From: Lama glama
Taxonomy: Eukaryota
Reading direction: 5' to 3'
DNA: 64,000 nt
Assembly (NCBI GenBank): GCA_028534125.1
Contig: CM052816.1
Coordinates: 50,222,001-50,286,000 of the forward strand
Shown here: piece after piece, positions 1-64,000 of the stretch
How positions within the stretch are numbered: position 1 is the first letter of the stretch
How the letters are laid out: each line of letters begins with the position of its first letter
The notes under the pieces: model-generated
Databases searched by the model: none
Told to the model about the DNA's origin: nothing
The model's input: only the letters and a program-made list of their open reading frames with translations
Position numbers and translations under genes: made by a program

Positions 1-785
1 TAGCAGACCTCCGCGGCGCTCCAACAACCCCACCCCCATCCCCTGCTCCCTACCGGCCGGCTGCGGCGCACCGCGCGCTGGACAAAAGAACCCAGGGGCA
101 CAGGAGAGAGCCTTGACAGCCCCTAAGTCGCCAAAGACACGCGGCCCGGGGACCCTGTACCTCCCCCGACTGGACCTCCTCCCCGACCGCCTGAGGGCTG
201 AAGGGGTCACGTCCGCGCAGGTCCGGGATCGCCCTGTCAGGAGCTGCCCGGGAGCAGCTTTCCAGGAACGCCGGGCACTGACCACACACCAGGGGCCGGG
301 AACCAGGTGGCCTGCACCAAGGCGGCTCGGGAAACTTGTATGTGGGCAAGTCTCCGGAGTCCCCATTCAAACTTTTGCCTCGAGCAGGCTAACAACAACA
401 AAAAACCAAGGTGCCCCGCGTCCCTCCTCCCTCTCCAGCTCAAGACCCCGAGACGTTTCTAGGGGTTCTGTGCATTCCCTTCCCTCCCTTCCCCCGTTCC
501 ATTTGTCCTTCTACCCCCACCCCATCCCAGTCTTCTTTTGTCTGGATCTTTTTCAGCACCAAGGTCCTCTGTATTTCTCTCTCCAAACGTCCTTCTGAAA
601 GTTACCTACATTTTTAAAGTGCATATATTTTCTTAACTTCTCCTCAGAGCTAGTTATTTTTTGCCTTAATTAAAGCCTTCTACCAATTACAATGTACTTT
701 TTCCCCCCTAAACTCGCTTTTTTTTTCTGTAAGTTTTTCTTTTTCTTTTCTTTTTTTAAAGGGGGAACAAAAGAAACATGATTAC
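1..785 (-). other. VCAN: Start of VCAN intron 1
   Basis: Follows the GT donor at 785-784 on the minus strand; the CpG-rich segment 1-460 continues the island. Confidence 0.82.
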
Positions 786-1125
786 CTTGAAAGGCGGCTT
801 ACTGCAGTTTGGGGGAAAAATTCACCTCAGCGCTGCGCGAATGGGTTCGGCGTTGGCGGGGCGGGTCACATAGGAAGCGCGGCGGTCTGGGGAAGGGTGC
901 GGAGGGTGCGGGATGGTGCTGGAGGACGCGGGGCTGACCGCAGATTCGGGTCCCAGCGCCTGTCCACCGCACCTAATATTCGCGGCTGTTGCGCCCGCCC
1001 GCCTGGAGTTCTTCCCCAGAAAGGCTCGGGGCAGCTCGCCTGCAAGTTCAAATGCGGGTTGTGACACCCATCATCATTATATCACTGTACCGTCAGCACC
1101 GAGGAGGAGACTCAGCGAGGAGGAG
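786..1125 (-). other. VCAN: VCAN (versican) exon 1, non-coding 5' UTR exon; 5' end approximate
   Basis: Minus strand reads CTCGCTGAGTCTCCTCCTCGG...GTACAGTGATATAATGATGATGGGTGTCACAACCCGCATTTGAACTTGCAGGCGAGCTGCCCCGAGCC...CCCCCAAACTGCAGTAAGCCGCCTTTCAAG, which closely matches my recollection of the human VCAN mRNA leader. It ends at donor AAG|GTAATC (786/785). The main ATG lies in exon 2, outside the window. Confidence 0.88.
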
Positions 1126-1320
1126 GAGGAGGAAGAGGAGGAGGGTTCATTCACAGTCTCCTGAAGCGCTCCGCAGCTTCAGCCACTCCTAAAAGCCCAG
1201 GCTTGGAAAGCAGGCAGAGGGGCGGAAAGGCAGCTCCCCGCGTCTGCGGTAGGGACCGCCTGCCTCCCTCCCCAGGCACTCCCACCTCTCGGCGTTTCTT
1301 CCTGACAAGAAGTACCAATC
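1077..1320 (-). promoter_or_regulatory. VCAN: VCAN proximal promoter: TATA-like, AP-1/CRE-like, GC box and CCAAT elements
   Basis: TATAA on minus at 1081-1077; TGACG half-CRE near 1091-1095; TGAGTCT near 1108-1114; GGGGCGG near 1219-1225; CCAAT near 1315-1319. Confidence 0.6.
1117..1143. repeat. (GAG)n trinucleotide tract at the VCAN TSS region
   Basis: gaggaggaggaggaggaagaggaggag, with one interruption. Confidence 0.9.
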
Positions 1321-2587
1321 GGCTTGGGGACAGCCGCGCTCCCCATTCAGCGACTCACTGAGCAACATCGCGCTGTGCGCAGGGAAACCACTGCCCGTCC
1401 ACCCCTCCCCCCCACTTCCCCGCCCCCCCGGCTGCCAGTTCTGGGTTAGGGGAAAGGAGCCCCCAGGCTCTTGTGGGGCAGGCCAGCACTAGACAATTGA
1501 GTATCGTCAGCTCTTCTTGGGGGCAAACGAAACTCTGTAAAATCAGCAAAGAACTTGGTTACAGCCTGTTCACGCGGCCACCGAGCCTGCCTGTCCCATC
1601 TGAAGGCACTGTCAGGCTCCTGGCTTCTGCCAACCTGAAAGAATCACTGAGAAAACGAGATCCTTCTGAGACCTAGAAGGAAAGTTTAAGAATTCCCCAC
1701 TGCCTTCCTGAGGAACTGCCCAATGGGGAGCCCAACGTCACTGCGCAATCTACAAAGACCCTTGTAATAAAGGGCTGGACAGGAAATTCCCCGAAGCAAA
1801 TCCCTCCTCGGATTCAGACAGATCCTTTTCCCCTGCCACAAACCTACAGAAGTCTGGATTGTGCTTTCTTCCTTCTTTCTTTCCCTCAACCTTTCAAAGT
1901 GTCCCTCACAGGAGAACATTTAATGCTTTTTCTGAGTAACAAATTCCTTGGACGGATCAATCACCTTCCTTGTGGTCAGGAAATAACCTTTCATGAGTTG
2001 ATGTGATTTCTGTTTTCAGCCAAGGCCCACCCGACTGTGTAAATAACATCAATACACAGAAGAGTCCCCTGCATTGTGTTACAAAAGATTTCCAACAGGA
2101 CCTTACAGAGCAAGGGTCAACCAGTTGACACAAAGGATTTCTGCCCCTTAGAAAAGAGGGACTTTGTATCTTTCTTTTCTTTGAAGTCAAGTATGAGTTT
2201 ACACGATGGGAACAAAATAAATCCAAGATGCACATCAGCTTAACACTGGGAATACTGGAGTGGATAGCAAACTTTTCTTTCTACACAAATATGGAAGTAT
2301 TTGAAATTCGGAAAGTGAGATAATTCTTCTGTCTGAAGTCCCTACTTAGAAAAGTATATCAAACACAGCACCTCACAACAGTGATGATTAAAGGAGAAAG
2401 TCCGTTTTCACTCTGAATTTCCTTGAGTAGTTTGGCTTAAGCTCATATTTTAAAACTTGTATCAGCCTAGACTCTTGTTATAAGGTTTCTTTTGCTAGTT
2501 ATATGTGTTCTGCATGATCATGGATTTTAACTGATAAACAGGTAAAAGGTTTGTCAGGAGAATTTCAGTCCTCAAAATGTGCATCTT

Positions 2588-2588
<1 letters not shown>

Positions 2589-2632
<44 letters not shown>
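2589..2632. repeat. (TATC)11 microsatellite
   Basis: Perfect 44-bp tetranucleotide run. Confidence 0.97.
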
Positions 2633-2799
2633 AGCTCACTACAGTGAATGACATAACTATTAATTATAGGATTTGGAAATCAATTTGATTTAACAATGAC
2701 TTACTTATTCTTAGGAGTTAGTTTAAGACCATTTCCCACATTGAAATTATATCCCATTAAAATACATTTAAAATAACAAAGTCACAGAACAGAACTGGA

Positions 2800-3190
2800 A
2801 TTCAACCCTTACATTTAATAGATAAGCAAACTTTTAGGAAGTGACTCACCTAAAATCATGTGATTAACAGCAGAGCTGTTACCAGAACACAACTCTTGAC
2901 TCCTTGTCCACTGGTCCCTTCAGTGCTCTTTACAGCAAGTTTATGATCAGGATGACTTCACTCAGAAAGGGAGAAAAATGAAATACAAGAATCTTTATTG
3001 AAATTTATACCCCAGGCTTTAGGTTAGACCTTTCTCTAAAATACGTCTAGGTAGGTATGTATTATTACTCTCATTTTAAAATTTGAGTAAACCGAGTTAA
3101 GTTCCAAAGAGTTTTAGTGTCCTACCCAAGGTCACTCTTTAAGTGGTAGATCTGCCAAGCTGAGAAGCCTATAATCTCTCCATTACCCTG
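2800..3190 (-). mobile_element. Two degraded MIR fragments (about 2800-2910 and 3050-3190)
   Basis: Antisense MIR-core motifs such as 'attattactctcattttaaa...cccaaggtcac' and 'aagtgactcacctaaaatcatg'. Confidence 0.55.
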
Positions 3191-5899
3191 CACTCTGTCC
3201 ATAATACAGTTAAGTAAAACGTTTCTACAAAGGAGACCCAGAGCAGAAAGAAGCAACTAATAGCAGATTAATATCAATTTTCAAGGAAATATTACTAAAT
3301 AGTTAACATTCACTATAAATAATACCATCTGTACATGATAGAACATGAAGAAAATTATGGGTCAGCTACTCCTTACATCCTGAGATATTTTCCTTTACCT
3401 TGCCAAATGTGTTTATCCAGCCCTCCAACATTTATAGTTCCTTGTAACATCCATAGACATTACAACTCTTGACTAAGTAGTTCTACAGGGCAGAGGCACT
3501 TTCTTAGGCAGATGCAACTAGTCAGAACATGGACAATGTTGAAAAGCTTTATACTGCATGCCTTTTCTTTACTTTGGCTTAAAACATTATAATTTAGAAA
3601 TTTAAACACTACTTCAGGCTGTCAAATCTCCAGAATGAAATGACACCCCCGAATATCTGCTTTCTTTCTCTAAGGCAGATTTCCCCCTCTAGCTATCTAT
3701 AATAGAGAAGGAATAAATAGGAAAGCATACCAGGTCCATTCAGGATAGAGTCTACAGCTGTATTATCTCTATGTAACTGTCCTTGAGGACTTTTTTAGCT
3801 CTCTTTTCCCTTTTTCTCTTCCTTCTTTCCTTTCTTTCACTAAAAAAAAAAGAATGAGAGAGCAGTTCTTTCTAATTCTCCCATGCCTGAAAAACCATCA
3901 GAAGTTTTGAATGGGAAAATATATATCTACAGTTTTCATACCGAAAACTTTATTTGCCCAATACACTCATCTGAATCAAACAGTAATTAAAATATCACTC
4001 TATTCATTCCTCCTTTAAAACACATCCTTGTACTGGGGATGTTCTGTATGTAAACTCCTCGTCCCCAGGTGTAGATAAAGCAAGATCTTCATTCCTAGTG
4101 CTGGTGTCTACAAGAAACCAGAAGCCAGAAGCTATGTGTCTTGCTTCGTTGTCTTGATCTTGTCTTTAGGAACTTGGCCAGGCTCAGAGGCAGCCAGCCA
4201 ATGACTTAGAGAAGAAAGGTATAGATGGCAGGTGGGTCTCCAGGGAATTTCATTATCTTTATCTAAACCTTCTGAGGTCCTTAAGGATCACGTTTCAGTC
4301 TTCCCCTTTTTTATTGATCAGGTGAAGTGTTCTTAGAAATGGTATTATCTGTTGCTGCCCTAGGAATGACAAGGTTCCAGTCCCACCCACATTCAGAAAA
4401 CAGAGTTCACATTTCAAGCTCCTGATCTGGCTGATCCTAGACACAATGAAGCAAACATCCTCTCTGGGTGGTGAAAGAATGTGAAAGATTAAAAATGCAC
4501 CTTTAATGAATTCCAAAGACCCTAGAAAAAAAGAAACCAACTCTCTAAGGTTGCTTTAAAAAAATTTTTTTTAACACTACAGGTTAGGGACAGACATTTT
4601 ATCCAACACTTCAAATCTTCTTCGGTTTCTAGGAAATAGAGAAGTAATATAAGTTCTTTGCTGCCTTCTTTAAAAAATAAAAGAAACCCTACAAAAGGCA
4701 AATGATGGTGACCATCTCATTAGGCATTAGCCTGAAGTACATAAATTACCCAGAGAAATAAAACACAAATATCCTTAGAAAGCCATGAAAAATGTGATTT
4801 TTCCCAGAAATCAGATACCAAGCCTTTGCGCCCCAACCTCCAAATCAAAATGTTACAGTAAAATGTTTCTCTCAATAAAAGAGTTCTTTTTCCCCCCTTT
4901 GCTGTAAATGTCCTGTTCATGGTTGGGCAGATTTCTCCAGAACTTAGCTAGAAGACCGTCTACATCACGACGGAACTATGCAAGCCAAAGCCAAGTTCCA
5001 ACATGGAGTGATGGGAAAGGCTGGGCTGCCGAGAGGAGATGACTTCATTAGGGAGAAGAGAGGCTCTCTGAGCCGGTTCACACGTCAGCCAAACGGCTCA
5101 GCACATCTGCATGAGCCCCGGGGAGGCTGCCTGGGGCAGAGTATCAAAAATGCCATCATTTTTACAAAAGAAAAGATTAAAGCATAAATAAAGCAGCCCA
5201 ACTAAACTGAATCAAAGATATCTACCTTACTCCTCTCTCTTGGTCAAACTCAGACTCTTTTCTTTTCCTCCTCACAGCCTGAAAAATATGTTATTTTTTA
5301 TAAAGCATTTGTCTGACTGAACCAAGACAAACTGAAGAATCTGGTTTCTGAACACAAGGAAGCGGTAGAGATCTTAGAATCTATGCAGCAGGGCAGAGAA
5401 CAACACAGAGGTTTTCTTCAGAGGCAAAACTTTTGTAGTTGCTGTTTATTTTCAGTGTGTACCAGGCTACTTTATTTAATTAGCATACAATGGGACCAAG
5501 AGACAAGAAGCTTAATGAAAGCACCATGGATGGGGCAAAAAGCCAACATGGCATCATTAGTACTTTCCATGAACAAAGGTAGAAGCAAGACAGGAAGCAG
5601 GGGAAGTTCTCCATAGTGAGAAGAGTGTTTGGGGAACTCTAGCTCAGGTATCAAAATAGCGTGTAGAAGTAACATCAGTTATTCTTTTTATTCTATCAAT
5701 AAAAAGAATTGCAGGACTAGTTGAAAATCAAGAGACTTTACGCTCTTGTTACAAAATTTGAGTGATCACATTTTAACCCTGTGATGCAAGGGAGATCAAA
5801 TATTTGCTCTAATTCATCAAGAAAAAAGAAGAGAATATCTGTAAGACTCAGCAAATACTTATCACAAACTGACTCCTCTCAATTTCATTTCTATTTTCT

Positions 5900-6020
5900 T
5901 TGTTCAATTCAACAAACATTTGCTGAGCACCTTCTATGTGCACTGTTTTAGAACTCTGGTATTCAGAAATTATTCAAAAGACGAAGAACTGCTTCCCAAA
6001 CTACAGGAGTTTATAATTTA
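5900..6020 (-). mobile_element. L2 3' end fragment
   Basis: 'ttcaacaaacatttgctgagcaccttctatgtgc' is the antisense L2 terminus. Confidence 0.7.
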
Positions 6021-6755
6021 TATAGACAAAATTAACTTATTAGAGTAGTCTAGGTTATGATCTACACAATGACAAATGAACTTAAAAGAAAAAAAGTATT
6101 TTTGTTTATATGCCCACTGGCTGGTTCAGTCAGCCATTTTTGAAGACATGCCACAGACTACAAATGGATCAGGGAAGAATGGTAGCTCAACAAATTTATT
6201 TCCTTTACTGGAAAATCTCTTCCACGCACATATTCTATTGACATTGAATCCTGGGCATTAATCTTGTTGTAGATGAGGGAATTGTATTACTTATTTTCCG
6301 GTAGTAAAATGAGTTGGTTAGATGATATGTACTTAGAATTCATTTTAAGTTTCTGAAAATCTTCCAGAATTGATAAATCAAACCAAAGTTGAATGGTGGA
6401 AAGAAAGCAATAAATGTCATTCTAACAAGAAAAGAAGTTCAAGGAAATTGACCACTCTAAGGATACTAGGGACTGCAGGACATGAGTATCAAATGTTGGC
6501 ATTGGAAAACTAGAGAAAAGAACAATGGGCTAAAAATTGTTTTTCTTCTCAGACATTAGAAAGCTGAAGTAATTTGATTTTAAATATAGCATTGAATTTA
6601 TAGCTTCCCTCAAAAATGCAGTTGGGAATGTATAATGGTCCTTCCCATCCCCTATTCCTGCAATTGCTTTGGGGAATTTTTGTCTGTTTTTGTCTCTGGT
6701 GGTAGCTGCCTGTGACTACTCCTCCCTCCCATATCATCTCACATAATATCTATCT

Positions 6756-7105
6756 CTTCTTTCCCCCAGCTTTATTGAGATATAATTAATATATAACATT
6801 GTATAAGTTTAAGGTGTACAGTGTGATTTGATACATGTTATATTGTGAACTATTAATCACAAAAGGTTGGTTAACACATCCTTTAACTCACATAATTTCC
6901 TTTTTTAATTGTTGTTATGGTGAGAACATTAAAGCTCTACTCTAATAGCAAGTTTCCAAATGCAGTACAGTATTGTTATCTATTGTAACCATGCTGTACA
7001 TTAGATCCCTGGAGCTTATTCATATTACAACTGAAAGTTTGTATCCTTTGACCAATATCCTCCCATTTCCCCCACCTCTCAGCCCTTGGCAAATACCATT
7101 CTACT
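6756..7105 (-). mobile_element. L1 (L1MA-like) 3' UTR, non-inverted part of an inverted insertion
   Basis: 'agctttattgagatataatt...tttaaggtgtacag...accattctactct' is the antisense L1MA 3' end. Confidence 0.85.
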
Positions 7106-7744
7106 CTCAACATAATAAAAAGGCCATATGCGATAAGCCCAGAGTCAACATCATACTCAAAGGTAAAAAGCTGAAAGCTTTCCTACTAAGATCAGGACAA
7201 GATAAATGTACTTACTCTCACCACTCTTATTCAAAATAGTACTAGAAGTGTTAGCTATGGCAGTCAGGCAAGAAAAAGAAATAAATGTTTCCAAATCAGA
7301 AAAGAAGTAAAATTGTTTCAGTTTGCTGATGACATGATCTTGTTTACAGAAAATTCTGAAGACTTCATAAAAAAAAACTGTTCAAGTTAATACACTAGTG
7401 AAGTTTCAGGATACAAAATCAACACACCAAATCTGTTGCATTTCTACACAGTAACAACTATATGAAAAAGAAATAAAACAATCCCATTTATAATAGCATC
7501 AAAAACAATAAAATACTTGGTTAGAAATAAATTTAGCCAAGGAAGTGAAACATCTATGCACTGAAAACTATAGGACATTGAAGAAAGAAGTTGAAGAAAA
7601 CACAAATTAATGGAAAGGTACCCTGTGTTCATGGATTAGAAAAGTTAATATTGTTAAGATGTCCATACAACCCAAAGGTATCTATAGATTCAATGTGATG
7701 CCAGTCAAAATTCTAACGGCATTTTTTTCACAGAAATAGGAACA
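7106..7744 (+). mobile_element. L1 ORF2 reverse-transcriptase fragment, frameshifted; inverted segment
   Basis: Encodes KAICDKPRVNIILKGKKLKAFLLRSG and FADDMI ('tttgctgatgacatgatc'), the L1 RT catalytic motif. Confidence 0.9.
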
Positions 7745-7750
7745 ATATGA

Positions 7751-8200
7751 TGTCTATCTTAGACTGGGTTCTCACAGAGACAAGCCCTGAGACAAGGATT
7801 CAAATGCAAGTAGTTTATTTGGGAAGTGACGGCAAGAAACATCTACAGAGAAGAAGATAATGAGACAGGGAAGGGAAGGAGGCTCTGAAAGGTGCATTTC
7901 AAACAGACTGCCACTATGAGCAACTGGAGCTTATTCCTACTAGAGGATGCCGGGAAACCACTGAGAACATGTTATCTCAGAGGTATTCCTGTCTAAGAGA
8001 GAGGGCACTGAAGTATTTATACACCTGTCATTGGTTGGGGATTTTTCGAAAGAGTATCAATCTTCTGCATATATGTAGGCCAACTGGGCTCTGGTGGCCA
8101 GAGAAAGCTCTCAGGCTAAATGATGCAGGGTCTGCAATAAGAATTTGGTCCAGCATGCACATGATAAAGATGAGGGGATATGGGCTTGGGTGCCAACTGT
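7751..8200. mobile_element. Old ERVL-class solo LTR
   Basis: 'ctgagacaaggattcaaatgcaagtagtttatttgggaagtga' is typical of ancient ERVL LTRs; subfamily uncertain. Confidence 0.65.
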
Positions 8201-8639
8201 AGCTGCTGTAATTCTCAATATTCTAATCATCACCAAGGCTGGCTAGGACTGTGGGATTGGCAACAACAGGTCTACCTTGGTGAGCTGGCAAGTCTTAGGA
8301 TATCAGGGAGGAAAGTGACTCCATTCGGCAGCTCCTCCCTCTTAGGCCTCTGTGCACCCACACCAGGAGCATCCCTACTGCTACCTTTCCCACACTCAGT
8401 GCTGCCTTGCTAATAGGATCCCCAGCCTGAATCTCAGTGCCTCTTCTCCCTCCCACAGACTTAGTCTGACTCCCTCAGACATCTCAACTCCCAGGAAGAA
8501 CTAGTCAGATGAGACTTGAAAACTGTTGTCCTGGGAATCATAAATGAATCTTAAATTTATAGAAGTTAAGGTCTTGAAGGGCTGTAAATTTACCTACAGC
8601 AAAGTCCTCTTAGTTCAGACATGCAGGCGCTGGTAGAAG

Positions 8640-8757
8640 CTCTGTGAGAACAGGGTATTGATAGTTCAAGTTCACACTGTACATACAGTTCCTTAGCCCA
8701 GTGCCTGGCCCACAGTAGGTGCTCAGCATATATGCATTGAATAGATGTGGAATGAAC
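8640..8757 (+). mobile_element. L2 3' end
   Basis: 'cagtgcctggcccacagtaggtgctcagcatatatgcattgaat'. Confidence 0.7.
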
Positions 8758-9212
8758 ACACCTGTTGAGTGTGTTCTATACCCTGAGAAACAAGGAAGGC
8801 TGGGACCAAAATGTAGCAGGCAGGAAAGATTCCCCATCCCAACCTAGCTCCCCTTCTTTGGGTCATCTGTCATCACCATGTGCCATCAGAAGCCCTGACC
8901 CAGTTCCATCGGCCATGAGGGTCCCCTTTCCTCTTGCAGTTGAGGGATCCAAATCCCCAGGAACCCAAGTGGAAACAATGGCTACATTTTCCTAAGGGGG
9001 TTGTAAATGTAAATCAGTAGGCTCCACATGATTTTATATCTTTGAGACAATGCTAGTCTGAGATCTAAAAGAATAATTTTATACTGTTCATAAACAGAGA
9101 CTGGCACATCAGGCTGCAAATAAAATAGGAAAGAACACCTGCTGTGGAAATGACAATTGCATCATTAGAGGAGGAAGAAGTGGGGAAGCAGATATCAAGA
9201 GTATAAGCCAGA

Positions 9213-10044
9213 CAATTAACAAAAAAATGCAAATTAAAACTACAATGAGGTATCATCTTACACTGGTCAGAATGATAAATGCCGGAGAGGCTGTGGAGAA
9301 AAGGGAACCCTCCTACGCTGTTGGTGGGAATGTAGTTTGATGCAGCCATTGTGGAAAACAGTATGGAGATTCCTCAAAAAACTGAAAATAGACTTACCGT
9401 ATGATCTAGCAATCCCAATCCTGGGCATATAACCAGAAGAAATTCTAATTCAAAAAGATATATGCACCCCAGTGTTCATAGAAACACTATTTACAATAGC
9501 CAAGACATGGAAGCACCTAAATGTCCATCACCCCCCAATGACTGGATAAAAAGTTGTGGTATGTATACACAATGGAATATTACTCAGCCATAAAGAGAAT
9601 GAAATACTGCCATTTGCAGCAACATGGATGGACTTGGAGAATATCATACTAAGTGAAGTAAACAAGAAAAAGAAAGAAAAATACCATAAGATATCACTCA
9701 TATGTGGAATCTAAAAAAAGACACAAATGAACTTATTTACAAAACAGAAACAGACTCATAGACACAGAAAACAAACTTATGGTTACTGGAGGGAAAGGGA
9801 AGGGTGGAGGGATAAACAGGGAGTTCAGGATTTGCAGATGCTAACTACTATACATAAAATAAATAAATAGCAAGGTCCTACTGCATAGCACAAGGAATTA
9901 TATTCAATACTTTTTAATAGCTTATAATGAAAAAGAATATGAAAAGGAATATATATGTATATGTATAACTGAACCACTGTGCTGTATACCAGAAGTTAAC
10001 ACAACATTGTACACTGACCATACTTCAATTAAAAAAAGAAAAAA
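9213..10044 (+). mobile_element. 5'-truncated camelid/artiodactyl L1 (ORF2 C-terminus, 3' UTR and A-tail)
   Basis: 'atgcaaattaaaactacaatgaggtatcatc' through 'aatgaaaaagaatatgaaaaggaatatatatg...acaacattgtacactgaccatacttcaattaaaaaaa'. Confidence 0.93.
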
Positions 10045-12088
10045 TTGAATCAAATATGCTGAACACTGAAAAAAAATAAAATTCTTCACCCAGCTGGTCC
10101 ATTTTAGCAGGGGCTTTCTTCCCATGGTCCCACGGGCTGACAACACTCCTTTTCAGTCTCCCCTACTCTTCCTCCCTTTCTTTTGTCCTTCCCCTAGCTA
10201 CTGGCAATGCAAAAGGCAAAAATCAAAAACAAAAAGGAGTATAAGCCAGAAACTGGATTATAATTGGGAGTTGTTTTCTAAGATGACCCAGAGATGCCTA
10301 ATGAAGACAGAAAGGTATGGATGGCAAACAGAAGAACCTGAGAGAGGACACTGTTAACTCAGAAACAGATTAGGAGATGACGTCTGGAAAACAGTGGGAG
10401 AGTGAGGAGCAAAGAACATAGGTGAGTAAAAAAATTAGGTTGCTTGAAACCAATTTATTTGGCAGATTCTACTCACTGAGGTTAAAAAATAAAAACCTAG
10501 AAGTTACTGGTTTCTTTTTCTAGTCACTACCCAAACTCCTGTATCAAATGTCCCCTTCCCATTGGGAATCAACTGCTTGAATCTTGGGCAGATTCCATAA
10601 CTACCTGTACACTTTTCATTAATATATGCCTGTTTTTACATAGTTCAAAATGCTAATCTCATATATGAAGGTTTTCCTTCTACCAAAGCTTCCATTTCCG
10701 TGGCTCAAGGGACATGGACTGGGGAAGGGAGGATGTCTTTTTTTTTTTTTTTTTCACCCTCTTCCAGCTCCTCCCTGATGCAGGGGTGGGACAGGGCTGG
10801 GCAGGCTGCTCTGGGACCCTGTTCTTGCTCTTCCGGGCTTCAGCGCCTCTGTTATGAAGTGGAAGAAGCAGGGATGAAGGAAAGGGACAAGAACCTCTTA
10901 CTGACTGGTTGCTGTTATAAACCTCTTTGGGATCAGTAAGGCTTCCCTGGATGACAGTGACTGACAGCTGACACCCCTGGTGTGGCAGGTGTCCCAACAC
11001 TGGCCACTGAGAGGACACATGTACACTTCCCAAGAGTCTTTACAGGACACCCCCTGTGCAGTTTCCTGCCCTAGGAGAGGCAACTGTGCGTCTTTCACCT
11101 TCCTTGACTCCATCTCAATTGATATGCACCCTGTCCCCTGCTGCTGTGGTTCCCCTAGTCTGACAGGCCACCCTTGGGACACCAGCAAGGCAACTTAATG
11201 CGGCTATTTTCTACTCTATCACTTAGCCCATCAAAATACTCAAAGCCTGATTCTTGCCAGACCACATAGGAACAAGGCTACCCATGCCCTCTGTCTTTCT
11301 AGTCACTTCTCTCCAAATACCCTTGCTCCTGTGCAGGTAGGTACAAGGATGATCAACAAATTGACTTTCTAGGTGGCTACGCTGAGCTCCACTTCTCACA
11401 GACATCGTCAGCTTCTGTGAGTTATTCTCTTTTAGCCTCTGTTTTACTTCTCCCTTGAGGAGAACAGAGAAAACAGGCAGCTCTCTCCTCAATACTCAAA
11501 AAGTAGTGAAATATAGTGTAGGTGGAAGGCAATACGAAAGAGACTGGTAAGGGAAAAACCAGGTTGTCACGTTGTCTGCAAGTGCAGCAATATGTATCTC
11601 ACTGGTGAAAAGAGAAAGGAATTATAAAAGCCTTTCCTCCAGTCTCCTCTGCCATGGCCCCCTGGCTTTCTCTCTGTGCCCTTGGGTATCTGTATGTGTG
11701 CATGAGTTTCATATCTGAGACCTTTATGTCTTCCTTGAATAAAAAGCTTCCAGGCGTTCCAGTGATTACACAATCCCCTACCAAATTCCAGAATTTCTTC
11801 TGATTCACAACATTGTGGCAACTTCATGAAGGTAGGAGAGATCTTGCTATGGTTCAGCAGTAAGGGAAGAGGAACATTGCCAAAGCCCCTGAAAGTTCTG
11901 AATTGGAAGGGCAGGTGTTTGATGTGGGGAAGCAATGGGAAGTGAGCAGTAACCTGAGAGTAGACTCAGGCAAGATATATAGGTTCCCAACATGTCAGGT
12001 AGTTCCTGCTCTGGTTTCAGATGGAGGAATTTAATAAGCTTTCAAGTCTTAAAACTCAAGTGACACACAGGATACAAGAAAGAGGCAC

Positions 12089-12229
12089 GGAGGGAGGGTA
12101 TAGCTCAAGTGGTAGGGTGCACGCTTAGCATGCACAAGGTCCTGGAGGTCCTCATTTAAAATCCCCAGTACCTCCATTAAAAATAAATAAGTAAACCCAA
12201 TTACATACCCCCACCCCCTACAAAAAACA
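12089..12229 (+). mobile_element. tRNA-derived camelid SINE (vic-1-like) with TSD
   Basis: A-box head 'ggagggagggtatagctcaagtggtag', body 'gcatgcacaaggtcctgg...ccccagtacctcc', tail 'aaataaataagtaaacccaattac'. TSD acaagaaagaggca (12074-12087) versus acaagaaagtggca (12230-12243). Confidence 0.9.
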
Positions 12230-12243
12230 ACAAGAAAGTGGCA

Positions 12244-12450
12244 TAATGGAAAGACTGTTAGACCTGAAGTAACAGGAAGGGGGCACAAATCTCAGTTCTA
12301 CTACATACAAATCTCATGAACTTGAAGCCAACTGACCTGCCTGAGTTTCCTCACTGGCCATATGGGGATAACAAGATCTACACAACAGAGGCGTTAACAC
12401 CAGGCTTTGATGAGATAACAAAATAAAGCACCCAATAAAGTAGCCAGGCC
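12244..12450 (+). mobile_element. MIR (its head is interrupted by the SINE)
   Basis: 'gcctgagtttcctcactggccatatggggataac' MIR core. Confidence 0.55.
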
Positions 12451-12889
12451 ACCACGTACAGCTGTGTAATCTGTGCATAACATGAATGTCCAGCCAAGCG
12501 AATGAGCAGAAGTTGAAAAATTACCCAAGGTCTATTAGTTAAGTCATTGACCCAGCACAGGGCTCCACTGCGTCGGAGGAAGGGACACACTGTCTTCCAG
12601 CTCTGACACAGACCTACCACTGAGACTTGTACTGAAGACTCTTATCTTCTCACAGCTGGCCCCTCTTTCTAATTTTCACAATGTGTGTAACACTTTAATA
12701 GCCACTAGATAAGTGACAAATGGAAGACGACTTATAACTGGGGCATTTAGGCTACTCTTCCTATGGAGGATAGTTTTCAAGGCAACCACAAGAGCAGGCT
12801 CCAAAAGGATGAACTGGTTCAAGTCAAGGGCCATCTGCAACTAGACTGGCATTTCTCAGTGTAGATCTTGTGCCACTGCAAAAAATCAC

Positions 12890-13950
12890 TTAGAATTTGT
12901 AGCTCTGATACCAATATCACAAGCAATAGCATAAAAATAAAAATATGGGGTTTCATCAGAATTAAAAACTTGTCCTCAAAGGACACCATCAAGAAAATGA
13001 AAAGACAACTCACAAAATAAGAGACAATTTGGCAAATCATCTATATGATAAGGAACTTGTGTCTAAAATATATCAAGAACTTTTATAACTCAATAATGAA
13101 AAGACAATCTAATTTTTAAAAATGAACAGAGAGTCTGAATGGATATTTCTCCAAAGGAGATATACAAGTAACCAGTGAACACATGAAAAGATCCTCCATA
13201 TTATTAACCATGAGGAAAATGAGATTCAAACCCACAACGAGATACTACTTCACACCCACTAAGGTGGCTGGAATCAAAGTGTCAGATATCAAATGTCGGT
13301 GAGATATGCAGGATTCAGAGCCCCAGACTCTGGTGTTGGGAATGTGAGATGGTGCAGCCACTTTGAGAAACAAAAGGTTGAACATCAAGTTACCCCTTTG
13401 CCCCAGCAATTTCACTTCTATGTATATGCTAGAGAGAAATGAAAACAGATATCCACACAAAAACTTGTAAATAAATGTTCACAGAAGCATTATTCAAGAC
13501 AGCCCAAAGTGGAAATAACCTATATGCCCATCAACTGATGAAAAATAAATAAAATATGGGACCTCCATATAAAAGAATATTATTCAGCAATAAAAAAGGA
13601 CTGAAGTACTGATACATGTATGCTACAACATGGTTGAACCTTGAAAACATTGTGCTAAGGGAAAAGCTTGACACAAAAGACCACATAATGTATAATTCCA
13701 CTTACACAAAATATCCAGAAGAGGCAAATATATAGAGACAGAGGATAAACTAGTGCTTTGCCTGGGGCTGAGGAGCATGGGGAAATGGGGTTGACTGCTA
13801 ACAGGTATGGTATTTCTTTCTCTGGTAATGAAAATATTCTGGATTATGTTAGTGCTGGGGGATACATAACCCTGTGAATATAACTAAAAGTATTTAATTG
13901 TACACTTTAAATGGGTGAACTGTATGGTATATGAATTATATCTCAAAAGA
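12890..13950 (+). mobile_element. L1MB-like 3' fragment (ORF2 end and 3' UTR)
   Basis: 'aaggacaccatcaagaaaatgaaaagacaa' through 'gtacactttaaatgggtgaactgtatggtatatgaattatatctcaa'. Confidence 0.9.
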
Positions 13951-13984
13951 TGTTCCCCCCGAAAAAAGTTAAGGTATATTAAAA

Positions 13985-14132
13985 AAATTACTTGGGATGC
14001 TTGTAAAAATTGCAGGTGCATGGGCCCTTCTTCAAACTCATGAAATTGGAATGTCTGTGACTGAAATCCAGGAATATGCAATCTAAACAAGTACACTGGG
14101 TCATTCCCACATATATTAAGTTTGTCAACCAC
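13985..14132. mobile_element. MER5-like hAT-Charlie fossil
   Basis: 'cttgtaaaaattgcagg...aatatgcaatctaaacaagtac...taagtttgtcaaccac'. Confidence 0.6.
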
Positions 14133-14786
14133 ACAACCAATTTGTCCTACAAATGAATTGTATGTATTTGTGTTGCAGTTTCGGCTGGGAGATTTTTCAT
14201 TGTAATATATGTGCATTTGAAATCCAACAGTTGAGAAATGGTTTGAATAAAAAAATTCTTTTCTCAGTGTTAATAGTTAAAGGCAACTAAGTGGAAGATT
14301 GTGCCTTTCTAGTGTTCTCATTAGTGTGCTCAATGTTAAAAGTAAAGGCAGTGAAAGAAAAACCAAGTCAAAATTCATGGTAGAAATTTCTATTAACACT
14401 TGTCCCCACAATCAAGAAGGATCTCTGGAAAGTGTCTAAAACTTGGGTGATCTAATTTTTACTTGCCCCACGACTATCCACCGCTGGGATGAGATTTCAT
14501 GTTCCACATCTCAAGTCTAACCATTCTTTTTACAGTGTTTGCTAAATCAGAATAAAAGTTGGTGATGACGGAATGCTAATTTCAACTGCAGGACACAATA
14601 GATATTAAAATATAAAATTTTCATATGAAAGGTCTTTTACTCTTGGATTGCATAACTGTCTTTACATTCGTATAGAATGTTTGTATTTATAGTGTCAGTA
14701 TTTATGAAGTTACAAAGTTAGCATTCACCAGTCACTTAATCCTTGAACTATCCCTATGTAGTATACATGGAAGCAGTAAGAGGCCC

Positions 14787-15810
14787 TCTGGCAGAGACTT
14801 CTAGGTGCTCCCTATGTTAAAAATGTAGCCAAGATTTGTTTTCATCAGGTATTGTTAAAACAGTAGGCATGGAAATGATTGTCATGAAGGAAGAAGTTTG
14901 TACTCACAGATCCCAAGAAATAGATGCAGGCCATACCACACAGAGCCACATGGGGAAGGACCAGGGATGCTCAGAAGCCAGAAAAGGAATGAGACAAGAA
15001 TATGGCCCAAAGCCCTTTTTTGAGGGGTAGGGAGTAGGGGAAGATATGAGCAAGACTGGGTAGGTACACTAAGTAAATTTGGGATGGATAGTTTAAATAG
15101 TTTTGGTGGGCTCTGGGCTGTAGAGGTGGTCCCTAGTTGTCTGGCCTTTGTGGGGAGATTTTGGGTAGGTGTTAGCTTGGTGTGTGAGAGTTTGATAAAG
15201 GAGATGGTTGGGGGTGTGGGCTCTGAATTGGTTGATTTCTGAGTCGAACGTGTGCTCATCTCTAGGAATTAGCTAGCTCCAGGAGGGGCATTCTCTCCAG
15301 GATCAAGGCCCAGACTGCCTGAGCATCAAGAATGTAGAAGATAAGGAAACACAGTCAGTGCACTTCCCCCAATGAATCGTCTGTCCTTCTTTCATAGTGT
15401 ACTTGGATCATCACTACTGGAAATACGACATTTCCCAGATTCTCTTGCAATCAGGAAGGGCCGCAGGACCAAATTTTGGCCAATGTGACACGAGGGGAAA
15501 TGATGTGAGCAACGTCCAGGCTATGTCCTTCAAGGATGGCAACCTGGCCCCTCTTCCCTCCTTCCTTTGTCCTGCTGCCTGAAATGTAGATGTGGCACTT
15601 AGCCTTCTTGGATCATGTATGTAAGAACAACAGCTGAGGGGTGGCAGAGAGGCAAGAGAGAAGGAGCTGGGTCCTGCAGCTCTGCCACGCCAGTGTTCAC
15701 CTGCTTACATTCAAAGAATCAGATTGTCCCACGAGACAGGAATCAACTTGCAGCATGTTAAATCACTTGAATTTTGAGCCTTCGTTACAAAGATTCAACC
15801 TACATCCCAA
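14787..15810 (+). mobile_element. MLT1 (MLT1J/K-like) MaLR LTR, split by the nested LTR
   Basis: Head 'tggcagagacttctaggtgctccc' resumes near 15363 with 'ccaatgaatcgtctgtccttc...catttcccagattctcttgca...ttttggccaatg'. Confidence 0.6.
14813..15362. mobile_element. ERVL LTR (MER54/MER73/MER74-like) nested in an MLT1
   Basis: 'gaagtttgtactcacagatcccaagaaa...ggaattagctagctccaggagggg'; ends in CA. Confidence 0.6.
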
Positions 15811-15819
15811 CCCAGGAAG

Positions 15820-15901
15820 TTGAGCTGCCATGTACAGTTGTGCAAGCATCTTTCACACTGCACCGTGCATAGCCTCTGTGCTGCACATGGCAGCCCTCAA
15901 C
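15820..15901. mobile_element. MER91-like hAT-Tip100 MITE with terminal inverted repeats
   Basis: 'gagctgccatgtacag' pairs with 'ctgcacatggcagccc'. Confidence 0.7.
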
Positions 15902-16621
15902 ACTGTCCCATTTCTCCAATGAGGACAGGAAAGCTCAAAGAGGTCAGGCCATACCTTCAGTAAACACTAGATCCAAAGCTCTGTAGGGATTATAGAATTT
16001 ACAGAGGATAATATGCCAGTTTCATTACAAAATCAAATAGAGTAACACATCAACCTTCTTAGGCAAAAGATAAAACATACGTTAAGTACTAGAATTCAAT
16101 ATTTACGTACTTAGAAATGGAGAGCATTCTGCTGAATGTTGTTCAGTGTATTCCGAAGAAGAGGCTGTCTCCTTAAATTCCATAGCTAAAGTGACAGGCT
16201 GTGCACAGGGGCAGTTAACGATGCCTGGATGTGCAGGTCTATCATTTGCATGCATTAAGATGGAAATGGGGCTTCCGTATTTTACTTACATGTGCCCGTG
16301 AAGTGATTGCACTTCCCAAGATCCCTTTGTACTCATGATTAGTTGATTTGTGAACCAAATGAGTGGTTTGAGGATGGAAATAGGAACACAGTGACTCCAT
16401 TTGGGAGGTCCAATTTTGACATAAATGACTAGAGGCTTTTTTTTTTATGAAAGAAGGTAGATACTGGATTCAAATGAAGTTTCTTTAGAAGCTTTGATAC
16501 TTGGGGATTCATTCATTTGAAATGTCCAGTCTGATTTTTGGTACTTAGAATTGCACTTTAATTGGGAGATGTAGTTAAGTGATGATTGACATAATTAATT
16601 TGTAATAAGAAAACCAGTACA

Positions 16622-16946
16622 GGGCTGGGTCAAGATGGCTGAGTAGTAGGACGCCTACCTCACCCTCTCCCACGAATACAGCAAAATCTATACCTACTTG
16701 TGGAACAAATCACACAGAATACCTACGGAACTTTGGCAGGATATCTCTTACATCGGAAATACAAGGAAACCCTCACAAAATCAATAAACAATAAGTTTAT
16801 ACAGCACAGGCAACTATATTCAGTATCTTGTGTAATCTATAATGAAAAAGAATATGAAAAGGAATACACATGTATGACTGAAACACTATACTGTACACCA
16901 GAAATTGATATAATATTGTAACCTGACTATACTTTAGTTAAAAAAA
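16622..16946 (+). mobile_element. Mini-L1: L1 5' UTR start joined directly to the L1 3' terminus, TSD-flanked
   Basis: Starts 'gggctgggtcaagatggctgagtagtaggacgc' (L1 5' end with YY1-like motif), switches near 16784 to 'ataaacaataagtttatacagcacagg...aatgaaaaagaatatgaaaagg', then an A-tail. TSD aagaaaaccagtaca / aagaaaacaagtata. Confidence 0.85.
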
Positions 16947-17924
16947 AAGAAAACAAGTATAAAATATCATTTTTATCAGTAGGATATATCATATCAACTC
17001 TGCAGTGGTAAGAAAAATATTGTCAAAAATTTTATATTTAAACGGATTCTAACAACACTCAGCAATTATCTGCCAGTTGCTCTAAAACACATGTGCCTAA
17101 TAGTAGCAATCGCAAATTGAATTTTGCCTCCACAGACCTGAGAGATACTTTTCTAAAAAAGACCCTAAAATTTGCACTTTAATTCACAAATGTTCCCCTT
17201 CCTTGAAAAGTCACATTTTTTTCCTCTTGTGCAAGTGTGTTCCATTGGAGATGAAATAGTTTTAAAAGCAAGCATTCTTTATTGATTCAGAAGTTTTCCT
17301 ACCCTAACTAGTGCTGCCTTACTGTAAACAAAATACTACCATATCTACTATACCACAAGTTATAATTAGAGGAGTGCTTTCAAATGCTCTCATATTGCTG
17401 GAAAATGAGCTTTTTGTTTGCAAGGCTGAGATGGTCTCCGGTCTCCCTGAGAGCAAGAAGGGAAGCGAGAGGACTTGTGACCTGAGGTGAAAGTCCGGGC
17501 GGTGCTGGGTTCACGTGGCTGCTGGTGGCCGGCACGGGCCAGTGTCATTAGCCATCTTGAAATAATTATTTTGGAACAACTGTAACCTAAAATGTTGGAT
17601 TAAGTAACATTCAAAAAGTTTGCAGCCAGCAGTAGTTTTTACGTTGAATGGGGCAACTACCATTGGGTTTTAGAAAGGATGTTCTTGGTTAAAGTAAATG
17701 CACAAGGCTGGCATTGATTTCTAACTTCTATCCTGGTGACAAATCTAATCCTTACACTATCTTCCTGTCATGGAAACCAAAATACTTTGTTTCCAGAGGA
17801 GTTTCTGTTTAAAAGATACAAAAGATGCTACCGTCTTAGGTGAGCTCTAAATTTCTTTCACTCCAAATATGATTATGATAGTAATAAAAATAATAATACA
17901 ATAATAAAAATAATAGTCATAAGG

Positions 17925-18035
17925 GCCACCAATCGTTGAGTATTTAATATAAGCCAAACAAATCTTCATACTAATCTTGAAAAGTAGGTATTATTATTCT
18001 AGCTTTACAGAAGAGAAAACTGACTTCAGGCAGCC
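17925..18035 (-). mobile_element. MIR fragment
   Basis: 'gtaggtattattattctagctttacagaagagaaaactga'. Confidence 0.6.
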
Positions 18036-20134
18036 AAGATATGACTGATTTCCTCTGCTACTTCCATGTACAACCTACCATATACGTCTCTATACAGTTT
18101 TTGGAAGAGACAGAGAAAGGGGATGAGGGCAGAGAGAGGCAGAGTGAGATCACAGGAAGCAAACTCATATCTGTCTTATGAGAGACTGGCAGTGTGGATT
18201 TATTGTGCCATATTTTGTTTTTATTCTCAGACTTGAGATACTATGCGGTTCAAAGCAAAACTTGCTCTAGGAAAAAGTTGCACTGAATTTCCAAAGAATA
18301 AGTACACTTTAACTTTCCTAGGAAGTTCTGAACTGTTGAGATAGGAAGCCGCTAGTTTTTCCTTCTTTTTCTTTTCTAAACTGAAGCTGAACAGAACAGG
18401 GAATGCTCCACTCCCACCCTCTTAAAAAAAAAAAAAAAAAGGAGGGAAGCGTGTGGCAAAACTACTTATCACATTTAAGTGGCCTCAGACTTAGTTGAGT
18501 GCTCTGTAAATCCTTACCATCCCGGACATGATGATAAACTCTGTTCTGGGGACATATTATTTTGATTTTGATAATTTGTCTTCTACCTCATTCAGTTTTA
18601 CGCAAGAACACAGAAACATCAATTGGTGTTTTGTTCCATTGCTTTTACTGAATTAAATGCTTCTTTTTTACCTTTTTTTTTTTTTTCCTTTACCATGCTT
18701 CAAAGTAACACGACTTGATAGCATCAGCCTTGGGTACTGGCCCTTACAGATAGAAATGTTCTTGAAGTAAGCTCAATAGGACTTTTTGTAATAACTTACC
18801 CATGTTCTCAGACTCCTATCAGTCCCCGAGGTAGTCATAATAAACACGAACTGAAGCTTCAAAATCTTCAGGAAATTCTTGCCTTAAAAAAAAAAAACAA
18901 CAACTGTCTTTGGAGGTTTCTGTAAAGTTAATGCAATGTTTACAAATTGAGTCCATAATCTATAAAAATAAAACCAGAAATTATTTTAAAAGATAACTAA
19001 GAAACCTCTGTTTATATGGCACTAACAATTAGACTTAAAGTTGTCCGACAAAAGAAAGAGTGATTTCATAAGAAAAAGATTCCGTAGGGAAAAATGACCA
19101 TTGTAAGTTTTGGCATTTCAAATGCTCCATTTTCCTAATTAAAGAGAAAGTGAGATTTAGAAAAGTAATTTATGACGTTTTCATAAAAGTATAAAGTTTG
19201 TAAAGCATGTTTAATAGACATCAGTTTATTTATGAAAATATCTTTGAGGTTATCTTTTTGCCATGTAAAATTTAGTTTACCAGGAAAAGTTTAGTCCAGA
19301 CCCAGATTTATTTTTGTTTTACTGATACACCACTTAGAGATACCATGCACTTAGCAATCCTAGGTCACACATTGTGACCTAAAGTGTCTGCTGGAGCTAA
19401 CCTTCTCAAGTTCATCTACTTTTTTTTAACCTCTTGGTCACAAAGCACAATGGGTTTCATGTTTAATTCTGGAAATCATAATGGCCTAATGGACATTTTT
19501 CCTGTCCCAGAAATTTCCAACTCTAGTATAGATGATTTTTCTTACAACAAATTAACTTAAAAGGTAATTTCCTTGTGGCTTCTACCTTTGAAAACATTTG
19601 TTTTTTCATAACGTCCTGCTTGTCATCACATATGTTGTTTCTACAGCATGTAAACTTATTTCCTGATTTCTCATCTTGGTTTATCTAGAAAATCTGACCA
19701 AATTTTCAAGACCTTGATTAAGCTTTAGTACTCCATGAAGTTTTTCTGAAGTAGTCCCTCTGCTCAACCCACCTCATCCTCCTACTGCCTGTTACAAGAG
19801 GTAGCTACCATCAATTGTACACACTTCCATTATACATTGATCCCAGAATGCTACAATTCATATGTTACATAAGGCTGTAAAGCAAGGATCATGGTTTTTG
19901 TTGTTTTGTTTTGTTTTGTTTTGTACTTGTATCCCAGATTTCTGGAACAGTGCTTGATAGCTAGATAGCCTGAAAAATTATTTGGTGAAAAAGTAATGAT
20001 GAGAAAGAACACGTCTGATTTCTATTTCAGAGATATTTTGATTTTCTTCTCAGTCCTCAAAATGAAGTAAGATCATTAGTGCACCTATTTTGTCACCACT
20101 GAAAAATTATTCATAGACATATAAAAGTTGAAAT

Positions 20135-20375
20135 AGCAATAGATTGCCTGGGTTTGAAACATGACCTCACCATTTTACTAGCCAAATAAACTTGGGAAAG
20201 CTTAATGATACCCTATCCCCAAAAAAGAAGTCTTCAGTCTACTCACCTGCAAAATAGGGATTATTGTACTATCTACCTCACAGAGTTCTTGTGGGTGTTG
20301 AAGGATAATAATGCACACAGAGGATTTTGCTCGAGTCCCAGCACATGGGAACATCGCTTATAAATGACCAATTAT
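20135..20375 (+). mobile_element. MIR
   Basis: 'ctgggtttgaaac...ctcacctgcaaaatagggattattgtactatctacctcacagag'. Confidence 0.75.
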
Positions 20376-20444
20376 CAGGCTAGTGTCTAACAATCTATTT
20401 TCATTTTTTAAAGCTGAGGAATAAATCCTTACTTTGTAATGGTT

Positions 20445-20495
20445 CCTCCCCCTCCTCCTTCCTCATCTTTTCCTCCTCTTCCTCCCCCTCCTCCA
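20445..20495. repeat. (CCT)-rich low-complexity tract
   Basis: Seen directly in the sequence. Confidence 0.8.
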
Positions 20496-21552
20496 ACAGC
20501 TTTACTGAAATATGAGTGATAAACATTCTAATGGGTCCAGAGTTGCAAGATGAAAAAGCAGTGTACCCAGTCAATTGTAAGAACTTAATTAGTGAATATG
20601 GTGGTCAATTCAGTTTGGGTAGCTGAGAAACCCAGTTACACATCAGCTGAACTGCAAGTGAGATTTCTAAGGACTTTTCACTTTATTATACCTTACTTAT
20701 AATGCAGTTTATCAAGCAGTTCTTATTAAACAGGGTTTGTAAAGAATGTGCTTGCCCTAGGCACTCTGGTGGCTGATTAACAGATGCCACATTATGTTTT
20801 CTGGTGTCAATAGGGTGCTTGTCTGTTCAGAGTATATTTCCTGGCTTTGGGGAGTTAGTGCAAGTTAAATGCAGCCCTCCAATAACTCAAAAGGAAGGTC
20901 AGCCCTGAGACACTCTGATCTGGGCCACTGGCTATCCTCTTCTGGGAAGTCACAGAGAGACGAGTTCATGGACTTCTGGAACTGAGGGTTCTAATTAGTG
21001 CACATTTTAGTATCCATTCCTCTCATGGTATCCTTCCATATTTATATTGTTTCAAATGAAAGTCAATTCAGATGAGAAAATGATTCTAGCCTTTGGGTCA
21101 AACAACTGACACACACACACACATCTGAGGTCGTCGGGGTGGAAAATGGCAGCCCCTCAGGGGAACTGAAGTGGTTCCCAGAAGGTTGAGCAATCTCTTA
21201 GGTGAGCCTGTCACAGGTGACGAGTGTCCTGAGGCAAAGAGAAGGCCCTGACTACAAGATGATCATTTCTGATAAATCCCTGCAGTGCAGGTTCAGACTG
21301 GGCATGGACCTGGGCAAGTGAAATACCCTCACTATGTGTAAAAGGCCTGTAAATAAATGTGCCCACATTTCAAGAGTTTTGAACATTAATTTTTTGGATC
21401 CAAAGGTCCTGAAGTGAGGCAAAATAAAAGCAACAGTAAAGAGTGAAAAGTGAGAAAGAGAAAGCTCAGGGATGTAGGCTGAAGTCTTTCAAAACTACGA
21501 AGTCAATGTTTCAACATAATTATTGAAAAGTCAATTATTTTTTCCCTATTTC

Positions 21553-22270
21553 TGAATTGTAATAAAATACACATACCATAAAATTTACTTTTTAAATAAG
21601 CACTTTAAGTGTACAGTTCAGTGGTATTAAGTACATTCACATTATTGTGCAACCATCACAACCATCCATCCCTAGAGCTCTTTTTTATTCTACAAAATGG
21701 AAATTCTATACCCATTAAACAGTAACTCCTTATTTTTGTGTTCCCTAGCCCCCTGCTCCCAGGCCCTGGCAACCACCATTTCTGTCTCTATAAATTTGAC
21801 AATTCTATGTACCTCACATAAGTAAAAATGTCTATCTTTATGCCAGCAACACACTGTTTCAATTACTGTAGCTTTGTAATAAGTTTTGAAATCAGGAAAT
21901 ATGATTCCTAAAGCTTTGTCCTTCTTCAAGATTTTCTAGCTATATGGAATCCCTTGAGATTTCATACGAATTTTATAATGGATTTTTCTATTTCTGCCAA
22001 AAAAAGGTATTGGAATTTTGATAGGGATTGCATTAAAGCTGTAGATTTCTTTGGGTAGACTGACACCTTAACAATATTACATTTTCTAATCTATGAACAT
22101 GGGATGTCTTTCCATTTATCTATGTTTTCTTTACTTCAGCAATGTTTTGTAGATATCATTGTACAAGTCCTTCACCTCCTTGGTTAAATTAATTCTTAAG
22201 TATTTTATTATTTTTGATGCTACTGTAAATAGAATAATTTTCTTAATTTTTTTTCAGATTGTTGTTAGTT
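21553..22270 (-). mobile_element. L1MB-like element: 3' UTR (about 21553-21825) abutting an ORF2 segment (about 21826-22270), with an internal deletion
   Basis: Antisense 3' end 'ttaagtgtacagttcagtggtattaag'; the ORF track peptide [19 protein letters not shown] is L1 ORF2. Confidence 0.88.
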
Positions 22271-22477
22271 TAAACACCAATATTAATACTTAATATAGAA
22301 ACAAAATGGGTATCTATGGCCACAGAAATAACTTGTATCTAAAATAAGAGTCAATTCACAGAGCATGAACTAAAGCCAAGTGGAAGAAAATACACTATTA
22401 GCATACTTAGGTATTTCAGGTTGAAATAATCCAAAGTGATTAGACTGTGTGTTGAGTGCCTCCTCCCTCTTCTTTCT

Positions 22478-22667
22478 TCTTTTTAATTGAAGTGTAGTCA
22501 ATTTACAATGTTGTGTTAATTTTTGGTGTACAGCATAGTGATTCAGTTATACACATGCACACACACACGTATATGTTATATATATATACATATACATATA
22601 TATATTCCTTTTCATACTCTTTTTCATTATAGGCTATTACAAGGTAATGAATATAGTTTCCTGTGCT
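22478..22667 (-). mobile_element. Short camelid-type L1 3' end
   Basis: 'ttttaattgaagtgtagtcaatttacaatgttgtg...ttccttttcatactcttttcattatagg'. Confidence 0.9.
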
Positions 22668-22956
22668 CCTCTTTTACTTCTGAGGGTTATAATACTTGCT
22701 GACTGGCTGGCTAGCTGAATGGCTGGATGGAGTCAAGATATAGGAAAAAAATATCTCTACATTTAGTAGCTATGACTCCTCCAAGTTTTTTTCCTAAGAC
22801 TGCTTTATCAACTTGAAATTGACCAAATTAACCTAATCATTTCCCCTAAAGATTTTAAGTAGTGTAAGCAGAGGTGGTTTACCATTAGAGATACATGTGT
22901 GGTAGATAACAGTAAGAAAAGCAAACTTTAGGTTCATAACCCACTTGGATATAACT

Positions 22957-23160
22957 AGTACTGTGATGGTAAGTGTTTAACAACGGGCTCTCTGGATAGG
23001 AGATGCAGGGTCCCTGATTTATAGGGATTCCCAGTTTTCATGGCTTAAATATTCTCACCATGGCCAATTAATGTGGTGTTACTGAAAGAGTTCCTGGGAA
23101 GAGGAGCACACAATTGTCCCCATGCTGGTGGAACAAGCCTGGTCCAGCTCATCAGTGGAT
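22957..23160. mobile_element. MER63-like hAT fossil
   Basis: Termini 'gatggtaagtgtttaacaacgggctctc' and 'tccagctcatcagtg'. Confidence 0.6.
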
Positions 23161-25919
23161 ACAACTGAACCACTGTTCCAATGTGAATCAGGTACATATT
23201 TTCTGCAAGAGATACAGCATCCCCCTGTGACATCCTCATCTGAAGATGCCTGCTTTCCCAATGCCCTCTACCTTGTTCTTTTGGGTCTCCTAGATGCTCT
23301 GCTCTAAATCCCAAGTTTAAGCCCATACTTCTCATCTTTCTAATATATGCTATTTAAAAAGCACAAAAAACAAATTTTTGTCTCAATACATACACTTTAC
23401 AGGAAAATATTCATATAATAAAAGAAATATTACTAGCCCTGCCACTCCTCAGAGATAACCACTGCAAATTTTTGATGCATAGCTTCTTAGATATTTTTAT
23501 TTACATATTTCCATATATATATACATTTTTAATATATTTCATATATTTATAAGTGCATAAAATAACAAAAATACTATACGCATATAATGTTTTCTGATCA
23601 TTTTTAGCTTAAAAATATCATTTTAAAAATGTTGAAATAACTGAGGGCTATGAAATTAAAAGGGGAGGTTATGTAGCAGAATGCAGAGAATCCAGACTAG
23701 TTTCTTAGGACACTAATTCCATTAACTATGTCTTGGAAAAAGGATTCCTTGATCCCATAAACATTAAATACTAACCTTCCTTTTGAAAATCCATAACGTA
23801 GTTTAGCATCTTAAAGACTCTAAGTGGTCCTATAGTATGTTTTATTCTGTGTTCACTGAGTAAAACTATTTAAATACTAATGTCATTAATATAATAATAA
23901 TGTAGGAAAAATCATTTGAAAAGGACTTACATTTCATGAAATATTTTTCAATGAACATTTTTAAAAAAATGCTTTAAGCTTGTGTCTGGATGTACAATGA
24001 CTCAGTAATCCAGTCCCCTGCTATTGGTTGTTTAGGTGCGGTCTGCTGAAGCCAAAGCTGGGACAGACATTTCAGTCGCAGGTAGCACAGGTGTGCACAT
24101 TTTACGTTTCCCTCTAGAAGTTAACCCATTTAGTGCAACCGCTTCTCTGTACCCTCAGAAATGTCAGATAGAATATTACTTTTAGTCTACATGAATCTGC
24201 CATGTGATAAATAGTGTTTATTTTCCTCTTAATAAGTATGTCTTTGACTGACAGTCTGACACTCCATCTTCAGGCTCAACAGGTGAAAACTTCATTATTG
24301 TTATTGTTTAGGTTTGGTTTGATTTGTAGATTTGTTTGTTTCATGTATTTATTTATGTATTGGCCATTGCCATTGTTACTACTAGCATTGGTTAAGTGGG
24401 AATAAAAACCTGCCGGTTGAATTGCTAGAAACATATGTCATTGATATGGAGATAGAGCAAAGAGCTTGCCGTTATAGGAAAAAGCAGAGACAAAAATGAC
24501 TGTATGCTTGCATTCTGCTTTCAAACATGACAGTTTCTTAATGGCATTTAAATGGTTGGAAAGTAGCTGAAATTACTGAAGAAATAGTAAAGCTTGCTAT
24601 TATTTAAATATAAATTAATAAAAATTTAAATTAAAAAATGTAATGCATTTAGTAACCTAAATTCAATTAATATGTGTGTTAATGAATAAAGATTAGTGAA
24701 TAAAAAGCAGCTGAATTTCACCTTAAATGTTGTAATACATAATTTATCTTCAAGAAACCTAGAAGCCTTTTGGAAAACTTGGAAATTTTTTGTCAGGAAA
24801 CAGTTCTGCTTGAAAATCACTGGTTCATGCTGCTTATGTTTTATGCCTATTTTCTGTATTTTTCCTGAGGGTTTGTTTTTCTTAAACCTATCTTACTTTT
24901 CTACTTTAAAAAACATTATAATTTAAATGCTCCTTCATTTAATTCCCTCAAAAATGGATAGCTCCTTCCCATTTTTAAAATAAAAAACTAAATCATGAAG
25001 TTGAAATTAGAGGAAACACATAGAAAGTTTATTTAAAAGTGCATAGTCAATATTGAAATAAAGCTAACTTGAACTTCAGCACTCTTTGCACATTACTAGG
25101 AACTTGTTTATTTGTAACAGCATGGAATAATGAATAAACTATAGATATAGAGGAGAATGAAATAGTAATTTCATTGAAAATCACGCAAATCCCATGTTCC
25201 AAAATTGAAGTTATTGGTAAGATAAAAACCTACCGCTGTAGTCAGCCTTGTCTGAGACCACTAGTTTTTCAAATAACTTTCGAAGCTTCTAAATTGAGGT
25301 TTTAGTTTAGTAAGAAAACAACAGAGCAAAATAGTTGAACTACACAAGTATTATCATGTGTCTGTAAGATTGTTAGTAATGTGTGTTGGAGAATACTTTT
25401 CTAAAATAAAATTTTAAAACTGAGCACAACTGCATGGTAGACATTCTAAAAATTGATAAAGCATGTGGTAACAATATGACTGAACAATTTTTAATGATGT
25501 TATATTTTTTGTTGACCACAGTGGTCATACATCTGTACAAGCCCTATTAACCAGTAAGACTAGATGAGTTCTTGGATACTTTAAAATGTCTCTGTAATCT
25601 ACAAACTGGCTATTATTATACATGCAGGAAACAAGATAAATTTATGTTTAAACAGTCAAATGATATACAAATGATATACACAATATTTTTTCTTCAGCCT
25701 CTAGATAATTTTTCAGTGGTCTAAACATTGTGTCCAATTGCTAATCTGTAAAATAACTCTCAATACACCATTTTCTATATATTTTCAGACTCAAGGATGT
25801 CAAAAGATCTGAAAACCCTTCAGTTAAACACACATATATACACATACACATACATACAATAACCCCACCCGAGAAGGTTTTCTTTTGATTAACCTAGCAT
25901 TTTCCAAACTTAACTTCTT

Positions 25920-26037
25920 GATGATAAGACCCCTGAAGGCATAGTGTGTTCCTAGTGCCTATCAAAGTATCTGGCACATAGAGATATTAGTAAGTATCAG
26001 CTGAATGAATGAATGGATGGATGAATGAACAAATGAA
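25920..26037 (+). mobile_element. L2 3' end
   Basis: 'tctggcacatagagatattagtaagtatcagctgaatgaatgaatgg'. Confidence 0.7.
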
Positions 26038-26489
26038 GTTTGGGAAACCAACAACTAAATCTGTTTGGTGTTTCACATAGGATATATTCATAAATGTAAT
26101 TCTAAAGTGAAATGTGTTTTGACATCTGAAACAACCCAATAATATTATGAGTATCCTTTGCAGCCTTCAAAGTCTAGTATAAGTCTCATTCCCCCCGAGA
26201 TTCTTTCTCTTTTTACTCTACTTGTTATCAGTCTTCTTCTTCTCTGAAATTTTATGGCACTTTTAGTCTCTATCACATAATTTAGCACTGAATCATACAC
26301 TGTCCTATAGAATTCACTATAGCATCCTTGATTTATGACTATTTGACTTCTGGCTATGCACATGTCTGGTGCTCTGTGATTGTAAGTTTCATATGATAAC
26401 AAACATGCAGCACAAAAAGAAGCCTCTCACTTATTAGTAATCATTGTATGATTAATAACTGTAAGGCCCTTTAAATTCATGAGGTTCAT

Positions 26490-26670
26490 TTAAAACTATT
26501 GTCTCATTTGGTTTCACAATAATGGTGGGTTGATATGAGTGCAATTATCCCCATTTTATAGATGGAGAAGCTGAGAACTAAAGAAGTTAAGTAATGTTCC
26601 AATGATTTAGATATTCATTAGATTAAGGACTAAACCCCAGCATTTAATGACATCCAAAGCCCATTTATTT
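26490..26670 (-). mobile_element. MIR
   Basis: 'attatccccattttatagatggagaagctgagaactaaagaagttaagtaa'. Confidence 0.75.
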
Positions 26671-26889
26671 GCTTCCTGGTCTGTTTTCTGACTTGTACGA
26701 GGCAAGGCAAGCCTTCTTCCTTCATTCAGAAATTATCGAGTTCTCCAGTCTGTTTGCCCTGAACAACCTTTTCCCCAGACTCTAGTCTCTAGACAATTAG
26801 TGGTTCAAGAGGCTGAGGAGAGAGAGAGGAAGAAAGAGGAAACAGAGAGAAACCTGAGAGAAGCATAGAGAGGGAAAGATGCTGGGAAG

Positions 26890-27222
26890 CACAGGCCCAG
26901 ACTGGAGGACGTGAGCCCTGTCTGGCCAGCAGATGTGTTTTGTTTGGCCATCACAGAGCGTTTTATAAAAAAGTGAATTCATTGCCAACTTTTAAAATGG
27001 CAAGTGCTCTCATCTATATTTTTGGCTTCTCTTGAAAATACAAGACGAATGGCCAATTAGGTTCAAATTTCTGCACAGTGACAATTGCCTACAGCTGAGT
27101 AGTGGCTACTCCCTTAAGTTGGAGTGTGTGCCCTCTAGCGTAGCCCAGTCCCAACCCTCTCCTATCTGACTCCAGGCAGCGTCACTCTTCCAGCCTCTTC
27201 AGGGATTTGTTTGGCGTCTGTC
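26890..27222 (-). mobile_element. MER102-like hAT-Charlie fossil
   Basis: 'gatgtgttttgtttggcc...ttgccaacttttaaaa...ggcttctcttgaaaa'. Confidence 0.7.
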
Positions 27223-28067
27223 TCTTCTACATAAGGAAATAAGACAGGCTTTATTGTATCACTGTCTCCGACTTTCTATCAGTATCCTCAGCTTTAATGG
27301 TTTTAACTATGCAAATCCTAATCAGAGGGCTACTTGAAGTCAAAATCTTTTTTAGACAAATAAATTCATTCATTGCACAAATATTTATTGAGTGCCTACT
27401 ATATACCTAGCATTGTTTAGGAATCAACCTCATTGCTTCAGAGGTACAACTTAGATTTCCCTTAAGATGACTAATGATTATGATTACAAACAATATCTGA
27501 TAAAGTGTGAGTCTTATGTCTAGGACACAAATGCTTTCAATTACACACATTCAGAATCAAATTTCAACAACAATTTGGTCATCAAATCCAAGCATAGCTT
27601 TAGGGATTCCAAAATGATGAAGTAACATTGTGGTAGATCAAAGGATTGGTTTGAATATTTTAAAGATTTGTGATCTTGTTTTCTCATTTGTGTTACATAT
27701 AGGAGAAACAGTACAATTTTTAAATTAGGTTTGCCTCAAGAAGCCAGACACACTTCAGTCTGAGAGTAACAGATGAACCAAAGCTTATCCCCTAATTCCT
27801 TTAGGTGTTACCCAGAACTTGGAAAAAAGGGGGGGAAAAAAAGGTAAGAGCAAAGCAGACACACCTGGATAAATTCCTGTAAATCTTTTTATTATCCCCA
27901 GACATCTCTTTGAACTTGCTATCACACTCCCCATAGAAACTCTAATGAATTTCATTAATCCTGTGTGGCTATACATTTAATTTCTGATTCATTACAGTAG
28001 AGGTAAGGCAGAAATTATGGTAAGTAAAACGAGACCATCAAAAGGTTTTATGTTAATTGGTTACCAC

Positions 28068-28532
28068 GTGCATTAATATCTTGTGGCTGTCACAACAAAT
28101 TACTACAAACTTAATGGTTTAAAACAATAGAAATTTATTTTCTCACAGTTACGGACTACAAGTCTGAAACCGAGTTGTTAGCAGGGCTGCTCTCCCTCTG
28201 AAGACTCTAGGGTTGGACCTTCCTTGCCTCTTCCAGCTTCTTGTGGTACCAGGGGTTCCTTGGTTTGTGGCTGCAAATTTTAAATACCTGCTTCTGTGTT
28301 CACACAGCCTTTTTTTCTGTGTGTGTATCTTCTCTTCTGTCTCATAAGGATACTTGTCATAGGATTTAAGGCCCACCAAGGTAATCCAGGATAATCTCAC
28401 TTTAAGATCTTTAAGTTAATTACATGTGCAAAGACTCTTTTTTCCAAATAAGGTCACATTCCCAGGTTCTGGGGGTTAAGATGTGAACACATTTTTTTTT
28501 TGTCAGTGCACGATTTAACAAAGTATACCACA
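28068..28532 (-). mobile_element. MLT1C/D-like MaLR LTR
   Basis: 'acaaattactacaaacttaatggtttaaaacaatagaaatttattttctcacagtt...ccaaataaggtcacattc'. Confidence 0.88.
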
Positions 28533-29290
28533 TTTCACTGTTTGAGATTTTGATACACCTATTAGAAACATTTTTACAGATGTACTATTTATACTTAATG
28601 TGGTGCTCATGATTAATTCCATAAATGGTTTAGCATCAAGTCCTCGGTCAACAACACAAGCCTTAATTCTGCCGTTATTTCTATAGAAAAAAGTAGATGT
28701 GATTTATGACATGGCTTTATTTAAACGTTAGTTTTGCCATTCATATAATGTTGTAAGCTCCGAGAATCCAAAAGCTGTGCCTTATATTTATTTCTATTTT
28801 CTACTCAACACCTAAGGTAGCCTAGTGCATATAGACAGATATTTATTGCATGCTTGCTGATTAGCACATTCATTTTGAAATTAATCTTTGTCCCTGATCT
28901 CTGTAGCGATTTTGCTAAGGCTATGAATGTAACCAGAGGAACAGAGCAGCTTTTGTATGATAACAGTATATTTTCGTTTGGAGGTGGGGGGGTGAAATCT
29001 TGACCAAGGCTAGCTCTAGGCTTGTAATTTCTCATTCCTCTCCCCACACCCTACTGAGTCCTTTTTATTTGGCTGTTTAGATTGACCTACATACCTGCTC
29101 CTAGAAGGTACAGGTAAAAAGAGAAAGCCTGAAAAGTCTGTTCAAGAGCGAGGTTCAAGAATATGGCTTAGAAATCTTGACAAAATCCTTTGAGTGATAT
29201 AGTTAGGACTGAGGCGCTACAGCATTGCCACCAGGGAATAGGTCTGTAGAACTCGGGGAGACTGCATTAATTCCTTGGTCAGAACTGTTT

Positions 29291-29492
29291 TGTTTTGTCT
29301 TGTTTTTATTTATTTATCTTCAGTGAAGTACAGTCGGTTTACAATGTGTTAATTTCTGGTGCAGAGCATGGTGATTCAGTTATATATATATAACTTTATA
29401 TATATAATTCCTTTTCATATTCTTTTCATTCTAGGCTATTACAAGGTATTGAATATAGTTCCCTGTGCTATACAGTAGGACCTTGCTGTTTA
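29291..29492 (-). mobile_element. Short camelid-type L1 3' end with TSD
   Basis: Antisense L1 3' UTR; TSD ggtcagaactgttt (29277-29290) versus ggttagaacagttt (29493-29506). Confidence 0.9.
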
Positions 29493-30701
29493 GGTTAGAA
29501 CAGTTTCGAACAATTATCTTGAAAGGAAGGAAGGGAGTCAGGAGGGAAGATGGGAGAGAGCTTTAGTTTGAATAGATATTATGATCAATTGAAAAGTAAT
29601 TTTTAGGCTCAGAGAACTTTCGAAGCTTTTTTTGAGACACAGTAAGAGATGTCAGAGAAAGAAATTAAAACTACTTCTCTGTAGAGAAGTGAAGAAATGT
29701 TGCACAGGGTTGTTGGTTGTACGAAACAGAAATTAAATGATCAGAGTGTCACGAGCTGGCTGGAGGCACTTCGTGGCAGAAGAAAACTAATGAAAAGGGG
29801 GAAAAGTGTAGAGAAGGCTGGAGAAATACAGAGCCTAGTGTTGCAATTAAAGTATGAATAGCTGGGCAATCTGGAGTCGTTGGAAGGAATCATTAGCGCT
29901 GGTTAAAGGAATACATTTCTGCTGCTAAAATAATAAAATTCCTTAGAGGCATCAGAAACTGTGTTGAATATTGGTAGCAATCCTCTTGATATTTCATTAA
30001 TTAACGAAGATCACCTTCTCCTAAGCTTCTTTGAAGCTTAGAACTGCCAGAACTCACAGATATTTTTTCCTGGAGAAAGAAAACCAAGTGTAATCATATC
30101 CTTTTGTTCATTCTAAGTAGAGGTCACTTAGATTTCCTTCAACTCAGTGAAAACATTAACCAGGAGAAGATTCCACTTCACACTGAAATAACTACTAACC
30201 CAAAGCCCTAAATTAGCCTCAAAACAGTTTGCCTTTAAACACACACACAAATCGCAAAACTCTGAGCCTTTGGTCAGGCTCTGGACGAAAGACTGGGCTC
30301 TGTACAGACCGTCTGCTTGGGAGATGTGTGAACTCTACTATCCCTTTTCTGTGTGTCTGGCCACGGCGTCTCTGAACGCTCAAGGACTGTTTTCAAACCG
30401 AACTGATAAGAGACTAAAAAAGATCCAGTCTGAGTTTGCTGGACCTTATCTTTTTCCCCTAAAATGCCTACCACACTCTAAATAAGAAACACAAATACGT
30501 AGAAATTCAATCAAATGGGGTCAAAATAAATACATTTTTTCTTACCAAAATGAGTATTTCTGTTATTGTTTTAGAAAGCAAAAGCAGTTCCAAGGTTGAG
30601 ATGTTGTCAGGTGGAGGAAGGAGAAACTACGGGTAGGATCCATCAGCCAGAGAGAACAAAGCTCCCTCTTGTTCCGGTGGGAAGGGCACCGGTTAGGAAC
30701 A

Positions 30702-30720
30702 TGTCCACTAGGTGGCGATT
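30702..30720 (+). promoter_or_regulatory. Candidate CTCF binding site
   Basis: TGTCCACTAGGTGGCGATT closely fits the CTCF core CCACYAGRKGGCRS and retains its CpG. Confidence 0.65.
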
Positions 30721-31119
30721 CATCTCCTACATTAGTTTTAAAATCAAAGAACACATCTGCTAAGCATTGTGATGGGTGTGAGAAAGGTACATATGGATCC
30801 TTTGCCTTAAAAATGGCTTTTTTAGGAAAATCAGTTTTGAATAATGTTGAGAACAATGCAGATCTCCATTTTAGGGTGAAAGTTGGGCTCTATCATTATG
30901 GAACATTTCATAATTAAGGTTCGGAGTATCAAGCAGAGTTGAAGAATTTTGAAGCTGAAAGTAATCTTTGAGATGATCCCAATGATCAGCCTTGCCTTGC
31001 AAGTGAAGATACTGAGAACCAAGGATAGCAAATCACTTGCCTAAGTTTATAGTATTAGTGATAGAGCCAGAATTAGACTCCATGTCACTTGAGTCATCCT
31101 GGTCCAGGTTAAAAGTTTT

Positions 31120-31700
31120 CATCAATAAATGTACGTATAGGCACGTTAAGTTCTAGGCTTAGAACAAAATCTGGATGTTGTGGGTGCAGAAATGGCACCT
31201 GTCTTAAATCAGCCCTTAGAGTTGGAGAAACAAATTATCTCATGATTATAACAACACAGACAGTGCCTTAAACAATGACCAGTGATGAGGCCTGCCTGGT
31301 GCTCAGAGCAGAACATGTCATATGACAAGGCAAGGGTAGGCCTGAGAAAAGTGAGGCAAGGCTGAGTATGTGGGAGAGGAGATCAGTTCAGAAGTTGGTC
31401 ATGGACTCCAATGCAGGCAAAGGCGAGACAGGAGTTTGGTTACAAATGGAACACATAAGTGCCAGAGGTTAAGAGCAAGACTGTGCCGTCACCAGACTAG
31501 CTGCAGGGCCCATGCTGGAGGCAGATGCTGCACAAGTCAAAGCCCGGGACAGTGGGGAGAGACCAGGAGGACTGCACCAGGCAATCATGAGGGATGCCAG
31601 AGGCCAGGCAAAGTGATAGGGAAAACACCTTAGCAGGGAAGACCACAGCATTTGATCAGTGAACCAGTAAGCATACAAGAATCTGGCGTGCAAATCAGTT
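31120..31700 (-). mobile_element. Degraded L2 fragments
   Basis: Purine-rich antisense L2-like motifs such as 'gagaccaggaggactgcaccaggcaatcatgagg'. Confidence 0.45.
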
Positions 31701-31808
31701 TTGTCCTAGTCAAGAATCTTCTAATGTGCTTTCGGCTGGGACAAGAAATAGTCCCAAGACGTGAGCAGCCTAGAATTTGCTGGAAAGCACACACAAGTAG
31801 GACTCAAT

Positions 31809-31876
31809 TCTCTTTTCTTTCCTTTCCCTCCCTTCCTTCCTTCCTTCCTTCCCTTCCCTCCCCCCCCCTTTCTTTC

Positions 31877-31965
<89 letters not shown>

Positions 31966-32062
31966 TTCCTTCCTTCCTTCCTTCTTTCCCTTTCTTTCTT
32001 TCTTTCTTCCTTCCTTCTTTCTTTTCTTTTTCCCTTTCTTCCCTTTTCCTTTCTTTCTTTCT
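31809..32062. repeat. Compound (CCTT)n/(CTTT)n polypyrimidine microsatellite, about 250 bp
   Basis: Uninterrupted pyrimidine strand. Confidence 0.97.
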
Positions 32063-33593
32063 GTTTTACTTGATAAAAGCTACATATATAGAAAGAGATT
32101 TAGACTGTTGCACCCAGCTATGGTGTTTTCCTTATCAAAAGTTTAATAAAATCAGTACATAAAAGTTCAAAAATCTATGCTTATCTCAAAAACATACTGA
32201 ACAAGATTTGGTGAAAGGATGGCGAGGAAAAGGTATTTTAGTAAGCACATGGCCCCTTCTGAAAAGAAGCTATCTTGGAATCTATCTGTAAAGAATTTCT
32301 AGCTGGGCATGACCCACCACATATGTGCTGCCAGAAACAAGTTCCAATGAAGAGGAAGCACTGGGTCTGAGAAAGACAGAGGCAAAACCACCAAATCAAC
32401 TGTCTGTGATAAAGACAAGTTTTTCCTTTATTCCAGAAAGTGAAGGCAAGATCAGGCCAATATTAATCTACTCCTACACAAATTTTGCCTCTAGACCTTA
32501 TGATAATTTGCCTATTTTCTCTGACAGGAAACTGGCTTTTCGGGTCACAAAGAAAAGCCGTAGGCAGGTCTCAGATCCTAACAGCATAATTTCATCATGA
32601 AGCAAGGTACCAAAAGGGTGGAGCTGAGTTTTCTGTTGGATGCTGACTGTATTCATTATCTCTAACTCCTAATTTGCCATGTTTCACTCAAACCAAATAC
32701 AAATCTTGACTTATTGTTGGTTTGAATTTACCAGAACTATTCAAATATGTCTGGAATATGCCTCTTATCTAGCATATGGATTTCTGAATATATGATTTAT
32801 GATGTTTTTATCCTCTAAAAACATTATGGGATTATTTTAATGAACAATTCAGTATGTCACAAACCTGGGGAAAAACTTGTGGGTTGCTAACATTGTTTTA
32901 TTTCTTGACATGTGTGATGGTTCTATGATATTTGTTTTATAATTGTTATTTTATGCTATACTTTATGTGTATTACATTTCACATTTAAAAAAAAAAGGTT
33001 TTTAAAAGGTCATGGTCTATATTTTTGAATCTGTGAGGCCCTTTAAGAAACACAGTGAAATGCTAATGAACTCAACAGCGGTATTCCCTGAGATCCAATG
33101 GCAAAGAAAAACTAGTTTCCAGCTATAGAACAACAATGTCTTTTAAAAGTGCACTTTAAAAGTAAAGTATTTTAATGTATGTTGACTCAAAAAATCTTCG
33201 CAAATATCTTTCTGCCTCTCCTAGACTTCAGATCCGTAGGTCAGGGGATGTTGCCCCAGTTAACTACATCATGTAAATTAAGAAAATGAGAATTTTGAAA
33301 TTAATTTTTTTATGTTTAATCTCTATCTTTTAAACTCTCATTTCTTACTTCTGCACTTTCTCTCTGAGGAGAAATGTTGTGTACTTGGCATAGTGCTGTA
33401 TGTCATTCACTCACATCAGAAAGTCTAGCTGGTGTCTCCAGAAGCACTTGTCCATTAACTTACTCTAGGTGTGTTAGTGACAGAATGTGAGACTCGGGGG
33501 TTCCAAGTCCATGCTCACTACAGCAGAGTTTTAAATCCTCTCCTAAATGTTCTGGTAGTTTAAACTGGGCTTCCTGTCTCCCTTTGTTAGACT

Positions 33594-33637
33594 ATGTGTG
33601 TATGTATATGCGTGCGTGCGTGCGTGTGTGTGTGTGT
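33594..33637. repeat. Alternating purine-pyrimidine (TG/TA/CG) repeat
   Basis: 'atgtgtgtatgtatatgcgtgcgtgcgtgcgtgtgtgtgtgtgta'. Confidence 0.9.
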
Positions 33638-35059
33638 ATCTCCTCTATACAATACTTAACACTGCCAAGTTTGGATCCAATCAAAATTTGTGGTTTCTGT
33701 TTCAAACTGACCTGGAACCTTCCGTGTTTGGGCTTGTTTCATCTTGGCAAAGTTTTTCTTCCTGTTTCTAAGAATGAACTATTATTAGGCTCACAGGCTT
33801 CTTGCCCATCTTATAGTTCTTAGAAAGCGGATTATCATTGTGGGAGTGAATTTAGTAGATTAAACATTCATTTTTAATGAAATAAAGCTTGGAAGAATCC
33901 AAAAAGAAACGCAAAGAAAATGTACTTGACAAAAATCATCTGTCTTTAACAAAAGTCTAAAACATTCAAAAATAGTTTATAATTTTATATACTTAAAATA
34001 CTAAAAAGAAAATTCTAGTCCCTAAAGTTTACCTCTAAAGTGTTTTATTGTCATGAAGCTCTATGAAATAAATTTTATTTAGTTTATATTAAAAAAGCTT
34101 AGACTGGAAATCAGGATATACTTATCAAATTTCCTTCTGCCAATAACCAACTACTATGTAAAGGTTGTTAACCTCTGCTACTAATTTGTTTAACATTCTT
34201 TCCTGAGTAAGCTGGTACTTTTTTTGGTACCAAAATATGTTATTGAAAGGAATGGTCCAATTTTTCCCATTTCTTCCAATGTAGGAAGAAGGCAGAGGTG
34301 CATCTTCTGGTGGAGCCTACAGACAGTGTAAAGGTGACACAAATACGAATCACTGCATTATCTACCAGGGGAAGTCGTCCCATTGGCCACAGGAAGCAAG
34401 CCTGGGCCTTCTCTCTCTTTGCCACTGTCTCCTGGTGTGTGCTGGTCAAAGCTACATACTGTGATGCCAGATTTTAGAACCCCTGTCTTGCACAAGTTTA
34501 TTACATAATTATACACTCCTTTTCAAAACATTGTTTTTTGTCAGTTGAACATAATCACACATTCTTAAAATGGATTTCATCTGCTTGAAATGAGTCTGAA
34601 GGAAGTCAACCAAAAGGGAGCCATTCCTGTCAGGAGCGAGTTTCATAGTGCTAGCAATTCACACACTGTCTAGTTGTTATGCACACTCTGTTGTGATCAG
34701 CCTGCTCTCCCGTCATCACGGTCAGCTTTATTGATATCCTGAGGCAAATGTGTCCACCCATTTGGTTCTGCAGTCCTGGCAGTGGTTTGGGGGCACCTGC
34801 AAGAAGGATGTGGTCATAATGGCAGGTAACTGAGAAGAGGTGGCTGCCACATAATCTGGGAGGGGTGGGGCCCTTGGGGCAGTTTGGGCAGAGAATATGG
34901 TAGTGACCTGGGGGCATGAGTGGCTGATCAGGAGCAAGCTCTAGGTTCCAGCCAAGCACACCTGAAGAAGGAAACTACAGTCATTCTCTGAATTTAGCAT
35001 CTGTCAACTCACTACATTTTTATGCTGTAGTTTCAATTGTCAGAAGACAATAATAGGCT

Positions 35060-35650
35060 TTTGCTTCTGGTCATGATAGGGTACCAGGACCATATAAATC
35101 CTTGCATTTAAACAATCAGAAAATGTGACAAAATATATGAAACAATAACTTTAAGACATTGGACAACAGGAATCACAACTCCATTATCCCGGAGAAGGGC
35201 AAGAAAGGGGAGAGCTTATTGCCTGGAGGGAGTTTACAGGTTACAGCGTGGTACAATATGCAATGTACAAAGCACGTTGGTTTCACTGAGTTAAGGAGAT
35301 ACAGATCAGAGTTTAGGAAAGCCAAGGGAGTTAGAATTCATGGGACAAAGTTACCAGAGGAAGGAACTGCACAAAGAGTGAGTGAGCTCTAGATCTGCAG
35401 AAGGGTCCCCTTTAGTTGAGGACTGAATACCAATCTACACAGCCATGGAAGGAAAATAATCAAGATTCTAATCATAAGGAAACATGAGACAATTGAAATT
35501 GGGAAATGTTCTACAAAATAACAGGCCTATACTTTTCAAAAAGTCTAGGTCAAGCAAATGAAAGGAAGACTGAAGAACTGTTATAGATTAAAGAAGTATA
35601 AAGAGACATAACACCTACATGCAATGAGTGATCTTGAATTGGGTCCTGGA
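35060..35650 (+). mobile_element. Old L1M (L1MC/L1MD-like) 5' end (about 35060-35455) abutting a 3' UTR piece (about 35456-35650)
   Basis: 'gacaaaatatatgaaacaataactttaagacattggacaacagg' resembles an L1M 5' end; 'ctaatcataaggaaacatgagacaa...ttctacaaaataac' resembles an L1MC 3' UTR. Confidence 0.6.
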
Positions 35651-35719
35651 GCTCTGTGATGGCACAACAAGGAAAAGTGGTAGGTGGTATAGTCTTATGG
35701 CATAAAAAGCCAGCCATTC

Positions 35720-35857
35720 ACCCTAGATTATAAATGACCAAAGGCAGGAGACATGCCAACCTTGCTCACTACTCTATGACCAGCACCCAAAACGCTTCCC
35801 AGAAACATACAGGCACTCAAGAAATATTTTCTAAAATAAGGAATAGATGAATGAATG
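35720..35857 (+). mobile_element. L2 3' end
   Basis: 'catacaggcactcaagaaatattt...gatgaatgaatg'. Confidence 0.65.
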
Positions 35858-36389
35858 TGTGTTGCTGGTGGATTTTTACATCTCTTGGTTGCTCTTCCCC
35901 TTTTCCGAACTTGGTTGATCGTTCAGAGAGTTTTCATTTCCATTTGTTGAGCTTCTTGGTTCCTGTAGTTTTACCAGTGGGGAGAGAGTGACCTTGACCA
36001 CTGCTCCTCCTCCCACAACCCTCTGCTTCCTCTCCGCTTTATGACTAAGCTTTTGACTTTCATGCTGGTAGTCACCCATGGACACACCCACAAGATTAAT
36101 TAAGAAATTCAATATAGTTGAGGACCAGGAGAAAGTTCACTATCCCCAAAATAGCTGTTTGTTTTTTTCTTTTCCATTGAGCTACTATTGTTGCCATTCC
36201 TCCAAATTCCAACGCCGGCACTTTTCACAGCCTTAGCCTGGAGAGCTGCATGATAACTTATTGTTGAAAAAATAAGACTGCTTATCGGTACCTGATAAGA
36301 GCTACTGCTTCCTATAGGCGGTGGGACCATTATGATTAATCTTAGTGTCCCCCATCAGCCCTGAACATAATGTCTTACACATGATAGAC

Positions 36390-36546
36390 TTTTTTTTTCA
36401 CGTTTTAAAATAGACTTTATTTTTTAGAGCGGTTTTTGGTTCACAACAAAATTGAGCGGAATGTACAAAGAGTTCCTTTATACTCCTTGCATCTGTACAC
36501 GCACAACCTCCCCAAAGTCCCTCACCAGAGTGGTACATTTGTTACG
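36390..36546 (-). mobile_element. L1MB/L1MC-like 3' end
   Basis: 'aatagactttattttttagagcggtttttggttcacaacaaaattgagcgg...cagagtggtacatttgttac'. Confidence 0.8.
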
Positions 36547-39369
36547 GTAGACTCTTGATTATAAACAGAGAGAGAGAGAGAAAGAGAGAGAGAATTCATT
36601 TACTGTCCATGCATCACGCTTCACAAAAGAGACATTAATTGATCTTGTAAGGTTTGCTGTCTGCAAAGCAGAAGGTGCTTGGGGTTGATTAATAGAAGCC
36701 TCTACTATGTTTTACTTAATTGTGCCACAGTAAAGGAGTCTGTGTCTCCAACTGAGCAGACAATTTATGCTTCATTAAATTCCCCTCTCGTCTTTGCACT
36801 TCAGGTACTTCGATTAGATGGCAGCTCTATTTTGAATGGCTCATTCAAGCATGACAAGATGCCAGTGAGTATCTGGAGAAGCAATAGAATTAAAAGCACC
36901 CTTTACGTCTGGAAGACACTACCTCTCACTTCTTATAACACTCAATTGAACCCAGTGGTTCATAAATATTCATGAGTCTGAAAAAAAGTATCTTAGATAA
37001 CTGAACAAACAGCACAGAATTCCTTGATGGGAGGCTCAACTAATGCTTCAAAATTAGAAATTTATTTTTATAGGAGTGAAATGTTTGCCTCATCTGGCAC
37101 CTTTGAGAACTAGGTGGCTTAGAGATCTATTTATTTTTAATTACAATATGCGTAGAATATTAACTCTTCAGTGATTAAATATGACCCACCATTACATAAA
37201 GCCTGCAAGATATAAAGCTTGCAGACTTTTTATTTTCTGAAATTGAATGATATGTTGTATATTTGAATATTTTCTTTAAAATAAGTTTCAGTCCAAATAT
37301 GAGCTATGTTTTTACATTCATATATTGACTTAAATTTACACCAATAAGAAACATTTAAATATGTGAGGATAAGATTTTATATGTCTCTTTGCCATTATCA
37401 TAACTCACAGAGAATCAGACAGCCTGTAATTTCATCAGTGAAAAGTTGAGAATCTTAAACTTGTTTCTCTTTGAAGACAAATAATAAAATTATTACTGGC
37501 ACCTTTTAAAGTAAGAGTTTACAATACTTTTAAGTTGTTTACATTCATGAGCCAACGAAGTCATATAAAATGATTCTTCCACCTCTTATCATTTCAGCAG
37601 ACATAATCTTTAACCAAAGTGTAGCCTTTATGACTGGATGTTCGTACTCCTTTAAAAAAAAGTCGCCATTTTCTCTGAGAGTTCTGCATTGCTTTCCATA
37701 CTGTCTGATAAAATGCCTTCCTCACCTTATTCTCCAACCTGCTGACAATCAGATGCCTTGGAAACTGAGCTAGGAGCTACGGCAGTCTCTTGGCATTTAT
37801 ATTTTCTCTTTCAGGATGGAAATCAGGAACTTTCTAAAGCAGTTTAATCACATTTCTCAGTGGGACAGGGTAATTCCAGAAAAAATTCAATGGAAACATG
37901 GACACTTTCAGAGAAAAAAATGGAAAAACTCAGAGAAGCCAACTGAGATGGATATCAGCGATGATCATGAATTGAGCCCTAGCTGATGGATTTAATTATT
38001 CAGCAGCAATATTACAATTTCACTGTCTCTCCTCTATGGCTGGGCAAATGCTTTTTATGAAAATTGCCTCTTTGGTTGATGTATTATTTTGCATGTCCAG
38101 AAGTCCTTTGAACGACTGCTGGTATTTGTTTCACCAAGTTCCCTCTCTTTCATCAGCGCCATGGCTCTCTCCAGGCCTATCCCTACACATACTTTCCTTA
38201 AATAAACATTCTTTTTTCAAAAAAAAAAAAAAAGCAAAGAAAATCTCTGCTCTCCATTTTTGTTTGACTTCCTGCTCATTGCTGTTAACAGTTCCCCAAA
38301 CACAGACAGAGACCTACTTGGACCCTTGTGGCTTTTTCACAAGATCTCTTCTCTTTAAATATTGTGATTTATTCTTCTGAAAAGAAATTGCCCCCTTGAG
38401 AGTTTTTTTCCCCCTCGCCAGGAATTGGGTGTTTGTAAATCTCGCCATTTTGGCAGTAACACCTCTCTAGTGACAGAGCACACATGGATGGAATGGCTAA
38501 GTGTACAGTTAAGAAACCTCACAACTGATGTTTCTCCCACTCGGCATCTCATAAATAACGGGAGAAGGTTGAAGATGGAAGGAGACAAAAAGCAAACACC
38601 CCAATAATCTCTGGTTGAAGGAAGGATGCCTACATGCGGAGAGAAAAACAGGATTCCTTCACTTCTTTATCATCTGAAATTTTCTTGCTTTGCCACTGCA
38701 CCAGACAGGGTGTGGCCATTGTGCCGTCAGGTGTGGGATTATTTCAGAGCACCGGTCGTGAGCATGCAGGTGTGTAGTAAAGACACTGTCAGTTCACAGT
38801 GCCTCTTGAAGACCAAAAAGTGTCTTCACTGTGTGTGGGGGGAGGGCGGGGATCTAGGCAGACTTCTCTTTGTCACACAGAGCAACTGCTTCCAATGCAA
38901 GATCATATAAAAATCTATCTAGCATGATTTCAAAGACATATAGGGCTTATGCTTAGAAAAGAAGAATTTTAATGTAGAGAAAGAAGAACATGATCCAGAG
39001 ATTATCCAGAACCTAAAAATTTATAAGAATCTTGTACTTTGAATCTGTCACTATTAACCTCACCTATCTTTATCTATAAAATTAAAGAAGTTTCCTTAGA
39101 ACCAACTGTAGGTTTCATTCTAATGCTAATATTTGTCAACAGATAGATCTATATATAAAGAGACAATTATTATATGTTGATGTGTATTCTTATCCTCTTT
39201 ATAAGAATTCATATGTATATAATAGAGACTTCTATATGTCAATACATATTATAGAGATACCCCCCCACACACACATATATATAGGGGGATCAATAAATCA
39301 AGTTTCACAGGATATAGATTCTTGAATTAGCTTTCTACATACATACATGTGTGTGCAAGTATGTGTACC

Positions 39370-39600
39370 CTGTATTAGTCCTATTGTTCACCAAATGTTT
39401 TTGGAGTTCCTTCTTGTAAGTGCAAAGTAGGACAGCATTTCCCTGCCACTTTGAAATGAGATTAGCCCATGTGACTTGTGTGGCCACTGAAATGTGAGCA
39501 GAAGTGGTATATTTCATGCCCAGGCAAAAGTTCTGATTTGAGAGCCAGCGTTCATCTCATCATACTCCCTTCCAGCAGCTGCGGGGATGGGACCATGGAC
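39370..39600 (+). mobile_element. MLT1-like LTR fragment
   Basis: 'gcatttccctgccactttgaaatgag...catgtgacttgtgtggccactgaaatgtgagcagaagtg'. Confidence 0.7.
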
Positions 39601-39624
39601 ACACATAAAGACACAAATCTCTGT

Positions 39625-39781
39625 CAGTGGTTGGCATACGTTTTTGGTAAAATGCCAGATAGCAAATATTCCTATTTTTATTTTTCTTAACAAACCTTTA
39701 AAAAAATTCTTAGTTCCAGACTGCACAAAAATAATCTGAAAACCAGATTTGGCCTTTGGGCCTTAGTTTTCCAATGCCCTG
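39625..39781. mobile_element. MER58-like hAT MITE
   Basis: 'cagtggttggca...gccagatagcaaatatt...ccagatttggcctttgggccttagttttccaatgccctg'. Confidence 0.65.
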
Positions 39782-41229
39782 ACCCAGCCTATGCTAAGTG
39801 TAAAAGGCATTTACATCAATTTCTATGAAAAAAAGGGAGATAAAATTGTTTAGAAAAAAGTAATGCTATATGCTATAAAAATGGTATAATTTCAATTTAA
39901 ATGACTCCAAGCAATACTTCCAAACAAAAATAGTTAAAAAGAAACAAGTTCTTTGCATTATATTCTCTTTGTTTTCATGGAGTTAGCCTCTTTCAAATGG
40001 AGCTCTTCCATATGGTAGCCCTATACTTCCCTAGGTGTGTTTTATAAAACATTAGTCTGCTAAGATGTTACACACACATAGACACATGTGCGCACACAGC
40101 AGGCTCTCTGGATAAATAAATTCAGGCAATTCTACATACTGGATCCATGGAATACTTACTATGTGTGGAATACATATTATCTATCAATATCAACTGGAAT
40201 GTCTATTCAGCCCAACACACTCTGGGGCAGCCTCACACAGACTCATACTTTGTTCCAAGCTCCTTGAAGTTCAGTCATTGTTAACATGACTGGTCAAAGT
40301 CTAAACTTCTCCTCCTTCCCCAAGTTCTGCATTTCTCCAGCCTTGTGACTCAGCACTAGGTTTACAACATCTCTCTGGACAGTTTTCACAGCACACTTGG
40401 GCTTAAGCACCAGTTGTTGGCTATGGTAAAAATTAATTTCACGCTAAGATCCCAAACTGCAACAAATGCAAGTCATCTCAGCTTTAAAAGAAACACACTC
40501 AGGAGAAGGTGCTGGGTGGGAGAGGCAAAAGAAAGATTTTTGGTTATTTGGGTTTTTGCCTTTGTAGATCAATTATTTTATAAGAATCAAGAGAATCTGC
40601 ACTTTCTGAAGAACTTCAAGCTTTTGAAACCAATAAGCAGAACTCTATGGAGACCTTGTGACCTGTGACTGACATTATGTTACATTGGGTTGCTTCACTC
40701 TCATGTGTGATAATCAACTTTAACTGCTGTGTTATTCAAACCTTATTCAGTACAAGGCCCTAGCTGGAGTAACAAATACTTCCCATTTAGAATGGCATTA
40801 GAATATTTTAAGTTAGCAAATCCAAGAAAGAGAGAACTGTGAGACAACAAAGAAATTAAAAGCTAAATTAAATATGCTTCAGATATACTATCTATCTATC
40901 TATTTATATTACATAGATTTTTCTTAAATATATATATTTATATACATAATTTTATTATGTGACTTCAAAGAAACTTGAGGAATGTGCCAGAATAGACATT
41001 TCTACTTCAGTTTACATGGAATTATAGAAATGTCACACACACAATGATTTTGGTAAATTTCCACAAGGTACAATAGGGAAAAAAGTGTTAGCATATAATG
41101 TTTAAGGTGTTAAGTAAGGTTCTATCCCATGAAAAGAAATTGCCTACAACTGAAACGATGTGAAATTCTTCATGCAACCCCATCTTTCCCACCCCGAGTC
41201 AAAAGTGCCAGGGTAATAACATTGGAAAC

Positions 41230-41445
41230 TGAATTTTAAAGACCTGAGCTCAAGTAAGAATTTTCCAACAGGTAACAATGTGATGCGAGGAAAATTACTT
41301 AACCACTCTGAACTTTTATTTATTCACCTAAAAAAAGTGGATCATGACCTTTCTCCCTCAACCTGTTGTATGGGTACTTATAGATAATGTATATGAAGGT
41401 TTCTACATTGTGACTGGCACGTGTTACATTTTGTGCTTAATAAAT
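41230..41445 (+). mobile_element. MIR
   Basis: 'aaattacttaaccactctgaac...tgcttaataaat'. Confidence 0.6.
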
Positions 41446-41599
41446 ACAGAAAGGAATCTGGGTCAGTTCCTGTGTTTGAACCAAATTATCAATGATTCAA
41501 AATGCACAAATCCTAACTGCCCCTTTAAAACCAGGACTAGAGGGCAGGTGCTGAGGGGTGAAAATGTGTTTCCCTGCTGTGCCTGAGCTGCAAAACTGA

Positions 41600-42000
41600 A
41601 CAGAAAGCCAGACTTAAACAAGCTTAAACTGATAAAAATACATTTTTTCCTTCCAGAGGAAGTTCAAAGTAGTGTGGCCTTCAACGCTGGTTGATTCAGC
41701 AACTCAAGAATGTCCTCAAACATCTAGTTCTTCCCTGTTCTTGTATGTTGCCCACAGTGTTAACTTCAATCCACATCTCTTTCTCTAGTGGGAGTGAAGG
41801 TAGCTCCTTCCAACCATAAGTCCCTCCACTGAGTCTGACTGGGCCAACTTAGGTCACTTAAGCAAATGACAGCCAAGAGAATGCTGTATTCTGATTGGCT
41901 TAGCACTGGTTCCTCAAGCAAGGAAGATGGATTATAATTGGCTTAGTCAAATCAGAACCTGCCTCTGGAATCAGGTCACCTCCCAAGCCACACAGCTGCT
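41600..42000 (-). mobile_element. MLT1K/L-like LTR fragment
   Basis: 'ggttgattcagcaactcaagaatgtc...tctgattggcttag'. Confidence 0.55.
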
Positions 42001-42419
42001 GTGTGTTAGTGGGTCAGCCATACTGTCCTTGTAACCAGCTCTTTCTAGAAGAACTACAGAGTGTTTTTTAATTAGCTTGATACAGTCACCATGTCGCTTT
42101 CAAATGCCAGTAACCCACCCAATTTTGAGTCAGGAATTTATATGTGTTTTAAAAAATTATCTTCTTTTCCTTGCTTTATCAAAAGTAGTCATGAAATTAG
42201 CCCAGACCATGTAAACAGGAAAGAAATTTAGCTTAGTTTGAGAGAAACCAGACCATAGGAAAGAAGGGATTTTTTTCCCCCTAGTTAGGAATTATATACC
42301 AGTACTGCATCAAAGGGGCCTTCATCACCAACTGACATATTGTAAGTTTGATGTTGATTAATAAGCTTTGACCACTTAACAGTTTAAGCCAGATGATAAT
42401 TTACGGCAAAAAAAAAAAA

Positions 42420-42640
42420 TCTGATTTTTGAGTCCTGGTTCTTTCACTTTTTATCTGTGTGACCTTCAGCAAGGTCACCAAAGTATTTCACTCCTCTGCA
42501 GCTCTCTTCAATGTAAAATGGAGTTGAAAATAGTACCTACCTCAGAAGGTTGATATAAGGATTAAACGACCTAATATGTGTAAAAGGCTTAGTACATGGC
42601 AGGATGTGGAAATAGGATAGAAGTACTTGCTATTATTATC
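42420..42640 (+). mobile_element. MIR
   Basis: 'ctgtgtgaccttcagcaag...tgtaaaatggag...atagtacctacctcagaaggttg'. Confidence 0.8.
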
Positions 42641-43519
42641 ATATTACTATTATCTTCTTCCACTTCAAGGTGGTGAAAATTGAGGATATTTCAGTCTAGA
42701 CAAGAAAAATAAAAGTGGCGATAACTTGCTATATGTGTTTTCAAGGTTGTTATTAAGAATTTGCTTTTAACCAAATTATGTTGCATTTTAGAAAACTATA
42801 ATAAGATTCATGGGGAACACAAACCTGGGAAGACATATTTCACACAAAATAATGGGAACTCAACATCTCATTTTGTATGCACCATGTGGCTATAAAACTC
42901 CTCAGGACATACTCATGCCAAGTCCCAAAGTGTAAGAAAGAATCTGGTTTGTTTTAAATAACATTTGGGTGCAATTTTAATTGCAAGTTGTTCATGAATT
43001 TAGCGTGACTCTGAAAATTTAGCCAACTCTGAGATTTGGTTCTCTTCTTCAACCTTTATTATGTTATAGAATAATTGTGCTTATGTGATTGCTATTTTTG
43101 GAATATCCTTTTAATTCCAATAGTTTAGAAAATCTGTCAGTGGTTTATGTTGTTCACCAATCATATGAATCCAAGTGTTATTTTAAAAATTGTTAAAATA
43201 GCACTTAGTCCAGTTAATGATATAATAATAAAGCAACTAGGACATTAGCATAGGCTACTTTGTATAGTTTGCTATAAGGTTGAGTAAATGAGGCCAAAAT
43301 TACAGATTCTATTTAAGTATGACATGGTCTAGTTTGAAAAGCTCTGTTCTATAACCAGTGCCCTTCCAGGCAGCCTCCTGGGACTGGGGGCCTTTGAGGA
43401 CACGAGAGAGATGAGACAAGGGTGGAGAGGGGAGAGCCTACACCTATACAACTGCTAGGAATTCAGAACTGTTCTTACAAATGATAAGTCAGTGGCATCA
43501 TGAGTACTAATAATCATGA

Positions 43520-44150
43520 TGACTGCAGGCTATTGAACACTTACAACTGCTAGACCCACTGACAGATGTTTTACAAAGTTTATTTAATTTGATTTAATCT
43601 TCAAAACAACACAATAGAGGTATTATTATCCCCTTTTCAAAGAAGAAGAACATGAAGCTTGGAGAGCTAAAGAAGCTTGTTCATAATCACACATAATAAC
43701 TGGTAGAGCCACAGCACTGCATGGAAGAAATACTCTTCTTCAGAGAAAGATGCTGGAGGATGGACCAGTAGGGCAATTGATGGGGCCACCAAGCTCACTA
43801 CAGCACTGATGTTGCTTTTCAGTATTTTCTAAGCTACACTCTATAGTTGCAGTTTTCAGACAACTGCATCAAAAGAAAAAAAAATTTTAAAGTAACTTAA
43901 AAATAATTTCTTTTTGATTTTTTTCTTTAGAGGAAGAAGACTGGATAATGATAATAATAATAGATACTATTCAGTACTTACTGTGGGCCAAGCACTGTTT
44001 AAATACATTTAATCGTCTTAATGACCTCAGGTATAGGATAGTTATTATTTTACTCTAATTCTACAGATGAAGTAAATGAGGATAAAAAAGCTAAATGGCT
44101 TTCTCTAAAATTACACAATCACCAAAAGAAAGAGCCAGGACTTAAGTAAC
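43520..44150 (-). mobile_element. Two MIRs (about 43520-43715 and 43950-44150)
   Basis: Antisense MIR tails and cores. Confidence 0.7.
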
Positions 44151-45359
44151 CTCCATATAAGGTCGAAGCCTGGGCTCAAACTGAGATACTACATTGACTT
44201 TAAAAAAAAAAGGCAGAGAAATATTTATATAATTTGATGAATTTGTGATTAAAAATTGCACCAACTCCCTATTACTCCATCTAAATTTACCCTCCCAACT
44301 TAGCTATCAGAATGATTATCAGTGGTCTCATGACAGAATATATTACGCCTATGATAAAAGCCTCTTGCAAAAACATAAATATTTCCTAGAGACAAAAATG
44401 CAGGAGATGGGGTATAAAGCTCCCCACACATTCTGAACGGGATGCAGATTCTCATCTAACCTGTTTTCCACTAATTGGTGAAAAGTCATAATTGTGTTGA
44501 TACTTCCCTAAGGTACAGATGATCTGTGTAAAATGCTTACATTTACTTACAGCATGTGTGCGCTCAGCCATAAAAAACAAAATGGTGAATAACTCAAATT
44601 AACTCTCATCATTTGTTCAAATACATGTCTCTTTGGTCGCACCTTCTTAATGAATAGGAGCGGACAAGCCACACAGCTAATCGGTTATTTGAAAGGGGTG
44701 ATGTAACAGCGTATGAACTCTTACCTCCTGGGAGAGTGAGTGACAGATTCCAGTTCTCATTACTGTGTAGATTAGTCTCAGAGAATTCATTAGTGCCCAG
44801 TGTGGCAGCTCTGTTGAGTGCCCTTAATTTGAAAAAGAGACAGGAGACCTCTGTGCCCAAGACGGGTGATCTGGAACTGAAGGCTCTGAGGGCAAAGGGC
44901 TCTCCTAAGAAGACGGCAGTTATTCACCTAGTATTTCAGGCGATTGGTGACAGCTCTCTCCCCTTTAGACTATGTGGCTGAACACACTAGAAACAACGGA
45001 GAACTGCTGGATTTGCCCTTAGCTCTGAGGAGGCAGGTTTAATGCAGAATGTTTCAAAAGTCCCATACATCCATATGACTCATCTCCATTATAAATGACT
45101 TTTTTTATTTTACAGAATGACAGTGAGCAGAAGTACCACATAAAAATGCAATTTATCAGTGATCCTGATATTTCATTTTTAGGTAATGTTTTTAATCTTC
45201 TCCACTAAACCAAGAAAGCTTGATACTGACTGATTTAAATATTATGTATGTGCTATTTCTGCCATATGCTGGTAAAGATATTTCTTCGAACTAGCTTCAT
45301 AACAAACACAATCTTCTGACTCCTGGGCAACTAAAGGTGCCAACTCTTACATGCTAAAA

Positions 45360-45645
45360 AGCTTTCAAAGTTTCTTGACTGTAACCCATAGTAAGAAATA
45401 TGTTTTATACACAATCAATACTCATATACATGTAGGCATTTTATAGGTAAAATGAATGTCTTCAGTACATGTGATGCACTCTTATCTGTATTGTCCTATT
45501 TTAATCTCTTCCTTTCATGTATACTATTCTATTGTAGCCTAGTCTACTTTTTGAAGTAGCGTTGGCTTTTAGAAGTGTTGATTTTACTCCAAAAATTGAT
45601 TTTACCATCTATCAGTGAATCAAGATTTGCAGTTTGAAAAACTGT
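45360..45645. mobile_element. hAT-Charlie-like fossil
   Basis: 'gtaacccatagtaagaaata...aaattgatttt...gcagtttgaaaaactg'. Confidence 0.55.
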
Positions 45646-45699
45646 ATGAAAGAACCATGACTCAGGACAAAGACCTTTTCCTATTTATTTTTGTAACAG

Positions 45700-46390
45700 T
45701 AACAATTTATTTATTGAGTGCTTATTATACGCCAGACACTATGCCAGTGCTTCACCAAGTTTCTAACTTAATTTACTATCCACAACAGAGATAAAAGTAG
45801 ATATTACTCTTTCATTTCTCAGATGAATAAAATCAAGCTCAGAGAGGTAAAGAAAGTTGCTCCAGGGCACACAGCTTGTAAGGGGTGGAGCTACAACATT
45901 GACACACTGTAGTAATGCAATAACTATGGAGTGAATAAATATACTATGGCTGGGAATGAGGGCTCAAGCTGGTTCACTTTTGACTATTGGGTGTATTAAC
46001 AACTAATCCTCATTGCAGTGTTTCTTCCAGACCACACTCTAACACTATGGCTTTCAACTATCTCAAAACAAAAATAAAGTTTTATTTAAAAATGCAAAAT
46101 TTCTTTCTTGATTGGGAGAGGTAATAATAATAACAATAATAATAATACTGATGATGATTGTGGCTAATATTTATTGATTACTTAATATGTGCCAAGCACT
46201 ACTCTGTTTTCACATATCGATACTGAATATATTTAATTCTTACATCAACCCAATGACATAAGTATTATTCTTCTGTTTTATAGTTGAGGAGACTGAGGCA
46301 TGGAAAGGTTGTGACTTGCCCCAAAACACACACCTAACAAAACTCAAGAAGTCTGTCCACCAGAGCCTAAGCTCTTGAACCTTTACTCCC
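45700..46390 (-). mobile_element. Two MIRs (about 45700-45900 and 46160-46390)
   Basis: 'tttattgagtgcttattatacgccagacac' and 'gaggagactgaggcatggaaaggttgtgacttgccc'. Confidence 0.75.
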
Positions 46391-47091
46391 TCCTGTAATC
46401 ATTGGAGATCAGCTAAGTTCTTTTCTCACTAAAGCAAGGTTGACACTTTCCCAAGCAAATATAATAAGAAATGCTAAGTGCTTTGATGGAATGAGCCATC
46501 CATTGAGTCGTGTAGCTCTCCTAACATATTCATGGTTTCTTAATTTCAGAGAATTTTTCTGAAGGTTTGGATGTAGCCCATATCACTCAACACAAAGATT
46601 AAAAATTTTAACTTCAGAATATCTTATGTTGTCATGCCTTGGTATTTTATACAGTTAGTGATAAAATATACCTTTTAAGAAGTTAGTCATTCTATTTTTA
46701 GTAAAATCAAAATAAGAAGTAATTGTGTAGTTAACAGAAATTCACTCAAAGACAATTCTGGGGAGACATACAGACACACTCTCAATTATAATCATGAGTA
46801 CCTTACTGGTAGAGAAAACTGTGGTGGGATAGTTCACTGACAGAATTTAAGGGATTAACACGAGCTTGATGAGTAAGCCAATTGAAAGCCACAAACCAGG
46901 TTCACAAGCTGATCCCACAAGCAAGCAAGAGAACATAACAAAGAAGGTTGGTCAGAAGACAGGTGTGCACTACAGATCCTCCCAGCTGCTTTGTAATGAG
47001 ACTTTCTCCCTTTGGTCCCAGATTATCGCCTAGATTAGTTGACTCCTGTAAGACCTATCACATAAATACAGTGGTGTAAACAGTTAGAGTT

Positions 47092-47452
47092 TTTGTAGCA
47101 GAGGTGGCCAGTTCCTGTAGATACACACAACTTTCCTCTTCTACCTGAGACTAACACTAAACCACATTTCTAAGCCTCCTGACATTCTGATCAATGGAAA
47201 AGTGGGTAGAAGCCATGTGGCTGGTCTCCACCAACCTCTCTTGGGATCTTCCATTCTCTTTCTCTTTCCTCATCCACCTGCTAGAAAATACTAGGCAATC
47301 TTGTGTTGAAGAAGGAGGCAAATTAGGTCCCTGATCAAGTCGGTGGGTCTGACAATCTGCATCAGAGTGATAAGAGCGAGAAATAAAATTTGATTTGTTA
47401 GGTCACTAAGACTTTTACAGCAGCTAACATGACTCATCCTAATTACAACAGT
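47092..47452 (+). mobile_element. MLT1J-like LTR
   Basis: 'accacatttctaagcctcc...ttctgatcaatggaa...acagcagctaacatgactcatcctaattaca'. Confidence 0.65.
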
Positions 47453-47739
47453 TCTGGAGTATGAACACTGGTGCAAATGTTATGTTTTAAATAAAAATTA
47501 TGGTTGGTATTTAGTGTCATGAATTGGGAAAATGTGTGTCTTTTGCACATGTAGCCTCATGTGCAAAGGCCTGGCTGATCTTGTTCAGAGTCATGACTGA
47601 TCCCAGCAACCACTCTGGCCCAGAAGAACCTGTAGTCAGATTGGTTCTCTCTCCACTAAATCTTCTGGAACCTACTGAGGGGCCTGTTGCCCTCCTCTCA
47701 ACCAATCAGATGGACTTGGGACTCCTTAAAGACTCACAT

Positions 47740-47970
47740 GGTGGAGTCTGGGTAAACCACCTGAGTTCAAATCCTGCCTTCACCTCCTAGAAGCTGTATC
47801 ACTTGGCAATTTGGTTAAAATCTCTGTGCTCCTCTTTCTTATCTGTGAAGTCATTATAATAATAGTATCTATAATACAGAGTAGTTTTGAGGATTAAACA
47901 AAGCAATCAATATAAAGCATTTAAAAGAATGTCTGGCATATGGTATATGCTCAATCAATGTTAGCTGTTG
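47740..47970 (+). mobile_element. MIR
   Basis: 'ctgagttcaaatcctgcc...gaggattaaa...tgctcaatcaatgttagctg'. Confidence 0.8.
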
Positions 47971-49135
47971 TTACTGTTAGCATTTTTATCACAATACGTG
48001 GGTCACTATCTCCCTCTTGCTTGGAATATTAAGCCTTATAACTCTTATGTCTTTTCTAGGATTGGGACCTTCTCTCTCCTTTCTCTCCATGTCTAGGGAT
48101 GCTGGGAAGCAGTAATGAAGCTTTTCTTTATTACAATTCTATTCTTTGAGTTCATTTTTCTAGGTTCTCACATTGTCAGAAGGAAGAATCTTCTTTTGGT
48201 TTTACTTTCAGACTTAAGAAAAAAAGAAAACGCCTAAATTAGAATTGGCCTAAACACTCATAGGCAATAATTACTTGGAGCTGAGGCCTGGGTCCAGATG
48301 GATGTGTCTGCCCTCTTCCCGCAGCTGAAAGGGCCCTTGTACAAGGCATGGATCAGAGCTCAGCTTTCTGTTGCTTAAGCCTACCCAGTCTTTGCCATAT
48401 CTTTCAGTATGGCTAAGTTACAATGGCAAGTTCAAGACCACTCTTCCTAGCATGGTTGTAAGGAACAGGGCACTCCATCATGAGCCAAGATTTTGGTTGA
48501 GAGGGGGATTTTATAATGAATTTTCACACATTAAGACATTCTTAATGTTTTTTTTTTCCCCAAATCCCTGGCAACAGGTAATGATTAATGCTTAAAAGAA
48601 CATCGTTGCCCTTTCTCTTTCATTGGACACTTTATCATGGTGGCAGCCAGACTCTCTTATGAAGGTTAAAAAGTAATTACTGGCCAGAGTATATCAGTTC
48701 CATTTCTCTTCATTTCAAAAGCCAGTTAACTGTACATAAGTTTAAAAAGAGAACAGATGGGGTAGAAGCAGAGACCATGAATGTGACCGAAGGTACATGG
48801 TAACAACAAAAGGAAACTTGTTGATATTAGATGATGATAATTGCTCAGACTTGCCCACACTCTGTCTGCATTGAGTTCATTGCTCACAGAAGGGGGAAAA
48901 AAAAGGAATGAAAAGAAAGAAAGAATAGGTGCTCACTTGATTTTTAAGGCTTGAGTACAAATAAATATCTATTTCGTTTGTTTTGTACATTAAATCATTA
49001 AAGCATTTTATTAGCAATTCACAAGTGATGTGTATTTCAAAATTAAGAACTTTCATGACAACAAATTGTCTTCAATGAGAGAGGAAGAAATATTTTTACT
49101 TGGAAACAAACAGTGCAATGCTTTTTGTTTGTATT

Positions 49136-49155
49136 TTCTTTCTTTTCTCTCTTTC

Positions 49156-49219
<64 letters not shown>

Positions 49220-49234
49220 TTCTTTCTTTCTTTC
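49136..49234. repeat. (TTTC)n microsatellite
   Basis: Seen directly in the sequence. Confidence 0.95.
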
Positions 49235-49914
49235 TATTTTTTGTGAAGAGGCAGGATTGACAATAAAGAAAAATAATGAATTGTAAGAGAGTGAATACTA
49301 GGAAATACAGTTAAATCAAAATGCATATCCTTCAAAGCTTAAACAAAGCTGTCTTTCTATCTTGTGTTTCTATCTAGTTTTCTGTTATATACAGACATGC
49401 TGAATCGAACTGCTCTAAGACTTCTTTTAAATTAGTTTGAATGTTCTAACTGTACCAATATTACAGTCACAAAATATAGCAGGTATTTTTTCAATATTCT
49501 TGGCTGCCAAGGACCTGAACTCTATTCATATATTCATCAGAGAAATTGAAAAAAGGCCGGACACTCACCTTCCCAGTTTCTCTAAAGCAAGACATAGGCA
49601 TAAGACCTGACATCCACTAATCACATACATACTCCATATTTTGAATAGAAGGCTACTGATACAAAGCAGGAGCTTCAGGGAATTCTTTCTAGAGTCAGTG
49701 ACTATTGCAGTGAGAGCCCATCTCCAGGGCAGCAGTGACCAGGGCTCCCTGTGACTAAATCAGTGCCAGCAGTGTTGGCAGTTCAAGCAGCAGAGATAGC
49801 AATATACTGGGGAAGTCAAGTTCACTAAATTGTTTGGGACATTGCTTCTGGTGTGTGGCCATAGAGCCTGATAATCCTATGATCTCAGCAAATCAATGAA
49901 CAATCTGGCATCCT

Positions 49915-52000
49915 TTTTTTTCCCTTCATTTTTTAACTCCTTTGAATAATCTTAGATTTATAAGAGTTGCAAAAACAGTACAGGGAGCTCCCATAGACCC
50001 TGCAGCCAGCTTCCTCAAAAATTAACACCTCACACAACAATGGCATTTTATCAAAAGTAAAAACCAACACTGGTGCAAATACTATTAACTAACCTTATTC
50101 AGGTTGCCTTAATTTTTCTACCAATGCCTTCTTCTGTTTCAGGACACAATTCATGATACCACACTACACTCACTTGTCCTGTCTTCTCAGTATCCTTCAA
50201 TCTGTCGGTCTCTCATGGCTGTGACACATTTGTGGCTGTGACACATTTGTGGTCAGGTATTTTGTAATATGACCCTCGGTTTGGATATGTCTAGTGTTTT
50301 CTCATGATTAGACTGTTATAGATTTGGGGGTAGAAACCCACAGAAGTGATGTGGCTTCTCAATACATCACATCAAGAGGCAGAGGGTTTTGATTGGTCTC
50401 ATCACTGGTGATGTTAACTATGATCTGCTGGTTAACTTGGTGTCTGCCAGGTTTCTCGAATGCAAAGTGGACTATTTTTCTCCTTCTATATTCTATTTTT
50501 TAGGAGTAAGTCACCAAGTTCAGCCCACACGCAAGGGGAGGATATTAAATTCCATCTTCTTGAATTTATGGACTACAGTAATTAATAAACATTTTGAAGG
50601 AGATACTTTGAAACTAGACAAACATCCTTAGGTGTTTCTACCCACTAATTTTAGCATTTGCCACTGGATCCTGCCTGCAGTGCATGGTACCGTGGTGTTC
50701 TATTAGTGATTTTCTCTTTCCTTAATTCCTTCTACATGTATTAATTGGAATTCTTCCATAAGGAGTATTTGTCCTATCTCTCCCATCTACTTATTTGTTT
50801 ATTTATGTAGTAATTTCTTTGTATCTGTGTGGATATGCGGATCTCTATTTCATTCCTTGACTTAGAATCCAATACAATTGCTATGTATTTTGTAGCTTAA
50901 ATTGTTACAGCTTTGGCTACTGGCAGCTTTCAGGCTGTCTCATATTTTTTTTCACAAGCCTGTATCTTAGTTTTTAAAAATTATTATTACTTCCTTACCT
51001 TCTGGTACAATAAGACACTCTATTCATCTTGTATTTTTCCCACCACATTCCTAGAATCAAAATTTCTCCAATGAGACCTAGTTCCTTTAAGTAGAGAATG
51101 AGCTTGTTTCAGCTAGGATGCCACTACTTCTAGGCCCTTTCAGCAGAAAGGGTTAGGACAAATAAATGTATCACACACACACACACACATATATATTTGT
51201 GTACCTATATGTAGATATATAATACACATATATAAATACATGTTATATAATTATTTTTATCTCTGTATACATGCAAATATCTATCTTTAAATAAACATGA
51301 GTTCATTTTGATCTCTCTGACTCTAACTCAGCATGGCAGTTTTCATTCCAGCATTCACTCCTGTTTTACTTCTAACTTCTCTGACAGTGAGAAACCAGGC
51401 TCTCAGTATCACTAAGTATTTACTCATTTGTTCGACCCTAATAATATACATGTACTAAGAATTGTGAAACTACACCCTATGAGGAAGAAATTTACCAACT
51501 AGAGCACAGTCTTCATGTACAGTTCCTTTTACATCTAATCTTACAGTTTCAGTCAAAACTCTGCTTTCCAACATTACTTAGGTCAGTTTCTTTCTTCCCC
51601 ACATGCTTCAATGAAGTTATTTTATACATTCATAATACAGTTAGATTCATTTGTCACACTCTGCATCCCATCCAGGGTTCTCCCGACATCCTGGTTAATT
51701 TTTCTTACACTTGCACACAGGTTGCTCGTTGTAAAGGACTATGATTTTTGACAAATGCAGAGAGTCATGTATCCAACCCCACAGTGCCATTCCGACCAAC
51801 TCTATGACCCTAAATTTCCCTGGGCTGCCACTCTGTAGTCAATTTTCCCATCCCTCCACCCAGAACCCCTGGAGATGGCTGATCTTTTTCCAAAATGACA
51901 TATAAATGGAATCATACTGCATGCAGACTTTTACGTATAGCTTCTTTCATTTAACAAAATGCAATTAAAATTCATACATGCTGTTGTGTGATTCGATAGT
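49915..52000 (-). mobile_element. Long L1MC/L1MD-like 3' region
   Basis: 'gaataatcttagatttataagagttgcaaaaacagtacag...atataaatggaatcatac'. Confidence 0.8.
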
Positions 52001-52074
52001 TTACACAGGAATTCTGCTTTTCAACAGCAACCTGTCATGTTTCTCTTGCAGGTGTGGAGGAGAGCTCCTAGAAA

Positions 52075-52540
52075 ATTCAGTATTTATTTGTTTACCCGAT
52101 AAACTCCTCCCTTGGGCTCAGCACTCTGTGCTAAGACCTGAGAGCTCATCAGTGAACAAGAAAGACTACAATACACTGTGATAACTGTGTGGAGACAGAA
52201 AAACTATTCAGAACCATGGAAGCATACTGAAGAGCTACCTTAACCAGTCAGCAGCTCAACAGACTTCACAAAGGAAGTGACATCTTGGCTGAAGGATAAA
52301 GAAAGAGTCAGAAGGAGGAGTTAAGAAGAGAAGTCACCCAGAACAGGTAAGGGTGCAAACAGTTCCAGGCAATAGGAACTGCACTTGGAAAGACCTGTTA
52401 GCATGTGAAGAAATGAAGTGTGTTCAGCAAAGACAAAATCTGAAGTCAGAAGCCGGAATAAAGTGAAGAATGTAGCAGGACCCATCAGGAATCGCTGTGA
52501 ACACCCTGTTCAAGTATGTGGACTTTATCCTGAGAGAAAC
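52075..52540 (-). mobile_element. L2 fragment
   Basis: 'agacttcacaaaggaagtgacatcttggctga...ggactttatcctgag'. Confidence 0.65.
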
Positions 52541-53479
52541 TGCCTACAGCAAGGCCTCAGGGTTCAAGCAGCCTTTGCCTCACAAGCTTGCAATTTCACC
52601 TCCTATTTAGCTCCCAGTTTTTTAGTGTGAACCACAGGGAAGTAAAATAGTCAACTTTGGAAAACACAGTAATTTTAATTTTCCTATTTTGAGGTTGAAG
52701 TGAATGCAGGAAGCTCCTGTGAAGCTTTGCTTTACTTCTATAGATGCCTACTCGCTTGTCCTAAGGGAGGAGATGACCAAGCATTTGGATTCAGAATTGA
52801 AAACATGTTTTTCTTTAGGAAGGAAAATAAACAAAAAACATAATGACAAAAGGTAAAACTCTGAATAAGATTAATGAGTTCATTGTGCTTCTAATAATAA
52901 GATTGGCTCAGAAAGTTGGCTTGTTTAGCAGATTTATTTTTCTCCTGAAGCCAGTCGACAACTCTATAGTCAAACTATGGATGTTTTCCCTGTACGTTGA
53001 CAGGCAAAGTGGTACAACTGAGAACGGAATTTAAGATGCAGAGAGTTGATCTTGTTGTGCCTAAAATATTTGCCTCTCTCCTTTTGTTTACTGACATATA
53101 ATTAACAGTATTAATGATTTAAAAGCAGACAAATAGCAGTATCAGACATCTCTTTTTTCCTTGAAAAAAGTATTTGATGAACATTTCAAATGTTCAAAAA
53201 AAGAATCTGACTGGAGGTCCACTGAATACGCCATACAAAGAAGCACTTGGACTGGTAAGTAACAAACAGTTAAGAAAATTTAAAATTTCTATCAGAAACA
53301 GTCTTTCAAAAACGGAATTTGAAAATGTTGTAACTCTGGCTAGCAATTTAGCCATCTTTCCTTACCCCTGCCATGAGTAATTAGCTAGTGATGCAAATCC
53401 AGACACTTATAATATTGTGACACCAAGCAGAAAAATATAGGCTGAACCAGCATTTAAAGTCTGCCACCCACACCTTCAC

Positions 53480-53650
53480 CAACACCATTTACAACTCCAT
53501 GTGGTAGGTACTATTAGTGTCCACATTTTACAGATGAGGGAAATGAGGCCTACAAAGGTTAGGTCATTGCTTAGGGTCACACATCTGTGAGTGGGCATGA
53601 GCTGGGATTGAACAAGATCCACTTGACTCCAAGTCCGTGGTTCCCATGTG
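53480..53650 (-). mobile_element. MIR
   Basis: 'gtaggtactattagtgtccacattttacagatgagggaaatgaggc'. Confidence 0.85.
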
Positions 53651-54124
53651 CTGTTTGCTATTTTCTATTTCAAATTTAGAATTTCATTTGCCAATCTTTT
53701 TATAACTGTGTGGCCATCCACTACACATTCCTAATTTGCTTAACCATACTTCTACTGAGTTGCATTAAAGCTGTTGTCAGTTTTCTGTTACCATGAAAAA
53801 AATGCAACCATTAAATCCTTATACCTATTTCTTTTCCCATTTGTGCAAGTGTATTCGTAGGATACATTCCTACGTACTATGCAGAAAAGCACAATATGAT
53901 TGATCGATTTAAAAATTTCTACATACTATAATAATGGAAACATTTAATCTGTTGATATAAAACTTAATGCTTCATGAAAGCCTTAATTCTTCTAGAGGTA
54001 GTAAAATGTAGTTTTTCTTTTCTTTGTAGCTATAGTCTATGACTGATCCTAGAGAACATAAAGTCACCAGGAAACCACAGTATGTGGAGAGTGGTACCTA
54101 CCTGTTAAAAAAAAATGTATGTAT

Positions 54125-54510
54125 GTTCTAGAGCCAGGATGGCATGAATTTTAACTTAGGTTCCATTTACTAGCTGTTAACTTTGAACACATTATTACTA
54201 TTTTCTAAGCCAGTTTTTCATGTGAGACAGCCTAACCACTAGTTTATACAAGGCTTTTTTGATCATTTAAGAGAATGCACGTAGAGCACTTAGTATCATA
54301 CCTGTCACGTAAAAAGTGGTCAATAAACACCCATTACTATTATGTGTCTATTAATTCTGTACATTTGTCTTTTGTATGTGTGGAAACATTTTTAGTATCC
54401 AAATCTCCAGGAGTTAGCATATTATTCATATTCTGTCCTTCAAAAATATTTTTTGAACACTTACTATGTACCAGGCACTGTTCTAGGTGTTGGGGACACC
54501 ATGGGCCCAC
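54125..54510. mobile_element. MIR (+, about 54125-54340) and L2 end (-, about 54425-54510)
   Basis: MIR core and tail; 'ttttgaacacttactatgtaccaggcactgttctaggtg'. Confidence 0.65.
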
Positions 54511-57374
54511 AGAAAAATGATTCATATTTAACAGCCATCCAAATTCTGTAGAAATCAGAATGTTTTAACGTATTTTTAACTTAAAAAAAGTATTAGTTAA
54601 AATAATATCCTCTGAAGCAGAATTTAGGGTGTTTAATTATAACTGTAAAGATCTGGTGTTACTTTAAATTGATTTTGATACTTGGCTAAAAATGAAAAAT
54701 GACACCACTGCTTATGGTTCAATGGCTAGTGGGAATTCTTTTTACAGCTGCCTTGTGTCATTTGTCTTGATTAGACACTTAAACAAGCCATTTTTTAAAT
54801 AATTTACAAGATCATTGTGTTTTATACCCTGGCTCCCGGATCACCAAAGAATACAGCTTAACCTTTACTTTCATCTATCCATGGAGAAAAAGAATATGTG
54901 ACAGGGTTTCTGAATCCTACATTTCAATTCACCTGCTTTAAAAATATCAGTTGAACTAAAATATTAACTGGTAACAATTGTGGGAAAAGGGAACTTAAAT
55001 GTATATTTCATTAGAGATATATTTTTGAACGTTCAATAATACATACATATATATACATTTTTTTTACATAGCCAGCAGTAGTATTTAGTGGATAAGTAGC
55101 AATCTTCTTATTGTTACTTAAGTCAATGTGTACGGTTTGGAAAAGTTAGTAAGGGATCAAAGTCTGCCCAGGATGATGTCATAACAAGGTAACATGAAGT
55201 CTGATTATGTGAAAAGCTGGATATTTACACAAAGAGGTCAGAAACCAGCTGGCTACATATAAACTAAAGAAAAACCAACAAATGTCCTAAGACAGTTCTT
55301 ACTCTTGATCTGCTACGGACTTGCAAACTTAGCACAATTTTGTAAGACCCAGATATTGAGAATGTTTTCTAAGTCAGCACAAAACACACTGAAAAATTTT
55401 TTGTGGCTTGCTACCCAGATTATCCTGGAGGCAATAAGAAATTGTGTTTATTTTCCCTTTGCATGATATTTTAAAATTATAATGTTTTTTTGAAAAACTG
55501 TAGCAACATTTTACCTTTAGGATTTAGAACAAAAATCCTCTTAGATTCAATAAAACAACTTGTGGCTATTTTTATACATGTTTTATTTTGATTCTACAGA
55601 TCTGAACATTTGTTCAAATTCGGTTTGGTGTGGAAATTCAATTGATTTGTCTGGCCTATCGTCAGTACGGGAAGAAACACTGAAACGTCGGCTCTGATTG
55701 TTTACCTCCCTCCCTCACTCTCTCCTTCCTTCTTTCCTTTACTTTGCTTCTTTCCTCCTCATTTCCCTCCTTTCTTTCCTTCTGTGTGCCCTCATTTACT
55801 TTTATCCCCGTTCCCTTCTTTTTTCAAGACTCTGAACTATCAACAACCAATATCATGGAGGACTACATAAATATATAAAAACTTGGGTCACTTATAGTGC
55901 AAAAATCATTACTGGATTGTTGAAACTATTTTATCTTCAACAACTATATTCATTCTCTTCAAAAGACTGAAGCTGTATTCTAAACTGGGTAATGGATTAT
56001 AGGAAGGAAAAGTTGAGCCAGAAATGTGGGGTCTCAGGGTTACTTCTTAAAGAGAGAGAAGACCCCAGAGTGAGAAAGAAAAGATGACGACAAATCAAAG
56101 CTGTATATTCAGGCCTAATAACGAGACCTGAAGTAGGCTAGGATCACAATTCTGGCATTAGATTGAAGATAAGATTCATTAAGTTCTTTGAAGAACTAAG
56201 AATTATAACTAACTGCTATGTTCATTCTACAATATCTTTATCAATTTTTCTGTTTTTTTTTAAACTCTTGATTGCCAAGATCATTGCAATACCATCTGAT
56301 TTTTATGAAGTTAAAAAGCATTCAATGTTGGCATATAGAGCCATTATACAAATTAGTATATTTAAACACCACTAAAGAAGTCCCACATGGGTATAATCCA
56401 TAGATTTTGTGGATCGAGATATATATTGTCTTATTGATAAACGTTAATGTCTAGTAGAATATAAAAGCATTACAGAGCCGCAAAGGCTGACATTCACTGA
56501 GAAACTCCTTTTCTGAACATTTGGTTTTAATAATCTTGAACTCTTTAACTCTTCCTTTAAATCTTTAACTCTTTCTTATACTTTCATAGACACTTCATCT
56601 GGCCAGTCTTTTAAAATAAAAGAAAAATGGGTAATGATCCCCTTTCAGCACAATATACTGTAGCGATGGACCACAGCCTCAAGCACCGAAAGGGCAAACA
56701 TACAAATGGTCGTAAAACAATTGTAATGTAATGAGCCACTTGTTTGTCACCATGACTCAGGGTACGCAGGCAGGGTCAAGATAAAACAGTTGTAACACAA
56801 AGCTACAATGTCAACTTACAGTTGGGCTGGGCCATTTTGTCTAAAACAATCACTCTCTCCCTTAGACCCCACCTCTTATTTTGCCCAATGTCTACCTCTG
56901 CTTCATGGTGCCTTGAAGTTAAAAGAATTTATGAAATAAAATTTGTTCTTTGAAGAGAACTTGTTTTTCTACTTCACATAAAAAGAGTGCTACCTAGCTT
57001 TTGCTTTTTCTTCCCAAGACTAGACAGGAGCTGCAGAAGTCTCAGAAAATCCAGACGCTATTCAAAGATCTCCTACAGGGTTATGAAGCCTTGACTTTCT
57101 CAGGAGAATGGAATTGCTTCCTTGGCAAATAAGGGATTGCTGTATATGAGTCATTCACTTATGGTAAGCCCTGATAGAGGTTTTGTTTTATATTTTCAAA
57201 GTGGAAAGAGCTTCTTTTTTTCCCCTCATAATTATAACAATATTTTGTGCTTACTCTGTACATATTAGGGAATCTAGAAAGTTAAGAGGTCTTAATTGTA
57301 GCTGTGCAACCATTTTGTTGCATTTTTGTGGTAATTTTTAATATGCATTCAAACAGAGTTGTTTACCAAAATAC

Positions 57375-57950
57375 TTTTTTGTAATTGTTGTGAAAAACAT
57401 AACAAAATCTTACAACCTTTACAATCTTAACCATTTTAAGGATAGAGTTTATTCACGTTGCTTTGAAACAGATCTCCAGTACTTTCTCATCTTATACAAC
57501 TAAAACTCTATGTCCATGAAGCATCAGGTATCCCCACAGCCCGTGGTAAGAACCACTCTGTTTCTACGAATTTGACTATTTTAGATACCTCATATAAATG
57601 GAATCATACAGTCTCCGTCTTTTTGTGAATGTCTTCAAGTTTCATCCATGTTACAGCCTGTGAAGGGATTTCCTCCCTTTATAAGGCTGAATTATACTCC
57701 CATTGTATGCATACACCACATCAAGTTTATCCATTCATCCATCAATAGACATTTGGGTTGCTTCTGCTTCCCAGCTATCAAGAATAGTGCTGCTATTAAC
57801 ATGGATGTGCAGTATTCATATTCCTTATATTTTTAAAAATTATGAACATTATAATGAACGTCTATGAACATAAATATTTGTATCATTAAGAAAATTCCTA
57901 GAAGTAGATTGCTGAGTCAAAGGCTATATGCATGAAAGATTAACCTATAT
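57375..57950 (-). mobile_element. L1MB-like 3' end plus an older L1ME piece
   Basis: 'gactattttagatacctcatataaatggaatcatacag...ccattcatccatcaatagacatttgggttgcttc'. Confidence 0.85.
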
Positions 57951-58132
57951 TTCAGAGTTATACATTCACAGGATACAGACCAAACATTATAAAATTTCTT
58001 ATGATCAAAATAATCATCTTTTCCATGCTTCCTCTTCCTCAGCCCAATGACTGACTAGATAAATCCAGAAGCAAATTTTGAAGTTGTTTTTGGTTTCATT
58101 CTCTTGATCACTTACCACGGCAATTCCAGATT

Positions 58133-58570
58133 ACTGGTTCTCAACCATGACTACACATTACAACCACCTCAGAAGCTATTAAAAAAAAATGTGGATCTCT
58201 GAACTCCATCCCAGACCATTTAAAGCGTAATCGCCTAAGGTGGGGTCTGCCCCTTTTTAAATAATATTTTTTATTTTTTATTTTTTTATTGATTCATAAT
58301 CATTTTACAGTGTTGTGTCAAATTCCAGTGTAAATAATATTTTTTAAATCTCCCCAGGTGATTCTAATAACACGTAGCCAAACCTGAGAATCACTGTTTT
58401 AGAAGAGTGCTATTCAAACTCTAATGTGCATATGAAACATTGATGGATCTTGTTAAAATGCAGACTCCTTTTCAGTAGTTCTGGGGGGTGGGGTTGGGGG
58501 GGGTTGCCGAGATTCAGCCTTTCTAACAGGTGATGTCAGTACTTTGGTGTATACACTTCGGTGTATCAAG
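58133..58570. mobile_element. Tandem MER5A- and MER5B-like fossils
   Basis: 'tggttctcaacc...ctccccaggtgattctaat...ctgagaatcactg' and 'gatcttgttaaaatgcagac'. Confidence 0.75.
58274..58330 (-). mobile_element. 57-bp L1 3' tail inserted into MER5A with a perfect TSD
   Basis: Minus strand reads 'cactggaatttgacacaacactgtaaaatgattatgaatcaataaaaaaa'; TSD taaataatatttttta at 58258-58273 and 58331-58346. Confidence 0.88.
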
Positions 58571-59479
58571 GAGCTTGATAACACAGGTATTCTTCTATGT
58601 AACTACTTTAGAAAATAGGCAGTGACTCCCTGAGATAAAAACAGGGATTTGCTTACTTTCCTTACCTCCTCTCTCCTCTTTCTTTCAGTGTTTGTTACAT
58701 CACTACTTTCAGTTTTACGACTGGTTACTTTTGTAATTTTAGATAATACAACAAAATTCCAGTTTCTTTTTATTTTGACACTCTTTCTTGATACTTAACC
58801 CCCATAAAAGATGAGATAATTAGTATCTCATTTTTAATTCCATCCTTCCTCTCAGAAAATTTTGTTCCATCTTTTGTGAGCTTTGCTTTGACATGTAGAT
58901 AATCCAGGTAGTTACTCTTCTCTCCTGCAACCACTGATAAATCTGCCATGTTATGTCCCGGGGTTGTCTCTTAAGGTAGAAAGCCCACAAACTGATTTCC
59001 CAGGGTTATGCTTTAGTGCAGAAACAGATCTATGCCATGACAAGGGAGGCACTAGGCTCCCAGTGCCTTCTCCGTGGGCCCTTGCATAGGAATCCGGGCC
59101 ACCCAAACACTAGTGTTCCTAGCGTGAGGGTCCATGAATTCCTTAAACTCCCAGCATTTAGTTTGCTTCCTGTTTTGATCAAGATTTTCTAGTACAACTT
59201 TTCCTCTGGTATTTCTGTTCCTTCCCACCTGCACCCCTTTTGTTATTTGTCCTTTAGTTTTTCTACAATCTAAGCCATGTACGCTATTCCACAAGCCACA
59301 GATTGTCCCAGAGGCCTATCCCTGGGGCTTGTGGTCTCACTCCCAGAGGCCTGCATGACCTGGGACATCTCTTTACTCCTTTCCTGGGTCGGATCTACTG
59401 GTCTCCCCTGCCTAGGTTACTGATCTGTTTTGTCCAAGCACTCAAGTAGCTTCGCAGAGATGACAAATAGGTATAAATG

Positions 59480-60200
59480 TACAAAGTGCTGGTGTCTTTG
59501 AAATTAGTTATAGAAAATTCTAGGTAGAAAATCATTTTACTTCAGAACTCTGAAGTTATCCTAGTCTCTTTTTTGGTGATTTGTGACTTTTTTCTTCCAA
59601 GGAGCTTTTAGTTTCTTCCTAATAATTATTTTATTCTGAAATTTCACCACAATGTGGCTAGGTCTTTTTTCATTTGTTGGGTTGAACATTCAGTGGGCCA
59701 TTTCAAACCAAAGATTCTTGCCCCTCTTTGGCTCCAGCCAAAAGTATCTTTCTATTATTTGCTTGAATAATTTCAGCACTTCTTTGCCTCTCTCTATCTT
59801 TCTCAGGCTTTTATTAGTTGAGTGTAAGTCCTCTCAATTTGCTCCTCACATTTTCCCTCTTCTGCTTATTGTTTAAAATTTTGGAAAATTTCTTTGATTT
59901 TTATTTTTTTTAGTATCTCTACTAAATTTTTAATTTTGGCAATTATATTTTAAATCTCTAATATCTCTTCTCATTATCTCATTGTTCTATTTATTGTTTT
60001 GTAGACATAATATTTCCATGAATATTTTTGAGAATATAAGGATAGTTTTCAAAGTTCCTTTTTGTTCCCTAAATCATTTCAGTTTACTCTAAGGATGCTT
60101 TTCTATTTGTTTCAGAATTTGGCATTTCTCTTTTCATATTGCTAGCTCTACTCACATTCTGGTGATTTCTCTGTTATTAAAACAGGGGGCCTGGGTAGAC
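59480..60200 (-). mobile_element. Ancient L1ME/HAL1-like ORF1-region fragment
   Basis: T-rich 'aaattctaggtagaaaatcattttacttcagaactctgaag...ttctgaaatttcaccacaatgtggctagg'. Confidence 0.6.
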
Positions 60201-60839
60201 GGTGTAGATGTTTCTGCTTTTGTGTGAATAAGTCTGTTTTCCTAGTAGGCCTCTTCCCTTCTTCTAGAATTTCTTCCCCGGGTGGGTCAGGCAGTGCTGA
60301 CTGGTGAACTCTGACTAAGGATCAATGAAGGGGGAGCTGCCTGTCAGGCTGAGTGCCTGCAAAATGTCCCTACGATAATGGCTTCCCTCTGAGGCACCAA
60401 CAAGTTAAAAAATGCCATCTTTTCCCAGTTTGTTCAATTGCTTTAGAAAGGAGTTATCATGTTTTGCCTGGGGTTAAAATACCGGCTGCCTGCACACTGC
60501 GTACATATTGGCGATGGGATGTTGACTGGAAGAATTTAGAACATATTCAGACCTTTAAATAATCTCTCTTTTTAGCTCCATCTTTCACTCCCTGCTCCAT
60601 TATGTCTGCTGACTCTACACCCAAGCCATCTCTGGGGTTTCACAGGGCAGATTCGCTTTCTTCCCCTACAGAGCTATTCCAGGCTGACGATTTCTCTGCC
60701 TTTTCTTCCAATGGCTCCTGTCTACTTTTTGAAGTCCAGAAATCACTAAACATCTCATCCTTTAGTCATACACCACCCCCACCCCCGCCACATTCTCTCC
60801 TGTCTGTTGTGCCAGGCTGCTGCCTTTTTTACTTTGCTT

Positions 60840-61270
60840 TTAGCCATTACTCACCATTCCTTTGCTCTGCTCTCCATCGCAGGGAAGCAAATGATGTGTC
60901 TGTGCCAACTGGCTTCCATCTAGGTTCAGCCAGTGGGAAACACGGGTGGGACTTTGAAGGGAAGGAAGAAAGGAGATGGCAGGATTTTTCTCTCTGCTCT
61001 TTCTCCCTTGGGCAGCATCTGTAGAAGTGGCTGCATTTCTTCCATCTTGACTAACATCTCTTGACCCCTGTTCCATGGTTCCAGCTCCTGGCACATAGTC
61101 CTGGCTCCTGGGCTCCAGCAGTAATGCCTTTTCCCAAGGTCCCTCTAGTTCCAGTGGTCGTAGGAGCACCTTTTTTTTTTTTTTTTAGATGTTCCTACAC
61201 CTTCATAAATAGTACCCAAGGTTGAGTTCTCTTTATTGAACTATTTGGCTCAATTTTCCTGACTGAACTC
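60840..61270 (+). mobile_element. LTR33-like ERVL LTR
   Basis: 'ctggcttccatctaggttcagccagtgggaaacac...gaagggaaggaagaaagg'. Confidence 0.6.
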
Positions 61271-64000
61271 TGAGAGATACAGATACCAAGAGGATATTCT
61301 ATTCCACATTTCCACACTTTCAATTCGATGAGGTCTTTGAAGAAATGGAAGGCCAGTGCATTGTGTTCAATCTGCCATCTTGAATTAGAAAATACATGCA
61401 TTTGGAGGTTTTGGAGACATACTGCTAATTTGCCTACTAAAGTGTTTGTATCAAGTTACATTTCAACCAACAGTGTTATGGTACCTGTATCCTGTCACCC
61501 TTAAAACGCAGGGGACTGACACTGCTTTTTAATCACTGCATCTGATCTTTGCAGGGAGACCCAAAGAAATTGTCAGGTTTTCCCGGCTCAGAAGGCCTCA
61601 TGTTTGTGTTGTGCTAACAGCTGGAAACGGTCTCTGAGGAGACAGAGCCAACAGTACTTGCCTAACATCTGATTCAAGATGGCCGGCCAAGGTAGCAAGG
61701 AGCCCAGAATCCCAGAAGCATGAGAAAGACACAGAAAGCAGCTTCTCCAGTATCTGCTTCTGATATCTAAAAGGGAAGAATTATTCTGGCTCTCCAGAAA
61801 AATAAAATTCCCCAAGATAAATAAAATAGTTGCTGAGATCCAAATTATTAATGCATGACTCAGAGAAGAGAGTGTCTCACAAAAGACTGAGTTAAAATCA
61901 AGTCCTAATGTCCCTGCGTCCTAGCTTAGACATTGATCGGAAAAAGTTGCCACCTCTGTCCATGGGGATCTCACATAGATCCCAACCAGAGGTCTAAAAA
62001 CAGAAGAAGAGGATGAGAAATACGGAACTTCCGAGTTCACCTTATGGAGTCCTGTCATAACTGCAGCATTTACCAGCATCAAATGGAAATTTCAATCTGG
62101 ATTCTTGATTAGCCACATCTGGCCATGACTCAGTCCATTTTATGGTGCCTTTGCCCGATATTTATTTTCCCATCAATTGCTAGTAGTCATTCCACTCACC
62201 CCAGACCCTCTCTGTGTCTTCCATGTGCTTCGACCTGCACACAAAGCACACTGAAATATGCTTTTTCATCAGCTAACTGACTGTGTTACACTCTTTGGCC
62301 TTAGTTTTCTTATCTATTAAGTGAGGTGAAATGATCATGGAACTTCCATCCAGATTTGAGCAGGAGCCATGATGGCTGGGAAACAGGGGTCTTCAGGACA
62401 GCAATTTGGCCGGGGCTTTATATGTTCAGGGCCTCAAATTTGGCCATTTGATCTGCATTCCATAAAGGCTATTTTATTTTTTATTTGTTTAAAGCACAAT
62501 TTTAAGTGCTTAAAATGTGATACAATTTCTGCTATCCTGTTCTGGCATTTCTCCTTTTTTAAAAAAAATGTTCTAGGAGACAAAAAATGCAAACTCAAAA
62601 AAAGTGTCTCAGATCTCTCTTGATGTCTCAGAGGGTGGGGCTCTATTATTCAATGAGTCTGTTCACATCTCTCATTCTTCCTATGGTCTATGAACGGGTT
62701 ATTGAAGGATGGAGAAGAGATCTGGATTTAGGAAGTGACGAATTGGTGTTCCGACTAAACCCACATGTTTTGGTGACTGCCGGGGTGGAACCCCATAATT
62801 CTGCCAAGTTGGGATTAGCACCAGTGCTGCTTCCTTTGGTGGAGATTCAGCCCAAAATCATGGTTAAGGAGAAATACAGGGAATCCAGTGTACAAGTGGA
62901 CTTCAATTATTATAATCACCACAAATTGTTTTCAAGGTTTCAAAGAAAGAGAAATGAAAAACTCTCATCAAACACATTAACACATCATTTGTAACTGGCC
63001 TAATGGACATCTTTGTTGAAAACTATTCCTAATGAGACACATGAAAAGTGGCCCATAAATTGGGCCAAATTAGGCACAAAGATTGTCTCTGAGGCTTCTT
63101 GTATGTCATTTCACCACCACCTTCCACACACTTGGTTTCTCATCAGTCTTGTCCATCATAAGCTGTTCCTGTGAACCCTTGGCATCAAGGTAAGTTTCAC
63201 AAATTATTGTACAAAATAACCATTTATCACTTTCTATAGTCACAAAAGTTGTAAAAATATACTACACAGATGCTTCATTTTATACCTCAGAGATTTAAAT
63301 TTCATCCAGTTAGGTCCTTATTAAAGATTAGACACAAAAACATTTAGTGTGACTAGAACATTCCATGTATCTTGTGCTTTTATTTAAACCTAGGTTAAGT
63401 TTTGGAAGTCAATTTACTTTTTCAGGCCACTAGAGCATCATGTAGCAAGTAACAAGCAGAAGTCAACGAGGTATGGGGCAGGGTTCTGGAAAACTGGGTG
63501 CCTCTCACTCTCTGCTAACTTTTTGGCTCAAGCACACAAACTAATTTGTCCACACAAGACACCACTTCGAGTTTGCCACTATTAAATGAAGTCTGTTCTC
63601 TCAGTGTTCCTTCCTGCTCAGCAATTACCTATTCCAACCCAATCCAATTCTTTGGTAAAGGCTGAAGCAAAAGATAGCAGTGTCACCTTTACGTATTTCC
63701 AAGATCAAGTTTGACTCTGGTATTTCAGCCCACGTAGATGCATGAATATATTTTCTCGACATTTCAGGTGATGCCAAAAGGCAAAGTATGTTTTATGGGT
63801 AACAAATGACATCTCTGTTTTATAAAAACAACTTCTCTGAGAAGTAAGGCAGATTTTTCAAGGTTTCTGCAGATATCTAGAAATTCGGTCTCAAAGCAAA
63901 AATAAAAACCAAGACAAACAATGCAACAAACAAAAGCAAATACAAAAACCCCCCAAATTTTCCATTAAGATGATATCCACAAACACAGAAATATCAAGAA

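Follow-up and report, generated by a model that had tools for sequence, protein, structure and literature searches.

The 325-bp insert at 16622–16946 in the window (the whole 64-kb stretch of DNA that was analysed) is a mini-L1, in which a 162-nt head, apparently of L1 5′UTR origin, meets an L1 3′UTR tail at 16783/16784. A spliced origin of this element, taking recurrent dead-end splicing and amplification from master copies together, is very probable. The reading considered probable is that a recurrent 5′UTR-to-3′UTR splice removes both ORFs of L1, and that the resulting RNA is inserted in trans by L1 proteins, giving mostly dead-end retrocopies. The following features were annotated:

9841..9862, plus strand: branch-point-like CTAAC, with A at 9844, in a separate 5′-truncated L1 used as a reference only
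16607..16621, plus strand: 5′ target-site duplication AAGAAAACCAGTACA, with GTAAT just upstream
16622..16783, plus strand: putative L1 5′UTR head, predicted exon 1 (162 nt), from the start motif and paralogous contigs
16631..16639, plus strand: YY1 core CAAGATGGC, intact, by motif match (PMC5381506)
16781..16786, plus strand: predicted splice junction 16783/16784; exon 1 ends in CCG in the family and in TCA in this copy; source intron GT...AG
16784..16939, plus strand: L1 3′UTR tail, predicted exon 2, from matches to window copies and contigs
16940..16946, plus strand: remnant A-tail, merging into the A-rich target-site duplication
16947..16961, plus strand: 3′ target-site duplication AAGAAAACAAGTATA

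The arrangement described in an earlier note on this DNA, a 162-nt L1 head joined to an L1 tail inside one target-site duplication (TSD), was found as described. The two TSD copies are identical at 13 of 15 positions, and in control draws with random flanks a match of at least 13 of 15 was obtained in 12 of 3000 and 6 of 3000 cases. Since GTAAT precedes the 5′ TSD, the bottom-strand nick corresponds to a degenerate L1 endonuclease site (TCTT/A), the consensus of which is TTTT/A and TTTC/A (PMC5860796). The hallmarks of retrotransposition are represented by the TSD, the short A-tail and a degenerate endonuclease-type site. Stop codons are present in all three forward frames of the insert, and no L1 ORF was found. 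The predicted RNA fold of the insert is no better than that of shuffled sequences (z -0.01), and no structural role is proposed. A pairwise divergence of 12–16% and the decayed TSD mark an old copy. The G-to-A change at the junction makes an AATAAA at 16783–16788, a chance poly(A) signal of this copy. About 600 bp downstream of the mini-L1 lies a GC-rich block (17400–17570) that contains a YY1-type motif in reverse orientation at 17551, possibly a regulatory element.

The opening of the head, GGGCTGGGTCAAGATGGC, agrees with the published mammalian L1 start consensus, which Boissinot and Sookdeo describe as valid for almost all mammalian L1s and in which CAAGATGGC is the YY1 site (PMC5381506). 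Paralogous contigs begin their alignment at 16622 (records 1–3 and 25–27 among the pieces listed). The head thus probably represents the L1 5′ end, an assignment resting on the published start motif and multi-copy behaviour rather than on a direct link to ORF1.

The tail, which carries a private 5-nt deletion near 16798–16802, matches from 16784 onwards three further copies within the window, none of which has the head. One of them, at 9853–10044 (74.7% identity over 194 columns, E 3.75e-30), immediately follows L1 ORF2 sequence recognised by a PDB search (human ORF2p 1126–1179, E 7e-22); since this copy follows the sequence coding for the C-terminus of ORF2p, the tail is the L1 3′ end. In Pfam, the four short ORF2 fragments recognised by the PDB search gave no match, apart from one weak unrelated match below the cut-off. 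Behind the 5′-truncated L1 that contains this copy (about 9213–10044) lie about 190 bp of different sequence and a further decayed A-tract, and a perfect 14-bp TSD (9199–9212 and 10237–10250) encloses both the L1 and the additional sequence; the whole unit, 9199–10250, is likely an L1 3′ transduction. Two solitary L1 tails of about 190–200 bp are located on the minus strand (22470–22667 and 29299–29492), and one of them begins a few bases at most from the acceptor position. The window also contains a tRNA-like SINE at about 12088–12230, for which ARAGORN and Rfam gave no match and which resembles camelid Vic-1.

Fourteen of the 24 public sequencing runs listed, under four organism codes, contain at least half of the words of the locus. 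Contigs were aligned to 16500–16860 at 80% likeness, so that paralogues are included, from the DNA runs X1 and X3 and the RNA or possible-RNA runs X17 and X15. Counts from this alignment refer to the 32 of 4369 pieces, 24 of 339 loose ends and 40 of 73 variant rows that were listed, and paralogues are known as aligned pieces and not as whole sequences. Paralogue letters at 16782 and 16784 lie outside the rows listed, among which a frequent change at these positions would probably have ranked.

The junction was found at other loci. Two of the eight X1 pieces listed, record 7 (16683–16828) and record 8 (16713–16857), bridge it by at least 31 letters on each side, with 18 mismatches each, and records 1 and 6 of the same run extend across it through 15 aligned letters with no gap, record 1 having 7347 letters and being aligned from 16622. 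Records 1 and 6 end 29 letters past the junction, which would fit a 31-letter graph in which the last exon G is common to tails and the preceding C is not. In X3, records 25 and 32 apparently represent the same loci as X1 records 1 and 7, while record 30, with 0 mismatches, is the mini-L1 locus itself. The same junction is therefore crossed at at least two, probably four or more, other loci, and the objection raised in advance, that it might be unique to this locus, fails. Among the variants listed, G at 16783 is present in at least seven X1 and at least four X3 contigs, head-type C at 16781 in at least six and at least three, and tail-type C at 16792 in at least five and at least one, respectively.

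Summed depth over the junction corresponds to about 9–13 single-copy depths, a rough floor because this copy carries private changes close to the junction that reduce detection, and depth is no copy number. In the same contig alignment it is 31–83 at 16770, 250–330 at the peak of the head and more than 20,000 in the tail; the flank depth of 0 in the DNA runs is attributed to the alignment filter. None of the eight X15 pieces listed crosses the junction (depth 0 at 16781–16785), which was not counted as absence. Five single-contig joints among the rows listed skip 65–90 bases between head and tail positions and may be further head–tail junction variants or alignment artefacts.

The sites expected for splicing were found in sequences of both parental parts. 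Unspliced heads past 16780 read CCGGTTAGAAC in X3 (at least three contigs, agreement 0.71) and CTGGTAAA in X17 (at least five contigs, agreement 0.65), with GT at 16784–16785, the exact position where the tail starts in the mini-L1. Record 10 of X15, a single deep contig, represents a donor variant with one more letter before GT (AAAA-ACAG, then GT). In this record (depth 146.6) 251 letters precede 16659, many more than the 37 that the head provides, and its head may be part of an expressed transcript or of a larger repeated unit. Ordinary tails have AAATAG directly before ATAAACAACAAG (at least 26 contigs in X3, at least seven and at least six in X17), and the match of X15 record 14 begins exactly at 16784. 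Agreement of the loose-end consensuses is low (0.62–0.77), and the donor is read from 3–5 contigs per consensus (3 + 5 + 1 listed). Given the dinucleotide content of the window L1, GT and AG together have a chance of 0.26% in one register and 0.5% in two. Both predictions made in advance in the earlier note, GT after the head and AG before ATAAAC, were borne out in the contigs listed.

The head end ...TCA given in that note holds in part: TCA stands at 16781–16783 of this copy, but the family end is CCG, unspliced heads and most crossing paralogues having C at 16781 and G at 16783, and TCA is a mutated form. As judged from these letters, it is best read as CCG after one CpG decay and one transition. 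The crossing locus with one extra G (X1 record 7, X3 record 32) fits the longer donor variant of X15. Two junction lengths matching two donor variants suggest separate splicing events in two L1 variants.

In the window L1 used as a reference, CTAAC is located 18 nt before the acceptor position 9861–9862, with no AG between, and this position lies about 150 nt past the ORF2 end region. The branch-point consensus is yUnAy, and the spacing of CTAAC before the acceptor is that of the usual branch-point place. The acceptor stretch of this L1 is A-rich. Against splicing stand the acceptor without a pyrimidine tract, AA in this reference copy where the family has AG, the two differences of TCA from CCG in the junction of the mini-L1 itself, and the imperfect similarity of the head continuation to the start of the tail.

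The proposed route begins with a full-length L1, which would be transcribed from its internal promoter. The spliceosome would use a donor 162 nt into the 5′UTR and an acceptor lying about 160 nt upstream of the poly(A) site, both sites being observed and the splicing itself inferred, and both ORFs would be excised as one intron. The resulting polyadenylated RNA of about 325 nt would be inserted by ORF2p of another transcript through target-primed reverse transcription, leaving a TSD and an A-tail. Insertion would be in trans because such an RNA codes for nothing, a route that follows from established L1 biology. Splicing would have been repeated, from at least two L1 variants, so that the copies would be a recurring group of retrocopies, most of them dead ends, and not the offspring of one master.

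By depth, heads make up about 1.2–1.4% of tails. About 99% of L1 insertions would lose the head by 5′ truncation, a fate that short RNAs would escape, a 325-nt RNA usually being inserted whole; a rare splice could therefore yield as many head-bearing copies as full-length L1. If there were as many as 300 copies, they would correspond to about 1.5% of insertions with this tail, a share similar in magnitude to the roughly 2% given for SpIREs, for which the denominator differs, and no master copy is needed for the observed pattern. Since spliced RNAs would compete for L1 proteins and supply none, such a splice could restrain L1, and its fossil copies would record which L1 subfamilies spliced, and when.

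An unlikely alternative is that a few spliced copies kept the promoter (the YY1 site and the first 162 nt) and became masters of an ORF-less, SINE-like polymerase II family mobilised by L1. Several loci do have the junction in common, the YY1 core is intact, and the 162-nt head is longer than the 97 nt of human SpIREs (PMC5860796). Mismatch to this copy, however, is 102/741 (13.8%) in crossing contigs versus 97/601 (16.1%) in unspliced heads (Fisher p 0.25), a comparison of five versus five contigs over different spans at the 80% cut-off that is weak against a master copy, and the two junction lengths match two donor variants. Human SpIREs, moreover, lose promoter activity and are called dead ends in the available text of PMC5860796.

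In X17, RNA contigs extend over the locus and the flank upstream of it, and one piece from a paralogue reaches 8 letters across the junction; neither observation was counted as transcription or current splicing. Since record 17 of this run (16531–16678) includes the upstream flank, the coverage gives no sign of a promoter of the element's own. The amplification as a non-autonomous SINE-like family suggested in the earlier note is not borne out: there is no tight clade with this copy, two junction lengths were found, and no promoter-activity sign was seen. A spliced insertion of this sort could readily serve as the origin of a SINE-like element derived from L1, a kind unlisted for the L1 clade in the available text of Kojima 2018 (PMC5786205). 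That splicing did found such an ORF-less polymerase II family, some copies with a working minimal promoter having amplified again, is doubtful; if true, it would be the first bipartite ORF-less element of the L1 clade, and would show that an L1 insertion derived from splicing is not bound to be a dead end.

The imperfect likeness of the sequences after donor and acceptor made it necessary to weigh a homology-driven jump: AAAA precedes both sites, the stretch following the donor, TAGAACAA, is similar to the one following the acceptor, ATAAACAA, and T at 16781 of this copy could be a tail-type letter. Under such an explanation, the reverse transcriptase would have jumped, or repair would have joined the two similar stretches at the head end and the tail start, as a recurrent hotspot without splicing. 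However, a tail-type TAG at 16781–16783 would be expected after a crossover in the AAAA tract, and a retained GT after one in the AACAA tract. The paralogues instead show a C of the head type at 16781 and a C of the tail type at 16792; this copy lacks GT, and its C at 16782 is of the head type. As head letters are kept to 16783 and tail letters follow, the crossover is confined to the single G shared by the GT and AG sites and does not lie in the homology tracts. Template jumping, the alternative proposed in the earlier note, is accordingly disfavoured and quite improbable. Later loss of the middle of one full-length L1 insertion at this locus, with which the single TSD around both parts would agree, is hardly credible and is refuted as a post-insertion deletion by the recurrence of the junction at other loci with 12–16% mismatch and different flanks (records 1, 6, 7 and 8), and the break sits on GT/AG.

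The head pattern gave no matches in viral contigs and two in metagenome contigs: L001 contains a 114-bp related head at the contig end (score 67 versus a shuffle mean of 19 and maximum of 35, n=1000), and the match in L002, inside an 871-kb contig, is probably due to chance. The junction and tail patterns gave no matches in viral and genome contigs, and plasmids and phages gave no match to the mini-L1; these blanks say nothing on mammals because the contig, plasmid and phage collections are microbial. Among titles and starts of abstracts in the openly accessible literature, no 5′UTR-to-3′UTR spliced L1 family was found in camelids, and passages of PMC8605555, PMC6675863, PMC6598621, PMC3531059 and PMC13174262 mention no such family.

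Compared with known systems, a strict SINE, with a tRNA, 7SL or 5S RNA head and a polymerase III promoter, was rejected, the head being of L1 5′UTR type. Rfam gave no matches and ARAGORN no tRNA in the insert, and no B-box-like motif was found there with a crude pattern that also missed the tRNA-like SINE of the window. Processed pseudogenes are spliced, polyadenylated RNAs inserted by L1, and the mini-L1 resembles them in this origin, in insertion in trans and in the TSD and A-tail; it differs in that its parent is L1 itself and that part of the internal promoter is kept. Mobilisation in trans by L1 is described in PMC5860796. HAL1 (half-L1, PMC5786205) is likewise non-autonomous and L1-derived and retains 5′ and 3′ parts, but it encodes ORF1p, whereas the mini-L1 has no L1 ORF; identity with HAL1 was rejected on the stops in all three forward frames.

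ORF-less bipartite non-autonomous LINEs (Bov-A, RIME, NARTc and Vingi derivatives) similarly consist of only the 5′ and 3′ ends of the parent without an ORF (Kojima 2018, PMC5786205). In the available text of that paper, only RTE, Ingi, Vingi and R2, and not L1, are named as sources, with internal deletion as the mode of origin. Those elements are amplifying families, whereas self-amplification of the mini-L1 is a candidate reading.

The closest likeness is to SpIREs, the spliced integrated retrotransposed elements of human L1 described by Larson et al. in 2018, which make up roughly 2% of full-length human L1s, 116 SpIRE97/622 corresponding to about 1.8% of full-length L1PA1-6 (PMC5860796). 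SpIREs arise from a GT/AG-spliced L1 RNA with the donor near the 5′ end, are retrotransposed and have a junction common to many loci; the mini-L1 likewise has the GT/AG junction, a donor near the 5′ end, the insertion hallmarks and the same junction at independent loci. In both SpIRE classes of 2018, the acceptor lies in the 5′UTR or ORF1 and ORF2 is kept (PMC5860796). The mini-L1, in contrast, has its acceptor in the 3′UTR, retains neither ORF, measures 325 bp, would depend for mobilisation entirely on proteins supplied in trans, and comes from a host outside the primates. With this element, spliced L1 insertion, so far described mainly in humans, would reach past the primates and take its most extreme form, in which the entire coding body is removed as one intron. 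Further human L1 splice products, which may include far-downstream acceptors, were reportedly found by Belancio et al. in 2006. The mini-L1 is a variant of the SpIRE-type spliced L1 insertion that stands outside the two classes of 2018, as set apart by their descriptions in the available text of PMC5860796.
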